Part shown: positions 1 to 64,000 of the stretch, piece by piece
Layout of the letters: every line of letters begins with the position of its first letter
Position numbering within the stretch: the first letter of the stretch is position 1
Assembly (NCBI GenBank): GCA_963752285.1
Contig: CAVVXN010000003.1
Coordinates: 224,001 to 288,000, forward strand
Direction of reading: 5' to 3'
DNA from: an uncultured Planctomycetota bacterium
GTDB lineage: Bacteria > Planctomycetota > PLA2 > JAEUHO01
DNA length: 64,000 nt
The notes under the pieces: generated by a model
Database searches by the model: none
Seen by the model: the letters and a program-made list of their open reading frames with translations, nothing else
What the model was told of the DNA's origin: nothing
Translations under genes and position numbers: made by a program

Positions 1-616
1 CTTCGAGGTAGCCGAGGAAGAGCGGAGGGTCGCCGAGCGGGGTGAGGCACCCGCCCACGTTCGACACGACGAAGATGAAGAAGATGACCGTGTGGTACGT
101 GCGACGCCGTTCGCCGTTGATGCGGATCAGCGGTCGGATCAGCAGCATGCTCGCGCCCGTCGTCCCGACGACGTTCGCCAGCACGCCGCCGAGCGCGAGG
201 AGCACCACGTTGTTGCGCGGCGTCGCGCGGAGGTCTCCGGTGACGAGGATCCCCCCGGAGATCACGAAGAGCGCGCCGAGGAGCACGATGAACGCGACGT
301 ACTCGCCGAGCGCGTGCTCGAGGACGGAGATGCCTCCCCGTTCGCGCTCCGCGACGAGCAGCACCAGCACGAGGATGGCGCACACCCCGGCGACGAGGGC
401 CTTGTTCCGGTGGCGCTCCCACCAGTGCGGAGCGAAGAGCGGGAACAGCGCGATCCCGAGGAGGAGGCCCGCGAACGGGAGGACCCACAGCACCGAGAGG
501 TCCTTGGCGAACGGTGCGACGCCGCTGTCCGCCGCCTCTTCGGCGTGGGCCGGAAGAGCCAGCGCCAGGGACGCCGTCGCCAGGACCAGGAGGACGAGGA
601 CGAGCCGGCGGGGCAT
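1..616 (-). CDS. Sodium:proton antiporter / CitMHS_2-type ion transporter (runs off window at 3' end)
   Basis: Manual minus-strand translation (not in ORF track): MPRRLVLVLLV...PFAGLLLGIALFPL...GTTGASMLLIRPL...FFIFVVSNVGGCLTPLGDPPLFLGYL, typical IT-superfamily motifs; TAGAGT -10-like box at 633-628. Confidence 0.85.
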   Translation of the reverse strand, partial: MPRRLVLVLLVLATASLALALPAHAEEAADSGVAPFAKDLSVLWVLPFAGLLLGIALFPLFAPHWWERHRNKALVAGVCAILVLVLLVAERERGGISVLEHALGEYVAFIVLLGALFVISGGILVTGDLRATPRNNVVLLALGGVLANVVGTTGASMLLIRPLIRINGERRRTYHTVIFFIFVVSNVGGCLTPLGDPPLFLGYLE

Positions 617-678
617 GGGTGGGGAGGACTCTACCCGTCCGAGCGGGCGGCGTCTCGCGCGTCCCCCCCGCGCGTCCC

Positions 679-1986
679 TCAGGGCCCGACCCGTTGGCTC
701 CGACCGTGCTTCCGGTGCGCCGCGACGTACGCCTCGAGCAGCGCGAGCTGCCGCGCGAACCCCTGCTCCTCGACGCCCGCGGGACTCTTGAAGTAGGCCG
801 CCGCGTGCGTCATGAGGCCGTGCTCCCCCCGGGCCCCGGCGAAGGCCGCGAGCCGGGCCAGGTCGAGCACGAGGGGCGCGGCGAGCGCCGAGTCGTTGCC
901 CTGCCAGGTGAAGTGCATCGACATCTTGGCGCCGAGGAACCCCTCGAAGTGGATGAAGTCCCAGGCGACCTTCCAGTCGTCGAGGCTCGGCACGTAGTCG
1001 ATCGTCACCTTCGCGTGCAGGTCGTGGTCGCCGAGGATCTGTCGGACCGCTCGGTCCTTCGAGCGCGTCTTGCTCTCGCGCGCCTCCGGGTCGGCCAGCA
1101 CGAATCCGTCGCGGTTGCCGAGGAGGTTGTAGCCCTCCCACGAGAGGACGCGCAGCGCGCGGCCCGCGAAGAGCGGCGCGAGCACGGTCTTCACGAGGGT
1201 CTCGCCGGTCTTGCCGTCGCTCCCCATGTGCGGGACGCGCCGGGCCTCCGCCAGCTCCATCAGCGCCGGGATCGTGCTCGCGGGCGTCGGGGTGAAGTTC
1301 ACGAAGGGCAGGCCGAGGTCGATCGCCGCGTAGGCGTGGAGGAGCGCGCTCGTGAGGCCCTTGCTCGCACGGCGCGCCTCGAGCATCCGCCGGAAGCCGT
1401 CCAGGTGCGCGAACTCGATCGGAAGCCGCCGCGGCGGCTCCGTGCTGGCCACGTGGACCACGACGACCTGCGACAGCGCGTGCGTCTCGCGGAACGCCTC
1501 GAGGTCGGCCTGGATGCCCTCGACGACGCGCCGCGGGCTGCGCGCGCGCGCCACCCGGCCACCCTCGGCGAGCGCCCGGACCGACGGGCTCGGATTCACG
1601 AGGTATCCCGGCGCCAGCGCCGAGGAGGCGCGGGCGAGGTCCTCGTCCAGGGACGACAGCAGGTCCAGGTCGAGGACGCCGGCCCGGCGCGCGTACTCCC
1701 GCGCGGCGCCCGCGAAGTCGGTGTCGCGGATCTCGTGACCCCCGAAGACGAGCTGCCCCACTCCGGGGAGGGCGAGGCCCTCGAAGAGCGGGGTGGAGGT
1801 GAGGAGCCCGACGGGCGGTCGCAGCCCGCGCGCGACCGCGCGCGCGCCGACCACCGCGAGCGTGCCCACGCCGCCGCAGGCGCCGACGAGCCACACGCCG
1901 ACCCGGGGGGCCTCGCGCGACGGAGACCCGCTCCCCGTCGGCCTCGGCCGGCTCGGGCTGCGTCGGGACGCGCCGTCATGGGTCAC
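679..1986 (-). CDS. ino1: myo-inositol-1-phosphate (inositol-3-phosphate) synthase
   Basis: C-terminal part of ORF 679..2829: GVWLVGACGGVGT Rossmann start, VVHVASTE, FVNFTP, GSDGKTGETLVK, NLLGNRDG, DWKVAWD, WQGNDSALAAPLVLDL; GTG start overlaps upstream TGA. Confidence 0.9.
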   Translation of the reverse strand: MTHDGASRRSPSRPRPTGSGSPSREAPRVGVWLVGACGGVGTLAVVGARAVARGLRPPVGLLTSTPLFEGLALPGVGQLVFGGHEIRDTDFAGAAREYARRAGVLDLDLLSSLDEDLARASSALAPGYLVNPSPSVRALAEGGRVARARSPRRVVEGIQADLEAFRETHALSQVVVVHVASTEPPRRLPIEFAHLDGFRRMLEARRASKGLTSALLHAYAAIDLGLPFVNFTPTPASTIPALMELAEARRVPHMGSDGKTGETLVKTVLAPLFAGRALRVLSWEGYNLLGNRDGFVLADPEARESKTRSKDRAVRQILGDHDLHAKVTIDYVPSLDDWKVAWDFIHFEGFLGAKMSMHFTWQGNDSALAAPLVLDLARLAAFAGARGEHGLMTHAAAYFKSPAGVEEQGFARQLALLEAYVAAHRKHGRSQRVGP

Positions 1987-2909
1987 TTCGTCCCTCCGTC
2001 CGGGGTCGCCCCGGTCCCGAAATAGCGCTCGAGCAGCGGCCGCCGGGCGGGCGGGACCGGAAGCGCGGGCGACGCGACCCGGCGCCGCGCCTCCTCGCGT
2101 CGGACCGCCTCGGCCTCGTCGCCCGCGCGCCGGCCCTCGGCGAGGGCCTCGGCGAGGTCGTGCGCGGCGTCGGGGCCCGCGCTGGCGAGGCGTTCGAGGA
2201 TCTCGTTCCCCCGCGCGGCGGCGGCCGCGGCGCTCCGGATCCGCTCGTCCACGAGGCGGTCGGCGAGGCGCGCGGGGTCCTCCGCGGCGTGCGGCCCGAG
2301 GCCGAGCGCGTCGCGCACCGCGGCCGCCGTCGCGGCCTTGTGCGCCGCCTCGGCCGCCCGGCCCGCGAGGTCGCCGCCCGGCGCCCCGGGCGCGGGGCCG
2401 CCGCCGGCCCCCGCGGCGGCCCCCGGGACGGCCGGTCCGGCGGCCGCGCCGACGGGCGGCACCAGGAGGGCCACGAGGGCGAGGAGGCCTCCACAGAGCG
2501 AGAGCGCGAGTCCCCGGGGCGAGAGGAGCCGGACCCGGGGCGGGGCCCGTCGGCCCGGTCCCCAGTGCGCCTCGGCGCCGACCGGGCCCGGGACCGTGGC
2601 GGCGGCCAGACCGCGTCCCCCGGCCTCCGCGACGCGGTCGAGGGCCCAGGCCGCGTCCGAGGGGCGGACGGTCCCGACGCCCCGGGACCGCCGCCAGCCG
2701 AGGACGAGCGCGACGAAGGCGCCGGCCGCGAGGGGGAGCCAGGTGGTCACGCCGTCGGCGCCGAACGCCTTCACGCCGAGCGCGAGGACCGCCGCGGGGC
2801 CGACCGCGGGACCCAGCGGGCCCACCCACGCGCCGATCCGGTCCCGGCGCTCCACCGCGCGCGCCAGCCGCGCCGCAGCCTCCGGCCAGGTGGTCTCCGC
2901 CCGGCTCAT
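1983..2909 (-). CDS. Hypothetical Ala-rich membrane protein
   Basis: MSRAETTWPE... with about 3 hydrophobic segments and C-terminal RRPLLERYF; 4-nt start/stop overlaps (ATGA, GTGA) with both neighbours. Confidence 0.65.
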   Translation of the reverse strand: MSRAETTWPEAAARLARAVERRDRIGAWVGPLGPAVGPAAVLALGVKAFGADGVTTWLPLAAGAFVALVLGWRRSRGVGTVRPSDAAWALDRVAEAGGRGLAAATVPGPVGAEAHWGPGRRAPPRVRLLSPRGLALSLCGGLLALVALLVPPVGAAAGPAVPGAAAGAGGGPAPGAPGGDLAGRAAEAAHKAATAAAVRDALGLGPHAAEDPARLADRLVDERIRSAAAAAARGNEILERLASAGPDAAHDLAEALAEGRRAGDEAEAVRREEARRRVASPALPVPPARRPLLERYFGTGATPDGGTK

Positions 2910-4057
2910 CGCGGCGCGGATCCGATCGGCGGCGGCCGCTCGATCGGGCGCGCTCCGTCCCCCTTCGGTTCGAGCGGCGTCCGGGAGAGGACGATGTCCA
3001 TGTAGAGGGGACCCTCGCCCTCGGGCTTCGGGATGCGCTCGAAGTTGTACGTGTAGTCGTTCCGGAGCGAGGACTCGAGCGCCACCTCGATCAGCGCCGT
3101 GGGCGTGGGCCACACCGAGACCAGGAGGCCCATGTTCTCGGCCGCGAGGCTCTCCTCGCCCGTGTCGGGGTCCTCCGCGCGCGCGGAGCCGGTGAAGCGG
3201 AAGGCGTCCACCGGCAGCACGCTCTTCGCCTCGGGGTCGATCACCCAGTCCGTCGCGAGGGCGAGGTGCTCCTGGCCGGCGTGGCGGTACGCGACACCGA
3301 TGTACACGACGTCGCCCGTGGCCAAGACCCACGTCGGGTCCTTGGGGTCGGAGCCGGGATCGGGGTGGGTCGGCTGACCCGGGCGAAACCCCGCCGCGAC
3401 CATGCCTTTGTAGAGGGCCGTCGCGAGTCCGTGGAGGGCCTCGTACGGGTTCTCGCCGAGATCCTCGAGGTCCTTGTTGCCCACGAGGTGGATCAGCGTC
3501 TCGTGCCCGGCCTGCGGGAAGCGCGTGATGAAGTACTCGATCGGCATGCGCACGTTCGGCGACACGTTGAGGAAACCGCGCACGGTGACGCGGCCGTCCT
3601 CGACCCGGACGCCGTGCTTCTCGGCTTCCTCCCGGTACGCCTTCGCGGTCGCCTCGTCGATCGGGGCGCCGGCGGGGAGGAGGCCCCAGCCGATCAAGGA
3701 GGCGCCGCCGGGACCGCGGCCCAGGCCCTGGACGACCTGCTTGAACATGGCCTTCAGCTGCGAGACCTCGCGCCGGAGGTCGTAGATGTCCTTGCCGAGG
3801 TCCATGTAGTGCTGGTACGTGTCGTCGTCGAGGCGGTCCACGTCGTCTACGAGCTGCGAGAGCGTCTTCGCGGCGTCCTTGGGGAGGCCGGCGTCCTTCC
3901 CCGCCTCGGCGGGGGGCGTGGCCTGGGCCTCGGCGGGGGGGCTTCGTCGCGCCCTCGCCTCCTCCAGGCGGTCGAGCCGCTGCAGGACCGCGAAGAAGCC
4001 GCCGACGACGAGGATCAGCGACGAGACGGCCAGGGAGAGGGCGAGCCTTCCGTTCAT
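2906..4057 (-). CDS. YdjY-domain-like membrane-anchored protein
   Basis: N-terminal TM helix plus coiled coil; IEYFIT...GHETL and F-x-FTGS motifs recalled from YdjY-domain proteins; TAGGAT -10-like box near 4090. Confidence 0.6.
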   Translation of the reverse strand: MNGRLALSLAVSSLILVVGGFFAVLQRLDRLEEARARRSPPAEAQATPPAEAGKDAGLPKDAAKTLSQLVDDVDRLDDDTYQHYMDLGKDIYDLRREVSQLKAMFKQVVQGLGRGPGGASLIGWGLLPAGAPIDEATAKAYREEAEKHGVRVEDGRVTVRGFLNVSPNVRMPIEYFITRFPQAGHETLIHLVGNKDLEDLGENPYEALHGLATALYKGMVAAGFRPGQPTHPDPGSDPKDPTWVLATGDVVYIGVAYRHAGQEHLALATDWVIDPEAKSVLPVDAFRFTGSARAEDPDTGEESLAAENMGLLVSVWPTPTALIEVALESSLRNDYTYNFERIPKPEGEGPLYMDIVLSRTPLEPKGDGARPIERPPPIGSAPR

Positions 4058-4179
4058 CGAGCGCTCCGGCGGACCGGAAGGACGATCCTACGGGGCGGAC
4101 CGCCCCCTGGGACCAAACGACCGCCGCGCGCGGCGGTTCGACCGCGCCCCGCGTCCCGTCGGGCCGACCCGGTTCCGGC

Positions 4180-6714
<2,535 letters not shown>

Positions 6715-6950
6715 GAAACCTCCGGGGGTCATTCTGGCCCGGATCGGGCCCCCCGTCCCCCTGGACCCGGGGTTCCGTCCCCGGGTTGGGGGCGCGGGCG
6801 AGGCCACCGACGGCGTGCCACCCGCCCGGGCCCACCTGCCACATCGGCAGGAACGCCCGGGCGACGAAACCCGTCGCCGGCCCCGGGACTTCGAACGCAC
6901 GGAGCGTGCCATCGCCCGCCCCCGCCTCGAGGGCTTCGAGGGGGCGCGTA

Positions 6951-7958
6951 TCAGGGCGGGGGCGGGAGCCCGATCCGCTCGCGTACCTCGGCGAGTGTCC
7001 GTCGCGCGATCTCCCGCGCGGCCGCCGAGGACGCCTCGAGGACGCGCCGCACGCGCGCTCGGTCCGCGCGTAGCTCCGCCCGCCGGGCGCGCAGCGGTTC
7101 CGTCGCGGCGACCACCGCGTCCGCGACGGCGTCCTTGAGGGGCGCGTAGCGCCGGTCGCCCGTCCGGAACCGGTCCGCGAAGTCGGCCGCGGCGTCGGGA
7201 GCGCCGGCGGCGCCGAGGAGCGTGAGCAGGCCCTCGACGCCGGGGCTCAGCGAGCCGTCCGCAGGGACGTCGCCGGTGTCGGTCACCGCCGAGCGGATCT
7301 TCTTCCGCTGCGCCGCCGGCTCCTCGAACACGCCGATGACGTGCCGCGGCCCGAGCGACTTGCTCATCTTCCTCGTCGGGTCGGCCGGAGAGAGGATCTT
7401 CGGCGTCGTCGTGTGGAGGGCCTCGGGCTCGGGAAAGGTCTCGCCGAACAGGCGGTTGAACGTCCGCGCCACGTCGCGTGCGAGCTCCAGGTGCTGGTCC
7501 TGGTCCTGGCCCACGGGCACGCGGGCCGCCTTGTAGATCAAGATGTCCGCGGCCTGGAGCACGGGATACGAGAAGAGGCCCGCCGAGTACGACGCGCCCG
7601 CCGCCTCGACCTGCCGGGCCTTGTCCTTGAACTGGGTCATCTTCGCGACCCAGGCGTAGGGCGTGATCGAGCCGAGGATCCACTGGAGCTCGGCGTGCTC
7701 GGGTACGAGCGACTGGACGATCAGGGCCGAGCGCTCGGGGTCGAGCCCGCAGGCCATCAGGTCGAGGCCCATGTCCCACGTCCGCTGCCGGAGGCGTGCG
7801 GGCTCGAAGGGCACGGTCAGGGCGTGGTAGTCCACGACGCCGAACAGGCACCGGTGCTCGTCCTGCAAGCGCACCCAGCCCTGGACCGCCCCGAAGTAGT
7901 TCCCGAGGTGGAGCTCGCCGCTCGGCTGGATCAGGGACAGGACCTCGAACGGCGCCAT
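6951..7958 (-). CDS. trpS: Tryptophan--tRNA ligase
   Basis: [15 protein letters not shown] (HIGH), [28 protein letters not shown]. Confidence 0.95.
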
Positions 7959-8074
7959 CGGACCTCCGCGGGGGCGGAACGGTTCCATACCCGCCGGGCG
8001 GGGGAGGGGGGAGTCCTTTCGCCGGCCCGTCCGCGGCGCGCGCCGGCACGGCGGGCCCGCGTACCATGCCGTCG

Positions 8075-8546
8075 ATGCGGGCCCGTGACCCTCCTTCTGC
8101 TCCTCGCCGTGGGGTGCGCCGGCGGCGGCGACGGGACCGCGTCCTCCCTCCCTCCCGGCGCGGACCTCTCGGGGTTCCGCGTGGCGCGGATCCTCGTGGA
8201 CGCGGTCGAGATGGAGGTCTACGTCGCCGAGACGCCCGACCAGCGGGCCCAGGGGCTCATGAACGCGACGCCGGGCCAGGTCGCGTCGCTGCCGGACGGG
8301 ACGCCCCGGGGGATGCTCTTCTCGTTCGGCCTGGAACGGCCCACCAGCTTCTGGATGAGGGACACGTTCGTCCCGCTGGACCTCGCGTACGCGCCGCTCG
8401 ATGGCACGATCGTCGAGGTCCATGGCCTCGCGCCGCTCGACACCACCTCCGTGCCGTCGGGCCAGCCCGTGGCGTTCGCGCTCGAGGTGCCCGCCGGCAC
8501 GCTCGCCGCGCACGGCCTGGGCGTCGGCAGCGTGATCCGGCCCTGA
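8075..8546 (+). CDS. DUF192 family lipoprotein (in-frame GTG at 8085; ATG 8075 is the likely start if one extra C is an error)
   Basis: [39 protein letters not shown]; lipobox-like LAVGC. Confidence 0.85.
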
Positions 8547-8669
8547 AGCGACGGGGGAGGCGGACGTCCCGTCCTGTCCCGTTCCCGCGCGGCGGGCCGT
8601 TCCCGGAGGCCGGGGTAGGGTTCGCCCCGGCGGCGCCCCGAGAGCCCGGGCCGCCCTCGGAGCCTCGCC

Positions 8670-9158
8670 ATGTCCGCCGACGACCCCGTGCGTGAGAGCC
8701 TCCTCCACCTCCTCTCCGGCGGCGGCGCGCACCGGCCGATGGAGGCCGCCCTCGCCGGATGGCCCGAGGCGCTCCGCGGCGTCCGGCCCGACGGACAGCC
8801 CCACACGCCGTGGCGTCTCCTCGAGCACGTCCGCATCGCGCAATCCGACATCCTGGAGTTCTGCCGCGACCCGGGCCACGTCTCGCCCGCCTGGCCCGAG
8901 GGCTACTGGCCGGCGGGAGACGCGCCGCCCGACGCCGCGGCGTGGGACCGGTCCGTCGCCGCGTTCCTCCAGGACCTTGCGGCCATGAAGGCGCTCGTGC
9001 GGGACCCCGGGAACGACCTCCTGGCCTCCCTGCCCCACACGGACGGAGCGAGCCTGGTGCGGGAGGCGCTCCTGGTCGCGGACCACAACGCGTACCACCA
9101 GGGGCAGATCATGCTCCTCAGGCGCCTGCTGGGGCTGGCCCCGCACGCCGGGCCCTGA
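8670..9158 (+). CDS. DinB family protein
   Basis: AH..., PHTPWRLLEHVRIAQ.DILEF, REALLVADHNAYHQGQ His motifs. Confidence 0.9.
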   Translation: MSADDPVRESLLHLLSGGGAHRPMEAALAGWPEALRGVRPDGQPHTPWRLLEHVRIAQSDILEFCRDPGHVSPAWPEGYWPAGDAPPDAAAWDRSVAAFLQDLAAMKALVRDPGNDLLASLPHTDGASLVREALLVADHNAYHQGQIMLLRRLLGLAPHAGP

Positions 9159-9211
9159 GGCCGGCGAACCCGGACCGGGGCGCGGGCGGCGGCGCGAAGG
9201 ACAAAGCCCGG

Positions 9212-10622
9212 TCAGCGACCGCCGCGGCGCGGCGCGGGCCACCACCTCGCGGAGGCCTTTGTCGCCCATGCCCGGTCCTTGCCCTCGTGGCAGAGGAGGC
9301 ACGCGTTCGGCGTCTTCGCGTCGTCCGGGTTCCGCCGCGGGTCGGGGCTCCAGTACGTGTGCGAGCGGAGTCGCTGCGTGCCCGCGTGGTTCACGATGCG
9401 CGGCATGTGGCACTCGACGCACCGGGCCCCGGCGTTCTTCGCCGGGTCCGACGCCGTGGTGGGTGTGCGCCGCGAGGGCAGGCGCGGCGCGGTACGCCCG
9501 GTGGCACGCGAGGCAGAGCGCGTTGTTCTCGATCGGGAGCTTCAGCGCTGCCGCGCGGTGCGGCTCGTGGCACGTGGTGCAGGTGGGGGACTTCTCGCGT
9601 CCCCTCGCGAGCATGTCGGATTCGCGGTAGTCGGTGAGCTGCTGGTGGTGGTTCGCCGAGGACCCGTCCGGCCAGAACTCCTTCGCGTCGTGCTCGGGCG
9701 TCACCTGGACGTAGTGGGCGTCGAGGACCGTTCCCGGGGTCATGTTGTAGGGGTACGCCAGCCGCCCCGGCAGCCCGGCCGGCGCGCCCTGCTCGGGTCC
9801 CGCCGTCCCCCGGGAGTGGCACTTGCCGCACGCGTCGAGCTGACGGTCGTGGGGAAACGCGCTCGGGGAGAGGATGTTGCCCTTGCCCCCGCCCGCCTTC
9901 ACGTGTTCGAGCCCGGGCCCGTGGCACGCCTCGCAGCCGATCGCCAGCTCCTTCCACCGCGTGTGCCACGTGTGGTCGCTCGCGTCGTAGCCGAGGTCGA
10001 GCCCCGTCGTGTGGCATCCGGCGCACTGGAGCTGCCAGGCCCACTTCTCCGCCGTCCAGAACCCGTCCGTGCCGGGTTCGCCCGACGCGAGTCCCAGCCA
10101 CTCCACGTACTCGTGGTCCTTCCGGTTCCACTGCACGGGCAGCACGCGATACGAACCGTCCGGCAGCTTCGTGAGGTAGCGCTGCTTGTAGCGATTCCCG
10201 ACCGTGCGTTCGATCGCGTACCGGTGCGGCTTCCCGTCGTCGCCCGGCGCCTCGATCACGTAGTGGTCGCCCTCGCGGATCATCTCCATCCGACGACCCT
10301 GGCCGACCTCCAGCACGACGCCGTCCGTCGAGAAGTCGCCGATCACCGAGTGCGGGGTCGCCGCCTGCTCCATGTACGAGTGGAGCGAGGTCTTCCAATC
10401 GGCGTAGGCCTGCGCGTGGCAGGACGCGCACGCGTCGGATCCGACGTAGCCGGGCACGACGTCGTCCAACACCTCGGCGACGCGGCCCGGCGCCTTCGCA
10501 ACCGGTGCGGGGGAGGCCGGGGCGTCCGCGCGCGCGAGCGTCCAGGCGGCGAAGAGAACGGCCACCAGGGCGACGAGGGCCAGGCCCTCTGCGCGACGGG
10601 CGGTCCCGTTCCGGTCCGGCAT
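9212..10622 (-). CDS. Exported multiheme c-type cytochrome (8 CxxCH), frameshifted near 9455
   Basis: Signal peptide; CASCH, CAGCH, CEACH, CGKCH, CTTCH, CLACH in the first frame, then CVECHMP and CLLCH in the frame ending at 9212. Confidence 0.88.
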
Positions 10623-11354
10623 GCGCAGGCTCCGTCGTGGTGCGCGCGCTCGACGCGTCACCCCCGGAGTACACGGTCGCAATCCGGATGCCGCGCGCCG
10701 GACCCCGCGAGCCTGCCGAGGCCCGCTTGCGCGAGACGCCCATCGACCGGAGCCCCGCGCCTCGACGCGCCACACGTCGGCCGCCCTCGAGCCACCACGA
10801 TCCCGGATCGCGGCGCCGCGTTGCTACGGATTCGCAACGGGCCGGCCGGGGCGTTGGCGCGCGCGGCGGTGGGAGGGAACGCTTGCGGACGGCCCGGGAC
10901 TACGGCCCGGAGAAGACGGATACCGTCTTACCATCGACGACGCGACAACCAGGTTGCCGGACGAGCCCGAACCGAGCGCCCGGCGGGCCCCGCGGCGGGC
11001 CGGCGTCCTGACCCCCATCGCGTCCCGGGTGACGGCCGGCCCGTCGTTCCGCCGACCGGCGCGAAGGCCACGGAGCTTCATTTCCAGCCCTTCTAGGGCT
11101 GTGAGCCACCCCGGTCCGGGTCCCCGGAGCCGGACGGGGACCGGCCGGACGCGCCGGCATCGCAACCCGTCGCTCCGGGGCGGCCGGAGGCGGTTCTTCC
11201 CCGGAACGTGCACGCGTGCTCCGCCGCTTCTCCATACGCTCCGCTTATCGCCCCCATGTCCAACTCGATCGTGTGCTACCGACCGGCGCGTGGCCACAAT
11301 GCTGCGCGAAAGAGGCGGGTTGTCCGAGGGCGGTCTGCCCGAACCGGAGAGGCC

Positions 11355-14300
11355 ATGTCCAGAGCGCGATTCCCTTTCTACGTCCTCGTGGGTGCCCTGT
11401 TGGCTGCGCTGCCGGCGTGCGGTGGCAGCGGTCAAGGGCTGCGTTCACCCGACAACCCCGTGCGCGTGATGAGCACGTCCATCCCGCCGGCCCTGTCGGG
11501 CCAGAAGGTGGATTTCCCCATCGACCTGAACGGCGGGTGTGGCGGCCCCTACGTGATCAAGCTGATCCAGGGGAAGCTTCCGCCGGGCGTCGTGTTCGAC
11601 AACGCGACGCACAGCATGAACGGCACGCTCCTGATGGACGGGACGTACTCGTTCACGTTGCAGATCGACGACACGGGTTGTAACCCGTTCTCGTCCACGC
11701 AGGCGAAGTTCACGTGGAACGTCGGGGTCGGGGACGTGGTCGTCGTCGACGTCCTGCAGGACGGCAACAGCGCGCTCCTCCCCGCGGGCGCCGAGGCGTT
11801 CAACCCGGACTACCCCGCGCTCCCGACGACCGTCTACAACCAGAATACCTCCCTCCAGTTCGTGGTCGCCGGCGGCGTCGGCCCGTACAAGATGAAGCTG
11901 TACGACGACCCCGCGCTCCAGGACGGGAACCTCCCGCTCGGCGTCGTGGTGGCCTCGGGCTCCCCGAATCTCGTCGGGTCGCCCGTAGAGGTGGGCCCCG
12001 GTGGCGGCGCGTTCCTGCTCTCGTTCGAACTGACGGACGCGGTGGGGACGAAGGGGTACTTCCACGCGTACTGGAAGATCGACACCCCGCCGATCACGAT
12101 CGCGACGACCAGCCTCGGGAACGGCGTCTGTGGCCAGACGTACAGCGAGACGTTCTTCCTCGTGGACGGCGTTCCGCCCTTCACGCACGACCTCGTGGAG
12201 CAGGGGCTCCCGCTCGGCTACACGTCCGACCAGAACCCGAATCCGCAGGATCCCGGCGCGGACGTCCTCTACAACCAGGCCGGGCCGCCGACGGTCAACC
12301 CGTCACAGGCGCTGAACAAGATCGACGCCTACGTCTATCCCACGCCCAGCGCGATCGGCCCGAACTACGCCGTCTCGAACCAGGGCGCCCCGCCCGAGGG
12401 CATCTACATGGTCGAGGACACGGGAGCCCTGACCGGGATCCCGCGCCGGCGCGGCACGTTCTCGATCAACTACCACGTCCAGTCCTCGCTGGTCCCGAAC
12501 TCGTTCGGGCAGCACGCGTGGCGAACCTACACCTTCCAGATCAGCCCGTCGGGCTCGCTGGCGCAGGACCCGTCATACACGGTGGACGGCGTGTTCCGTC
12601 CGATCGCGCCGTACAGCCGGATCGGGGACTTCGAGCTCGGCCAGGTCTACAACCCGGACGGCGGCGTCGCGGGCCTGCAGCTCAAGGCCACCGGCGGCTG
12701 CCCGCAGGACGGCAAGTCCGACCACCCGCACCTCTCGCAGGTGGTCGCGGACCCGGCGGTCGGCGAGGTGCTCGGCGCGTACACGTGGGCGGTCGACTGG
12801 GACCCGCTGTCCCTGGGCACGCCGCCGATCCCGCACGTCGAGCTGCTTCCGTCCGGCGTGTTCCGCGTGGTGCCCGGTGAGCAGAGCCAGCTCGCCACGC
12901 AGGCCTTCCAGACGTTGACGTTCACGGTGAACGACTACGCGTTGCCGACCTCGTTCGCGAGCACGAACTCACAGTACGTACGCACCTCGGTCGGACCGGA
13001 TGTCCTCGTCATCACCGAGTCCACGACCTCGTTCGCCTTCGGCAACACCACCTCGTCGATCACCACCGGGTTCAACGACCCGAACATGAAGGTGAAGGTG
13101 ATGCTCCCGTACAGCTCGGGGGCGGTCGTCCGTTCGCTCGACGACGCAAAGGACATGGCGGGAACGGGCGCGAGCCAGCACACGATCCCGAGCACGGCGG
13201 GCAGCGGCAAGACGCTGAAGGACCTGCTGGAGGGCGTGGACCTCCTGCGCACCTCGGTGAACGCGACCGGATGGTGGGACGACACCTGGTCCCTCAACCC
13301 GAAGGCGGGCATCGCGGCCGCCCACGGCGACATGAACCAGGGGTACGGCTACTACGGTCTCACGTACTCCTACGAGTACTGGTCCACCACCAGCTCGTAC
13401 ACGTACAGCTACGGGGCGAACCCCGAGAGCACGTGCGTGCAGATCCCGGTGTGCACGACGCCGGGCGTGACCGAGGACCGGGACGCCGGCGTCTACACGA
13501 GCGGCGGGAAGCTCTACCTCTTCGACTCGAGCAGCTACATCGGCGCGTTCATCGTGCGTCCGGAGTCGAAGGTCTACGTGCCGATCGCGTTCAACAAGTC
13601 CTCGACGGGCTACTACTCGTTCGGGGACGTCTGGGTGAACGCGTACTCGAACACGCAGACCGTCATGTCGATCTGGAAGGTCCCGCAGATCACGATCAGC
13701 CCCGACGGGCGCTTCGCGGCGCTCAAGCTCGGCACGAGCACGACGCAGAACCTCTCCCAGGGAGGGGAGCTGGCGTCGAGCAGCCGGCTCGTGATCTTCT
13801 CGCTCACGGGCGAGCGGATCGCGGCGTGGGGCAACAAGACCTGGATCGTGGTCCAGTCGGGGGCCAACGGCGGCTACTCCCACACCTCGAGCACGGGGGA
13901 GCGGTTGATCGCGGCGAGCCTCGCGCTCTCCAACGACAACCTCTACTACGTGTGCGGCTGCAACGACTTCACCTCGTCCGAGTGGTACTCGTGGCGCTAC
14001 GAGTGGGTGTACCGCTACGGGATCCAGAGCGGCGGAAGCTCGGGGGCCCTCCTGGCCTGCGGTGACTCGGAGTGGACCAACACGAATGGGAACCCCCTCC
14101 AGCTGCCGATGCAGCGCTACTACGAGGCGGGGTACGGCTACAACTACGGCACGTACGGGTACAACTACTGCGACTCCACGATCTACTACGGCGGATACGC
14201 GGGCCAGGAGTGGGGCAACCCGCCGATGCCGTTCCGCATGAGCGCGGACGGCCATACCGTCGCGATCGTCGCGGGCCGTTCCACCACGTCGAGCGCCGAC

Positions 14301-15929
14301 TCGACGACCATGTACATGAGCCACGTGTGGGTAGACGACGCCACGGGCGTCCACCGGCTCTCGTCGCGGGTGCGGCACCAGCCGTGGGGCGGCGGGCGCG
14401 GGTCCGCCCTCTCCGGCGGCTCGCTCAGCAGCTACACGTACCAGTGGGGCATGCAGTGCGGCCCGAGCACGCAGCTCGAGGTCGCGGACGACGGCTCGAG
14501 GGTGGCCGTGGTGGTCAACCGCTACAGCGGCACGGTCTACTACTCCAGCTCGTACGCCTACGAGCTCGGGTACGACCGCCAGGACGTGATCGCCTTCGAG
14601 CCCGCGGTGAGCGGGACCTGGGCGGGCGGCGCGGTCGAGCGGCAGGTCACGGGCTCGGAGTCCGCGACGACCCCGATCTTCTCGACCAACCTCAACTGGA
14701 AGTTCGGCGCGCTCGTCTTCACGAAGGACGGCAACGGCCTGGTCTTCTGGGGCGGGGCCGCGGCGTACTACCCGAACAACTTCAACACCTCCTCGTACCA
14801 GCCCTACGTGGGCGCGCCGGGCCTCACGGGCAGCCTGTACCTGTACAGCTTCCCGAACAGCACGGTGACGCACATCCTGGACTACGACGAGGGCGGGAAC
14901 TCGGACGACATCGGGAAGGTGTACCCGACGCAGTCCACCCAGGTGAACCCGTCGTTCACGGACTACTCGTTCCCGGGCGCCCGGAACATCGGGACGGTGA
15001 AGCCGCTCGGCGGGTTCATGTCGCCGAACCGGAACTTCTACTACATCTCTACGGCCCACGCGCTGAGCTCGACGCTGCAGGACGCCACGCAGCTGATCGG
15101 GATCAACGTGCGGAGCCTCGACTCGACGCAGGCGATCAACGGGCACTCGGACGGCCGCGCATTCGCGCTCGGCGGCACGAGCTGGCCCACGCACCGGAGC
15201 TGGATCCCGACCTACGGGTACAGCTCTTCCTACTGCTACTGCGGGTACTACGGGATCTTCTACCAGTACATCGCGCCCGGATGCGAGTACGGCACGATGC
15301 GCGTGATGACCCGCGGCGGCAAGGTGTTCTACGGCTCGCACTACCAGATCTTCGGGCCGACACCGACATACTCCTCGTACACGTACGCCGGACCGATCGA
15401 GACGACGTACCACGGCTGCGACGCGGCCTTCGCGGGACAGGTGGGGTACTTCGACGCGAACGTCGGCGGCACGCCGGTGATGCTCACCACGCTGCCCGAG
15501 ACGATCATCATGAACAACTACTCGTCCACCACCTACCGGACGATGAAGTACCTGGAGGTCTCGAGCGACGAGACGGCAGTGGCGTTCGTCTACGCGCCGT
15601 TCGCGTCCACGAGCTACAGCTACCCGGTCAACTGCGCAGCCGAGCGAGTCGGCTGGATCGGGAACCTCATCACGAACGCCACGACGGGCGCCGTGGTCAG
15701 CAAGTCGGTGGTGGCCGACCTGCAGGGCGCAGCCGGGCGCATCTCGTCGTCGATCGCGCACGACTCCACCGGGACGAGCGTGTTCTACGGCGACGCGGTC
15801 TCGGGGGCCGACGAGAAGGACAAGTACATCTACCAGACGGCCGTCAGCTCGGCGGGCGCCGGGACGCCGAAGAAGTACTCGTTCTCCGGTGACCCGAAGC
15901 GCTACAACATCCTGAACGCCGGCCGCTGA
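11355..15929 (+). CDS. Giant surface lipoprotein, copy 1 (1524 aa): N-terminal putative Ig (He_PIG/cadherin-like) repeats plus Tyr/Ser/Gly-rich probable beta-propeller region
   Basis: GGAGAGG RBS; lipobox LPAC; repeated GGxxPY/F...LPxG(V/I)...GxP motifs (GGCGGPY, GGVGPY, DGVPPF); ISPDGRFA, MSADGHTVA, VADDGSRVA, FTKDGNGL, MSPNRNF, VSSDETAVA blade-like motifs. Confidence 0.85.
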   Translation: MSRARFPFYVLVGALLAALPACGGSGQGLRSPDNPVRVMSTSIPPALSGQKVDFPIDLNGGCGGPYVIKLIQGKLPPGVVFDNATHSMNGTLLMDGTYSFTLQIDDTGCNPFSSTQAKFTWNVGVGDVVVVDVLQDGNSALLPAGAEAFNPDYPALPTTVYNQNTSLQFVVAGGVGPYKMKLYDDPALQDGNLPLGVVVASGSPNLVGSPVEVGPGGGAFLLSFELTDAVGTKGYFHAYWKIDTPPITIATTSLGNGVCGQTYSETFFLVDGVPPFTHDLVEQGLPLGYTSDQNPNPQDPGADVLYNQAGPPTVNPSQALNKIDAYVYPTPSAIGPNYAVSNQGAPPEGIYMVEDTGALTGIPRRRGTFSINYHVQSSLVPNSFGQHAWRTYTFQISPSGSLAQDPSYTVDGVFRPIAPYSRIGDFELGQVYNPDGGVAGLQLKATGGCPQDGKSDHPHLSQVVADPAVGEVLGAYTWAVDWDPLSLGTPPIPHVELLPSGVFRVVPGEQSQLATQAFQTLTFTVNDYALPTSFASTNSQYVRTSVGPDVLVITESTTSFAFGNTTSSITTGFNDPNMKVKVMLPYSSGAVVRSLDDAKDMAGTGASQHTIPSTAGSGKTLKDLLEGVDLLRTSVNATGWWDDTWSLNPKAGIAAAHGDMNQGYGYYGLTYSYEYWSTTSSYTYSYGANPESTCVQIPVCTTPGVTEDRDAGVYTSGGKLYLFDSSSYIGAFIVRPESKVYVPIAFNKSSTGYYSFGDVWVNAYSNTQTVMSIWKVPQITISPDGRFAALKLGTSTTQNLSQGGELASSSRLVIFSLTGERIAAWGNKTWIVVQSGANGGYSHTSSTGERLIAASLALSNDNLYYVCGCNDFTSSEWYSWRYEWVYRYGIQSGGSSGALLACGDSEWTNTNGNPLQLPMQRYYEAGYGYNYGTYGYNYCDSTIYYGGYAGQEWGNPPMPFRMSADGHTVAIVAGRSTTSSADSTTMYMSHVWVDDATGVHRLSSRVRHQPWGGGRGSALSGGSLSSYTYQWGMQCGPSTQLEVADDGSRVAVVVNRYSGTVYYSSSYAYELGYDRQDVIAFEPAVSGTWAGGAVERQVTGSESATTPIFSTNLNWKFGALVFTKDGNGLVFWGGAAAYYPNNFNTSSYQPYVGAPGLTGSLYLYSFPNSTVTHILDYDEGGNSDDIGKVYPTQSTQVNPSFTDYSFPGARNIGTVKPLGGFMSPNRNFYYISTAHALSSTLQDATQLIGINVRSLDSTQAINGHSDGRAFALGGTSWPTHRSWIPTYGYSSSYCYCGYYGIFYQYIAPGCEYGTMRVMTRGGKVFYGSHYQIFGPTPTYSSYTYAGPIETTYHGCDAAFAGQVGYFDANVGGTPVMLTTLPETIIMNNYSSTTYRTMKYLEVSSDETAVAFVYAPFASTSYSYPVNCAAERVGWIGNLITNATTGAVVSKSVVADLQGAAGRISSSIAHDSTGTSVFYGDAVSGADEKDKYIYQTAVSSAGAGTPKKYSFSGDPKRYNILNAGR

Positions 15930-15951
15930 CGCGGTCGGTCGGGGACCCTCG

Positions 15952-15988
15952 CGCCGCCCGCGGGCTTCGGCCCGCGGGCGGCGTTTTT
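15952..15988 (+). terminator. Intrinsic terminator
   Basis: Perfect 14-bp stem CGCCGCCCGCGGGC-TTCG-GCCCGCGGGCGGCG followed by TTTTT. Confidence 0.9.
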
Positions 15989-16105
15989 CGTACGTGGGGA
16001 CCGCGCGGTCCCGCGCTCCGCGGGCACTGCGCACGTGGCGCCGCACGGGCTGCGGCGGATCGTGATCCTCGACGCGGCCCAATCACCACAAGAGCATGAT
16101 GAGTG

Positions 16106-16143
16106 TGAGAGTGAGTCTCAATTTGAGTTGAGATTTATTCGCA
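16106..16143. promoter_or_regulatory. Two tandem 7-1-7 Fur-family-like operator boxes in an AT-rich patch
   Basis: TGAGAGT-G-AGTCTCA (16106-16120) and TGAGATT-T-ATTCGCA (16129-16143), upstream of a TAGAAT -10 at 16183-16188. Confidence 0.55.
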
Positions 16144-16243
16144 GCCATCGTCTTTCGGTGTCCGGCGGGGATGGGATTTCGTAGAATACGCGCCGAAAGA
16201 GGCGGTTCTTCTCTTGGGCAGCATTCCCCGGATCGGAGAGGCC

Positions 16244-19200
16244 ATGTCGAGAGCGCGAATCCACGCGTACATCCTGATCGGCGTGCTGCTGGCAGTGCTC
16301 CCTGCCTGCGGCGGCGGACAGGGACTCCGGATGCCGAGCGACGCCGTGCGCGTCACGAGCACGTCGATCCCGGCGGCGCTCTCCGGACAGCCGCTGGCGT
16401 TCGAGATCCCGCTCGAAGGGGGCTGCGGCGGTCCCTACGTCTTCCATCAGCTGAGTGGGAGGCTGCCCAAGGGCGTGGCCCTCGACAGCGCCACGCACAG
16501 CATCCGCGGGACGCCGCTCGAGGACGGGACCTTCACCGTCAAGATCCAGATCGACGACACGGGCTGCAACCCGTTCTCTTCCACGTCCGCCACGTTCAGG
16601 ATCGACGTGGGTGTGGGGGACGTGGTCGTCTGCGACGTGCTCCGCGACGGCAACTCGGCGCTGATCCCCGTCGGGGGTACGAGCTTCAACCCGGACTACC
16701 CCGCGCTCCCGACGACCGTCTACAACGAGTCCACCTCCCTCCAGCTCGTGGTCGCCGGTGGCGTGGGCCCGTACAAGATGAAGCTCTACGACGATCCCGC
16801 GCTCCCGGACGGGAACCTCCCGCTCGGCGTCGTGGTGGCGTCGGGCTCGCCGAACCTCGTCGGGTCGCCGGCCGAGGTGGGGCCGGGCGGCGGGCCGTTC
16901 CTCCTCTCGTTCGAGCTGACGGACGCCGTCGGGACGAAGGGGTACTTCCACACGTACTGGAAGATCGACACCCCGCCGATCACGATCGCGACGGCCACCA
17001 TCGGGAACGGCGTCTGCGGCCAGACGTACAGCGAGACGTTCTTCCTCGTGGACGGCGTGCCGCCCTTCACGCACAACCTCGTGGAGCAGGGGCTCCCGGT
17101 CGGCTACACGTCCGACCAGAATCCGAACCCGCAGGACCCAGGCGCGGACGTCCTCTACAACCCGGCCGGGCCGCCGACGGTCAACCCGCCGCAGGCGCTG
17201 AACAAGATCGACGCCTACGTCTATCCCACGCCCGACGCCGCCGGTCCGAACTACGACGTCTCGAACCAGGGCGCCCCGCCCGAGGGCATCTACATGGTCG
17301 AGGACACGGGAGCCCTGACCGGGATCCCGCGCCGGCGCGGCACGTTCTCGATCAACTACCACGTCCACTCCTCGCTGGTCCCGAACTCGTTCGGGCAGCA
17401 CGCGTGGCACACGTACACCTTCACGATCAGCCCGTCGGGCTCGATGGCGCAGGACCCGTCGTACACGGTGGACGGCGTGTTCCGTCCGACCGCGCCGTAC
17501 AGCCGGATCGGCGACTTCGAGCTCGGCCAGGTGTACAACCCGGACGGCGGCGTCGCGGGCCTGCAGCTCAAGGCCACCGGCGGCTGCCCGCAGGACGGTA
17601 AGTCCGACCACCCGCACCTCTCGCAGGTGGTCGCGGACCCGGCGGTCGGCGAGGTGCTCGGCGCGTACACGTGGGCGGTAGACTGGGACCCGCTGTCCCT
17701 GGGCACGCCGCCGATCCCGCACGTCGAGCTGCTCCCGTCCGGCGTGTTCCGCGTGGTGCCCGGTGAGCAGAGCCAGCTCGCCACCCAGGGCTTCCAGACG
17801 TTGTCGTTCACGGTGAACGACTACGCGTTGCCGACGTCACTCGCGAGCACGAGCACCCAGCGGGTCCGTACGTCCGTCGGTCCCGACGTGTTGATCATCA
17901 CCGAGTCCACGACCTCGTTCACGGGGGCGAACACGACGTCGTCGGACACCAGCCGGCTGAACGACCCGAACATGAAGGTGAAGGTGATGCTCCCGTACAG
18001 CTCGGGGGCAGTCGTCCGTTCGCTGGACGACGCGAAGGACATGGCGGGAACGGGCGCGAGCCAGCACACGATCCCGAGCACGGCGGGCAGCGGTAAGACG
18101 CTGAAGGACCTGCTGGAGGGCGTGGACCTCCTGCGCACCTCCGTGAACGCGACGGGATGGTGGGACGACACGTGGTCCCTGAACCCCAAGGGCGGTCAGG
18201 CGGCCGCGCACGGCGACGCCAACCAGGGGTACGGCTACTACGGCCTCACCTACGCCTACGAGTACTGGTCCACCACCAGCACCTACTCATACAGCTACGG
18301 GGCGAGCCCCGAGACCACCTGCGTGCAGATCCCGGTGTGCACGACGCCGGGCGTGACCGAGGACCGGGACGCCGGCGTCTACACGAGCGGCGGGAAGCTC
18401 TACCTCTTCGACTCGAGCAGCTACATCGGCGCGTTCATCGTGCGTCCGGAGTCGAAGGTCTACGTGCCGATCGCGTTCAACAAGTCCTCGACGGGCTACT
18501 ACTCGTTCGGGGACGTCTGGGTGAACGCGTACTCGAGCACCCAGACGACGATGTCGGCCTGGAAGATCCCGCAGATGACGATCAGCCCCGACGGGCGCTT
18601 CGCGGCGCTCAAGCTCGGCACGAGCACGACGCAGAACCTCTCCCAGGGAGGGGAGCTGGCGTCGAGCAGCCGGCTCGTGATCTTCTCGCTCACGGGCGAG
18701 CGGATCCCGGCCTGGGGCAACAAGACCTGGATCGTGGTCCAGTCGGGGGCCAACGGCGGCTACTCCCACACCTCGAGCACGGGGGAGCGGTTGATCGCGG
18801 CGAGCCTCGCGCTCTCCAACGACAACCTCTACTACGTGTGCGGCTGCAACGACTTCACCTCGTCCGAGTGGTACTCGTGGCGCTACGAGTGGGTGTACCG
18901 CTACGGGATCCAGAGCGGCGGAAGCTCGGGGGCCCTCCTGGCCTGCGGCGACTCGCAGTGGACCAACACGTCCGGGAGCCCCATGCAGCTCCCGATGCAG
19001 CGCTACTACCAGGCGGGGTACGGCTACAACTACGGCACGTACGGGTACAACTACTCCGACTCCACGGTCTACTACGGCGGATACGCCGGGGTCGAGACGG
19101 GCAGCCAGCCGATGCCGTTCCGCATGAGCGCGGACGGCCACACGGTCGCGATCGTCGCGGGTCCGTCCACGTCGTCGAGCGGCGACTCTACGACGATGTA

Positions 19201-20818
19201 CATGAGTCACGTGTGGGTCGATGACGCCACGGGGGTCCACCGGCTCTCGTCGAGGACACGGCACATGCCGTGGGGTGGGGCCCGGGGCTCGACCCTCTCG
19301 AGCGGGTCGCTCAGCAGCTACACGTACCAGTGGGGCGTGCAGTGCGGACCGAGCACGCAGCTCGAGATCTCCGACGACGGCTCGAGGGTGGCCGCGGTGG
19401 TCAACCGCTACAGCGGAACCGTCTACTACTACACCTCGTACGCCTACGAGCTCGGCTACGACCGGCAGGACGTGATCGCCTTCGAGCCCGCGGTGAGCGG
19501 GACCTGGGCGGGCGGCGCGGTCGAGCGGCAGGTCACGGGCTCGGAGTCCGCGACGACCCCGATCTTCTCGACCAACCTCAACTGGAGGTTCGGCGCGCTC
19601 GTCTTCTCGAAGGACGGCGCCGGCCTGTTCTTCTGGGGAGGCGCTGCGAGCTACTACCCCAACAACTTCAACACGAGCTCCTATCAGCCCTACACCGGAG
19701 CCGTGGGCCTGGCGGGCAGCCTGTACGTGTACAGCTTCTCGGCTGGCACGGTGACCCACATCCTGGACTACGACGAGGGCGGGAACTCGGACGACATCGG
19801 GAAGGTGTACCCGACGCAGTCCACCCAGGTGAACCCCTCGTTCACGGACTACTCGTTCCCGGGCGCCCGGAACATCGGGACGGTGAAGCCGATCGGCGGG
19901 TTCATGTCGCCGAACCGGAACTTCTACTACATCTCGACCGCCCAGGGGTTGAGCGCGTCGCTGTCGGACTCCACGCAGCTCGTGGCCATCAACGTCCGCA
20001 GCATCGACGCCACGCAGACGATCAACGGCCACTCGGACGGTCGGGCGTTCGCGCTCGGCGGCACGAGCTGGCCCACGCACCGGAGCTGGGTCCCGACCTA
20101 CGGGTCCAGCTCGTCGTACATGTACGTCGCGTACTACGGCATCTACTACCAGTACCTCGCGCCCGGTGGACTGTTCGGAACGATGCGGGTCATGACCCCG
20201 GGGGGCAAGGTCTTCTACGGGTCGCACTACATGATCTTCGGGCCGTCCACCGGGGCCTCCGCGAGCTACTCGTACGGCGGTCCGATCGAGTCGACGTACC
20301 ACGGCTGCGACGCGGCGTTCGCGGGACAGGTGGGGTACTTCGACGCGAACGTCGGCGGCACGCCGGTGATGCTCACCTCGCTGCCCGAGACGATCATCAT
20401 GAACAACTACTCGTCCACCACCTACCGGACGATGAAGTACCTCGAGGTCTCGAGCGACGAGACGGCGGTGGCGTTCGTCTACGCGCCGTTCGCGTCCACG
20501 AGCTACAGCTACCCGGTCAACTGCGCCGCCGAGCGAGTCGGCTGGGTCGGGAACCTCATCACGAACGCCACGACGGGCGCCGTGGTCAGCAAGTCGGTGG
20601 TGGCCGACCTGCAGGGCGCCGCCGGACGCATCTCGTCGTCGATCCAGCACGACTCCACCGGGACGAGCGTGTTCTACGGGGACGCGGTCTCGGGGACCGA
20701 CGAGAAGGACAAGTACATCTACCAGACGGCCGTCAGCTCGGCGGGCGCCGGGACGCCGAAGAAGTACTCGTTCTCCGGTGACCCGAAGCGCTACAACATC
20801 CTGAACGCCGGCCGCTGA
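16244..20818 (+). CDS. Giant surface lipoprotein, copy 2 (1524 aa), paralogue of 11355..15929
   Basis: Same RBS context GGAGAGGCCATGTC, lipobox LPAC, same length and domain motifs, long identical DNA tracts. Confidence 0.85.
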   Translation: MSRARIHAYILIGVLLAVLPACGGGQGLRMPSDAVRVTSTSIPAALSGQPLAFEIPLEGGCGGPYVFHQLSGRLPKGVALDSATHSIRGTPLEDGTFTVKIQIDDTGCNPFSSTSATFRIDVGVGDVVVCDVLRDGNSALIPVGGTSFNPDYPALPTTVYNESTSLQLVVAGGVGPYKMKLYDDPALPDGNLPLGVVVASGSPNLVGSPAEVGPGGGPFLLSFELTDAVGTKGYFHTYWKIDTPPITIATATIGNGVCGQTYSETFFLVDGVPPFTHNLVEQGLPVGYTSDQNPNPQDPGADVLYNPAGPPTVNPPQALNKIDAYVYPTPDAAGPNYDVSNQGAPPEGIYMVEDTGALTGIPRRRGTFSINYHVHSSLVPNSFGQHAWHTYTFTISPSGSMAQDPSYTVDGVFRPTAPYSRIGDFELGQVYNPDGGVAGLQLKATGGCPQDGKSDHPHLSQVVADPAVGEVLGAYTWAVDWDPLSLGTPPIPHVELLPSGVFRVVPGEQSQLATQGFQTLSFTVNDYALPTSLASTSTQRVRTSVGPDVLIITESTTSFTGANTTSSDTSRLNDPNMKVKVMLPYSSGAVVRSLDDAKDMAGTGASQHTIPSTAGSGKTLKDLLEGVDLLRTSVNATGWWDDTWSLNPKGGQAAAHGDANQGYGYYGLTYAYEYWSTTSTYSYSYGASPETTCVQIPVCTTPGVTEDRDAGVYTSGGKLYLFDSSSYIGAFIVRPESKVYVPIAFNKSSTGYYSFGDVWVNAYSSTQTTMSAWKIPQMTISPDGRFAALKLGTSTTQNLSQGGELASSSRLVIFSLTGERIPAWGNKTWIVVQSGANGGYSHTSSTGERLIAASLALSNDNLYYVCGCNDFTSSEWYSWRYEWVYRYGIQSGGSSGALLACGDSQWTNTSGSPMQLPMQRYYQAGYGYNYGTYGYNYSDSTVYYGGYAGVETGSQPMPFRMSADGHTVAIVAGPSTSSSGDSTTMYMSHVWVDDATGVHRLSSRTRHMPWGGARGSTLSSGSLSSYTYQWGVQCGPSTQLEISDDGSRVAAVVNRYSGTVYYYTSYAYELGYDRQDVIAFEPAVSGTWAGGAVERQVTGSESATTPIFSTNLNWRFGALVFSKDGAGLFFWGGAASYYPNNFNTSSYQPYTGAVGLAGSLYVYSFSAGTVTHILDYDEGGNSDDIGKVYPTQSTQVNPSFTDYSFPGARNIGTVKPIGGFMSPNRNFYYISTAQGLSASLSDSTQLVAINVRSIDATQTINGHSDGRAFALGGTSWPTHRSWVPTYGSSSSYMYVAYYGIYYQYLAPGGLFGTMRVMTPGGKVFYGSHYMIFGPSTGASASYSYGGPIESTYHGCDAAFAGQVGYFDANVGGTPVMLTSLPETIIMNNYSSTTYRTMKYLEVSSDETAVAFVYAPFASTSYSYPVNCAAERVGWVGNLITNATTGAVVSKSVVADLQGAAGRISSSIQHDSTGTSVFYGDAVSGTDEKDKYIYQTAVSSAGAGTPKKYSFSGDPKRYNILNAGR

Positions 20819-20840
20819 CGCGGTCGGTCGGGGACCCTCG

Positions 20841-20876
20841 CGCCGCCCGCGGGCTTCGGCCCGCGGACGGCGTCTT
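20841..20876 (+). terminator. Degenerate copy of the intrinsic terminator
   Basis: Same hairpin with one stem mismatch (A20867) and U-tract reduced to TCTT. Confidence 0.55.
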
Positions 20877-20991
20877 GGCCGGCGCCGACGGGACATTCGG
20901 CCCCCCGAGGCGCCCGGGTGCCGTTGCCCGTCGTCGCCGCACCCGATAGAGTCCCCCCCGGCCCGACCTGCCGGGCCCGGAGGAGACTCGA

Positions 20992-21510
20992 ATGAGACGT
21001 ACGACGACCCTTCTGTCGGCGCTGCTGCTCGTCGGCGGCTGCCTCGCCCTCGGTCGGTCCGAGGACGCCGACGCGTTGCCGGCGGTGGCCCGCGCGCGGC
21101 CCCACGCCCTGTTCCAGGTGGCGATCGACGGCGTCGCCGTCGGCGGCTTCAAGAGCGTGGACGGCCTCTCGGCCGAGGTGGAGACCGTGGAGTACCGGGA
21201 CGGGGGCGACAACCTCGTTCGCAAGCTGCCCGGCCGCCTCGCGTTCGGGAGCGTCACGCTCGTGCGCGACCTGACCAAGGACACCACGTTCTTCGACTGG
21301 ATCCACGAGGCCGCGTCGACGAGCGGCCCCGACCGCAAGGACGTGACGGTCACCGTGTACGACCCGAAGAGCGGGGACACCGTCCGGACCTTCAACCTCG
21401 TGGACTGCTTCCCCACGCACCTGGCCGTCAAAGCCCTCGACGCGAAGGGCGGGGGCGAGGTCGCGATCGAGGAGATCGTCCTGGCGGTCGAGAACGTGAG
21501 TCTCGACTGA
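20992..21510 (+). CDS. Phage tail tube protein (T4 gp19 / eCIS Afp1-5 family) with N-terminal signal peptide
   Basis: FQVAIDG..GGFKSVDGLSAEVETVEYRDGGDN..RKLPGR...VTLVRDLT...FFDW...RKDVTVTVYD...FNLVDCFP...LDA...EVAIEEIVLAVE; leader MRRTTT-LLSALLLVGGCLALG-RSEDADA; GGAGGAG RBS. Confidence 0.88.
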   Translation: MRRTTTLLSALLLVGGCLALGRSEDADALPAVARARPHALFQVAIDGVAVGGFKSVDGLSAEVETVEYRDGGDNLVRKLPGRLAFGSVTLVRDLTKDTTFFDWIHEAASTSGPDRKDVTVTVYDPKSGDTVRTFNLVDCFPTHLAVKALDAKGGGEVAIEEIVLAVENVSLD

Positions 21511-21794
21511 GAGCCTATGGAGGAATCGAGTCCGGGGCCTCGGCCGGATGCGGCGCCGCGATGCGGCGTTGCTCGTCGTCAGCGACCCACGGCGGGGTCG
21601 CCTCCGGCTCGCACCATGCCTTGCGCCCCCGCGCTCGGCCCCGGGGCCCCGGCCCACGCATTCACACGCGGAGCGGCGCGGCGGCGGGCGCTGCGTGCGT
21701 GCCGCCCTGGAAGCGGCACGCACGACCCCCCCGACGGGCGTAGGAAAGGCCCGGGCCCGGTGCGGCGGTGTGCCGGCGCGCCGGAGGACGTGCC

Positions 21795-22814
21795 ATGCAG
21801 ATCGGCATGATCGGCCTCGGCCGGATGGGTGCGGACATGACCCGCCGCCTCCTCGCCGGTGGTCACGAGTGCGTCGTCTTCGACCTCGATGAGGGCCGCG
21901 TGCGCGCGCTCGAACGAGCGGGCGCCACCGGCGCCAGCTCCGTCGAAGCGCTCGTCGGTCGGCTCGCCCGCCCGCGCACGGTGTGGCTGATGGTGCCCGC
22001 GGGCGCCGTGGACCGCGCGTTGGCCGATCTGGCGCCTCGGCTCGAAGCCGACGACGTCGTGGTGGACGGAGGCAACACGAACCCGCAGGACGACCGACGC
22101 CGTGCGGCGCGGCTCGAGGAGCGCGGGATCCATCACGTGGACTGCGGGACGAGCGGCGGAGTCTGGGGCCGGGAAGGTGGCTACTGCCTGATGGTCGGGG
22201 GCGACGACGCGATCGTCTCCCGGCTGGACCCTCTGTTCCGGACGCTCGCGCCGGGACGGGACGCGGCGCCGCCCACCGCCGCTCGCGCCGCCCGGTCCGG
22301 GACGGCCGAGGACGGGTATCTCCACTGCGGCCCGCACGGCGCGGGGCACTTCGTCAAGATGGTGCACAACGGCATCGAGTACGGCGTGATGGCCGCGTAC
22401 GCCGAGGGGCTCGCGCTCCTCGGGCACGCGGCCGCGGGCCTCGAGACCCGGGAGACCGACGCGGAGACGACGCCGCTTCGGGACCCCGGCGCCTACGCCT
22501 ACCGCTTCGAGCTGGCCGACGTGGCCGAGGTGTGGCGACGGGGCAGCGTGATCCGGTCGTGGCTGCTCGACCTCGCCGCGAGCGCCCTCGCGAGGGACCC
22601 TGGCCTCGAGGCCTTCGCGGGGCGCGTCTCGGACTCCGGGGAGGGGCGCTGGGCCCTCCAGGCCGCGATCGACGTCGGGGCGCCCGCGCCGGTGCTCGCG
22701 ACCGCGCTCTTCGCCCGCTTCGCCTCGCGCGGCGAGGCGGACTACGCCGGTCGGCTCCTCTCGGCGATGCGCCACGAGTTCGGAGGGCACCAGGAGAAGG
22801 GGCCGGGACGATGA
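21795..22814 (+). CDS. gnd: 6-phosphogluconate dehydrogenase (decarboxylating), short YqeC type
   Basis: GMIGLGRMG, VDGGN, DCGTSGG, GAGHFVKMVHNGIEYG, DSGEGRW, MRHEFGGH. Confidence 0.95.
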   Translation: MQIGMIGLGRMGADMTRRLLAGGHECVVFDLDEGRVRALERAGATGASSVEALVGRLARPRTVWLMVPAGAVDRALADLAPRLEADDVVVDGGNTNPQDDRRRAARLEERGIHHVDCGTSGGVWGREGGYCLMVGGDDAIVSRLDPLFRTLAPGRDAAPPTAARAARSGTAEDGYLHCGPHGAGHFVKMVHNGIEYGVMAAYAEGLALLGHAAAGLETRETDAETTPLRDPGAYAYRFELADVAEVWRRGSVIRSWLLDLAASALARDPGLEAFAGRVSDSGEGRWALQAAIDVGAPAPVLATALFARFASRGEADYAGRLLSAMRHEFGGHQEKGPGR

Positions 22815-24178
22815 CGCGCCCGCGCTCCGACGCCCTGGTCTTCTTCGGCGCCACGGGCGATCTCGCGAAGAAGAAGGTGTTCCCGGCGCTCTACGCGCTC
22901 GCCCGCCGTCGCCGCCTCGACGTGCCGGTGATCGGCGTCGCCCGGAGCGCCGGGAGCGTCGACGACCTCGTAGAGCGCGCGCGAGAGGCGGCGGAACGCG
23001 GCGGCGCGCTCGACGAGGTGGCTTTCGGCCGGCTTGCCAAGCGCCTCCGCTACGTCCAGGGCGACTACGGCGACGACGCGACGTTCGACGCGCTCCGGCG
23101 CGAGCTCGGCTCGGCCGCGCGACCGCTGCACTACCTGGCCATCCCGCCGGGCGCGTTCGCCACCGTCGTCCGGGGACTGGCGCGCTCGGGCTGCGCGAAG
23201 GGCGCGCGCATCGTGGTCGAGAAGCCGTTCGGACGCGACCTGGCCTCCGCGAAGGCCCTGAATCGGACCCTCCGCGAGGTGTTCGACGAGAGCGCGGTGT
23301 TCCGGATCGACCACTACCTCGGGAAGGAACCGGTGCTCAACCTGCTCGTATTCCGGTTCTCGAACACCTTCCTCGAGCCCATCTGGAACCGGAACTACGT
23401 GCGGAGCGTCGAGGTCACGATGGCCGAGTCGTTCGGCGTCGAGGGCCGCGGCGCGTTCTACGAGGAGGCCGGCGCCATTCGGGACGTGGTCCAGAACCAC
23501 CTCCTGCAGGTCGTGGGGTTCCTCGCGATGGAGCCGCCGCTGGCGACCTACGACGAGGCGATCCGCGACGAGCAGGTGAAGGTGTTCCGCGCGATCCGTC
23601 CCCTCGCGCCGAAGGACCTGGTCCGGGGACAGTTTCGGGGCTACCGCGACGAGGCCGGCGTCGCGCCGGACTCGACGGTCGAGACCTACGCGGCCGTGCG
23701 GCTCTGCGTGGACTCCTGGCGATGGGACGGCGTGCCCTTCTTCGTGCGGGCCGGGAAACGCCTCCCGGTCACGGCCACGGAGGTCTTGGTCACGCTCAAG
23801 CGACCGCCGCACCGCGCCGTGTCGAGGAGCGAGTCGAACCACCTTCGCTTCCGCCTCGGACCGGACGTCGCCATCGCCCTGGGCGCGCGCACGAAGCGGC
23901 CGGGCGACGAGCTGCTCTCGGATCCGACGGAGCTCCGGGTCGTGAGCCGGCCGGAGGGCGACGAGATGGACGCCTACGAGCGTCTCCTCTCGGACGCGAT
24001 GGACGGCGACGGGACGCTCTTCGCGCGCCAGGACGAGGTGGAGCAGGCGTGGGCGATCGTCGATCCGGTCCTCGGCGGGGTCACCGAGGTCCTGCCGTAC
24101 GAGCCCGGGTCGTGGGGGCCCGAGGCCGCGGCGCGCCTGCCCGAGAGCGTCGGCGGCTGGCACGACCCCGAGCCGTGA
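22811..24178 (+). CDS. zwf: Glucose-6-phosphate 1-dehydrogenase
   Basis: FGATGDLAKKK, VEKPFGRDL, RIDHYLGKE, RDVVQNHLLQ, RWDGVPF, AYERLL. Confidence 0.97.
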   Translation: MTRPRSDALVFFGATGDLAKKKVFPALYALARRRRLDVPVIGVARSAGSVDDLVERAREAAERGGALDEVAFGRLAKRLRYVQGDYGDDATFDALRRELGSAARPLHYLAIPPGAFATVVRGLARSGCAKGARIVVEKPFGRDLASAKALNRTLREVFDESAVFRIDHYLGKEPVLNLLVFRFSNTFLEPIWNRNYVRSVEVTMAESFGVEGRGAFYEEAGAIRDVVQNHLLQVVGFLAMEPPLATYDEAIRDEQVKVFRAIRPLAPKDLVRGQFRGYRDEAGVAPDSTVETYAAVRLCVDSWRWDGVPFFVRAGKRLPVTATEVLVTLKRPPHRAVSRSESNHLRFRLGPDVAIALGARTKRPGDELLSDPTELRVVSRPEGDEMDAYERLLSDAMDGDGTLFARQDEVEQAWAIVDPVLGGVTEVLPYEPGSWGPEAAARLPESVGGWHDPEP

Positions 24179-24943
24179 CGCCCGACACGCCCGCGTCGCG
24201 CGTCGTGGGGCCGGGGCGCGCCGAGGTCCGGGTTTGCGTCGATCCCGAGGCGCTCGCGCGCGAGGCGGCGCGGCGCGTCGTCTGCGCGCTGGCGCTCCGG
24301 GAGGCGGGGGGCGAGCGGTTCACCGTCGCGCTCTCGGGCGGCTCGACGCCCTCGGCGACCCTCCGGCGTCTCGCCGCGGCGCGGGCTCCCGGCGCCTGGA
24401 GCTCCCTCGATGTGTTCTTCACGGACGAGCGCTGCGTCGAGCCCCGCGACCCCGACAGCAACTACCGCCTCGCCGACGAGACGTTCCTTCGCCCCGCGCG
24501 CGTGCCGGCGGAGCACGTCCACCGCATCCACGGCGAGGAGCCCCCGGACGTCGCAGCCGCGCGCTACGAGGACGAGCTTCGGCGCACGTTCGGTCCCGGT
24601 GTCCCGCGTCTGGACCTCGTGCTCCTCGGGCTCGGGTCGAACGCGCACACCGCCTCGCTCTTCCCCGGTGACCGCGCGGTCCGGGAGGCGCGGCGGAACG
24701 CCCTCGCCGTGCAGCGTCCCCGCGACGCCGCCCTGGCGCGTGACGCTGACCCCGCCGGTCCTGAACGCCGCGCGCGAGGTGCTCTTCCTCGTCACGGGCG
24801 CGGCGAAGGCGGAGGCGCTCCGCGCCGTGCTCGAAGGACCGCGCGACCCGGACCGCTGGCCGGCGCAGGTGGTCGTCGCCGAGGGCGGTCGCGTGACGTG
24901 GCTCGTGGACCGCGCCGCCGCGAGCGGGCTCACGGCGGGGTGA
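24175..24943 (+). CDS. pgl: 6-phosphogluconolactonase, frameshifted near 24720
   Basis: [36 protein letters not shown], then [25 protein letters not shown] in another frame. Confidence 0.9.
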
Positions 24944-24961
24944 CGCGCAAACGGGCGTCGT

Positions 24962-25507
24962 TCACTCGGGAGGCGGGGACGGCGGGGACGGCGGAGCGGG
25001 CGGAGCGAGCTGCCGCGCGTACTCGATCTCGTCGTGGATCGGCCGGCCGCCGACCCCGATGCGCGGGATCTCGTGCTTGATGCGCCGCGCCGCGTCCACC
25101 GCGCCCGCGTGGACGGCGACGCGCGAGAAGCCCACGGCCTCGAAGAACGCCTGCGCGGGCAGGTTGTCGTTCGTCGTCACGAGCCAGACCAAGCCGACGC
25201 GTCGCCGCGCGGCCTCGGCGAGGCACGCCTCCACGAGCGCGCGTCCCACGCCGCGCCGGCGCGAGAGCACGTTCAACGACACGATCTCGATGCGCGGGCC
25301 GTCCATCCGCCACACCAGGAGCCCGACGGGCGAGCCGCTCTCCCGCGCGACGAGCTGGGGCAGGGCGTCCGCGGCGTGCACGTGGCCGCGCGTGATCACG
25401 CGGGTGGACCCCCACGCCGACGACAGGATCACCCTCGCCCACGAGAGGTCGGACGGCTCGGCGGGCTGGATGGAGAGGGAGGGAGGGGGCGGGCTCGCGG
25501 GGGACAC
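24962..25507 (-). CDS. GNAT family N-acetyltransferase
   Basis: RRRGVGRALV acetyl-CoA motif, LVTTNDNLPAQAFFEAVGF; start uncertain. Confidence 0.85.
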   Translation of the reverse strand: MSPASPPPPSLSIQPAEPSDLSWARVILSSAWGSTRVITRGHVHAADALPQLVARESGSPVGLLVWRMDGPRIEIVSLNVLSRRRGVGRALVEACLAEAARRRVGLVWLVTTNDNLPAQAFFEAVGFSRVAVHAGAVDAARRIKHEIPRIGVGGRPIHDEIEYARQLAPPAPPSPPSPPPE

Positions 25508-25616
25508 GGGAAGACGCCTTCGCTCCGGGGACGGGACCGTCCATCGTCCCACCGCGAAGGCGCCGGGGCGCACCGGGCACGAGGGTGGTCCCGCGTTCCG
25601 CGCCCCGCCTCGCGTG

Positions 25617-25871
25617 TCACTCGCGGCCGGCGAGCCGCGCCAACGCCTCGAGGTCGCGGCGCTCGAGGATGCCCCGTACCTCGGGCGGGGGGGCCTCCCC
25701 GCGGTCGAGGAGCTCCGCGACGCGCGTCCAGAGCCGTTCCCGCTTCTTCTCGGAGCCGGCCAGGAAGATCTCGCCCACGATCTCCTGGAGCCGGTCCGCC
25801 CGGATCTGGTCGAGGTTCCGGTAGTAGCTCCGGACGATCCGCTGCTGGTAGGGGGTCAGGTCCTTGGCCAC
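25617..25871 (-). CDS. Small conserved hypothetical protein
   Basis: MAKDLTPYQQRIVRSYYRNLDQI...LQEIVGEIFLA; protein-like composition; TAGAGT 7 nt upstream of GTG. Confidence 0.75.
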   Translation of the reverse strand: MAKDLTPYQQRIVRSYYRNLDQIRADRLQEIVGEIFLAGSEKKRERLWTRVAELLDRGEAPPPEVRGILERRDLEALARLAGRE

Positions 25872-25947
25872 GGCGGGGACTCTACCGCTCGGGGCTCCCT
25901 CCGGCCCGGAAAGCCCTCGTCCTGCCCGGGCCGTTACCGACGGGGGG

Positions 25948-26994
25948 TCAGGAGAGGCTCGCGCGGACGAACGCGGCGCGCCGGGCCTCTCGCTCCTCGC
26001 CGTCGAGGGTCCGGCCCTCCATCTTCTGGAGGTGCGCCGGCTGGGTCAGGACGAGGAGCTCGTTCACGCGGTGCAGGTCCACGTCCTCGAGGAGGCCCAT
26101 CACCACGCCCAGGCGCACGCTCGAGAGGTGGCTCATCACCTCGTCGCTCGTGAGCATGCGGGCGGCGCGGAGCGTCGCGAGGCTCCGGTGGACCTTGTCC
26201 TCCAGTCGGCGCCGGCCGCGGCTGGCGAGCTCCTGCCGGCACAGGTCCTCGTACTCGAGGATGCGCGGCAGCATGTTCCGGAGGCCGAGGAGGATCTCCT
26301 CCTCCGTCCGGCCGAGCGTGACCTGGTTCGAGATCTGGTACAGGTCGCCCAACGCCATCGTGCCCTCGCCGTAGAACCCGCGGACGGTGAGGCCCGTTCG
26401 CGAGCAGGCGTGGAAGACCTTCTCGACCTGCTTCATGTGGACGAGCGCCGGCAGGTGCAGCATCACGCTCGCGCGCAGGCCCGTCCCGACGTTCGTCGGG
26501 CACGCGGTCAGGTATCCGTGCTCGGTCGTCGCCGCGTACTCGACCACGTTCTCGAGCGTCCGATCGACGTCCACGGCCGTGTGCCACGCGTCCTCGAGCG
26601 AGAGCGACGAACGGATCGCCTGGATGCGCAGGTGGTCCTCTTCGTTGACCATCACGCTCACGACCTCGTCGGACCCGAACGCGACGCCGCGCGGTCCCTT
26701 GCCCGACTCCAGCTCGCGGCTGATCAGGTGGCGCTCGAGCAGGAACTTCGCGTCGAGTCGTTCGGCGACCTCGAGGTCCACGTAGTGCTGGCGGGCGCCG
26801 AGGGCGAGCGCGCTCAGGTGCTCGTGCATCCGTTCGAGGATCTCGCGCTTCTGATCTTCGCCCGCGCGCGTGGCGAAGGGGTACCCCGCGAGGTTGCGGG
26901 CCAGGCGTACGCGAGACGAGATCACGGTCTCGGCGCGCGGTCCCTCGCCCCGCAGCCACTCTCCGCATCGGCGATCGAGGTCAACGAGTTCCAC
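25948..26994 (-). CDS. mcsB: Protein arginine kinase
   Basis: ISSRVRLARNL, LLERHLIS, VMVNEEDHLRIQ, GYLTACPTNVGTGLRASVMLHLPAL, YQISNQVTLG. Confidence 0.95.
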   Translation of the reverse strand: MELVDLDRRCGEWLRGEGPRAETVISSRVRLARNLAGYPFATRAGEDQKREILERMHEHLSALALGARQHYVDLEVAERLDAKFLLERHLISRELESGKGPRGVAFGSDEVVSVMVNEEDHLRIQAIRSSLSLEDAWHTAVDVDRTLENVVEYAATTEHGYLTACPTNVGTGLRASVMLHLPALVHMKQVEKVFHACSRTGLTVRGFYGEGTMALGDLYQISNQVTLGRTEEEILLGLRNMLPRILEYEDLCRQELASRGRRRLEDKVHRSLATLRAARMLTSDEVMSHLSSVRLGVVMGLLEDVDLHRVNELLVLTQPAHLQKMEGRTLDGEEREARRAAFVRASLS

Positions 26995-27529
26995 CGCTCG
27001 GCTCGTCTCCGTGGGCCGGGCCGGACGCCGCGGCCTGCGGGCCCTGCTCCAGCTCGCGGATGGCGTCGCGGATGCGCGCCGCGTCTTCATAGCTCTCGGT
27101 GCGAACCGCGTCCTGCAGCTCACGCCGGAGCGCGAGCAGTCGATCGGCCCACTCCGTCTCCACGGTGACGCGCCCGCGCGGGAGCCTCCCGGTGTGGCGA
27201 TGCGCCCCGTGGATCTTGTCGAGGAGGGGGTTCAGCCGCTCCGCGAAGACTTCGTAGTCTCGCGGGCAGCCGAACCTCCCCTTGGTGCGGAACTCCTCGA
27301 ACGCGATGCCGCAGTGCGGACAGCGGAGCGTGGAACCCCCGCCCGCCTGCCGGATGGCACTCGACATCAGGTTGGCGAGGCCGGAGGGCACGGGCGCGCC
27401 GCTCGCGATTCCCTGCTCGTTCGCGCAGGCCTCGCAGATGTGCAGCGTCCGCTTCTTGTCGCTCTTGATCTCGGTGAAGTGGATGGTCGCCGGATACTTC
27501 CCGCAGCACTGGCACAGCGTCGGGCTCAT
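26981..27529 (-). CDS. mcsA: McsA activator (CxxC motifs plus UVR domain)
   Basis: CQCC..ATIHF, ICEAC, CPHCG..F..FR..GRFGCPRDY, HTGRLP, EDAARIRD. Confidence 0.93.
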   Translation of the reverse strand: MSPTLCQCCGKYPATIHFTEIKSDKKRTLHICEACANEQGIASGAPVPSGLANLMSSAIRQAGGGSTLRCPHCGIAFEEFRTKGRFGCPRDYEVFAERLNPLLDKIHGAHRHTGRLPRGRVTVETEWADRLLALRRELQDAVRTESYEDAARIRDAIRELEQGPQAAASGPAHGDEPSGGTR

Positions 27530-27600
27530 CTGTCGGGGAGGGTACCACGCGACGTGGCGCCGGCGGCGCGCCGCGCACGCCCCCGCGCTCGGTGACGCGG

Positions 27601-29001
27601 TCACGCGCCCCCGCCGCCAGTCGCGGCGGCCGCGACCCGATCGGCCAGCGCGCGGACCGCGGCCGCGAACCGCTCGCCCCGGACCACGAAGGACGGGTGC
27701 TCGTCGAGGCTCGAGTAGGCCGGCGAGAGCAGCACGGCGTCGCCGGGGCGGGCGAGGGCGGCGGCCCGCTCGACCGCGTGCTCGAGGTCCGGACCTCCTC
27801 GAACGGCGACGCACCGTCCCTCGAGCCTTTGCACGACGAGGTCGCCGCAGGTCCCGATGCCGACCACGGCACGGGCGCGTTCCGCGAGGACCGCGAGGAG
27901 CGGCTCGACGTCGAGTCCCTTGTCCTTGCCGCCGACCAGGACGACGGCGGGTCGCGGGCACGCCTCGAGGGCGCGGATCGTGCTGGTCGGGTTGGTCGCG
28001 TTGCTGTCGTCCACGTAGAGGACGCCCGCGACCTCGCCGATCGGCGCGAGCCGGTGCGGGAGGGGCCGCGCGTCCCGCGTGCCCACCTCGACGGCCGCGG
28101 GCGTGACGCCGTCCACCTGGGCGGCCGCCGCGGCGGCCGCCAGCGCGTTCCTGCGGTTGTGCGCGCCCCAGAGCGGGAACCCGGCGAGACGCGCGACGAA
28201 CCCGCCAGGACCGAGGATCCGGTCGCCGTCGAGGTCGAACGCCCCGCCCGTGCCGAAGAGCACGCGTCGCGCCGGCCCCGCGGACTCGTAGCGCGCCTCT
28301 CGGACGCGCGGATCGTCGGCGGGCAGCACGGCCACGTCGCCGGGCCGCTGTTGGTCGAGCGCGCTCCGCTTCGCCTCGGCGTACGCCTCCCACGTCCCGT
28401 GCCGGTCCAGGTGGTCCTCCAGCAGGTTCGTGACGAGCGTCACGTGCGGTGCGCGACCGATCCGTCGCGTCCACCAGAGCTGGAAGGAGGAGAGCTCGAG
28501 CACGACGAGGTCGCCGGGGGCGATCGCGTCCACCTCGGCGAGCAGCGCCCGCCCCACGTTGCCGCCGAGGTGGACGCGGCGACCGGCCGCGCGAAGCATC
28601 CCGGCGAGCAGCGTCGCGGTCGTGGACTTCCCCTTCGTGCCCGTCACGCCGAGCACGGGGGCCCGCACGCGTTCGAGGAAGAGGTTCGTCTCGGTCGTCA
28701 CGGGCAGGCCGCGCCGCCACGCCTCGGCGAGCACGGGGTGTTCGAAGGGGATGGCGGGGCTCGCGACCACGAGGTCGAACCCCTCGTCGAGGAGCGCGGG
28801 GGTCTGCGGCCCGAACACGAGGCGCGCGTCGAGCGCCTCCGCCTCCGCCGCGGAGAGGGCGAGCGCCGCGCGAGACGCCGAGTCCGAGACCACGACCTCC
28901 GCCCCGCGCCGGCGAAGGAAGCGGACGGTCTCGGTCCCGCCCGAGAACCGGCCGAGCCCGAGGACGAGCACACGGGCCGACCCGAACCCGGCGTCGATCA
29001 C
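27601..29001 (-). CDS. murD: UDP-N-acetylmuramoyl-L-alanine--D-glutamate ligase
   Basis: VLGLGRFSGG, SPAIP, GVTGTKGKSTT, GGNVG, ELSSFQL, DHLDRH, PHRL, DDSNATN, GGKDKG, LLSPAYSS. Confidence 0.93.
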   Translation of the reverse strand: MIDAGFGSARVLVLGLGRFSGGTETVRFLRRRGAEVVVSDSASRAALALSAAEAEALDARLVFGPQTPALLDEGFDLVVASPAIPFEHPVLAEAWRRGLPVTTETNLFLERVRAPVLGVTGTKGKSTTATLLAGMLRAAGRRVHLGGNVGRALLAEVDAIAPGDLVVLELSSFQLWWTRRIGRAPHVTLVTNLLEDHLDRHGTWEAYAEAKRSALDQQRPGDVAVLPADDPRVREARYESAGPARRVLFGTGGAFDLDGDRILGPGGFVARLAGFPLWGAHNRRNALAAAAAAAQVDGVTPAAVEVGTRDARPLPHRLAPIGEVAGVLYVDDSNATNPTSTIRALEACPRPAVVLVGGKDKGLDVEPLLAVLAERARAVVGIGTCGDLVVQRLEGRCVAVRGGPDLEHAVERAAALARPGDAVLLSPAYSSLDEHPSFVVRGERFAAAVRALADRVAAAATGGGGA

Positions 29002-29558
29002 CGGTGGCCTCCCCGCGGGCTCACGACGGGCGGCGGCGCCTCGACCGGGCGCGCCCGTTCCGGTGGCGGTCGTTCGCCCGGGACCGGTTGGGAGAGGGCC
29101 TCGCGCGTCGCCAGCCGGCGCGTGCGTTCCCGGAATGCGTTCGCCCTGTCGAGGGTCGCCCGTACCTCCCCCTCCGTCGCACGTTGCGCGAGGGGCGCGA
29201 GCGTCGCGGCCCACCGGAAGTGACGTCGGGGGACGGTCAGCTCGTACGGGAGGTCCACGATCGGATAGCCGTCGATCTGCGTGGGGACGACGACCACGGC
29301 GGCGAGGGAGCGGTAGCCCTCCTTCTCGAGGCGCACGTCGAGGTCGCCGTAGTAGACGAAGGGGATCGTCACCGGCGTGGTCCCCCGCGCGACCCCGTCC
29401 ACCCAGACCCGGGCGCCGGCCGGGTCGCTGTCGATCGTGAGCGTGCGCTGCGTGCTGCACGCCGACGAGAGGAGGAGGGACGCGACGACGACGAAGAACG
29501 CGCGCCGCCCCCGCGGGGCGCGCCCGGCGTCGGGCGGGGACGGCCTGCGGCGCGTCAT
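28998..29558 (-). CDS. PEGA domain lipoprotein
   Basis: LSSAC lipobox; LTIDSDPAGARVWVDG..GTTP..F.YYG..DVRLEKEGY. Confidence 0.85.
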   Translation of the reverse strand: MTRRRPSPPDAGRAPRGRRAFFVVVASLLLSSACSTQRTLTIDSDPAGARVWVDGVARGTTPVTIPFVYYGDLDVRLEKEGYRSLAAVVVVPTQIDGYPIVDLPYELTVPRRHFRWAATLAPLAQRATEGEVRATLDRANAFRERTRRLATREALSQPVPGERPPPERARPVEAPPPVVSPRGGHR

Positions 29559-30007
29559 CGAGCGGCGAGTCCCGAGAGCGCTACGAGCGGCTCGGCCCGT
29601 GCGGCGGCGACGGCGCGGATCGCGCGCGCCACCGCGGCGCCCCGCCGGAGCTTCCTCCGCTCGAGGTGGTCGGCGAGGTCCGCCTCCGAGCGGAGCTCCA
29701 AGGGGAAGGGAACCGCGTCCACGAACTCGCACGTCGCGGCGTCGTACCCCGCGCAGGTCGTCATCCGGTCCTGGTAGATCCCGCAGAGGTTGTCCGCGCG
29801 CAGGTGACGGCAGGGGGTCTTGACGTGGAGGAGCCACCCGTCCTCGTCCTTCGTCACCATCGTCCCCTCGTGCGCCAGCCACCAGCGCATCTCGTCCCAG
29901 TCGGCGTGGGCGCGGGGGGCGTCCACGTGGACGGTCAGGTACCCGCAGCACCGGGCCCGGCACCGGCGGGTACAGACCTCGATCTGGCGAGCGGCCTCCG
30001 CGTCCAT
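29555..30007 (-). CDS. YkgJ family cysteine-cluster (CxxCxxCC) protein
   Basis: CTRRCRARCC...CRHL..DNLCGIYQDR...C..Y....C. Confidence 0.85.
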   Translation of the reverse strand: MDAEAARQIEVCTRRCRARCCGYLTVHVDAPRAHADWDEMRWWLAHEGTMVTKDEDGWLLHVKTPCRHLRADNLCGIYQDRMTTCAGYDAATCEFVDAVPFPLELRSEADLADHLERRKLRRGAAVARAIRAVAAARAEPLVALSGLAAR

Positions 30008-32040
30008 CGTCCCTCCACGGCCTGCCCGGGGCGGCCGACCGGGCCCCGCATCCCGCGGTCCGTCCCCGCGGCGGCCGAGGCCGGCACGCGACAAGGTACA
30101 CTCTGCCGCCCCGCCCGCCGGACGTGGGGTTCGGCGTGACCAGGACCTCTGACATGCCCTCGCCGCCCCCCGTGGACCTCGCGCGGCCGATTCTCGGTCA
30201 GGTCGCCCGACTCGGCGACGCGTACGACGCGTGGGTGCACCGGTCGATCAAGCCGAAGCAGGGGATCCGGATCTTCCGGCGCGACGTGCTCGAGGCCCTG
30301 ACGCACACCCCGTGGTGGCTCGTCCCGGTCGTGTGGGGCCCGATCTTCCTGGGCCTGTTCGTGGCGGCCCTCCGTCTTGGGCTCGGCGGCTCGACCGTGC
30401 TCGCCCTCGTCGTGCTCGGCCTCTTCCTGTGGACGTTCCTCGAGTACGCGCTCCACCGGTGCGTCTTCCACTACCGGCCGCAGTCCGCGTTCGGCCGCCG
30501 CGTGCACTTTCTCGCGCACGGCATCCACCACCTCGACCCCTGGGACCGCACGCGCCTCGTCTTCCCGCCGCTCCTGGCCCTGGCGATCGCGCTCCCGGTC
30601 TTCGGCCTGATCTGGGCCGTGTGCCTGATCTTCCAGGCCGTGCTCCCGTTCGCGACCGCGGTCGCCACGATGGCGGGGCTGATCCTCGGCTACGTCGTCT
30701 ACGACCTCACGCACTACGCGATGCACCACAAGCGGGCGACGACGCGCTGGGGGAAGTTCCTCAAGGCCTATCACCTGACCCACCACCACAAGCATCCCGA
30801 CCGGATGTTCGGGGTGAGTCAGCCGTTGTGGGACCTCGTCTTCGGCTCCGGGCGTCCCGAGCCCGCCACCGGCGACTGCCGCGCGCGAGAGGGGGCCGCC
30901 CGCGCGTCGCCCGACGCGACGCCATAGCGCCTTCGCCCCGGGGAGGCCGGCGACCGCCCCCCGGAGCGCGTGCGGCGCCCAGCCGCAGAAGAGCGCCGCG
31001 GGCCGAAGAGGGTGGAGGGTCGCGCGGTTCACCCAGGTCCGTTCCATCGCCCAGAGGTCGTGCCACGGCATGTCGGTGATGCAGTCGATCACGTCCACGT
31101 CGCCGTCCTCGGACGCCCGGCGCACGACCTCGTCGAGGAGCACGTGCCCCGGGGAGAGACGGGCCCGGGTCTCGTCGTACGCGATCCGAACCAGGACCAG
31201 GCTCCGCCCCACGTGGACGCCGAGGTGGATCGCCGAGAGGCGTCCCTCCATCTCCAGTAGGTTCCAGCGGAGCCAGCCCCGCGCGTGGAGCCGGCCCACG
31301 AGCGCACGGTAGAACCGGAGCCCGGAGTCGCTCGACCGGACGGGATCTCCGTGCTCTCCCTTCCAGCCCGCGGCCTCGAGCTCCAGGAAGGCGTCGAGCC
31401 GTGCCGGGTCGGCCGCGGCGCCCCCCTCGATGACGAACCGGACGCCCCGGAGGCGTTCGACCCGGTTCCTCGCCTTCTTCAGGTTCCGGCGGAAGTTCGG
31501 GGAGAGACGGGCGCGGACGGCCTCGTGCCCCCGCCGCACGTCGAGGTAGCGCGCCGCGAGGTCCGTCTCGCTTCGTGCGACGAGGCCCGTCAGGCTCGGG
31601 AGCGCGGTCCCGGTCGGCGCGCCCCGGCGGATCCCCCCCAGCCGGATCCCGACCGCGCCCCGCGCCACCGCGAAGGCGGCTCGGGCGAGAGCCTGGAGGG
31701 CCTCCGGGGCGTGTCCGGGGTCGAGGAGGGCGTTCCCCTCGTTCGTGTAGAAGTCCGCGGGCACGCGCAGCCAGGGGCGCCTCTTCCCGAGGAGCCGGTG
31801 GGGGGTCTCGACCACGGGCAGGACCCCGACCAGCCGCTCCCGGTCGAAGGCGAGGTAGACCCGCCAGGGGCGGTCCCGCTCGAGCTTCTGGGCCAGGTAG
31901 GAAGCGGTCCAGGCGTGGCTGGCGAGGGGGAGGCCCGTCGGCGCCGGGACCGTGGCCGCGAGACCGTCCCACGCCGCGGCGTGCGGCTCCAGGCCGTCGA
32001 TCGAGTCGACGCTCTCTACGCGGAGTCCTCGTTCGTACAT
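29935..32040 (-). CDS. GNAT acetyltransferase, CelD/BcsL (Acetyltransf_6) type; domain spans ~30930-32040 and the frame stays open antisense through the hydroxylase gene
   Basis: AAAWDGL, LVGVLP, NFRRNLKKARNR, FLELEAAGWKG, AYDE..ARLSPGHVLL; true 3' end uncertain. Confidence 0.75.
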   Translation of the reverse strand: MYERGLRVESVDSIDGLEPHAAAWDGLAATVPAPTGLPLASHAWTASYLAQKLERDRPWRVYLAFDRERLVGVLPVVETPHRLLGKRRPWLRVPADFYTNEGNALLDPGHAPEALQALARAAFAVARGAVGIRLGGIRRGAPTGTALPSLTGLVARSETDLAARYLDVRRGHEAVRARLSPNFRRNLKKARNRVERLRGVRFVIEGGAAADPARLDAFLELEAAGWKGEHGDPVRSSDSGLRFYRALVGRLHARGWLRWNLLEMEGRLSAIHLGVHVGRSLVLVRIAYDETRARLSPGHVLLDEVVRRASEDGDVDVIDCITDMPWHDLWAMERTWVNRATLHPLRPAALFCGWAPHALRGAVAGLPGAKALWRRVGRRAGGPLSRAAVAGGGLGTPGAEDEVPQRLTHPEHPVGMLVVVGQVIGLEELPPARRRPLVVHRVVREVVDDVAEDQPRHRGDRGREREHGLEDQAHGPDQAEDRERDRQGQERREDEARAVPGVEVVDAVREKVHAAAERGLRPVVEDAPVERVLEERPQEEAEHDEGEHGRAAEPKTEGRHEQAQEDRAPHDRDEPPRGVRQGLEHVAPEDPDPLLRLDRPVHPRVVRVAESGDLTENRPREVHGGRRGHVRGPGHAEPHVRRAGRQSVPCRVPASAAAGTDRGMRGPVGRPGQAVEGRWTRRPLARSRSVPAGAGPGAAGT
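30154..30927 (+). CDS. Fatty acid 2-hydroxylase (FA2H/Scs7/FAH-like; sterol desaturase superfamily)
   Basis: His boxes HRCVFH, HGIHH, HYAMHH, HLTHH; RLVFPP; LWDLVFG. Confidence 0.9.
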   Translation: MPSPPPVDLARPILGQVARLGDAYDAWVHRSIKPKQGIRIFRRDVLEALTHTPWWLVPVVWGPIFLGLFVAALRLGLGGSTVLALVVLGLFLWTFLEYALHRCVFHYRPQSAFGRRVHFLAHGIHHLDPWDRTRLVFPPLLALAIALPVFGLIWAVCLIFQAVLPFATAVATMAGLILGYVVYDLTHYAMHHKRATTRWGKFLKAYHLTHHHKHPDRMFGVSQPLWDLVFGSGRPEPATGDCRAREGAARASPDATP

Positions 32041-32138
32041 GAAGGTGCCCCACGCTACGCTCAAGTCGGGACCTTGGGTCTTCGATGAGGACCCGGGCCC
32101 CAGGCAAATTGCGTGGGTCCCCCCGGGGCCGATCTCGC

Positions 32139-33329
32139 GTGACGCCTCTATCGCCGACCGTCGGGATCCGGACCGTCGTCGCCGCCGCCCCCCAGGGGCT
32201 GGCGGTCCACGCCCGGGCGTGGGACCGGCTCGCCGCCTCCCTGGCCCCGGTCCAGCCCATGACGGCCCACGCCTGGCAGGCGACCTGGTTCGAGGAGCAC
32301 GCCCGGGAGGGCGGGCGGGGACTCGTCTTCCTCGCCTACGCGGGCGACCGTCTCCTCGGCGTGCTCCCGGCCTCGATCGAGGGGCACGCCGGCCGGCCGA
32401 CGGTCCTCGTGCCCTGCGCCTACAACACGGCCGCGGGCGACCTGGCCCTCGACCCGGAGCGGTCGGCCGAGACGCTTCGCTCGCTCCTTCGCGCGGTCCG
32501 CGTCGCGGTGCCGGGCGTCACCGCCGTGGACATCGGATCGGTGCGGGACGACTCCCCGACCCTGGCGGCGCTCGGCCGCGGCGTCCCCGGCTGGTGGCGC
32601 TTCCAGCAGGTGGACGTCGAGGGCGCGAGCGTGCCGATCGAGGGCGCGTTCTCGGACTGGTGCGCCCGGTGGAGCCCCAGTCTCAGGCGCGACGTGAAGA
32701 GCGCGGACAACCGCATCCGCCGGGAGCAGAAGGACCTCGTCGTTCGCGTCCTCGAGGGCGCCGACGCCCGCGCCGACACGCTCGAGGACCTCGTCCGGCT
32801 CGAGGCCTCGGGCTGGAAGGGGAAGGAGGGCTCGGCCATCGCGTCGCGCGAGCAGAGCCTGCGGAAGTACCGCTCGCTCGCGCAGCGCTTCGCGGGTCGC
32901 GGGTGGCTGGAGTGGCATCTGCTCTCGCTCAGCGGACGGCTCGTGGCGGCGCGCATGGCCGTCCGTCTCCAGCACGGCCTGATGTTGCTTCGTTCGGCCT
33001 ACGACGAGAGCTTCTCCAAGTACCACGTGGGCCACCTCTCGTTCCGCGCCCTGGTCGAGCGCGAGTTCGCGCGCGGCCGCGGGGGCGAGGTGAACCTCGT
33101 CACGACGTGGCCGTGGGTGACGCGATGGGGGATGCGCCTTCGGCCGTACACGCGGGCCCGTCTCGTACGACTCCGCCCGGCCGCGATCGTCCGTGCGGGG
33201 CTCCCCGAGATGGCCCGGAGCGTCGGCCGCCGGGTGCCGTGGGTGCGCCGCTACGGCCAGCGTCACCGGGCGGAAGGGGGAAACGGGGTCGTGGCGGGTA
33301 GAACGGAGGGGACGGAGGGCCCCTCATGA
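32139..33329 (+). CDS. GNAT acetyltransferase, CelD/BcsL (Acetyltransf_6) type
   Basis: AWDRL, LLGVLP, LEASGWKG, SAYDESFSKYHVG; start uncertain. Confidence 0.8.
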   Translation: MTPLSPTVGIRTVVAAAPQGLAVHARAWDRLAASLAPVQPMTAHAWQATWFEEHAREGGRGLVFLAYAGDRLLGVLPASIEGHAGRPTVLVPCAYNTAAGDLALDPERSAETLRSLLRAVRVAVPGVTAVDIGSVRDDSPTLAALGRGVPGWWRFQQVDVEGASVPIEGAFSDWCARWSPSLRRDVKSADNRIRREQKDLVVRVLEGADARADTLEDLVRLEASGWKGKEGSAIASREQSLRKYRSLAQRFAGRGWLEWHLLSLSGRLVAARMAVRLQHGLMLLRSAYDESFSKYHVGHLSFRALVEREFARGRGGEVNLVTTWPWVTRWGMRLRPYTRARLVRLRPAAIVRAGLPEMARSVGRRVPWVRRYGQRHRAEGGNGVVAGRTEGTEGPS

Positions 33330-34054
33330 GACCGGAGCGACTCGCGGCGGCCACGTGCCTCGTCCTGCTCGCGGCGTGCCGCGACCTCCCCCCGCCGCGG
33401 ACCGCGCCCGCGTCCGGTCCGAGCGGGCCGGCGGTCACCTCCGTGGCGCAGGCGCCTCGGCCCTTCGTGTTCCGGTTCGCGGTCGGCGACGAGGTCGGCG
33501 TGGACGTCTGGCAGGAAAAGGACCTCTCGACCGTCCAGCGGATCCTCCCCGACGGCACGATCTCGCCCCCGCTCCTCGGCACCGTGCCCGTCGCGGGCAT
33601 GACGATCGACGACGCCCGGGCCGTGCTCCAGAGGCGGTACCTCGAGTACCTGAAGGACCCGAAGGTCTCGGTGCACGTCACGAACATCTACTCCGACCGC
33701 GTCTTCGTGCTGGGCGAGGTGAACCGCTCGCAGGCCGTGGAGCTCCGCGGCCCGATCACGCTGCTCCAGGCGGTCGCGCAGGCGGACGGGTTCCGCGAGG
33801 AGTTCGCGGACAAGTCGCTCGTGCGCCTGATCCGGGCCGGGCCCGACGGGCAGCCCGTCGTCACCGTCGTGGACGCGAAGTCGATCCTCTCGGGGTACCG
33901 TGCGGACGTCCCCCTCCGGCGCGGCGACGTCGTGTACGTGCCCGCCACGGGCGTGGCGAGCTGGTCGCGCGAGGTGGGGCTCGCCCTCGCGCCGCTCTCC
34001 GTCGCGCTGGGCGCCGCCGGCTCGACGGCGTCGATCGTCTCGCTCAAGAAGTGA
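33326..34054 (+). CDS. wza: Polysaccharide export lipoprotein (Wza / Poly_export plus SLBB)
   Basis: LAAC lipobox; GDEVGVDVW, PDGTISPPLLG...AGMT, VFVLGEV, GDVVYVP. Confidence 0.9.
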   Translation: MRPERLAAATCLVLLAACRDLPPPRTAPASGPSGPAVTSVAQAPRPFVFRFAVGDEVGVDVWQEKDLSTVQRILPDGTISPPLLGTVPVAGMTIDDARAVLQRRYLEYLKDPKVSVHVTNIYSDRVFVLGEVNRSQAVELRGPITLLQAVAQADGFREEFADKSLVRLIRAGPDGQPVVTVVDAKSILSGYRADVPLRRGDVVYVPATGVASWSREVGLALAPLSVALGAAGSTASIVSLKK

Positions 34055-34211
34055 CGTCAGGGAGGCATCGAACCCACGCGGCGCGCCGCCCTCCGGGAGC
34101 GACGGTCGCTCGGGCCCCGATCGCCCCGTCCGCCGGGACGACCGCGTCGAGCCGATCGCGGGCGCGTGGCCGCGCGAACCGGTCCGACGCGGCCCGCCCG
34201 CCGGGGCGCGC

Positions 34212-36440
34212 TCACCCGTCCGCCGCCGGGGGGCTCGAGAGGTCCTTCGCGAGGCGGGGGACGCCCCGGGCCAGCGCGGTCAGGCGGCCCGAGAGGGTCG
34301 GGCGGCGAAGCGTCACGTCGAAGAGACGGCGCGCGCCGCTCGCCCAGCGGCGCTTGTAGGGCTCCGCGCCGTCGAGGAAGTCGTACTCGTCGAGTCCCCC
34401 GCCGAACACGTCTTCCTCGAGGACGAGCGCCTGGAGCACGAGCCCCGGGCTCTCGAACGGGGCGTCCTCGTCGAAGCCGCTCTGGAACGCGTGCATGACG
34501 CCGGCGTGCACGAACGCGTACTCGCCCGCGACGTCCCGTCCCTCGGCCTCGAGGAACGTCGCCTGGAGGCGGCCGCGCGTCGCGAGGCGGCGCGCGAGCG
34601 CGCGGTGGAAGTCGGCCACGCCGGGGTGGAGGAGCGCCGAGCGCTCCCGCCGGCGTCGGAAGCGCGTCTCGTGGAGCGCGAAGATCCGGTCCACCGCGCG
34701 CGCGGCCTGTGCGGGGTCCGTCACGCGCGTCACGGCGGCGCCGGGCACGTCGCGGAAGCGGCGCGGGTACCGGCGGACGTTTCGGCGCGTCGCCTTGGAG
34801 AGCGAACGCTCTACCCACGACGAGAAGCTCCCTTCCGCCGCTAGGTAGGGGCAGGTCGTGGACGTCCGCTCCTCGAAGGGCAGCGCCCAGCGCCGCGCGC
34901 GGACCCGCTGACGGAGGGCGCCGTCCTCGGCGAGGTGGCGCAGCTCGACGCGTCGCCACGGCCGGCGGAGCAGCGCGTCGAGGAACACGTCCGTGACGGC
35001 GTGCGCGTCGTCGGGCGCGGCGACGACGTCGAGGTGGTCCGCGCCGTGTCCCGCGCCCGCCAGGGCGAGGACGCCACGCCGGCGCACGAGCGGGAGGACG
35101 CCCGCGAGCGTCCCGTCCGGCCGTCGTGCGAGGAGGACGTGCGGCGCGCGGTCCCGACCCAGCGTCTCGAGCCACGCCAGGACCCAGTCGGGACCCGCGA
35201 AGAGGCGGTGCGGCCCGACGAGGGCGTCCCACGCGTCCGCGAGGGCCTCGACGCCCGGCCGGTCCTCCACCGTGTCCACGGTCCACGCCGGGCCCGGCGC
35301 GCCCCGCCGGCCCCCGACGGCGTCCTCCCAGACCGCGCGGGTGCCCGCGACCATCCGGTCGACCGTGAAGCGCGCCTCGAAGCGCCGCCGCCCCGCCGTG
35401 CCGAGACGCGTGCGGAGGTCCGCGTCGCCGAGGAGCCGGCCGACGCGCTCCGCGAGCGCGCCGACGTCGCCGACCTCGACGAGGTAGCCCGTCTCGCCCT
35501 CCTCCACGAGCTCCGGCGTCCCGCCGACGGCCGTCGCCACGACGGGCAGGCCCGCCGCCATGTACTCGAGCACCGCGTTCGAGAGCCCCTCCGTCTCGGA
35601 GCAGAGGACGCCCACGTCGAGCGCCGCGAGCCACGGGAGGACGTCGCCGCCCGGCGCGACCGCGTGCGCGCGACCCGTGAGCCCGCGACGCTCGACGCGC
35701 GCGCGGAGGGGCTCGGCGCCGGGGAGGTCCTCGCCGATCAGGAGGGCGTGGACCGCGCGCCGCGCGTTCGCGACGCGGGCGAACGCGTCGAGGAAGTCGT
35801 CGTGGCGCTTCAAGGGGCGCACGTTCGCGAGGAGGCCCACGAGGAGGGCGTCGGCGGGGATCCCGAGGCGCGCCCGGGCCTCCCCGGAGCGTCCGCCGAA
35901 ACGCGCGGGGTCGTGGCCGTTCGGGACCACGTTCACGAGCGCCGGGGGCACGTGCTCGGAACGGACCGTGTGCGCGGCCACCGCGTCGCAGTTCGCGACG
36001 AGGGCGGCCGCGAGGCGGTCGGTCCGCCGCAGGATCACGAGGCCACGCGTCGTCTGCCAGAAGCCCAGGTCCCGCCGGGACACCACGCACGGCACGCCCG
36101 CCAGGCGCGCGACGACCGGTCCGACGACGGAGGCGTCGTTCATGAACGTGTGGACGAGGTCGAAGCCGCCGCGTCGGACGCGCCGCGCGAGCGCCACGAG
36201 CCGCACGAGCCCTCGCGGGGTCGCGAGCCGCGGGAGGCCCGCGTCGCGCACCCGAACCGGGAAGGCGTTCGTCCGAAGCCACCGGCTCCCCTGGAGCACC
36301 CAGAGCTCGGCCTCGACCCCCGGCGGCAGGTTCGCGAGGAGGGCGCGGACCTGCCCTTCGGTGCCGCCGAACGGGTCGAGGTACGCGTCCACGAGGACGA
36401 GCACGCGGCGCGGTCCTCGGGGCGCGGGCGGGTCGGTCAC
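34212..36440 (-). CDS. Fusion: GT4 glycosyltransferase plus CelD/BcsL-type GNAT domain
   Basis: GGTEGQ...VVPNG...SETEGLSNAVLEYMAAGLPVVATAVGG, then AWDALV...GADHLD...FQSGFD...SPGLVL...DFLDGAEPYK in one frame. Confidence 0.87.
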   Translation of the reverse strand: MTDPPAPRGPRRVLVLVDAYLDPFGGTEGQVRALLANLPPGVEAELWVLQGSRWLRTNAFPVRVRDAGLPRLATPRGLVRLVALARRVRRGGFDLVHTFMNDASVVGPVVARLAGVPCVVSRRDLGFWQTTRGLVILRRTDRLAAALVANCDAVAAHTVRSEHVPPALVNVVPNGHDPARFGGRSGEARARLGIPADALLVGLLANVRPLKRHDDFLDAFARVANARRAVHALLIGEDLPGAEPLRARVERRGLTGRAHAVAPGGDVLPWLAALDVGVLCSETEGLSNAVLEYMAAGLPVVATAVGGTPELVEEGETGYLVEVGDVGALAERVGRLLGDADLRTRLGTAGRRRFEARFTVDRMVAGTRAVWEDAVGGRRGAPGPAWTVDTVEDRPGVEALADAWDALVGPHRLFAGPDWVLAWLETLGRDRAPHVLLARRPDGTLAGVLPLVRRRGVLALAGAGHGADHLDVVAAPDDAHAVTDVFLDALLRRPWRRVELRHLAEDGALRQRVRARRWALPFEERTSTTCPYLAAEGSFSSWVERSLSKATRRNVRRYPRRFRDVPGAAVTRVTDPAQAARAVDRIFALHETRFRRRRERSALLHPGVADFHRALARRLATRGRLQATFLEAEGRDVAGEYAFVHAGVMHAFQSGFDEDAPFESPGLVLQALVLEEDVFGGGLDEYDFLDGAEPYKRRWASGARRLFDVTLRRPTLSGRLTALARGVPRLAKDLSSPPAADG

Positions 36441-37753
36441 GACGACCCCGCGCGCCAGGGCACCTCGGAGATCGTGAAGCGGCGCTTGCCCGCGGCCGTC
36501 GGCTCGATCGCGTCGCGGCGCTCCCACGTGACGGCGACCGTCGGACCGAACCGCGCGCGGATCTGCTCGATCACGCCCGCGAGGTCCTCGGCCGTGGCGG
36601 GCCCGACGGTGCGCACCACGATCTCGTCCCGCGCGGGCTGGACCACCTGGAACCGACGGACGTCGTCCCGCCCGTAGAAGAGGTGCGTGAACCACTCGCC
36701 GTGGACGCGCTCGCCGCCGGGCGTCGTCAGGAAATCGCTCGTGCGGCCCCAGACGCGTTCGATCCTCGGCCACGGGCACCCGCAGGGACACGGCCCCGGC
36801 GGACCCCACGCCCCGACGTCGCCGATCTCGTACCGGAGCAGGCCGAACGCGTGGTTCCTCAAGTCGGTCACGAGGATGCGCCCGCGCTCGCCGGGCGCGG
36901 TCGCGCGTCCCTGGTCGTCCACGATCTCGAGGTGTCGGAGCGCCGCCTGGACGTGGAGGCTGCCCGCGGGGCACTCCGCCGCGAGGCTCGCGCTCTCGCG
37001 GCTCCCGTAGAAGTCGGCGACCGGCGCGTCGAACGCCCGTTCGATGCGCGCGCGGACGTCGGGCGCGAGCGCCTCCGCCGAGGAGCGGACGAGCTGGGGC
37101 CGGAGCGGCCGGTCGGGTCGGTTCGCGAGCCACCACGACGCGAGCAGGTCGAGGGCCGAGGCGTAGCCCTGGAGGAGGACGGGACGAAACCGCTCCAGGT
37201 CGTCCGCGATTCGCGAAAGCTCCTTCTCGTCCATCGCAAACGCGTTCACGACGCGTCGCCGAAGGAGGCGGAGCCAGGTCCGCTCGCGGGTCGAGAGGGT
37301 CGCGAGGTCGCGGTCGGAGCCCCAGACGAACGCCGCGCGGCACCACGGCTCGAGCTCCCAGGTCTCGATCCACCAGGCCTCGAGCGCGTGGTCCCAGGAC
37401 CGGTAGGCCTGGTCCTGGTACACGACGACGGGCTCGCCCGTGGACCCGCCGCTCGCCTGGCGCGCGAACGCCGACTCGGGACGCGTGGGGTCGCGCAGGC
37501 GCTCGCGGTGCGTCTGGAGGTCGGCGCGCGTGAGCGGCTCGAGGTCCTGGAGACGGTCGGTGGGCCGAAGGCGCCGGCCAAACCACGGGATCGTGGACCG
37601 CGCCCACGCCACGTGGCGGCGCACGGCCTCCTCCGACCAGGCCCAAAACGCGTCGGGGGAGAGACGCGCGACGCGTCGGATCTCGGCGCGGTGCCGCGTC
37701 CAGCCCGGGTAACGGCGCCGCGAGAGCGCGGTGTAGACGAGTCGGGGGATCAG
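36437..37753 (-). CDS. Phenylacetate-CoA ligase / CapK-like adenylate-forming enzyme
   Basis: SGGSTGEP, QGYAS, YGSRE, VTDLRN..F.LLRYEIGD, GRTSDF, GKRR; GGAGG RBS before an in-frame CTG at 37753. Confidence 0.85.
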   Translation of the reverse strand: MIPRLVYTALSRRRYPGWTRHRAEIRRVARLSPDAFWAWSEEAVRRHVAWARSTIPWFGRRLRPTDRLQDLEPLTRADLQTHRERLRDPTRPESAFARQASGGSTGEPVVVYQDQAYRSWDHALEAWWIETWELEPWCRAAFVWGSDRDLATLSTRERTWLRLLRRRVVNAFAMDEKELSRIADDLERFRPVLLQGYASALDLLASWWLANRPDRPLRPQLVRSSAEALAPDVRARIERAFDAPVADFYGSRESASLAAECPAGSLHVQAALRHLEIVDDQGRATAPGERGRILVTDLRNHAFGLLRYEIGDVGAWGPPGPCPCGCPWPRIERVWGRTSDFLTTPGGERVHGEWFTHLFYGRDDVRRFQVVQPARDEIVVRTVGPATAEDLAGVIEQIRARFGPTVAVTWERRDAIEPTAAGKRRFTISEVPWRAGSS

Positions 37754-37945
37754 GGCCGGCCTCCGGCAGGGTGGGGTGGCCAGGTCGCCGCCCGGCTCCC
37801 GATCGTCCCTCCCTTTCGTCCTTCGGCCCACGGAGGAAGAGCCCTCAGTCCCTTCGCCCGGGCGGGTCCCGGAGGAGAAGGGCCCGGACCCGGCCCTACC
37901 GGATCTCGCTTCGGTCCGGAGCCGGTCGCGGGCCGGTAGGAGAGG

Positions 37946-38453
37946 GGCGTCGAGGTGGACGCGCACCTTCGCTCGACGTCGAACGACGCCGTGTACGCCG
38001 CCAGCGACGCGGCCGCGAGCCCCGGTCGGCGCCCGACGCCGGTCGCCTCCCTCGAGGCGCGGTTCGTGGCCCACGACCTCCTCCACGAGGACGACCGCGT
38101 CTCGCCCGACTACGGCCGGCACCGCCACCGTCGTGTACACGATCCCGCCCCTCGCCGCGGGCGGCCTCTCGGAGGAGGAGGCGCGCCGGCGTGGCCTCCG
38201 GACCCGGGTGGAGTACGGGAGGACGCCCGCGTGCTACGCCGTGCGCCAGGTCGCGGAGCCGCACGCCGGCTACGAGGTCCTCCTCGAGGCGGGGACCGAC
38301 CGCGTCCTCGGCGCGCACTGGATCGGCGCCCACGCCGACGAGGCGATCGACGTCTCTGCGCTCGCGATCCGGGCGGGCCTCGGCGCGCAGGCGCTCGGCG
38401 GGGTCCCCTGGGCCGATCCGACGCAGCCGTCCGACCTCGGGTCGATGCTCTGA
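37946..38453 (+). pseudogene. C-terminal remnant of a pyridine nucleotide-disulfide oxidoreductase (glutathione reductase-like)
   Basis: GVEVDAHLRSTSNDAVYAASDAA...TPVASLE, frameshift near 38120, then VVYTIPPLA..GLSEEEA...VLGAHWIG..ADE.I..ALAIR...PT..SD; no N-terminal FAD/NAD domains. Confidence 0.75.
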
Positions 38454-38616
38454 CCCCCGGCCCGGGTCCGCCGCCGACGGCCGCGCCCGTGGCCCACGCC
38501 CGTGGCCTCCGGCGAGGGGCCCCGGCCCCGTCCCGGCGCCGAGGTTCGCTTCGCCTCCGTCCCCCGGCCGATAGAAGGGAGTGGCCGGAAGGTCCGAGCC
38601 GGCGAGCCTTCCCGGA

Positions 38617-39693
38617 ATGATGCCGAACTCCCCGTCCGCCGCCTCCAGAGACGCCGCCGCCCCCTGGGTCACGGTCGTCCTGCCGGTCCGGAACGAGGCC
38701 GCGTCGATCGCGGGCGTGCTGGAGGACCTCCGGGACCAGGACCTCCCGCGGGGCGCGGTCGAGATCCTGGTCGTGGACGGCCGTTCGTCGGACGGCACGC
38801 GCGAGGTCGTGTCGGACCTCGCCCGGCGGGACCCGGGACTGCGCCTCCTCGACAACCCCGACCGCCGGTCGTCGGCCGCGCGGGCCCTGGGCGCGAACGC
38901 GGCGCGCGGTCGCTACGTCGCGTACGTGGACGGGCACTGTCGCATCCCGAGCCGGACGATGCTCCGGGACATGGTGGACCTCTTCCAGTCGTCCGGCGCC
39001 GCGTGTCTCGCGCGCCCCCAGCCGCTCTTGCCGACGGGCGGCGGTCGCGTCGCGCGCGCGATCTCGGCCGCGCGGACCCATCCCTTCGGACACAGCCTCT
39101 CGTCGGAGATCTACGGCGACCGCGAGGGGACGGTCTCCCCCCAGAGCAGCGGCGCGATGTACCGGCGCGAGGTGCTGCTCCGGGTCGGCAACTTCGACCC
39201 CCGCTTCGACGCGTGCGAGGACGTGGAGCTCAACTACCGGGTCGAGAAGGCGGGCCTCAAGTGCGTCACGAGCCCGCGTCTCGCCGTGACGTACGAGCCC
39301 CGCGCCACGTTCCGCGGGCTGCTCCGACAGATGTTCCGCTACGGGCTCGGCCGGGCGCGGCTGCACAGGAAGCACCCCGAGGCCTTCACGTGGGAGTGCC
39401 TCGTCCCGACGGCGTTCGTCCTGGGCCTCGTCGTCCTCCTCGTCGCGCCGTTCCTGCCCGCGCCGCTCCGGCTCGTCCTCGCCGCCCCCTACGCCCTCTA
39501 TGCGGTCCTGGACCTCGCGTTCGCCGTGCGCGCGACCCGGGGACGTGGCCTCTCGCTCGTGCCCCTCGTCCTGCTCGCCTTCCCCCTGATCCACGTCGGG
39601 CTCGGCGCGGGGTACCTGTGGGGACGGCTCGCCCCCCGGCCCGCCGCGACCGCCGCGACCGCGGCCGGCGCGGAGCGCGGAGACGGAGCGTGA
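38617..39693 (+). CDS. GT2 glycosyltransferase (ExoA-like)
   Basis: VTVVLPVRNE, VVDGRSSDGT, YVDGH, EDVELNYR, QMFRYG, C-terminal TM helices. Confidence 0.9.
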   Translation: MMPNSPSAASRDAAAPWVTVVLPVRNEAASIAGVLEDLRDQDLPRGAVEILVVDGRSSDGTREVVSDLARRDPGLRLLDNPDRRSSAARALGANAARGRYVAYVDGHCRIPSRTMLRDMVDLFQSSGAACLARPQPLLPTGGGRVARAISAARTHPFGHSLSSEIYGDREGTVSPQSSGAMYRREVLLRVGNFDPRFDACEDVELNYRVEKAGLKCVTSPRLAVTYEPRATFRGLLRQMFRYGLGRARLHRKHPEAFTWECLVPTAFVLGLVVLLVAPFLPAPLRLVLAAPYALYAVLDLAFAVRATRGRGLSLVPLVLLAFPLIHVGLGAGYLWGRLAPRPAATAATAAGAERGDGA

Positions 39694-41057
39694 CCCTCCG
39701 CGTCGTGGACCCGTTCGCGAGCGTCGTCGCGCGCGTGTTCCAACCGCTCCACCTGCGCCGCGAGGGGGTCACGCGGCTCGCCTGGATCGGGAGCGTCGAG
39801 CGGCGTCTTTCCGCGCCGCGCTCCCTCCTCCCGCCGATGATCCTCGAGCGGGTCCGTTCCCACCTCGTGTACGCGCGGGAACGCTCGTCGTTCTACCGTC
39901 AGCGCTTCCGCGAGGCCGGCGTGGACGTGCGGAAGCTCGCGTCGCTCGGCGATCTCGCGGCGATCCCGCCGCTCGTCCGGGAGGACCTCGCGAACCACGC
40001 CGCCGACCTCCTCGCCCCGCGATTTCGCGGACGGCGGCTCGTGGAGGTCCGGACGGGGGGAACGACGTCCGCCCCGCTGCCCTTCGTGCAGGACTTCCCC
40101 GCGGCCCACCGGAAGGACGCGGCCGCCCTCGCGCTCCGTCGCCGGCTGGGCTGGGGCCGCGGCCTACGACAGGCGGCGCTCTGGGGCGCTGCCGAGGACC
40201 GTCCGCCGCCCGCGCGGGGGCGGCTGGGCCCCCTCAAGCGCGCCGTCCGCGGCCTCCTCGTGGACCGCCTCCTGTTCCTCGGCGCCTCGGACCTGACCGA
40301 CCTGCGCCTCGACGAGTACGCCGACCGCATCCGCCGGTTCCGGCCGCAGGCGATGCAGGCCTACCCCTCGGTCGTGGACCTCCTCGCGCGCCGGCTGCTC
40401 GCGACGGGGCGACGCCTCGAGGTGCCGCTCGTGCTCCTGACCGCGGAGCCCGTGCTGCCGGCGGTCCGCGCGCGCGTGGGCGACGCGCTCGGCGCGTGCG
40501 TGAAGAGCTTCTACGGCGCGCGGGAGGTCGGCTGGATCGCGGCGGAGACGACGCGGTGCCCCCGCCTCCACGTGAACACGGCCACCCTCTGGCTCGAGCA
40601 CGACGACGAGGGCCGCCTCCTCGTGACCGACCTCGAGAACCGCGCGATGCCGCTGATCCGCTACGCGGTGGGCGACCTCGGCCGCGTGGACCTCGACCCG
40701 TGCCCCTGCGGCGACCCGAGACCCGTGCTCGGTCGCCTCGAGGGGCGCGCCGGCGACATGCTCGTGCTGCCGTCGGGGGCGCGGGTCCCCGGCGTGATCC
40801 TCGACCAGCGCAACGTCGCGCTCCAGCGCGGGCTGCTCGAGGTGCAGCTGGTCCAGAGGGATCCCCGCAGGCTGGAGGTGCGCTACGTTCCCAGTCCGCA
40901 CTTCCACGACCAGACGCTCCCGGCGCTCTGCGAGCACCTGAACGGAATCTGCCGCGGCGAGCTCGTCCTCGACCTTCGTCGCGTGGACCGCGTCGAGCGG
41001 TCGGAGAACGGGAAGGTCCGCTACGTGATCTCGCGGGTCGCCGGGGCGGGGCGATGA
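39690..41057 (+). CDS. Phenylacetate-CoA ligase / CapK-like adenylate-forming enzyme (second)
   Basis: TGGTTSAP, AYPS, YGAREVG, VTDLENRAMPLIRYAVGD, GRAGD, NGKVR. Confidence 0.85.
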   Translation: MTLRVVDPFASVVARVFQPLHLRREGVTRLAWIGSVERRLSAPRSLLPPMILERVRSHLVYARERSSFYRQRFREAGVDVRKLASLGDLAAIPPLVREDLANHAADLLAPRFRGRRLVEVRTGGTTSAPLPFVQDFPAAHRKDAAALALRRRLGWGRGLRQAALWGAAEDRPPPARGRLGPLKRAVRGLLVDRLLFLGASDLTDLRLDEYADRIRRFRPQAMQAYPSVVDLLARRLLATGRRLEVPLVLLTAEPVLPAVRARVGDALGACVKSFYGAREVGWIAAETTRCPRLHVNTATLWLEHDDEGRLLVTDLENRAMPLIRYAVGDLGRVDLDPCPCGDPRPVLGRLEGRAGDMLVLPSGARVPGVILDQRNVALQRGLLEVQLVQRDPRRLEVRYVPSPHFHDQTLPALCEHLNGICRGELVLDLRRVDRVERSENGKVRYVISRVAGAGR

Positions 41058-42289
41058 TGCGCGTCCTCGCCTTGGACGAGGCGCTCCCCTGGCCTCTCGA
41101 CTCGGGGAAGCGCATCCGGACCTGGGCCCTCCTCTCGCGCCTCGCGCGGGACTTCGAGATCGTGCTCGCGTACCCCGAGGCCGAGCCGCCCTCGCGCGAG
41201 GCGGTCGCCGCGTTCGGGGACGCCGGGATCGCCCTTCGCGCCGTGCCCCGGCGCGCGCTCGGGAAGCGCGGCGTCCGGTTCGCGTGGGACCTCCTGCGAA
41301 ACGTCGTCCTGCCAATGCCGTACATGGTGATGGCGCACGCGCCCCGCGGCGTGCGGCGCGAGGTCGCCGCGATCCTCGGGCGCGAGCGCTTCGACCTCGT
41401 GCACGTGGAGTGGACCCCGCTCGTGCGAAACGTCCCGGCCGACGCCCGCCTCCCCGTGGTCGTCGCGGCGCACAACGTCGAGACCGCGATCTGGGAGCGG
41501 ACGCTCGAGGCCGAGCGGCGACCGCTTCGTCGCGCGTACGTCGCACTGCAGGTCGTGAAGGTCCGGCGCTTCGAGCGTCGCGCGCTGGCGCGCGCGGACC
41601 GGGTGATCGCGGTGAGCCCGGACGACGCCGAGCGCATCCGTGCCGAGACGGGGCAGACGCGCATCACGGTCGTGCCGAACGGCGTGGACCCGCGTACGTT
41701 CGCGCCGCGGGACGACGTCCGGCCCGTGCCGGGCTCGGCCGTGTTCGTGGGCTCGCTCGACTGGCGGCCCAACCAGGACGGCCTGATCTGGTTCCTGGAC
41801 GAGGTGTGGCCCCGGGTCCTCGCGCGGCGCGCCGACGCGACCTTCGTCGCCGTCGGCCGCGCGCCGCCGGCCTGGCTCGCGCGGCGCCTCGGGTCCGCGC
41901 CGCGTACGCGCCTCGTCGCGGACGCGCCCGACGTCCGACCGTACGTCCTCGGCGCGGCCACGAGCGTCGTGCCGCTCCGGATCGGCGGTGGGTCGCGTCT
42001 CAAGATCCTCGAGGCGCTCGCGATGGAGCGTCCCGTCGTCTCGACGACGGTCGGCGGGGAGGGCCTGGACCTGGGCGAGGGCGTCGCCGTGGCCGACGGC
42101 CCCGAGGGGCTCGCGGACGCGATCGAGAACGTGTTCGAGCGTCCGGACGAGGCGCGGCGCGCCGCGCGACGTGGGCGCGAGACCGTCCTCCGGCACCATG
42201 CGTGGGACGTCCTCGCGCCGCTCCAGGCGGAGGCGTGGCGCGCCGCGGCGGGGGCGGGACACCGCGCGCCCGGGGAGGGCACGGCGTGA
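41054..42289 (+). CDS. GT4 glycosyltransferase (PEP-CTERM EPS-associated type)
   Basis: WPLDSGKRIR, HNVE, VPNGVD, GSLDWRPNQDG, PLRIGGGSRLKILEALA. Confidence 0.9.
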   Translation: MMRVLALDEALPWPLDSGKRIRTWALLSRLARDFEIVLAYPEAEPPSREAVAAFGDAGIALRAVPRRALGKRGVRFAWDLLRNVVLPMPYMVMAHAPRGVRREVAAILGRERFDLVHVEWTPLVRNVPADARLPVVVAAHNVETAIWERTLEAERRPLRRAYVALQVVKVRRFERRALARADRVIAVSPDDAERIRAETGQTRITVVPNGVDPRTFAPRDDVRPVPGSAVFVGSLDWRPNQDGLIWFLDEVWPRVLARRADATFVAVGRAPPAWLARRLGSAPRTRLVADAPDVRPYVLGAATSVVPLRIGGGSRLKILEALAMERPVVSTTVGGEGLDLGEGVAVADGPEGLADAIENVFERPDEARRAARRGRETVLRHHAWDVLAPLQAEAWRAAAGAGHRAPGEGTA

Positions 42290-43194
42290 GCGCCCTCCTC
42301 GACGCCGCGCTCTGTGCGCTCGGCGCGGACCGCGCACTGCGACGCCTGCGTCGCCACGACCTGGCCGTGCTCATGTACCACGGGCTCGCCGAACGCGCGC
42401 TCGACCCGTTCTGCTGGCACGTGCTCGACGTCGCCCGCTTCCGGCGGCAGGTCGAGTGGGCGGCGGCGCGGTACACGGTGCTCCCGCTCGCGGACGCGCT
42501 CGACCGCTGGCGTGCGGGGACGCTTCCCGAGCGCTCCCTGGCGCTCACCTTCGACGACGGCTACGAGAGCGTCGTCCGGCTGGGGTTGCCGATCCTCGAG
42601 CGTCTGGGCCTCCCCGCGACGGTCTTCCTGGTGACGGAGGCCGTGGACCTCGGCCAGCGCCTCTGGCCGGACCGCGTGTACGCGCACCTCGCGGCGGCGG
42701 GCGACGACGTGCCGGCCATCGACGCGGCGCTCGCGCGGATGAAGTCGATGTCACGCGAGGAGAAGGCCTTGCACCTCGTCCGCCTCGAGGCGCAAGCGCC
42801 CTCCGGGCTCCGAGAGCGGCTCGCGCCCTTTCGCCTGCTCACGTGGGACGACGTGACGCGCGCGGCCGCGGGCGGCCTTCTCGACTTCGGGCCGCACTCG
42901 CTCACGCACGAGATCCTGTCGCGGTGCGACGACCACGAGGTCGTCCGCCAGGTGTCGGGGTCGGTCGAGGCGGTGGCCCGCCACGTCGGCCGAAGGCCGA
43001 GGGTGTTCGCGTACCCCAACGGACGGCTCGTGGACTTCGACGATCGCGCGCGCGCGGCGGTCGCGGCCGCGGGCCTCGAATACGCCCTCGCGACCGTCCC
43101 GGGCGCGGTGGGGCGCACGGCCGACCCGTACGCGCTGCCCCGGGTCTCGATCGGCGCGGACCTCTCGTTCGTGCGGTTCCGACTCCTCGTCTGA
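42286..43194 (+). CDS. Polysaccharide deacetylase (CE4)
   Basis: LMYHG, LTFDDGY, HSLTHEIL, FAYPNG. Confidence 0.9.
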   Translation: MSALLDAALCALGADRALRRLRRHDLAVLMYHGLAERALDPFCWHVLDVARFRRQVEWAAARYTVLPLADALDRWRAGTLPERSLALTFDDGYESVVRLGLPILERLGLPATVFLVTEAVDLGQRLWPDRVYAHLAAAGDDVPAIDAALARMKSMSREEKALHLVRLEAQAPSGLRERLAPFRLLTWDDVTRAAAGGLLDFGPHSLTHEILSRCDDHEVVRQVSGSVEAVARHVGRRPRVFAYPNGRLVDFDDRARAAVAAAGLEYALATVPGAVGRTADPYALPRVSIGADLSFVRFRLLV

Positions 43195-43326
43195 GACCGG
43201 TCGCGGTCGGCCGCCCCCCGCCGGCCCCGTCCCGGGCGTCCTTCGCCGGCCCCAAGGGGTAGGATCCGCCGACCGTTCGCGGCGGCTCGTGCCCCGTCGG
43301 GCGGTCCCGATCTCCTGGAGTGCACC

Positions 43327-43935
43327 ATGGTGCGAAGCCCGCGCGTCCGAACCGTCGTCCTCTCCGCTCTGGCGGTCCTCGTCGCCGGCGGCATCGCCCT
43401 CGCCGCCGACCACTGGAAGCCGAACGAGTACAAGGGGCCGGCGCGCTACAAGTACAAGGTCACCAGCTACGACGGGGACCAGAAGAACGAGGTGGTCTAC
43501 ATCCTCGACATCCAGGCCACCGGTCAGAAGAACGCCGACGGCCAGCCGCTCCTCCGCGTGTCCACGACGACCGAGACCCTGACGACCCAGGACGACCTCA
43601 CGAGCTCGGGATACCTCGGCTTCTCGCCCGCGCAGGCGTGGGCGCCCCTCGTCGCGAGCAGCGCGATGTACATCGCGTGGATGGGCCAGCTCGACCTGGA
43701 GGTGGGCGAGAAGATGAGCTTCTTCGGCGTGGGGAAGGCGAAGGTGCTCGCGAAGGAGACCGTCGCCGGCGTCGAAGGCTACGCCTGCGAGATCTCCATG
43801 AAGGACGGCGACGAGGAGAAGAAGGTCGCGGACCTCGTCGTGAGCCCGGACCTGCCCCTCGCGCTGAGGAGCCGGACGTACTCGGACGGAAAGGTGCAGT
43901 TCGAGATGGAGCTCCTGGAGTACCAGAAGCACTGA
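43327..43935 (+). CDS. Secreted beta-rich hypothetical protein
   Basis: Signal peptide ending in ALA; GGAG RBS; KETVAGVEGYAC motif reminiscent of LolA/RseB/DUF4412-like folds. Confidence 0.7.
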   Translation: MVRSPRVRTVVLSALAVLVAGGIALAADHWKPNEYKGPARYKYKVTSYDGDQKNEVVYILDIQATGQKNADGQPLLRVSTTTETLTTQDDLTSSGYLGFSPAQAWAPLVASSAMYIAWMGQLDLEVGEKMSFFGVGKAKVLAKETVAGVEGYACEISMKDGDEEKKVADLVVSPDLPLALRSRTYSDGKVQFEMELLEYQKH

Positions 43936-44205
43936 TCCGGCGGCGCGGACCCGCGGGTTCTCCCGAGCACGCGCGCGCGTCCCGAGCGGGGACCGTGCCC
44001 GCCGCGGGCGGGCGCTCCGCGGGTCCGCGGCGCCTCGGCGCGCGAGAGCGCGCTCGTTCACGTGCTCGTGCGGGGGGGCGCGATCGTTCTCGTGCTCGTG
44101 GAGGTGGCCGCGTGGGGGTCGCCTGCTACGCTCCGGACGAGCGGGGCCTTCGCCGGGGAGCCCGAGAGGCGCGGCGCGGCCCCGCGGTCCCTCGGGGGGG
44201 CCTCG

Positions 44206-44802
44206 GTGCGGGATCCCGGTCCGAACAGAGACGCGGAGGAGGCTCGGTTCCGCCGCGGTGTCCGCTGCCTTTGCCCGGAGGCGTGGGAGCGTCTCGTGCT
44301 CGAGGCGGGCCCGGTCGTCGGGCGGACCATCGCGCGGAGGCTCCCGTCGTTCGCCGACCGCGAGGGCGTCGCCGGCGAGACGTGGTACCAGGCCGTTCGG
44401 AGCGTCGGGCGCTACCTCCCGGAGCGCGACCCGCGCGCGTGGGTCGTCGGCATCTGCCGCCTGGTGTGTCGGAGCGAGCGGCGTGCGCTCGGCCGGGCCG
44501 CGGGCCGTGCGATCGGTCCCGTGCCCCGACGTCGGGGCTCGCTCCCGCCCGTCTGGGTCCACGAGGCGCACGAGCACCTCGCGACGGCCGTCATGCGCCT
44601 GCCCCGACGCGAGCGGGAGGTGGTGTTCCTCCGCTACCAGCACGGGTACGACGCCGCCGACATCGCCCGGGTGCTGGGCGTCGACGTGTCCGTCGTGCGG
44701 CACACGCTGAGGAAGGCGCTCCTCCGTCTCCAGGAGGGAGACCGGACGAAGACGCTCCGACGCTGCCGCGAGCTCCTGGCCGAGAGCGAGCCGGCCCGAT
44801 GA
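44206..44802 (+). CDS. ECF RNA polymerase sigma factor
   Basis: EAWERLV, PRAWVVGI (region 2); LPRREREVVFLRY..GYDAADIARVLG...VVRHTLRKALLRL (region 4); start uncertain. Confidence 0.8.
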   Translation: MRDPGPNRDAEEARFRRGVRCLCPEAWERLVLEAGPVVGRTIARRLPSFADREGVAGETWYQAVRSVGRYLPERDPRAWVVGICRLVCRSERRALGRAAGRAIGPVPRRRGSLPPVWVHEAHEHLATAVMRLPRREREVVFLRYQHGYDAADIARVLGVDVSVVRHTLRKALLRLQEGDRTKTLRRCRELLAESEPAR

Positions 44803-46268
44803 GCCCCCCGCTCGGCGCGTGCGACCGCCTCGTGGACGCGCTCCTCGACGGCAGCTACGACGAGGCGCCCTCCGCGTGGGCCCCGCACCTCGCCGGGTGC
44901 GGGGCGTGCCGCGACGCCGTGGCGGGGCACCGGTACCTGTGCGGGCTCTTCGCGTCCGAGGCGGGTGGAGCGCCGTCCGAGGACGGGGCGCGTCGTGACG
45001 AGGCGCGCGCCACCGTCCGCCGCGCCCTCGACCGGAACCGTCGCCGGCGGCGGTGGCGGGCGTCCCGCTTCGCCGCCGCCGCCGCCGCCGTTCTCGCGCT
45101 CGCCTTCGTGACGCGCTCGGACGCCGAGGCGCGGTACCGGCTCCCGGCGGACCCGATGGCCCGGGCCATGTACCTCTTCCGCGCGACCTGGGGCTACGAC
45201 CGAGGCGACCTCGGGCGCCTCAAGCGCGACCCGGAGATGCGCGCCCTGTTCGTCCGCGCGCTCGACGACGAGTCGTCCATCGTGCGCCGGTTCGCGATCG
45301 ACGGTCTGCTCGAGAGCGGCGTCGCGGTGGATGCGCGGCACATCGACGAGGCGCTCACGAGCTGGGGGGAGAACCTCCTCGAGCCGCTGGAGCTGGCGGC
45401 GAGCGCCGACGGCGGCCGGTACCTCGGCGACGCGCTCCGCGCCCAGCGCACGGAGACGCTCGCGAACGTCCTGGAGGGGTTGATCGTCACGTTCGCCCAG
45501 GGCCACCTGGAGGTCGATGCGTCGCACGTCGTCCCCTTCCTGGACGACCCCGACGCCCGCGTGCGCCGGGCCGCGGTCCTGGCGCTCGAGTGGCATCCCG
45601 GCTACGCGCCGGGCCCGGAGATGGAGCGCCTCGTGGAGAGGGACCCCGATCCCGAGGTGCGCCGCACGGCCGCGGGCCTGCTCCTGAAGAAGCGGGGCGG
45701 GGACGCCGTCCCGTTCCTCGTGGGCACGCTCCGGTCGCACGAGGATCCGAAGCTCGAGAGCTTCGTGGCGTACCTGCTCGGGGCCTACGACGAGGGCCGC
45801 GCGCTCTCGCGCGACCGGCTCGCCTCCCGGGACACCGAGATCTCGCTCGCGATGGTCCACCTGACGGTGCTCTGGCGGGCGGGCGAGAAGCAGCGTCGCG
45901 ACGACTGGATCGCGCGGGCGCTCTCGAGCCCGAGCGTGGAGGCGCACCGACTCCTCTCGGAGCTCGCCGCGCGCGCGGGGTGGGACGACCTGTGGGACCC
46001 GCTCGAGGCCTGCTGGGACCGCGACGAAGACGGCTTCCTCCGCGACCACTTCGGTGCGGACCTCGTCGACTGGGACCTCGCGCGGGGCGAGGACGGCTGG
46101 CTCGAGCGCGCGCAGGGCGTGTTCGTCCGTTCGGGCCGGTACCAGGGGATCACGGTCTCGCGCAGCTTCGCGCGGTTTCGCCAGAAGACGCCGAGCCCCG
46201 CGGTGGTGGAGCGGACCCTCCGTTTCCTCCACAGCCTGGGGATCCCCGCGGAGGGGCCAGGCAGGTAG
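44799..46268 (+). CDS. Zinc-binding anti-sigma factor with TM helix and HEAT-repeat C-terminus
   Basis: HLAGCGAC (HxxxCxxC); TM AAAAAVLALAFV; LDDESSIVRRFA, LDDPDARVRRAA, DPDPEVRRTAA; ATGA overlap with the sigma gene. Confidence 0.8.
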   Translation: MSPPLGACDRLVDALLDGSYDEAPSAWAPHLAGCGACRDAVAGHRYLCGLFASEAGGAPSEDGARRDEARATVRRALDRNRRRRRWRASRFAAAAAAVLALAFVTRSDAEARYRLPADPMARAMYLFRATWGYDRGDLGRLKRDPEMRALFVRALDDESSIVRRFAIDGLLESGVAVDARHIDEALTSWGENLLEPLELAASADGGRYLGDALRAQRTETLANVLEGLIVTFAQGHLEVDASHVVPFLDDPDARVRRAAVLALEWHPGYAPGPEMERLVERDPDPEVRRTAAGLLLKKRGGDAVPFLVGTLRSHEDPKLESFVAYLLGAYDEGRALSRDRLASRDTEISLAMVHLTVLWRAGEKQRRDDWIARALSSPSVEAHRLLSELAARAGWDDLWDPLEACWDRDEDGFLRDHFGADLVDWDLARGEDGWLERAQGVFVRSGRYQGITVSRSFARFRQKTPSPAVVERTLRFLHSLGIPAEGPGR

Positions 46269-46517
46269 GCGTACCCCTCCCGACGGGGTCGGCGGTCGCT
46301 CGTCTGAGGGCGCGCCGGCTCTCGCGAGCGGGCTCGCCGCGGTGCTCTCCCTCTCATCCCGCGGGTCGCTCCCGGTCGGACCCCGACTCGTGAGCGCCCG
46401 CTCGTGGCGGGTCCGTGGCTCCGTGGACGGACGAGCCGTCTTCGGACCGCGTGGCCTCCACCCTTCCTTTGGGTCGGAGGCCGCGAAAGGGTTCCACGAT
46501 TCTCGTGATGCTGAGCA

Positions 46518-47780
46518 TCAGCGGGGCTGATGGACCGCGCGGGCGGCGGACGGACGCGTGCGGCGGGTCGGCATCTTCGAGACGACGCGACCGCCCGACC
46601 GGCCGTCTCGGCTCCGGTCCGGCGCGGGGCCGGGGACGTCGAGGGCGCGCGGGCCCGCGCCGACGAGGGCGCGGAAGATCGACTCGAGCCGCGCGGTCTG
46701 GGCCGCGGCGCCGAAGCGCTCGCGGACGCGCGCCGCCGCCCGGGTCGCCCGGGCGCCCGCGTCCTCGGGATCGGCGAGCGCGTCCGAGAGCGCGCGCCGA
46801 AGAGCCTCGACGTCGCCGGGCGGCACGAGCCTCCCCGCCCGCCCGTGGTCGAGCGCGTCCGCGACGGCTCCCACGTCGGTCGCGACGACCGGGACGCCGG
46901 CCGCCATCGCCTCGAGCACGGCCAGGGGAAGCCCCTCCGCACGCGAAGGGAGGACCAGCAGGTCGGCCGCGCCGAGGCACGCGTGCGGGTCGTCCCGCCA
47001 GCCGACGAGGCGCACGCGTCCTGAGAGGTCGGCCCGCGCCGCGCGGGCCTCCAGCGCGCCGCGGAGCGCGCCGTCGCCGACCAGGACGAGCCGCGCGTTC
47101 GCAACACGGGTCCGCGCGAAGGCCTCCAGGAGCACGTCCTGACCCTTCTCGGGGCTCAGGCGGCCGAGACAGAGCAGGACGCGTTCGTCCTCTCCGACGC
47201 CGAACGCGGCCCGCGAGGCCGCGCGCCCGGCCCGCGCCGCGTCGGCCACCTCGTCGGCGGCGACGCCGTTCGGCACGACGACGAGGCGGGCGCGCGGCGT
47301 GCCGGAGGCGGAGAGGCGGGCGGCGAGCGCCTCGGACGGCACGACGACCCGGTCCCAGCTCGGGAGCACCCGCCGGTCGAGGGCCTCGAAGACGCGCACC
47401 TTCCAGTCCTGTGCCGTGTAGCCGTGGACCACGGCGACGCGGGGTCGGTCGCGGGCGGCCAGGTACGCGACGAGGTCCGCCCGGTAGTCGTGGCTGACCA
47501 CGACGTGCGGGTCGAGGCGACGGACGAGCGCGCGGGCGCGGCGCCACGCGCGCGGGTCGTACGAGCCGCCACGGCCGATCGCCTCCGTCGCGATCCCGAG
47601 CGCGCGCGCGCGGTCGAGGAGCGGGTGAACCGTCCCGGGCGCTGCGAACGCCGCGAGCGTCACGTCGAGGTCGCTCGCGGCGAGGCGCGCCTGGTCGAGC
47701 AGCAGGCGTTCGGGGCCGCCGAAGCGGTCGCTGTTCCTCACGTGGAGGACGCGGATCGTCCGGGGCGCGCTCGCGGTCAC
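46518..47780 (-). CDS. GT4 glycosyltransferase
   Basis: GGPER, VVHG, VPNGV, GRLSPEKG, PSRAEGLPLAVLEAMAAG. Confidence 0.9.
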   Translation of the reverse strand: MTASAPRTIRVLHVRNSDRFGGPERLLLDQARLAASDLDVTLAAFAAPGTVHPLLDRARALGIATEAIGRGGSYDPRAWRRARALVRRLDPHVVVSHDYRADLVAYLAARDRPRVAVVHGYTAQDWKVRVFEALDRRVLPSWDRVVVPSEALAARLSASGTPRARLVVVPNGVAADEVADAARAGRAASRAAFGVGEDERVLLCLGRLSPEKGQDVLLEAFARTRVANARLVLVGDGALRGALEARAARADLSGRVRLVGWRDDPHACLGAADLLVLPSRAEGLPLAVLEAMAAGVPVVATDVGAVADALDHGRAGRLVPPGDVEALRRALSDALADPEDAGARATRAAARVRERFGAAAQTARLESIFRALVGAGPRALDVPGPAPDRSRDGRSGGRVVSKMPTRRTRPSAARAVHQPR

Positions 47781-50095
47781 GGTCCCCGGTCCTCGACGCG
47801 CGTCGTGACGAGCGCGCCGGCGCCCGACGGGCCGAGGTGCCCCGCGAGGTCCACGGCCCGGACCGAGGGACGGTACGTCGTGGAGGGATCCAGACCCGCC
47901 ACCACGAACGCGGGCGCGTCGGTCACGCCGACGACGCGGTCGTCGAGCAGCACGACGTAGGCGAGGACGCCGGTGTCGTCCGCCGCGGGGGTCCAGCGCA
48001 GGTACACGCGGCTGGCCGAGAGCGGCGACGCCACGACGGCGTCCGGCGCGGCGGGCGCGGTGCCGTCGGCCGTCGCGGAGGCGGTCGCGAGGTCCACGAC
48101 CCACGCGGTGGGGCCGTCCATCGCGACCGTCGCGCCCCACGCGCCGACGCCGGCCTTTGCGACGTCCACGCGGAACGGCCCCCGGGCGTCGAAGGCCGGG
48201 CCGCGCGTCACCGCCTCGACGAGGACGTCGCCCGCGAACCGGCCGTCCGTGCCGGTCGTGCCCTGGAGCACCACCTGCCCCGCCCGGTCGTGGACCGTCA
48301 CGGACGCGCCCGCGACCGGGACGGCGCCCTTCCGCACGAGGAGCGCGAGCGTCGCCTCGCGCGTCGAGTCGTAGGGGCCGGGGCTCGCCCACTGGCTCAC
48401 GCCGAGGGGGTCGGCGTCGCCCAGCGGGTCCTCGAACCGGGTGCCGTGGGTGGCGGAGGTGTCGCCCGTGAGGAAGTGCTCGAACACGAAGGCGTGTCCC
48501 GCGCCCTGGCTCGTGTCGCGCGTCCACCAGTTCCGGAGGTGCCGGCCTGCGCCCCCGCCGTCCCAGTCGTGGAACACGAGCACGTCGGTCGCCGTGAAGA
48601 CGTTCTCCTCGATCGTGACGTCCGCCGGCGCCACGGACGAGCCCCACGACCACGAGAGGGCGCGCGAGAGGAGGGACGGGGTCGTCGAGATCGCCTCGAA
48701 GCGGTTGTGGCGCACGAGGAGCCCCGTCGCCGAGCCGATCGAGAGGTCGAGCGCGTACACCTCGGCGTGCGCGGGGTCTGCGACGCCGCGCACGCGGTTC
48801 CGCTCGATGGTGACCGACGAGGCGCCCTCCATCTTGATGCCGTGCGCCCAGTGCTTGTCGGGGTACTCGGCGTTCGTCTGGTCCTGGAAGTCCACGGAGT
48901 TGTCGTGGATCCACGCGTCGTTGCCCTTCGCGTCGATCCCGTCGATGTGGATCCCGCGCGACTCCCCGTGGAGGACGTTCTCGTACACGTCCGCGCGCGG
49001 CTTGTGCACGGCGAGCATGTAGCCGTTCACCACGAGCGCCTTCGTCCCCTGGACGCGGTCGTGGTGGATCAGCACCCGGCCGTTCGTCTGGCGTCCCTCG
49101 ACGTTGATGCCCCACTGCGGGCTCGAGAGCACCGCGTCCTCGTCGACCTCCACCGAGTCGTCGGCCTGCTCGACGAAGATCGCGGCCACGCCGGGGTAGT
49201 GACGGTCGGACACCACGGTCGTCTGGCAGCGCACCGTCGTGTGGTCCACGCGCGCGTCCCCGGGCTCGACCAGCCACACGCCCATCGCGTCGGGGCCCGA
49301 GACCGTCACGTCGAGGTAGGAGATCCTCACCCCGTCGGTCCCGCGCATGTGGACCCCGTGCCCCCGCGCGCCCGACCCGCCCTGTACGAGCCGGCCGTGC
49401 CGGACGACCGTCGGCGCGCCGCGGCTCGGGTACTCCGCGTACACGCCCACCGCGTCGGGCGCGCCGCCCGTCCCGTACGTGACCGTGTGCCCGCCGAGGT
49501 CCAGCGTGACGCCGGCGCCCGTGACCCAGAACGCCGTGCCGGGCGTGGACACGTCCTTCGTGAGGAGGTAGGTCGCGCCGTCCTGGGCGAGGGTCGCGGG
49601 GCCCGAGATCGCGAGGCTGCCCGCCGGCGGCGCGGGGAGGTCGTCCCCGGCGACGCGCGCGGCGACGCCGATCCCGAGGGGCGTGAGCACGCCCGCCCGG
49701 CGCGCCTGCACGGCGAGCTGGAGGGTCCGCCCCGGCTCGAGGCCGCGGACCGTGATCGACTCCGGCTGTCCCGGGGCCTTCGGCGCGGCCGCGACGGCGA
49801 TCGTCTGGGCCTCCGAGAGGGTGTCGTCGGAGAGATGGCGGACGCCCGCGCGGACCACGTACGCCTCCGCCGGCCCCTCGCCGGCTCCGCCCGGCGCGAC
49901 GAAGTCGAGGACCACGCTGCCCGGCTCGGGACCGGTCCGGGCGAGGAGGCCCTCGACGGCGATGTCGAGCGGGACGTCCGGCGGCGTGACGGGGCCGGGG
50001 TCCACCGGCGGCGGGTTCCCGGCGGGCCCCGCCCCGCCCGCGCCGCCGCACGCCGAGAGGAGCACCCAGACGAGGACACCGAGGGAAGACGTCAC
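47777..50095 (-). CDS. Lipoprotein with FN3-like domains flanking a right-handed parallel beta-helix (pectin-lyase-like)
   Basis: LSAC lipobox; VTLDLGGHTV; repeated I..N..V strands (IHDNSV, IERNRV, VRHNRF, IEENVF); C-terminal W..A.DD.GV..Y...GL.P.T.Y...VRAVD.AG. Confidence 0.75.
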   Translation of the reverse strand: MTSSLGVLVWVLLSACGGAGGAGPAGNPPPVDPGPVTPPDVPLDIAVEGLLARTGPEPGSVVLDFVAPGGAGEGPAEAYVVRAGVRHLSDDTLSEAQTIAVAAAPKAPGQPESITVRGLEPGRTLQLAVQARRAGVLTPLGIGVAARVAGDDLPAPPAGSLAISGPATLAQDGATYLLTKDVSTPGTAFWVTGAGVTLDLGGHTVTYGTGGAPDAVGVYAEYPSRGAPTVVRHGRLVQGGSGARGHGVHMRGTDGVRISYLDVTVSGPDAMGVWLVEPGDARVDHTTVRCQTTVVSDRHYPGVAAIFVEQADDSVEVDEDAVLSSPQWGINVEGRQTNGRVLIHHDRVQGTKALVVNGYMLAVHKPRADVYENVLHGESRGIHIDGIDAKGNDAWIHDNSVDFQDQTNAEYPDKHWAHGIKMEGASSVTIERNRVRGVADPAHAEVYALDLSIGSATGLLVRHNRFEAISTTPSLLSRALSWSWGSSVAPADVTIEENVFTATDVLVFHDWDGGGAGRHLRNWWTRDTSQGAGHAFVFEHFLTGDTSATHGTRFEDPLGDADPLGVSQWASPGPYDSTREATLALLVRKGAVPVAGASVTVHDRAGQVVLQGTTGTDGRFAGDVLVEAVTRGPAFDARGPFRVDVAKAGVGAWGATVAMDGPTAWVVDLATASATADGTAPAAPDAVVASPLSASRVYLRWTPAADDTGVLAYVVLLDDRVVGVTDAPAFVVAGLDPSTTYRPSVRAVDLAGHLGPSGAGALVTTRVEDRGP

Positions 50096-50363
50096 GCGAC
50101 GAGCCTCGCGCGTTCCGACCCGGGTGCGCCGGGCCCCGGACCGGCCGACGAGCGCTCGGAGGGGGACAGGGAGAGCCTGGATCCGCATGGGAGCCCCGGA
50201 CCTCGACGCGCCGGGAGGTGGAACGCCATCCTCCCGGCCCCTTCGGCCCCGAGCAATCCCCGCTCCATTCGCGATCCGTTGGGCCGGACCCGCCCCGGGG
50301 GGCGCGCGGGCGCGCTCGTCCGTACTTTGCCGGAGCCGGGCGGCGCCGGCGCGTCCTCGAGGA

Positions 50364-51275
50364 TCACCACGCCGCTCCGGTCTCGGCCCGGGCGTAGGAG
50401 GGGACCGGGCCGAGCCCGGCGAGGACCGTCCCCACGGGGGCGAAGGGGAACCGGCGGAGGAGCCCCTCCAGGCGGTCGAGGGTGCGCGAGAGGCCGATCC
50501 GGTGGCGGACCCGCATCCGTCGCTCGACGCCCGGGAGCACGGGCTGGTCGGGGTCCACCTCCCAGGGGTGGACGTACACCACGCCGGGCCAGCCCCGCTC
50601 GGCCGACAGAGAGAGCGCGCGCCGCGCGACGAAGCTCGGCAGCGCGCGGAGCCATCCGCCGCCGGCGGCGGGGAGGTTTCGCCCGAGCACGCGCCAGGTG
50701 GTCATGGGGAGCTCCAGGATCGAGCCGCCCGACGCCGTGGCGACGCGGACCGGGTGACGCGGGAAGTCGGGGACGCCGTAGCGGTCGTGCCGCACCGGGA
50801 AGACGCTGCTGCTCCACGCGTAGCCGTGCTCCGCCAGCACGTCGAACGCCCAGAAGGCGTCGCGGGAGATCGAGAAGGAGGGCGCGCGGAACCCCACGAC
50901 CCGCGCGCCGCACGCGGCCTCGATGGCCGCGGCCGCGCGATCGAGGTCCGCGCCGAACGACGCCGGGTCGAGCGTGTCCACGCGGCGGTGCTCGTAGCCG
51001 TGGGACGCGATCTCGTGCCCGCGCCGCGCGATCTCGCGGACGGCCTCGGGCGTGCGCTCGGCCACGCGACCCAGGACGAAGAACGTGGCCTTCGCGTCGT
51101 GTCGCTCGAAGAGGTCGAGGAGGCGCGAGACGCCGAGCTCCACCCGCGACTCGACCTGGTCCCACGCCGTCCGGTCGAGCGCCGACTCGAAGGCGGAAAC
51201 CTGGAACCACTCCTCGACGTCCACGGAGAGGGCGTGCCGGACGGACGCGCGGACCTCGGGCGGGGCGGGGCTCAC
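50364..51275 (-). CDS. XrtA/PEP-CTERM-system polysaccharide deacetylase (DUF3473)
   Basis: SVDVEEWFQV, ATFFVLG, HEIASHG, GFRAPSFS, GGGWLR, YVHPWEVDP. Confidence 0.9.
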   Translation of the reverse strand: MSPAPPEVRASVRHALSVDVEEWFQVSAFESALDRTAWDQVESRVELGVSRLLDLFERHDAKATFFVLGRVAERTPEAVREIARRGHEIASHGYEHRRVDTLDPASFGADLDRAAAAIEAACGARVVGFRAPSFSISRDAFWAFDVLAEHGYAWSSSVFPVRHDRYGVPDFPRHPVRVATASGGSILELPMTTWRVLGRNLPAAGGGWLRALPSFVARRALSLSAERGWPGVVYVHPWEVDPDQPVLPGVERRMRVRHRIGLSRTLDRLEGLLRRFPFAPVGTVLAGLGPVPSYARAETGAAW

Positions 51276-52648
51276 GAGACCTCCTTCGCCGCGGGCCGCA
51301 ACGCGTCGTCGGGACGGGCGGCCGCGGCGGCGAGGACGAGGGCCGGCGCCGCGTACCACCACGGTCGGGCCAGGTTGTGCGCGGCGAGGCCCGACACGAA
51401 GAGGAGGAGCAGCGTCATCAACATGGAGAGGCAGAGGAAGCGGACGGCCCGGTCCCACGGCGACCCGGCCCGCCCGCGGCGCCGCGCCTCGGCCCCGGCG
51501 AAGAGGACCGTGGACGCGAGGAAGCCCAGGAACGCGAACACCCCGAAGAAGCCCTGCGTGCCGAGGAGCTGGCCCGTCAGGTTGTGGGGCATCAGGGTGT
51601 CCCCGTCGATCTTCTGCATCCGGTACGCGCTCCAGCAGCCGGGACCCACGCCGAGGATCGGTCGCTGGCCGGCCATCTGCCACGCGACCTCGTAGCCGCG
51701 GATCCGGCCCTCGGTGCTCTCCGCCTCGCTCTGGCTCTGCGTGCCGGTGATCCAGCCGAGGTAGCGGTGGATCGACCGCTGGTCGAGGTGCGTGCTCGCG
51801 ATCACGCCGGCGACGACGAGGAACCCGAGTGCCAGGACGCGCGCGCGGCGCGAGGGGAGCGCGGCGAGCGTGAAGAGCGCGGCGAGCACCAGGAGCACGA
51901 GGCCCGACCGGGAGCGCGTGAGGATCACCGCGAGCACGGCGAGCGCGCCGTAGAGGACGGCCCCCGCGCGGACCCACCACGAGCGGGTCGCGATCCCGAG
52001 CCACACGAGGACGGGGACCGCGAAGACCACGGTGGCCGCGAACGAGTTGGGGTCGGCGTGCGAGGTGCCGGCCCCCACCATGCGACGGACGCCCATGGCC
52101 ACCACGTACCGGCCGTTCGCGTACTCCTGGAGGCTCCGCACCAGGAACACGCCGTACCCGCCGGCCCAGGCGAGCGTCGCCCACAGGACCTCGCGACGTG
52201 TCCCGACGAGGAACGCGACGAGCGGGAAGACGAGGAGCGAGGGGAGCCGCTGGTCGAGGAGCGCCTCCCGCGCGAGCCCGGGGTCGAACGCCCAGAACGT
52301 CGAGAGCAGGTTCGAGGCGAGGAAGACGCCCCACCACGTCGCGAGGCGGCGCCGCGCCGCGCGCGCGAGGTCGGGGGTCGTCGTGCGCGCGTGGCGCGCC
52401 GCCCCGAGCTCGGCCACGAGCCGCGCGCCCGCGTACAGGAGCGCGAAGCCGCCGAGCAGGAGCCGCGGCCGGAACCGCGCCACCGCGGGCCACTCTTCGT
52501 CGATCGCGGCGCTGGCGACGAACAGGTAGAGGAGCAGCGCCCAGAAGGGGAGCGAGAACCCCCGCGGCACGCCGGGCCTCAGTCGCGCCTCGCCGCCGGT
52601 CGGGCCCGGGAGGTCCGCGCGCGGCAGGGGGGCGACCGTGGGGCTCAC
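51272..52648 (-). CDS. O-antigen ligase / Wzy polymerase family protein
   Basis: Multiple TM helices; DPNSFA, TRSRSG, GRI, PILGVGPG, HN. Confidence 0.85.
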   Translation of the reverse strand: MSPTVAPLPRADLPGPTGGEARLRPGVPRGFSLPFWALLLYLFVASAAIDEEWPAVARFRPRLLLGGFALLYAGARLVAELGAARHARTTTPDLARAARRRLATWWGVFLASNLLSTFWAFDPGLAREALLDQRLPSLLVFPLVAFLVGTRREVLWATLAWAGGYGVFLVRSLQEYANGRYVVAMGVRRMVGAGTSHADPNSFAATVVFAVPVLVWLGIATRSWWVRAGAVLYGALAVLAVILTRSRSGLVLLVLAALFTLAALPSRRARVLALGFLVVAGVIASTHLDQRSIHRYLGWITGTQSQSEAESTEGRIRGYEVAWQMAGQRPILGVGPGCWSAYRMQKIDGDTLMPHNLTGQLLGTQGFFGVFAFLGFLASTVLFAGAEARRRGRAGSPWDRAVRFLCLSMLMTLLLLFVSGLAAHNLARPWWYAAPALVLAAAAARPDDALRPAAKEVS

Positions 52649-54255
52649 GCCGGCTCCGTCTGCGGGCGCGTGGGGAGGAGACGCCCGGCGTCGCCGAAGA
52701 GGGCCGGAGCGAGGCGCCGCACCCCGAGGGCGCCGGCGAGGCAGAGCGCGACGCAGAGGCCGGCCAGGAGCACGAGCGCGGGCCACGAGAAGCGGGCGTC
52801 GGCCGGCACGACGAGGAAGAGGAGGACGCCCGCGGGGAGCGCGGCGAGGACGGGGCCGGCCCACGTGCTCCGCCACCAGCCCACGAGGCCGACGCGCTGC
52901 TCCCGGCAGACGCTGAGGGGCAGAAGCACGCCGTGCACGAGGTACGCCGGCAGGGCCGTGCCCCACGCCACGCCGACGATGCCGAAGCGCCCCACGAGGA
53001 GCACGCTCAGGCCGAGGTTCAGCGCCCCCTCGAGGATCAGGAGCAGGGCCAGGGGGCGCACCCGCGCCATGCCGTAGTGCGCGGCGACGATCGGTCCCGA
53101 GGCGATCGCCGGCACCACGGCGAGCGTCATCACGAACAGGACGCCGGAGGACGCGTCCGCGAACTCCGGCCCCATCCAGCGATCGAGGAACGCCCGCCCG
53201 AAGACGAGCAGGTACACCACGATCGGCCCGGCGAGGAGGAGCACCACGCGCGAGCTCCCCTGGAGCATGCGACGGATGCCTTCGCGGTCGTCCTTCGCCT
53301 GGAGCGCGCCCGCGGCCGGCTCCACGACCCGCGCGGCGACGCGGAGCAGGTCGCGCGCGTAGTACGCGAGCTTGAAGCCGATCGCGAACCACGCGACGGC
53401 CGTCGGCGAGAGGGCGCGGCCGATGACGAGCGGGTCGGTCGCCCACGTGACCTGGAGGGCGACCGAGACGACCGTCGCCCACCCGCCGAACCGGAGGAGG
53501 GCGCGGAACGAGACGCGGTCCGCGAGGCGCGGGGAGAATCGGAGCCGCGGCTCGAGGCGGAAGGCGAGCGCCGTGTACCACGCCATCCCGAGGAGCCCGC
53601 TCCCCGCCACCACCGCGGCGAGCGCGAGCAGGCCGCCGCCGTTCGCCAGGACGAGCACGATCCCCGTGGTCTTCACCGCGAGCACGACGAGCCGCGCGCG
53701 GGCGAGGACGTCGTAGCGCTGCTTGCCGACGAGCACCGCGGAGAACGCGTTGAGCGGCAGCGTGAGCGCGAGCTCGGCCGCGACGAGGAGGAGGGCGATC
53801 GCGGCGGGCGTCTCGTATCCGGGTTGGACGCGCCAGAACCGCGGCAGGGCGAGCGCCAGGGGACCCGCGAGGAGGAGGATCGCCGCGCCCGCGAGCGCGA
53901 ACACGAGGAACGCGGCGTTCACGAAGCGGTTCAGCGACTCGAAGTCGCCCTGGGCGTCGTTCCGCGCCACGAAGTGCACCGCCGCGGGCCGTACGCCGAG
54001 GTCCGCGAAGCCGAGGTAGCCCGTGAGCGCGACCACGATCTCCCAGACGCCGTACGGCGAGGTCCCGAGCCGCGCCACGACGAACGGGGAGAGGAAGAAC
54101 ATGACGAGGGCCTGCGCGGCGAAGGACGTGGTCTCCCACGCGCCGTTCCTCACGAGGACGCGCCGCCCGCTGCCCGGGGGCCCGACGAACGCCCGCGCCC
54201 GCGCCCACGCACGGGCGGGCGCGGCCGGCCGGGCGGCCGGGGGGACGGAGGGCAT
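52645..54255 (-). CDS. wzx: Oligosaccharide flippase (Wzx)
   Basis: LG...YGVW...ADLG; about 12-14 TM helices; NLGLSVLLV..FGIVGVAWGT. Confidence 0.88.
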   Translation of the reverse strand: MPSVPPAARPAAPARAWARARAFVGPPGSGRRVLVRNGAWETTSFAAQALVMFFLSPFVVARLGTSPYGVWEIVVALTGYLGFADLGVRPAAVHFVARNDAQGDFESLNRFVNAAFLVFALAGAAILLLAGPLALALPRFWRVQPGYETPAAIALLLVAAELALTLPLNAFSAVLVGKQRYDVLARARLVVLAVKTTGIVLVLANGGGLLALAAVVAGSGLLGMAWYTALAFRLEPRLRFSPRLADRVSFRALLRFGGWATVVSVALQVTWATDPLVIGRALSPTAVAWFAIGFKLAYYARDLLRVAARVVEPAAGALQAKDDREGIRRMLQGSSRVVLLLAGPIVVYLLVFGRAFLDRWMGPEFADASSGVLFVMTLAVVPAIASGPIVAAHYGMARVRPLALLLILEGALNLGLSVLLVGRFGIVGVAWGTALPAYLVHGVLLPLSVCREQRVGLVGWWRSTWAGPVLAALPAGVLLFLVVPADARFSWPALVLLAGLCVALCLAGALGVRRLAPALFGDAGRLLPTRPQTEPA

Positions 54256-54597
54256 CGGCACGGGCGGGGCTCCCAGCGGGGTACCGGACGCGGGTCGGAG
54301 GGCAAGCGCCGGGCCGCGGCGCGGCGCCGCCGCGTGGCGGCGCCGGTGTCGCGTCGCGAGGACGCCTGCGCCCGGGGTGTACAGGAATCTCGACGTCTGG
54401 GTAAGGTGCGGATCCCTCATCGGCTCCGGCACGCCCTCCAGGCGAGCGGCACCGGGGTTGCGACGGACATGCCCCCGGCCCCGGGGGGCCTTGGATCGGG
54501 CCCCGGCGGTCGGGGTGAGGGACCGTGGCGGAAGCGAGCCCGGGGCGGCGTGGCCGCGCCGGGTCGTACGGGACCCAGATCCCGCACGGGAGCCTTC

Positions 54598-55548
54598 ATG
54601 AAGATGTGCGTGACGGGGGGGGCCGGCTTCATCGGGTCCCACCTGGTGGACCGGCTCCTCGAGGAGGGGCACGAGGTCGTCGTGCTCGACGACTTCTCGA
54701 CGGGCCGCCGGGAGAACCTCGCGGCCGCGGCGGACCGTGTCCGGGTCGTCCGGGGCGACGTCCGCGACCGCGCGGCGCTCGACGACGCCCTCGCCGGCGC
54801 GGACGTGGTGTTCCATCAGGCGGCCCTCGCGGCCGTCCAACGGAGCCTCGACGACCCGAGGACCGTCACCGACGTGAACCTCTCGGGGACGCTCGCGGTG
54901 CTCCTCGCCGCGCGCGACCTCGGCGCACGCCGCGTCGTGTTCGCCTCGTCCTCCTCCGTCTACGGCGACACCCCGGTCCTCCCGAAGGTGGAGACGATGC
55001 CGACGAGCCCGCGATCGCCGTACGCGGCGTCGAAGGCCGCGGCCGAGAGCTACCTGCTCGCCTTTCACGCCTCCTTCGGGCTCGAGACCGTCGCGCTGCG
55101 ATACTTCAACGTGTACGGCCCGCGCCAGTCGGCCCGGTCGCGCTACGCCGCGGTCGTGCCGCTCTTCTTCGAGGCGATGTCCGAGGGCCGCGCCCCGACG
55201 ATCCACGGTGACGGTCTCCAGACGCGAGACTTCTCGTACGTCGCCGACACGGTGGACGCGGTCGTACGCGCCGCGTCCGCACCCGACGCCGCGGGGCGGA
55301 TCCTCAACGTGGGTGGCGGAGGCGAGCCGGTCTCGATCCTCGATCTCGCGCGGATCGTGGCCGAGGTCGTCGGTTTCGAGGGCGCGCCCGTGCACGGTCC
55401 CGCGCGTGCCGGCGACGTCCGCGACTCGCACGCCGACACGACGCTGGCGCGGTCCCTGCTCGGCTGGGCGCCGCGGACGACGCTTGGCGAGGGCGTTCGC
55501 CGCATCCGCGACGCACGCGCGACCGCCGAGGAACGGAGCCGGACGTGA
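54598..55548 (+). CDS. NAD-dependent epimerase/dehydratase (UDP-glucose/GlcNAc 4-epimerase type)
   Basis: VTGGAGFIGSH, ASSSSVYG, YAASK, LRYFNVYGPRQ, GDGLQTRDF. Confidence 0.93.
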   Translation: MKMCVTGGAGFIGSHLVDRLLEEGHEVVVLDDFSTGRRENLAAAADRVRVVRGDVRDRAALDDALAGADVVFHQAALAAVQRSLDDPRTVTDVNLSGTLAVLLAARDLGARRVVFASSSSVYGDTPVLPKVETMPTSPRSPYAASKAAAESYLLAFHASFGLETVALRYFNVYGPRQSARSRYAAVVPLFFEAMSEGRAPTIHGDGLQTRDFSYVADTVDAVVRAASAPDAAGRILNVGGGGEPVSILDLARIVAEVVGFEGAPVHGPARAGDVRDSHADTTLARSLLGWAPRTTLGEGVRRIRDARATAEERSRT

Positions 55549-57170
55549 ACGTGCTCCTCGCCGCGTCGTCCCGTCTGCTCCGCGTCGCGTGGTCCCACCG
55601 CTTCGCGTTCGCGGTGCCCGTGGCGACGCTCCTCCTCCCGGCGGCGATCTGGGCCGTGCATCAGCCCGACGTCTACACGGCGGAGGCGATCGTCCAGGTC
55701 CAGTCGCTCCAGCCCGAGAACATCGGCGGCGCGCTGCCCCAGGAGACCGCGGCCCGTCCGGACGAGCTCCTCCCGACGATCCGGGACCGGCTCTTCTCGC
55801 GGCCGAACCTCGTCGCGACGCTCCCGCTGCTGGCGCCGGGCGCCTCGCCCGACGACGCGCGGCGTTTGGAGGGCCTCGCGAAGTCGTTCCAGTGGCGACA
55901 GGTCGGGTACACGGCGTTCGGTGTCGGGCTCCAGCACGTGGACCCGGCCGTGGCCGCGAAGGGCGTGAACGAGCTCCTCCGCGCGTTCCTCGAGTCGGAG
56001 CGGGCGGAGCGGCTGCGGCGCGCGGAACGGAACCAGGCCTTCCACGAGCAGGAGTTCGAGAGCGCGCTCGCGGCGCACCGCCGCCTGACGGACGAGCTCG
56101 ACGCGCTCCGTGCCGCGCACGCCGACTCGCTCCCCGAGCGGAAGAGCGGGCTCGAGATGGAGCTGCGCCGCGTCGAGGCCGAGACCACCGCGGAGGCCGG
56201 GGTCCTCGCCGCCGCCCGCGCGCGCGTCCAGGCGCTCGACGAGCAGATCGCCGCGCTCGTGACCCAGGCGCCGGCACCCGGCACCCCGGACGCGAAGAGC
56301 GCCGAGGAGGAGGCGGTGGCCCTGCGGCTCGCCGACGCGGAGAAGGCCCTCGGCGTCCTCAAGGACGAGCTCCAGAAGGCCGAGATCCGCTACACGGACA
56401 AGCACCCCGACGTGCTGCGCCTTCGCGCCTCGGTCGCGAACCAGACGCGCGTGGTCGAGGCGGCCGTGGCCGATCTCGACCGCGTGCGGAAGCAGTCGCA
56501 CGGGCGCGCGCTCGCCGGCGCCGAGTCCCAGCGCGACCAGCGCCGCGAGAGCCTCGACCGCCTTCGCGACTCGGCGGCGACCGCGCAGTCCGAGGCCGAG
56601 GCGAAGAACCGGGCGCTCGCCGCCGAGGCGGACCGGATCGGGCGCGCGCTCCAGGAGGTCCCCGCGACCGAGCTCGCGATGCGCCCGCTCGCGCACGACC
56701 TGGACGAGGCGGCCAAGCGGCTCGAGTCCTTCCGGCGGGACGCGGCCGCGGCGCGCGCCGCCGCGGACTTCTACCGCAGCGGCGACCTCGCCGACGTGAC
56801 GTCGTTCCACGTCTCCGCGTGGGCGGTGCCGCCCGTGGAGCCCTCCGGGCCGGGGCGGGTCCGTCTGCTCGCCACGGCGATCGGGCTGGGCCTCCTCGCG
56901 GGATGGGGGCTCCTCGTCCTCCGTCGCCGCCTCGAGGGCACGGTGGTGTGGAGCGCACGCGACCTGGACGGCCTCCTTCCCGGAGCCGTGGTGGTCTCGG
57001 TGCCGCGCCTCGGCCCCGGCCGCCGTTCGCGGCGCGGACTCGCGATGGAGCTCGGCGCGACGCTCTACGTCTCGGCGCTCCTCGGCGCGACGGCGTTCCT
57101 CCTCGCGGCGCACAAGGGCTGGCTGCCCGCGCCCTCCTGGCTCGAGAGCTTCCTCGGGGGGCGGGCGTGA
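55545..57170 (+). CDS. Polysaccharide chain-length determinant (Wzc N-terminal / GumC-like)
   Basis: N-terminal TM, long coiled coil, YTDKHPDV, P..PSGP before C-terminal TM. Confidence 0.85.
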   Translation: MNVLLAASSRLLRVAWSHRFAFAVPVATLLLPAAIWAVHQPDVYTAEAIVQVQSLQPENIGGALPQETAARPDELLPTIRDRLFSRPNLVATLPLLAPGASPDDARRLEGLAKSFQWRQVGYTAFGVGLQHVDPAVAAKGVNELLRAFLESERAERLRRAERNQAFHEQEFESALAAHRRLTDELDALRAAHADSLPERKSGLEMELRRVEAETTAEAGVLAAARARVQALDEQIAALVTQAPAPGTPDAKSAEEEAVALRLADAEKALGVLKDELQKAEIRYTDKHPDVLRLRASVANQTRVVEAAVADLDRVRKQSHGRALAGAESQRDQRRESLDRLRDSAATAQSEAEAKNRALAAEADRIGRALQEVPATELAMRPLAHDLDEAAKRLESFRRDAAAARAAADFYRSGDLADVTSFHVSAWAVPPVEPSGPGRVRLLATAIGLGLLAGWGLLVLRRRLEGTVVWSARDLDGLLPGAVVVSVPRLGPGRRSRRGLAMELGATLYVSALLGATAFLLAAHKGWLPAPSWLESFLGGRA

Positions 57171-57880
57171 TGCGCGTGCCCGGCGCTCCGGAGCCCGAGT
57201 CCCCCGCGCGCGGCCTCGTGCCGCGGCGCGGGACGGCGATCCAGCCCTCGGGGGCCTCGTCGCCCCTCGCGCTCGTCGCCGAGGGCCGCATCGTCCCCGT
57301 GCCCGACGCCGACGAGCGGTCGGTGGACGGGTACCTCCGACTCGCGGCCCACGTCCTCCTCGAGGCGGGCCGGTTCGGGTTCCGCACCGTCGGTGTGCTC
57401 TCGGCCCACGAGGGCGAGGGGAAGACCACGGCGGCCCTGAACCTCGCGGCGAGCCTCGGGCGCGCGCGCGGTCGCCAGGGGCGTGTGCTCCTGGTGGACG
57501 GCGACCCGCGGCGACGGACGCTGACCCGCCTCCTCTGTGGCGAGACGACCGCCGAGCAGGACCACGCGGTCCTCACGGCGACGTCGTTCGAGAACGTCGA
57601 TCTCCTGACGGCGCCGCATCCCGGCGCGGGCCCGCGCGTGAACGCGCCCGAGGCTTGGCTCGAGACGCTCGAGCAGGTCGCGACGGGATACCCGCAGGTC
57701 GTGGTCGACGGCCCCGCGGTCCTCGAAGACCCGGACGGGCTCGTGGTCCGCGCCTGCGTCGAGGCGATCGTGCTCGTGATCGAGGTCGGCCGGACTACGC
57801 GGAAGGCCGTGGAAGAGACGCTCGGGGGGCTCGGGCGTCGGGTGGTGGGCGTGGTGCTGAACGGTCAGGACGGGGTCTAG
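57170..57880 (+). CDS. CpsD/CapB-type tyrosine kinase (stand-alone)
   Basis: SAHEGEGKTT, VLLVDGDPR, VVVDGPAV, VVGVVLN. Confidence 0.85.
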   Translation: MRVPGAPEPESPARGLVPRRGTAIQPSGASSPLALVAEGRIVPVPDADERSVDGYLRLAAHVLLEAGRFGFRTVGVLSAHEGEGKTTAALNLAASLGRARGRQGRVLLVDGDPRRRTLTRLLCGETTAEQDHAVLTATSFENVDLLTAPHPGAGPRVNAPEAWLETLEQVATGYPQVVVDGPAVLEDPDGLVVRACVEAIVLVIEVGRTTRKAVEETLGGLGRRVVGVVLNGQDGV

Positions 57881-57900
57881 AGACCCGGAGGGACGCTTCG

Positions 57901-59295
57901 ATGATCCAGCAGGTGGCCTTGGCCCCGCACGTTTTGGTGCGCACCCCCTCGACGCCGCGCCGCGAGATTCCCCGGCGCATGACGCCGGCGCACCCGGGCG
58001 CGGTGATCCTCCCGGCCGCCCTGGCGGTCGCCGGCACCGCCCTCGGCGCCGCCACGACGTCCGCGCTCGTCGGTGCGGCGTCCGGCGCGCGCCTCGGCGC
58101 GGCGTCGCTGGCGACAGTCGCGCTCCTCTTCGCGTACGTGGCCCGCGTGGTCCTCGCCGGCCGCCGCCGGCCGGTCCTGGCGCGCGCGACGTCCGTCGCG
58201 GCGGCCGCGCTCGCGGTGCTCGGCGCGGGGGCGCTCGGCTTCGCGCCCGAGGGCGGGCTCCCCGCGCTCGCCTCGATGGCGCTCCTTCCGGCGCTGGCCG
58301 TCGAGCTCGCCGCGCGGGGCCGCCGTAATCTCCTGCGCACGCACCTTCGTCGCGTGAGCCTCGTCGCGCCGAGCGAGATGGCCGCGGAGGAGGCGATCCG
58401 GCGGCTCGAGAACGTCCCCGGCCTCGAGATCCGGAGCGTCGTGATCCCGGGCTGCGACGTCGAGCGCGCGATCCGGATGCTCGAACGGCCCGTCGGCCGG
58501 ACGGTAGGCGGACGCATGCGCCTCGAGCCGGAGGTCGTCATCTCCTGCCCCCGCCGCGACGCGAACGTCGCGTCCGCCATCGCGCAGCTCGTCGCGCTGG
58601 GCCACACGGTGACGAGCGAGTCGGCGACGATGCAGGGCGCCGAGGGACGCGTGGACGTCGCCCGCGCGCACCCCCTGAACCTCCTGCTGGCGCGGCGGCC
58701 CGCCCCGGTCTCGGACGCGCTCCGGCGGGGCGTGGACGTGGTCGGCTCCGCCCTGCTCCTCCTGCTCCTCTCCCCGGTGTTCCTGGTCGCCGCCGTCGCG
58801 ACCTGGCTCGACTCCGGGTTCCCGATCTTCTACCGCCAGAGCCGCGTGGGCCGCCGGGGACGGCTGTTCCCGGTCATCAAGTTCCGCACGATGCGTCCGG
58901 ACGCGGAGGAGCAGTCCGGGCCCGTCTTCGCCACGACCGACGACCCGCGGGTCACCGCGGTGGGGCGCGTGCTCCGCCGGTATCGAGTCGACGAGCTCCC
59001 GCAGCTCGTGAACGTGCTCCTCGGCAGCATGACGCTGGTCGGACCGCGGCCCGAGCGCCCGCACTTCTTCAACGTGCTCCGGCAGGACGTGCCCCTCTTC
59101 GAGCTCAGGACCTGCGTGAAGCCCGGCGTCACCGGCTGGGCCCAGATCCGCCTGCCGTACACGGCGGAGAGCGACGAGGCCCGCATGAAGCTCGAGTACG
59201 ACCTCTACTACGTGACGCACCAGAACCTCCTCTTCGACCTCGCGATCCTCCTCGAGACCGTCGGCGTGGCGCTCACGGGCGCCGGCGCCCGCTGA
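57901..59295 (+). CDS. Initiating polyprenyl glycosylphosphotransferase (sugar transferase)
   Basis: KFRTM, DDPRVT.VG..LRR.RVDELPQL.NVL.G.M.LVGPRPE, KPGVTGWAQ. Confidence 0.93.
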   Translation: MIQQVALAPHVLVRTPSTPRREIPRRMTPAHPGAVILPAALAVAGTALGAATTSALVGAASGARLGAASLATVALLFAYVARVVLAGRRRPVLARATSVAAAALAVLGAGALGFAPEGGLPALASMALLPALAVELAARGRRNLLRTHLRRVSLVAPSEMAAEEAIRRLENVPGLEIRSVVIPGCDVERAIRMLERPVGRTVGGRMRLEPEVVISCPRRDANVASAIAQLVALGHTVTSESATMQGAEGRVDVARAHPLNLLLARRPAPVSDALRRGVDVVGSALLLLLLSPVFLVAAVATWLDSGFPIFYRQSRVGRRGRLFPVIKFRTMRPDAEEQSGPVFATTDDPRVTAVGRVLRRYRVDELPQLVNVLLGSMTLVGPRPERPHFFNVLRQDVPLFELRTCVKPGVTGWAQIRLPYTAESDEARMKLEYDLYYVTHQNLLFDLAILLETVGVALTGAGAR

Positions 59296-59348
59296 TCTCG
59301 CGCGACCCGGGGGCGGCGTGGCAGCATGACCGCGTCCCCGGAGCCGCC

Positions 59349-59786
59349 ATGTGCCGTCTCGTCCGTGTGATCCGCGTCCCCTCGCGCGCCCCTCTCGCCT
59401 CGCTCGTCGCCGCCCTCGCCCTCGCCGCTCTGCTCGCGGGGTGCGGCACGAAGGGCGACGCGGCCGCCGGGTCCGGCTCGCCGTCGGTTCCCGCCATCTC
59501 GTTCTTCGAGCGCGCGGCGAAGAAGGACGTCCCCGGGATCCTCGCGCTCGGGACGCCGGGGTGGAGCGGCCGGGTGAAGGATGGGACCTCCGTCGCCTCG
59601 GCGATCGTCACGGGCGAGGTCTCGCCCCGCACCTGGGACCTTCGCATGGTGGACATCCAGGGCGAACGGGCGACGGTCGTCGTGCGCGTCGTGCTCGCCG
59701 CGGGCGACCAGACGAGCCCCGCCGAGGACCTTCGGTTCACGCTCGTGCGCGCCGACGGGACCTGGCGGATCGACGACGTCGAGTGA
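59349..59786 (+). CDS. Hypothetical lipoprotein (NTF2/DUF4878-like C-terminus possible)
   Basis: LAGC lipobox; C-terminal F.LVR.DG.WRI. Confidence 0.65.
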   Translation: MCRLVRVIRVPSRAPLASLVAALALAALLAGCGTKGDAAAGSGSPSVPAISFFERAAKKDVPGILALGTPGWSGRVKDGTSVASAIVTGEVSPRTWDLRMVDIQGERATVVVRVVLAAGDQTSPAEDLRFTLVRADGTWRIDDVE

Positions 59787-59833
59787 CCGCCGCGGGGTTC
59801 GGGTACCCTCGTCGCGCCGCGACCGAGGACCCC

Positions 59834-60172
59834 GTGGGGCGTACCGTGCTGTATCGCGTGAAGATCGGAGAGGACGAGTACATCGGCACCGCCGAGGAGG
59901 TGGTCGGCTTCATGGCGCAGAACGTCGGAGCGCCGGGCCACGACGTCGAGACGTACATGCGCGGCATCGCGATCCGCCTGCGCGAGACGATGGGCATCGT
60001 GGGCATCGAGACCACCGACGCGGTGTCGTTCCTCGAGACGCTCCGGCTGGAGAACGTCCTGCCGGTCGAGGAGGTGGGCGAGCCCTCGGAGGTCCGGCAC
60101 GACCCCGAGGAGGTGCTCGGGGAGGGGCCGGTGGTCTACGGTCCCGGCGTGGACCCCGGCGACCTCGACTGA
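59834..60172 (+). CDS. Small acidic hypothetical protein
   Basis: GAGGA RBS before GTG; MGRTVLYRVKIGEDEYIGTAEEVVGFM...; protein-like composition. Confidence 0.65.
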   Translation: MGRTVLYRVKIGEDEYIGTAEEVVGFMAQNVGAPGHDVETYMRGIAIRLRETMGIVGIETTDAVSFLETLRLENVLPVEEVGEPSEVRHDPEEVLGEGPVVYGPGVDPGDLD

Positions 60173-60175
60173 GGC

Positions 60176-60860
60176 TCACCCCGCGCGGAGGGGGCGCCGT
60201 CGGCGCCGCAGGAGGGCCGCGGCGCCGAGGCCCAGGAGGAGGATCGTCGGGGGCTCGGGGACCGGAGCCGTCGCGCCCGTGAAGGAGAGGGTCAGCGCGC
60301 CCGCCCCGGTCCGCGTGCCGTTGTACGCATTCGTCGCGAGGTAGTCGTCGGAGCGGAGGCGGTCGTCCCGGCCCGCGACCAGGGAGCCCGTGAGGAGGCT
60401 CGCGGCGGGCGCCGGGTTCCGCGCGCGAAGAGGACCGACCCGCCGGCGACTCCGCTCCGTCGCGCCGTGACCGGCGCGTGCGCGAGAGAGCGGCGGTTGT
60501 CGTCCGCCCGCGGACGCGGAGCGCCGGGCCGGCTCGCGCGCCATCGCTTCTCGGCACACCGTCTCGATCTCGATCGAGCCCGACCGCGCCCGGCTCCGCG
60601 GCCGCAGCGGGTCCCGGTGGAGGAACGCGTCGCGAAGCGCCTGGATGGGATCACCCTGGAACGGAGGCCGGCCCGTGAGGATCTCGTAGAGGAGCACGCC
60701 GAGCCCGCACACGTCGCTTCGTCCGTCGATGGAGTCGGCGTCCCCTTGGACCTGCTCCGGCGACAGGTAGGCGGGCGTGCCGAGCAGCGGTCCCTCGCGT
60801 GTCGGTGTCGTGGACTGCGCGGCCCGTCGGGCGAGGCCGAAGTCGACGAGGAGCGCCGCG
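60176..60860 (-). pseudogene. Chimeric remnant: Ser/Thr kinase C-lobe fragment in frame with a PEP-CTERM tail
   Basis: LLVDFGLAR...LLGTPAYLSPEQ...DGRSDV.GLGVLLYEILTGRPPF..., ending VPEPPTILLLGLGAAALLRRRRR; no N-lobe, no HRD loop, no start codon upstream of DFG. Confidence 0.7.
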
Positions 60861-60988
60861 TCCTCCTCCCATGTCGGGAGGGGCGGACCCAGGCGGCCAT
60901 CGCGATCGAGGTCGGATGCCGCGAACGGACCGTCCGCCGGCTCCTGAACGCCCCGGAGTCCCGGTTCCGCGGCCGGCTCCGGCCCTGA
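60843..60988 (+). pseudogene. ECF sigma region-4 HTH fragment
   Basis: VDEERRVLL..REGRTQAAIAIEVGCRERTVRRLL in the frame of ORF 60467..60988. Confidence 0.55.
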
Positions 60989-61020
60989 GGCGGCGGGGCC
61001 CCGTGCGTAGGATGGAGGGG

Positions 61021-61845
61021 ATGGTCCCCGACCCGCCCTCCCGCGCCGGCGCGGCGCTCGCGTACGCGATCTCCGCGCTGACCACGCTGCTCTGGTTCGC
61101 CTGCGTCCTGCCCGCGGGTCCCATCGTGGCCGGGCACGCGTTCGACGCCGCGACGCCGATGTACCGCGAGGCCTGGCTCCTCGTCCCCGCGCTCCTCCTC
61201 CTGATCATCATGCCCGTGGGCATCGTGCTCTCGCAGTCGCGCGTCGGCCGGCTCGCGGTGCTCGCGGGGACCGACACGTTCGTCGCCGGGTACGCGGGAC
61301 TCGTCCTCGTGGGTCGCGGCAACATCCGGGGCGACGTCTCGGCGCTGCTCGTCGCGATGATGCTCTTCCTCGCCTTCCTCTCGCTCGCCGAGGTGGTGCG
61401 TCTGCTCCGCGCGGGCGACGAGGGCGCGGGCGGGCCGCTCCTCAAGGGCGTTCGCTTCGCGATCGCGCTTCTCGCGCTCCTCATGCCCGCCGGGGTGCTG
61501 GTGCTCGACGGGCGCGAGCTCGCGAGCCTGCTCGCTCCGTTCGTCGTGGTGGCCGTGGGGAGCGGCGGCTCGACGCTCGCGCGCGCCCCGCTGGGGCTCC
61601 GGTTCACCGCGTCGCTCGTCCACGCGCTCCTCGCGACCCACCTCGTGGTCACGCTGAGGTACACGCTCTTCGACGCGGAGCCCGCGTTCACCCGCATCAC
61701 GATCGCGGGGTGGGTCACGCTCGGCCTGGCCATCCTGATCCTGCTCCTCGCGCTCGTCCAGGCGCTGCGTCTCTACCGCCGCTACCGCCGGCTGCGCGTC
61801 GAGGCCGCGGCCCTGGGGCCGGCCTCGCCGGCGCCCGCCGCGTGA
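61021..61845 (+). CDS. Multi-pass membrane protein
   Basis: About 8 hydrophobic segments; TAGGAT 7 nt before ATG; GTGA overlap with next gene. Confidence 0.75.
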   Translation: MVPDPPSRAGAALAYAISALTTLLWFACVLPAGPIVAGHAFDAATPMYREAWLLVPALLLLIIMPVGIVLSQSRVGRLAVLAGTDTFVAGYAGLVLVGRGNIRGDVSALLVAMMLFLAFLSLAEVVRLLRAGDEGAGGPLLKGVRFAIALLALLMPAGVLVLDGRELASLLAPFVVVAVGSGGSTLARAPLGLRFTASLVHALLATHLVVTLRYTLFDAEPAFTRITIAGWVTLGLAILILLLALVQALRLYRRYRRLRVEAAALGPASPAPAA

Positions 61846-63275
61846 GCGACGCCGCGCGCGCGCGCGACGCCGAGGGCCGAACGAGGGACCGCGCGGGCCT
61901 CGACCGGAAGATCGTCGCGCTCGCCGTGCCCGCGGCCGGCAGCGCGATGCTGCTGGTCCTCCTGGCGTGGATCGACATGTACTGGGTCGGGCCCCTCGGG
62001 ACCGACGCGCTCGCCGCCCTCGCGATCGCGAGCGTGTCGGTGTGGATGTTCGCGGCGCTCGGCGCCCTGGTCGGAACGGGCGTCACCGCGCTCGTCGCGC
62101 GCTACGTCGGGGTGGGGCGAGAGGACGCCGCGGCCTACGTGGGCTTCCAGGGCCTCCTCGGGGCCGTCGCGTTCGGCCTGGCGACGGGCGCCGCGGGCCT
62201 CGTGCTCGCACCTGCGATCTACGACGTGTCGAACGCGGCGCCGCGGGTCGCCGCGATGGGTGTCGTGTACACGCGGATCTACTGGGGCGGGGGCGCGCTG
62301 ATCCTGCTCGCGCAGGCCGCCGACGCGGTGTTCCGAGGGCACGGCAACACGCGCGTCCCGTTCGCCGCCGGCCTCGTCGCGCTCGTGCTGAACGCGGTCC
62401 TCGACCCGCTCCTGATCCGCGGCGTCGGGCCGATCCCGGAGATGGGCGTCGCGGGCGCCGCCGCGGCGACGCTCCTCGCGACCGGCGTCGCCGCGGGGCT
62501 GGTCGTCCTGCGACTCGCACGACGGGGCTTCCTCCTCCGTGCCCGTCCGGACGACGATCGCCTCCGCTTCGTCCCCACCACGCCGCTCGGTCGTCCCGGC
62601 CTCCTCGGGATCGACCGCGTGGTCTTCCGCCGGATGTCGCGCGTCGGCGCGCCGATGGCGGTGGGAGGGCTCGTCTTCACGGGCATCACGCTGGGCATGC
62701 ACAACGTCGCCGGCCGCGTCGGCGGCGCCGCGGCGCAGGCCGGCCTCGGCGTGGGCCACCGCGGCGAGGGCGTGGCGTACGTGCTCTGCCTCGGCTGGGC
62801 CGCGGCGGCGTCGGCGCTGGTCGGCCAGGCCCTCGGCGCGGGCCGCCCGGACCAGGCGGCGCGGACCGCCTGGCGCGCCGTCCTCCACGCGGCGCTGCTC
62901 AGCGCGCTCTGGGGCGTGCTCCTGTGGGGCGCGGCCGACGACGTCGCCGGCCTCCTCACCGGCTTCGACCCCGCCGACGCCGCGGCGCGCGCGCACGCGA
63001 TCTCGTACTTCCGCATCGTGGCGCCCTGCCTGGCCCCGCAGGCGGTGGAGCTGGTGCTCGACGGCGCGTTCGGCGGCGCGGGGCTGACGCTCCCTCCGAT
63101 GATCATCTCGACCGTCTTCGCCGCGGTGCGGATCCCGCTCGCGTTCCTCTTCGCCGATCGCCTGGGATACGGGGCGCCGGCCATCTGGACCGTCATCGCC
63201 GTGACGGCCGCGCTCCGCGGCCTCGTCGCCGGACTCTGGTTCGCGCGCGGGACGTGGAAGACCCGGACGGTGTGA
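61842..63275 (+). CDS. MATE family efflux transporter
   Basis: LAVP..., D.YWVG.LG..ALAA, FRGHGNTRVP, NAVLDPLLI.G....PEMGVAGAAAAT, GQALGAG, F.RG.WK. Confidence 0.9.
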   Translation: MSDAARARDAEGRTRDRAGLDRKIVALAVPAAGSAMLLVLLAWIDMYWVGPLGTDALAALAIASVSVWMFAALGALVGTGVTALVARYVGVGREDAAAYVGFQGLLGAVAFGLATGAAGLVLAPAIYDVSNAAPRVAAMGVVYTRIYWGGGALILLAQAADAVFRGHGNTRVPFAAGLVALVLNAVLDPLLIRGVGPIPEMGVAGAAAATLLATGVAAGLVVLRLARRGFLLRARPDDDRLRFVPTTPLGRPGLLGIDRVVFRRMSRVGAPMAVGGLVFTGITLGMHNVAGRVGGAAAQAGLGVGHRGEGVAYVLCLGWAAAASALVGQALGAGRPDQAARTAWRAVLHAALLSALWGVLLWGAADDVAGLLTGFDPADAAARAHAISYFRIVAPCLAPQAVELVLDGAFGGAGLTLPPMIISTVFAAVRIPLAFLFADRLGYGAPAIWTVIAVTAALRGLVAGLWFARGTWKTRTV

Positions 63276-63334
63276 GCGATAGCACGCGGGCTCGGCACGC
63301 GGACGACGGGCGCGGGGCCGGTAGGATCTGGCCG

Positions 63335-64000
63335 ATGTGCCGTCGGCTCCTCGTCGCCGTCCCGCTCGTCCTCGGCGTCGTGGTCCTCGCGGCCCTCCTC
63401 GCGCCCCCATTCCAGCACGTGGGCGTCGCGTGGGGGCTCACGACGCCGGAGCGGTTTCCGAAGCTCGTGCGGCGGATCCTCGTGGTGGGCCTCGTCGCCC
63501 TCGTGCTGGCCGCGTTCCGGCCCTGGCGCGAAGGCGGCCTCGGCTCGTACGGGCTCGTGGGGCCCCGGGCACGCCTCGTGACGCCCGCATTCGCGTGGTC
63601 CGCCACTGTGATCGTGATGCTCGGGATCCTCACTGTGCACCTCGCGACCGGCTGGCTCGTGGTGGACGACCCGGTGGACACCCACGAGGTCGTGAAGCGG
63701 CTCTGGCGCTGGTTCCTCCTCGGCTGGACGATCGCGCTCGCCGAGGAGTGGTTCTTCCGCGGCTGGATGGACCGCCGGTTCCAGCGGTTCCTGACGCCGC
63801 GTCGCTCCGCGCTCCTGGTGGCCGGCGTCTTCGCCTTCCTCCACGTCTTCGAGGGCGAGATCGACCCGACGGGCATCGAGCCGACCGTGCTCGGCGCGTT
63901 CGAGTCGATGGCGCGCTGGTTCGGACGGTTCCTCGAGTTCCAAACGCTCGTGCCGTCGCTCGTCGGGCTCTTCCTCTTCAGTCTGGTCCTCACGGCGGTG
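63335..64000 (+). CDS. CPBP family intramembrane glutamic endopeptidase (runs off window)
   Basis: Manual translation MCRRLLVAVP...ALAEEWFFRGW...VFAFLH, i.e. EExxFRG and FxxxH motifs. Confidence 0.8.
   Translation, partial: MCRRLLVAVPLVLGVVVLAALLAPPFQHVGVAWGLTTPERFPKLVRRILVVGLVALVLAAFRPWREGGLGSYGLVGPRARLVTPAFAWSATVIVMLGILTVHLATGWLVVDDPVDTHEVVKRLWRWFLLGWTIALAEEWFFRGWMDRRFQRFLTPRRSALLVAGVFAFLHVFEGEIDPTGIEPTVLGAFESMARWFGRFLEFQTLVPSLVGLFLFSLVLTAV

Follow-up and report, generated by a model that had tools for sequence, protein, structure and literature searches.

The window analysed here, that is, the whole 64-kb stretch of DNA, encodes a protein, P0001, that is very probably an exported orphan homologue of tube proteins. 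In general, the tube proteins known from phages, T6SS and eCIS are regarded as cytoplasmic components of contractile machinery. P0001, in turn, joins a tube-fold domain to a signal-like N-terminal leader, and the group of exported tube proteins to which it would belong, found across many bacterial phyla, is apparently undescribed. The three features on which this reading depends are the following.

20992-21510, + strand: coding sequence of the tube-protein homologue P0001, 172 amino acids plus stop codon (open reading frame list, translation, PF06841)
20992-21075, + strand: leader, residues 1-28, with the n-region MRR, the h-region TTTLLSALLLVGGCLALG and then the cleavage-site candidates
21109-21507, + strand: tube-fold domain, residues 40-172 (Pfam, AF2, Foldseek)

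Tube domain, leader and start codon of P0001

The assignment of P0001 to the tube family is supported by both its sequence and its fold. The gp19 tube pattern that a sequence-only reading of this DNA had recognised over residues ~40-172 is recovered by the Pfam family PF06841 (Phage_T4_gp19), which matches residues 40-169 with an E-value of 6.4e-32 and 110.6 bits (cut-off 28.2) and is covered over positions 4-133 of its 134, and also by NCBIfam TIGR02241, at 97.2 bits (cut-off 62.4), so that the gp19-family profiles of both collections score above their cut-offs. The accompanying label “Afp1-5” was too specific, given that CIS5_fam (the tube adaptor equivalog) reaches 83.6 bits under a cut-off of 260, and CIS1_fam (the inner tube equivalog) 44.4 bits under one of 220; with both scores so far below, P0001 belongs to the tube superfamily and is no orthologue of Afp1/Pvc1 or Afp5/Pvc5. 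The Hcp family is absent from the Pfam matches of P0001 at E-values up to 1. The AF2 model, built with 66 relatives, has a mean pLDDT of 84.7, with ten-residue block means mostly above 90 over residues 41-172 (81 at 151-160) and pLDDT values of 51-61 across residues 1-39, which places the leader region outside the folded domain. The model shows the fold of a tube subunit, built from a beta-sandwich, a single helix and a long hairpin, and its best Foldseek matches in the PDB are the tubes of PVC, Afp, AlgoCIS, the Anabaena CIS and the Streptomyces CIS (E 1e-11 to 9e-9, TM 0.72-0.77 on the target). A profile made from 66 leader-bearing members of the family likewise finds the solved tubes All3324 (1.1e-37), AlgoCIS (3.7e-36), Pvc1 (1.8e-29) and Afp1 (3.7e-28).

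Residues 1-28 of P0001 resemble a signal of the Sec or lipoprotein type, in line with the signal peptide proposed for it earlier. The heuristic applied here asks for a basic residue and, after it, for 8 or more consecutive uncharged residues that begin no later than residue 25 and have a mean hydropathy of at least 1.9, and P0001 passes it with a positive n-region, a hydrophobic h-region (an uncharged run of 18 residues, mean hydropathy 2.5) and small-x-small sites. When applied to all the open start positions within the window (a start codon followed by 45 open codons), the loose form of the heuristic is passed by 165 out of 2438 (6.8%), and only 19 (0.8%) are as strong as the leader of P0001. 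Candidate SPase I sites lie after Gly21 (A-L-G) and after Ala28 (A-D-A). In addition, the motif VGGC, with Cys17 inside the hydrophobic run and four hydrophobic or uncharged residues after it, fits the loose lipobox [LVI][ASTVIG][GAS]C; since the Pfam family LPAM_1 stays under its threshold (E 0.28, 12.2 bits, cut-off 20), SPase I and SPase II are both kept as possible routes for P0001.

The codon-position GC of the reading frame (0.70/0.45/0.96) is like that of the other confident genes of the window and, with a window G+C of 73.6%, is that of a typical coding sequence. Three further features bear on its expression and on its start.

20846-20865, + strand: GC hairpin CCGCGGGC-UUCG-GCCCGCGG, located 3' of the lipoprotein gene with its stop at 20818 and 5' of the P0001 gene
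20979-20985, + strand: Shine-Dalgarno-like GGAGGAG, 6-8 nt 5' of the ATG, read from the sequence
21076-21078, + strand: in-frame TTG (Leu29), a possible alternative start, from which a canonical leaderless protein of 144 amino acids would result

The gene is real, and its translation from ATG 20992 is judged likelier than from TTG 21076. The ribosome-binding site at the ATG had already been described as strong, and the GGAGGAG mentioned above bears this out; the TTG has a GAGGA at 21061-21065, 10 nt 5' of it, and is followed three codons later by an in-frame GTG (Val32) that would give a leaderless protein of 141 amino acids. Neither of these alternative starts appeared in the sequence-only reading. 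A downstream start is rated unlikely because of the better ribosome-binding site at the ATG, the coding pattern within the leader codons and the existence of leader-bearing homologues, while the closest homologue of P0001, being only ~45% identical, is too distant for a close comparison to fix the start. As for transcription, the hexamer TAGAGT, which had been taken as the gene's own -10 element, is indeed present at 20947-20952 and agrees with TATAAT at 4 of 6 positions, but its role as a promoter is unsupported, since a promoter scan of 20500-22000 returned 0 sites. A terminator scan around the P0001 gene returned 0 sites as well. The hairpin at 20846-20865 has no T-run, and the fold of 20815-20900 (-50.7 kcal/mol, z -1.78) is equalled in stability by 13 out of 200 shuffles; possibly, albeit on weak grounds, it marks a transcript end.

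Leader-bearing relatives, their neighbourhoods and their origin

When 1.84 billion cluster representatives were searched exhaustively with HMMER, 3365 matches came out at E-values up to 1e-3. The best 150 of them were listed, and nearly all of the best 25 are leader-bearing. Single-domain proteins (up to 205 amino acids, P0001 counted in) make up 126 of those best 150 and, according to the heuristic combined with a late start of the domain, 67 of them bear a leader and 44 do not, with 15 left as unclear. As to the build of the leaders, 66 of the 67 have an n-region with a net positive charge, 66 of the 67 have a small-x-small site after the h-region and before the domain, and the uncharged run has a median of 21 residues. 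The median pre-domain length, 38 residues in the leader-bearing proteins vs 12.5 in the leaderless ones, corresponds to about one signal peptide (~25 residues) added to a complete tube subunit. A lipobox-like Cys is found in 7 of the 67, and two further proteins, P0109 and P0193, have Tat-like RR motifs at the N-terminus. The suspicion that the leader of P0001 might be a one-off artefact thus came out the opposite way, and the leader is, as far as these predicted signals go, the property of a large class and not of P0001 alone. A word-indexed search returned 45 non-self matches, of which 44 are leaderless and 141-148 amino acids long, the remaining one being a 179-aa protein with a hydrophobic N-terminus. 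Finally, a tblastn search of a plasmid collection hit 91 records, none covering at least 80% of the query, and hence none spanning the leader; among the 25 matches listed, those annotated are named “phage tail protein”.

The other 24 of the best 150 representatives are longer or multidomain. A domain scan of 26 proteins (P0131 was left out on size) found a signal peptide followed by DUF5667, gp19 and Kazal domains in P0077 and P0196, a signal peptide with FG-GAP and gp19 in P0164, and Ig-like, CIS_tube, gp19 and DUF4214 domains in P0074, together with secreted tandem forms with two tube domains (P0049, P0075, P0116 and P0177). Repetition goes further in the giant ORF P0131, of 5355 amino acids, which has 5 matched stretches, and in an ORF of 4766 amino acids at locus L078 with 3 motif matches. 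Judging by these architectures, the gp19 domain is in use in clearly extracellular multidomain proteins. The AF2 model of the natural tandem form P0075 (pLDDT 81.1, pTM 0.77) matches CIS tubes in the PDB with its single domains, and its two-domain alignment to T5-type tandem tubes has a TM of 0.27 and an rmsd of 24 Å, values with which the model lends no support to a ring-like packing and is uninformative on ring geometry.

Within the window, the P0001 gene lies 173 nt 3' of two tandem lipoprotein genes (~1530 amino acids, 88% identical to each other) and is followed downstream by the genes for 6-phosphogluconate and glucose-6-phosphate dehydrogenases. The giant upstream lipoproteins were considered as partners and rejected, as tblastn of one of them, P0047, against 122 loci gave no match and so revealed no conserved association. 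Families of sheath, baseplate, spike, terminator and tape-measure proteins are absent from the 57 ORFs of the window that were scanned, and tblastn of 20 proteins from Myxococcota eCIS clusters against the window gave no match beyond those of 4 tube proteins, all of which fall within 21031-21498. The earlier statement that the 64 kb hold neither CIS genes nor an AAA gene stands in its first part and fails in its second, in view of the following gene.

4183-6117, - strand: AAA+ gene encoding a ClpB/ClpC-type chaperone (AAA_2, ClpB_D2-small, UVR), not a CIS ATPase

Beyond the window, a degenerate-motif DNA scan, with one genome per species, yielded those 122 loci, 80 of them with flanks, most of which represent a conserved leaderless tube gene of Myxococcota. 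By eye, 11 loci were recognised as leader-bearing, including, to go by their record titles, representatives from Chloroflexota, Planctomycetota, Omnitrophota, Akkermansiaceae, Acidobacteriota and Endomicrobiales, and 7 of them have usable flanks. In none of these 7 (95 ORFs) is a sheath, Pvc16, baseplate or CIS_tube gene found near the leader-bearing gene, in agreement with the expectation that homologues with N-terminal extensions would lack neighbouring sheath genes, at two of them (L041 and L049) with the gene near a contig end and one flank unseen. Their neighbours vary from locus to locus, with no common neighbourhood across the 7, and one locus (L076) carries two adjacent leader-bearing tube genes. 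Seven leaderless loci with full 20-kb flanks, hand-picked and not random, served as controls, and 4 of these 7 (99 ORFs) are placed in full eCIS clusters that hold Pvc16_N, two sheath genes, two gp19 genes and a CIS_tube+LysM gene. The other 3 (L009, L010 and L023) lie outside CIS clusters, which means that being an “orphan” is not special on its own. The independence of leader-bearing tube proteins from a sheath is nonetheless well supported at the few loci available.

Where did the leader-bearing proteins come from? The closest pair between the two kinds consists of the leader-bearing L015 and the tube of L042, 69% identical over 146 residues, the latter being encoded by a leaderless gene within a full eCIS cluster; for the leader-bearing L103, L119 and L041, the identity to other leaderless tubes is 62-66% over ~146 residues. 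With such identities, it is likely that the surfaces used in assembly have been kept in leader-bearing proteins. A maximum-likelihood tree was built from the 126 single-domain sequences after removal of the leaders. Its resolution is poor (7 of its 123 inner branches are starred as well supported), and the leader label clusters on it, with 24 changes vs a mean of 42.1 after shuffling; none of the 500 shuffles came down to 24. The starred branches force at least 3 changes of the label, and therefore the leader-bearing proteins do not form one clade; the single clade that the sequence-only reading had envisaged for them found no support. The nearest companions of P0001 on the tree are two further proteins that bear a leader (SH-aLRT 86 for the group). 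The simplest reading of these sequence relationships would be that ordinary CIS tube genes gained a signal peptide repeatedly.

A probable exported tube subunit: proposed role and rival readings

The explanation proposed here starts with a Sec-type leader at the N-terminus that would direct the export of P0001, after which the leader would be cleaved by signal peptidase I or, alternatively, a lipoprotein would be formed by lipidation at Cys17. The mature tube domain, of ~144 residues, would then be found outside the cytoplasm, in the periplasm or in the cell envelope, where sheath, baseplate and spike would not be at hand. What would a tube subunit do there? It may self-associate as tube subunits do, giving Hcp-like hexameric rings or short stacks, and these rings might serve as an envelope scaffold or as a binding ring and not as part of an injection device. 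P0001 would be one of many exported tube-fold proteins that stand alone and are scattered across the phylogeny, a large class that would have arisen more than once by the addition of a signal peptide to CIS tube genes. The ring-forming step, proposed by analogy, is tentative and leans slightly towards doubt, and the statement as a whole, that is, an exported stand-alone tube homologue that forms rings in the manner of Hcp, is about evenly balanced between holding and failing. A bolder version, in which the exported subunits would polymerise without sheath, baseplate or tape measure into periplasmic or surface nanotubes or ring stacks, is unlikely. If it were true, those structures would be envelope appendages or conduits of a novel type, repeatedly derived from phage tails, and they would occur in many little-studied phyla, namely, according to record titles, in Planctomycetota, Verrucomicrobiota, Acidobacteriota, Chloroflexota, Omnitrophota and Endomicrobiales.

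Export without polymerisation has also to be weighed. The tube fold might have found a second use outside the cell, as a binding or adhesion module that acts as a monomer or small oligomer, like an Ig or a lectin domain, with the single-domain proteins as the minimal version of that module. This is doubtful, although the multidomain fusions make such a non-polymerising module nearly as likely as rings: the domain sits within long secreted proteins next to Kazal, FG-GAP, Ig-like and DUF4214 domains, its repeated copies in giant ORFs (P0131, L078) make a closed hexameric tube hard to picture, the neighbourhoods are unrelated between loci, and the tandem model of P0075 lacks a ring packing. Nevertheless, the single-domain members retain a full-length tube subunit, N-terminal segment included, some of them are 62-69% identical to leaderless tubes (among which the closest counterpart is a genuine eCIS tube), and neither a ligand nor a binding site is known for the proposed module.

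The remaining readings dispense either with the export or with the stand-alone condition of P0001. If translation began at TTG 21076 or at the GTG, the product would be a cytoplasmic tube subunit of 141-144 amino acids, perhaps a spare copy for a CIS encoded elsewhere in the genome. The TTG, with its GAGGA 10 nt upstream, does give the exact canonical length, the same range as in 44 of the 45 non-self matches of the word search (141-148 aa), and leaderless tube genes away from CIS clusters do occur (L009, L010, L023); such an artefact of the start is nonetheless improbable, considering that the Shine-Dalgarno sequence at the ATG is the stronger one, that codons 1-28 keep the GC3 pattern (24 of 28 third positions are G or C), that the n-, h- and c-regions form a leader of a strength reached by 0.8% of open starts, and that comparable leaders occur in 67 of the 126 nearest single-domain representatives. 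A role in defence, with P0001 as an exported tube mimic acting as an envelope decoy that blocks or caps incoming phage tails or the injection tubes of rivals, would agree, circumstantially, with a location where foreign tail tubes cross the envelope and with a leader gained repeatedly and patchily across phyla, as in conflict genes. Yet no defence genes were seen in the window or in the 7 leader-bearing neighbourhoods and the literature searched offers no precedent, so that the decoy is decidedly improbable. Very improbable is also that P0001 is a membrane-tethered part of a real CIS, held by an uncleaved N-terminal anchor and with its sheath and baseplate encoded elsewhere: an uncharged run of 18 residues in P0001 and a class median of 21 reach, in some members, the length of a membrane helix, but the distribution of charges (MRR before the segment, acidic residues after it) would place the domain outside the cytoplasm, away from a cytoplasmic sheath, a small-x-small site follows the h-region in 66 of 67 members, and CIS genes are present at 0 of 7 loci.

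Relation to known tube systems

Full-text literature searches returned no description of tube proteins bearing a signal peptide. The closest observation comes from an excerpt of PMC12019908, according to which a protein with a Phage_T4_gp19 domain is the most abundant one in one cluster of extracellular proteins of sludge granules; by its domain and its extracellular location, this protein is compatible with the exported class. In the excerpt of PMC8213781 that deals with it, the Phage_T4_gp19 domain is used only as a core marker of eCIS. If a widespread set of tube homologues without partners does travel on Sec, lipoprotein or Tat routes, it would amount to a repeated domestication of a phage-tail part for a job in the envelope. 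This would also have a practical side: annotation pipelines name such genes “phage tail protein”, and exported tube genes would be miscounted wherever PF06841 serves as a marker of CIS or prophages in surveys of genomes.

Among known systems, the tandem tubes of siphophages of the T5 pb6 type recall the two-domain relatives of P0001, as P0075 aligns along both of its domains with T5 tail-tube and tail-tip proteins, but the alignment is poor (TM 0.27, rmsd 24 Å), so that the same domain arrangement is not established, and the T5-type tandem tubes are cytoplasmic parts of virions, whereas P0049, P0075, P0116 and P0177 are secreted. T4 gp19 gives its name to the Pfam family of P0001, and its structures 5w5f and 5iv5 were recovered by Foldseek at E-values of 9e-6 and 2e-5. 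It is further from P0001 than the eCIS tubes are, and it is a part of the virion that is assembled on the baseplate in the cytoplasm. The inner tubes of eCIS (Pvc1 of the Photorhabdus PVC, Afp1 of the Serratia Afp, AlgoCIS and All3324 of Anabaena) share both the Pfam family and the fold with P0001 (Foldseek E 1e-11 to 1e-9, TM 0.73-0.77), are 25-30% identical to it and have lengths equal to that of its mature form (~144 amino acids); unlike P0001, which has a leader and no CIS neighbours in the window, they lack a signal peptide, are assembled in the cytoplasm and are encoded beside sheath, baseplate and spike genes. Lastly, the T6SS protein Hcp (TssD) has a related tube fold that matches P0001 weakly in Foldseek (E 1e-5 to 1e-4). 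P0001 has no Hcp match in Pfam, and Hcp has no Sec signal and exits through the T6SS itself. Hcp also forms free hexameric rings, which act as carriers for small proteins as well, and it is this behaviour as a free ring that is proposed as the working model for the exported P0001.

Neighbours of the tube gene in the window

Two tandem paralogues precede the exported tube-protein gene, with products of about 1530 aa each, mutually 88% identical, and with true starts that are likely to be internal methionines (MSRAR...). Both proteins carry a lipoprotein-type signal with an LPAC lipobox, and Tyr, Ser, Thr and Gly are abundant throughout the C-terminal two thirds of each. In Pfam, one He_PIG Ig domain is the sole match. 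The Protein Atlas leads, every one of them below 0.9, suggest proteins that combine Ig with a PD40 beta-propeller; no relatives were found across the 122 fetched loci. The hairpin that lies just 3' of the second gene is not followed by a T-run, and the 86-nt stretch that holds it reaches a fold z-score of only -1.78.

11208-15929, +, giant-protein gene 1, tandem paralogue of 16214-20818
16214-20818, +, giant-protein gene 2, tandem paralogue of 11208-15929
20846-20865, G+C hairpin, perfect 8-bp stem, UUCG loop

Elsewhere in the window, an ATP:guanido phosphotransferase gene is located about 20 kb from a ClpB/ClpC-type chaperone gene, and the stretch from about 30000 to 63300 is a large exopolysaccharide-type region.

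4183-6117, -, ClpB/ClpC-type double AAA+ chaperone with UVR motif
25951-27123, -, ATP:guanido phosphotransferase (McsB/arginine-kinase-like)
within about 30000-63300, three Acetyltransf_6 (FemAB-like) genes; a Poly_export/SLBB (Wza-like) gene; several glycosyltransferases (GT1, GT2, GT4); Wzz-like protein, Bac_transf and Polysacc_synt flippase; epimerase, ECF sigma factor and beta-helix/fn3 protein; MatE transporter
60179-60712, -, PEP-CTERM protein in the same region

Tube genes in other genomic settings

At L015, a leader-bearing locus of a Chloroflexota MAG, the gene directly upstream of the tube gene, on the shared strand, encodes collagen triple-helix repeats.

L015 6253-7080, -, collagen-triple-helix-repeat protein with hydrophobic N-terminal segment

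The tube fold is also a repeated module within huge proteins, namely the giant ORF of locus L078 (4766 aa, three motif hits) and the protein P0131 (5355 aa, five matched tube-domain stretches). L078 and L079 are on the same contig of a UBP7 MAG.

Cytoplasmic tube genes exist as solitary spare copies too, since three hand-picked leaderless controls (L009, L010 and L023) lack CIS genes in the 10 kb to each side; at L009 and L023 the ORF filter removed the tube ORF itself. The 143-aa tube gene of L010 is flanked by genes of the class II tRNA-synthetase and the isocitrate/isopropylmalate dehydrogenase families.

Leaderless tube genes in Myxococcota eCIS clusters

The eCIS clusters of four Myxococcota controls (L001, L006, L042 and L070) have a common gene order, which begins with Pvc16_N, a short sheath, a tube, a small ORF and a long sheath. 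Another tube gene comes next, then a 1250-1800-aa ORF that matches nothing in Pfam, and finally CIS_tube. CHAT-domain proteins are encoded near two of these clusters, and CIS_tube carries LysM in three of the four.
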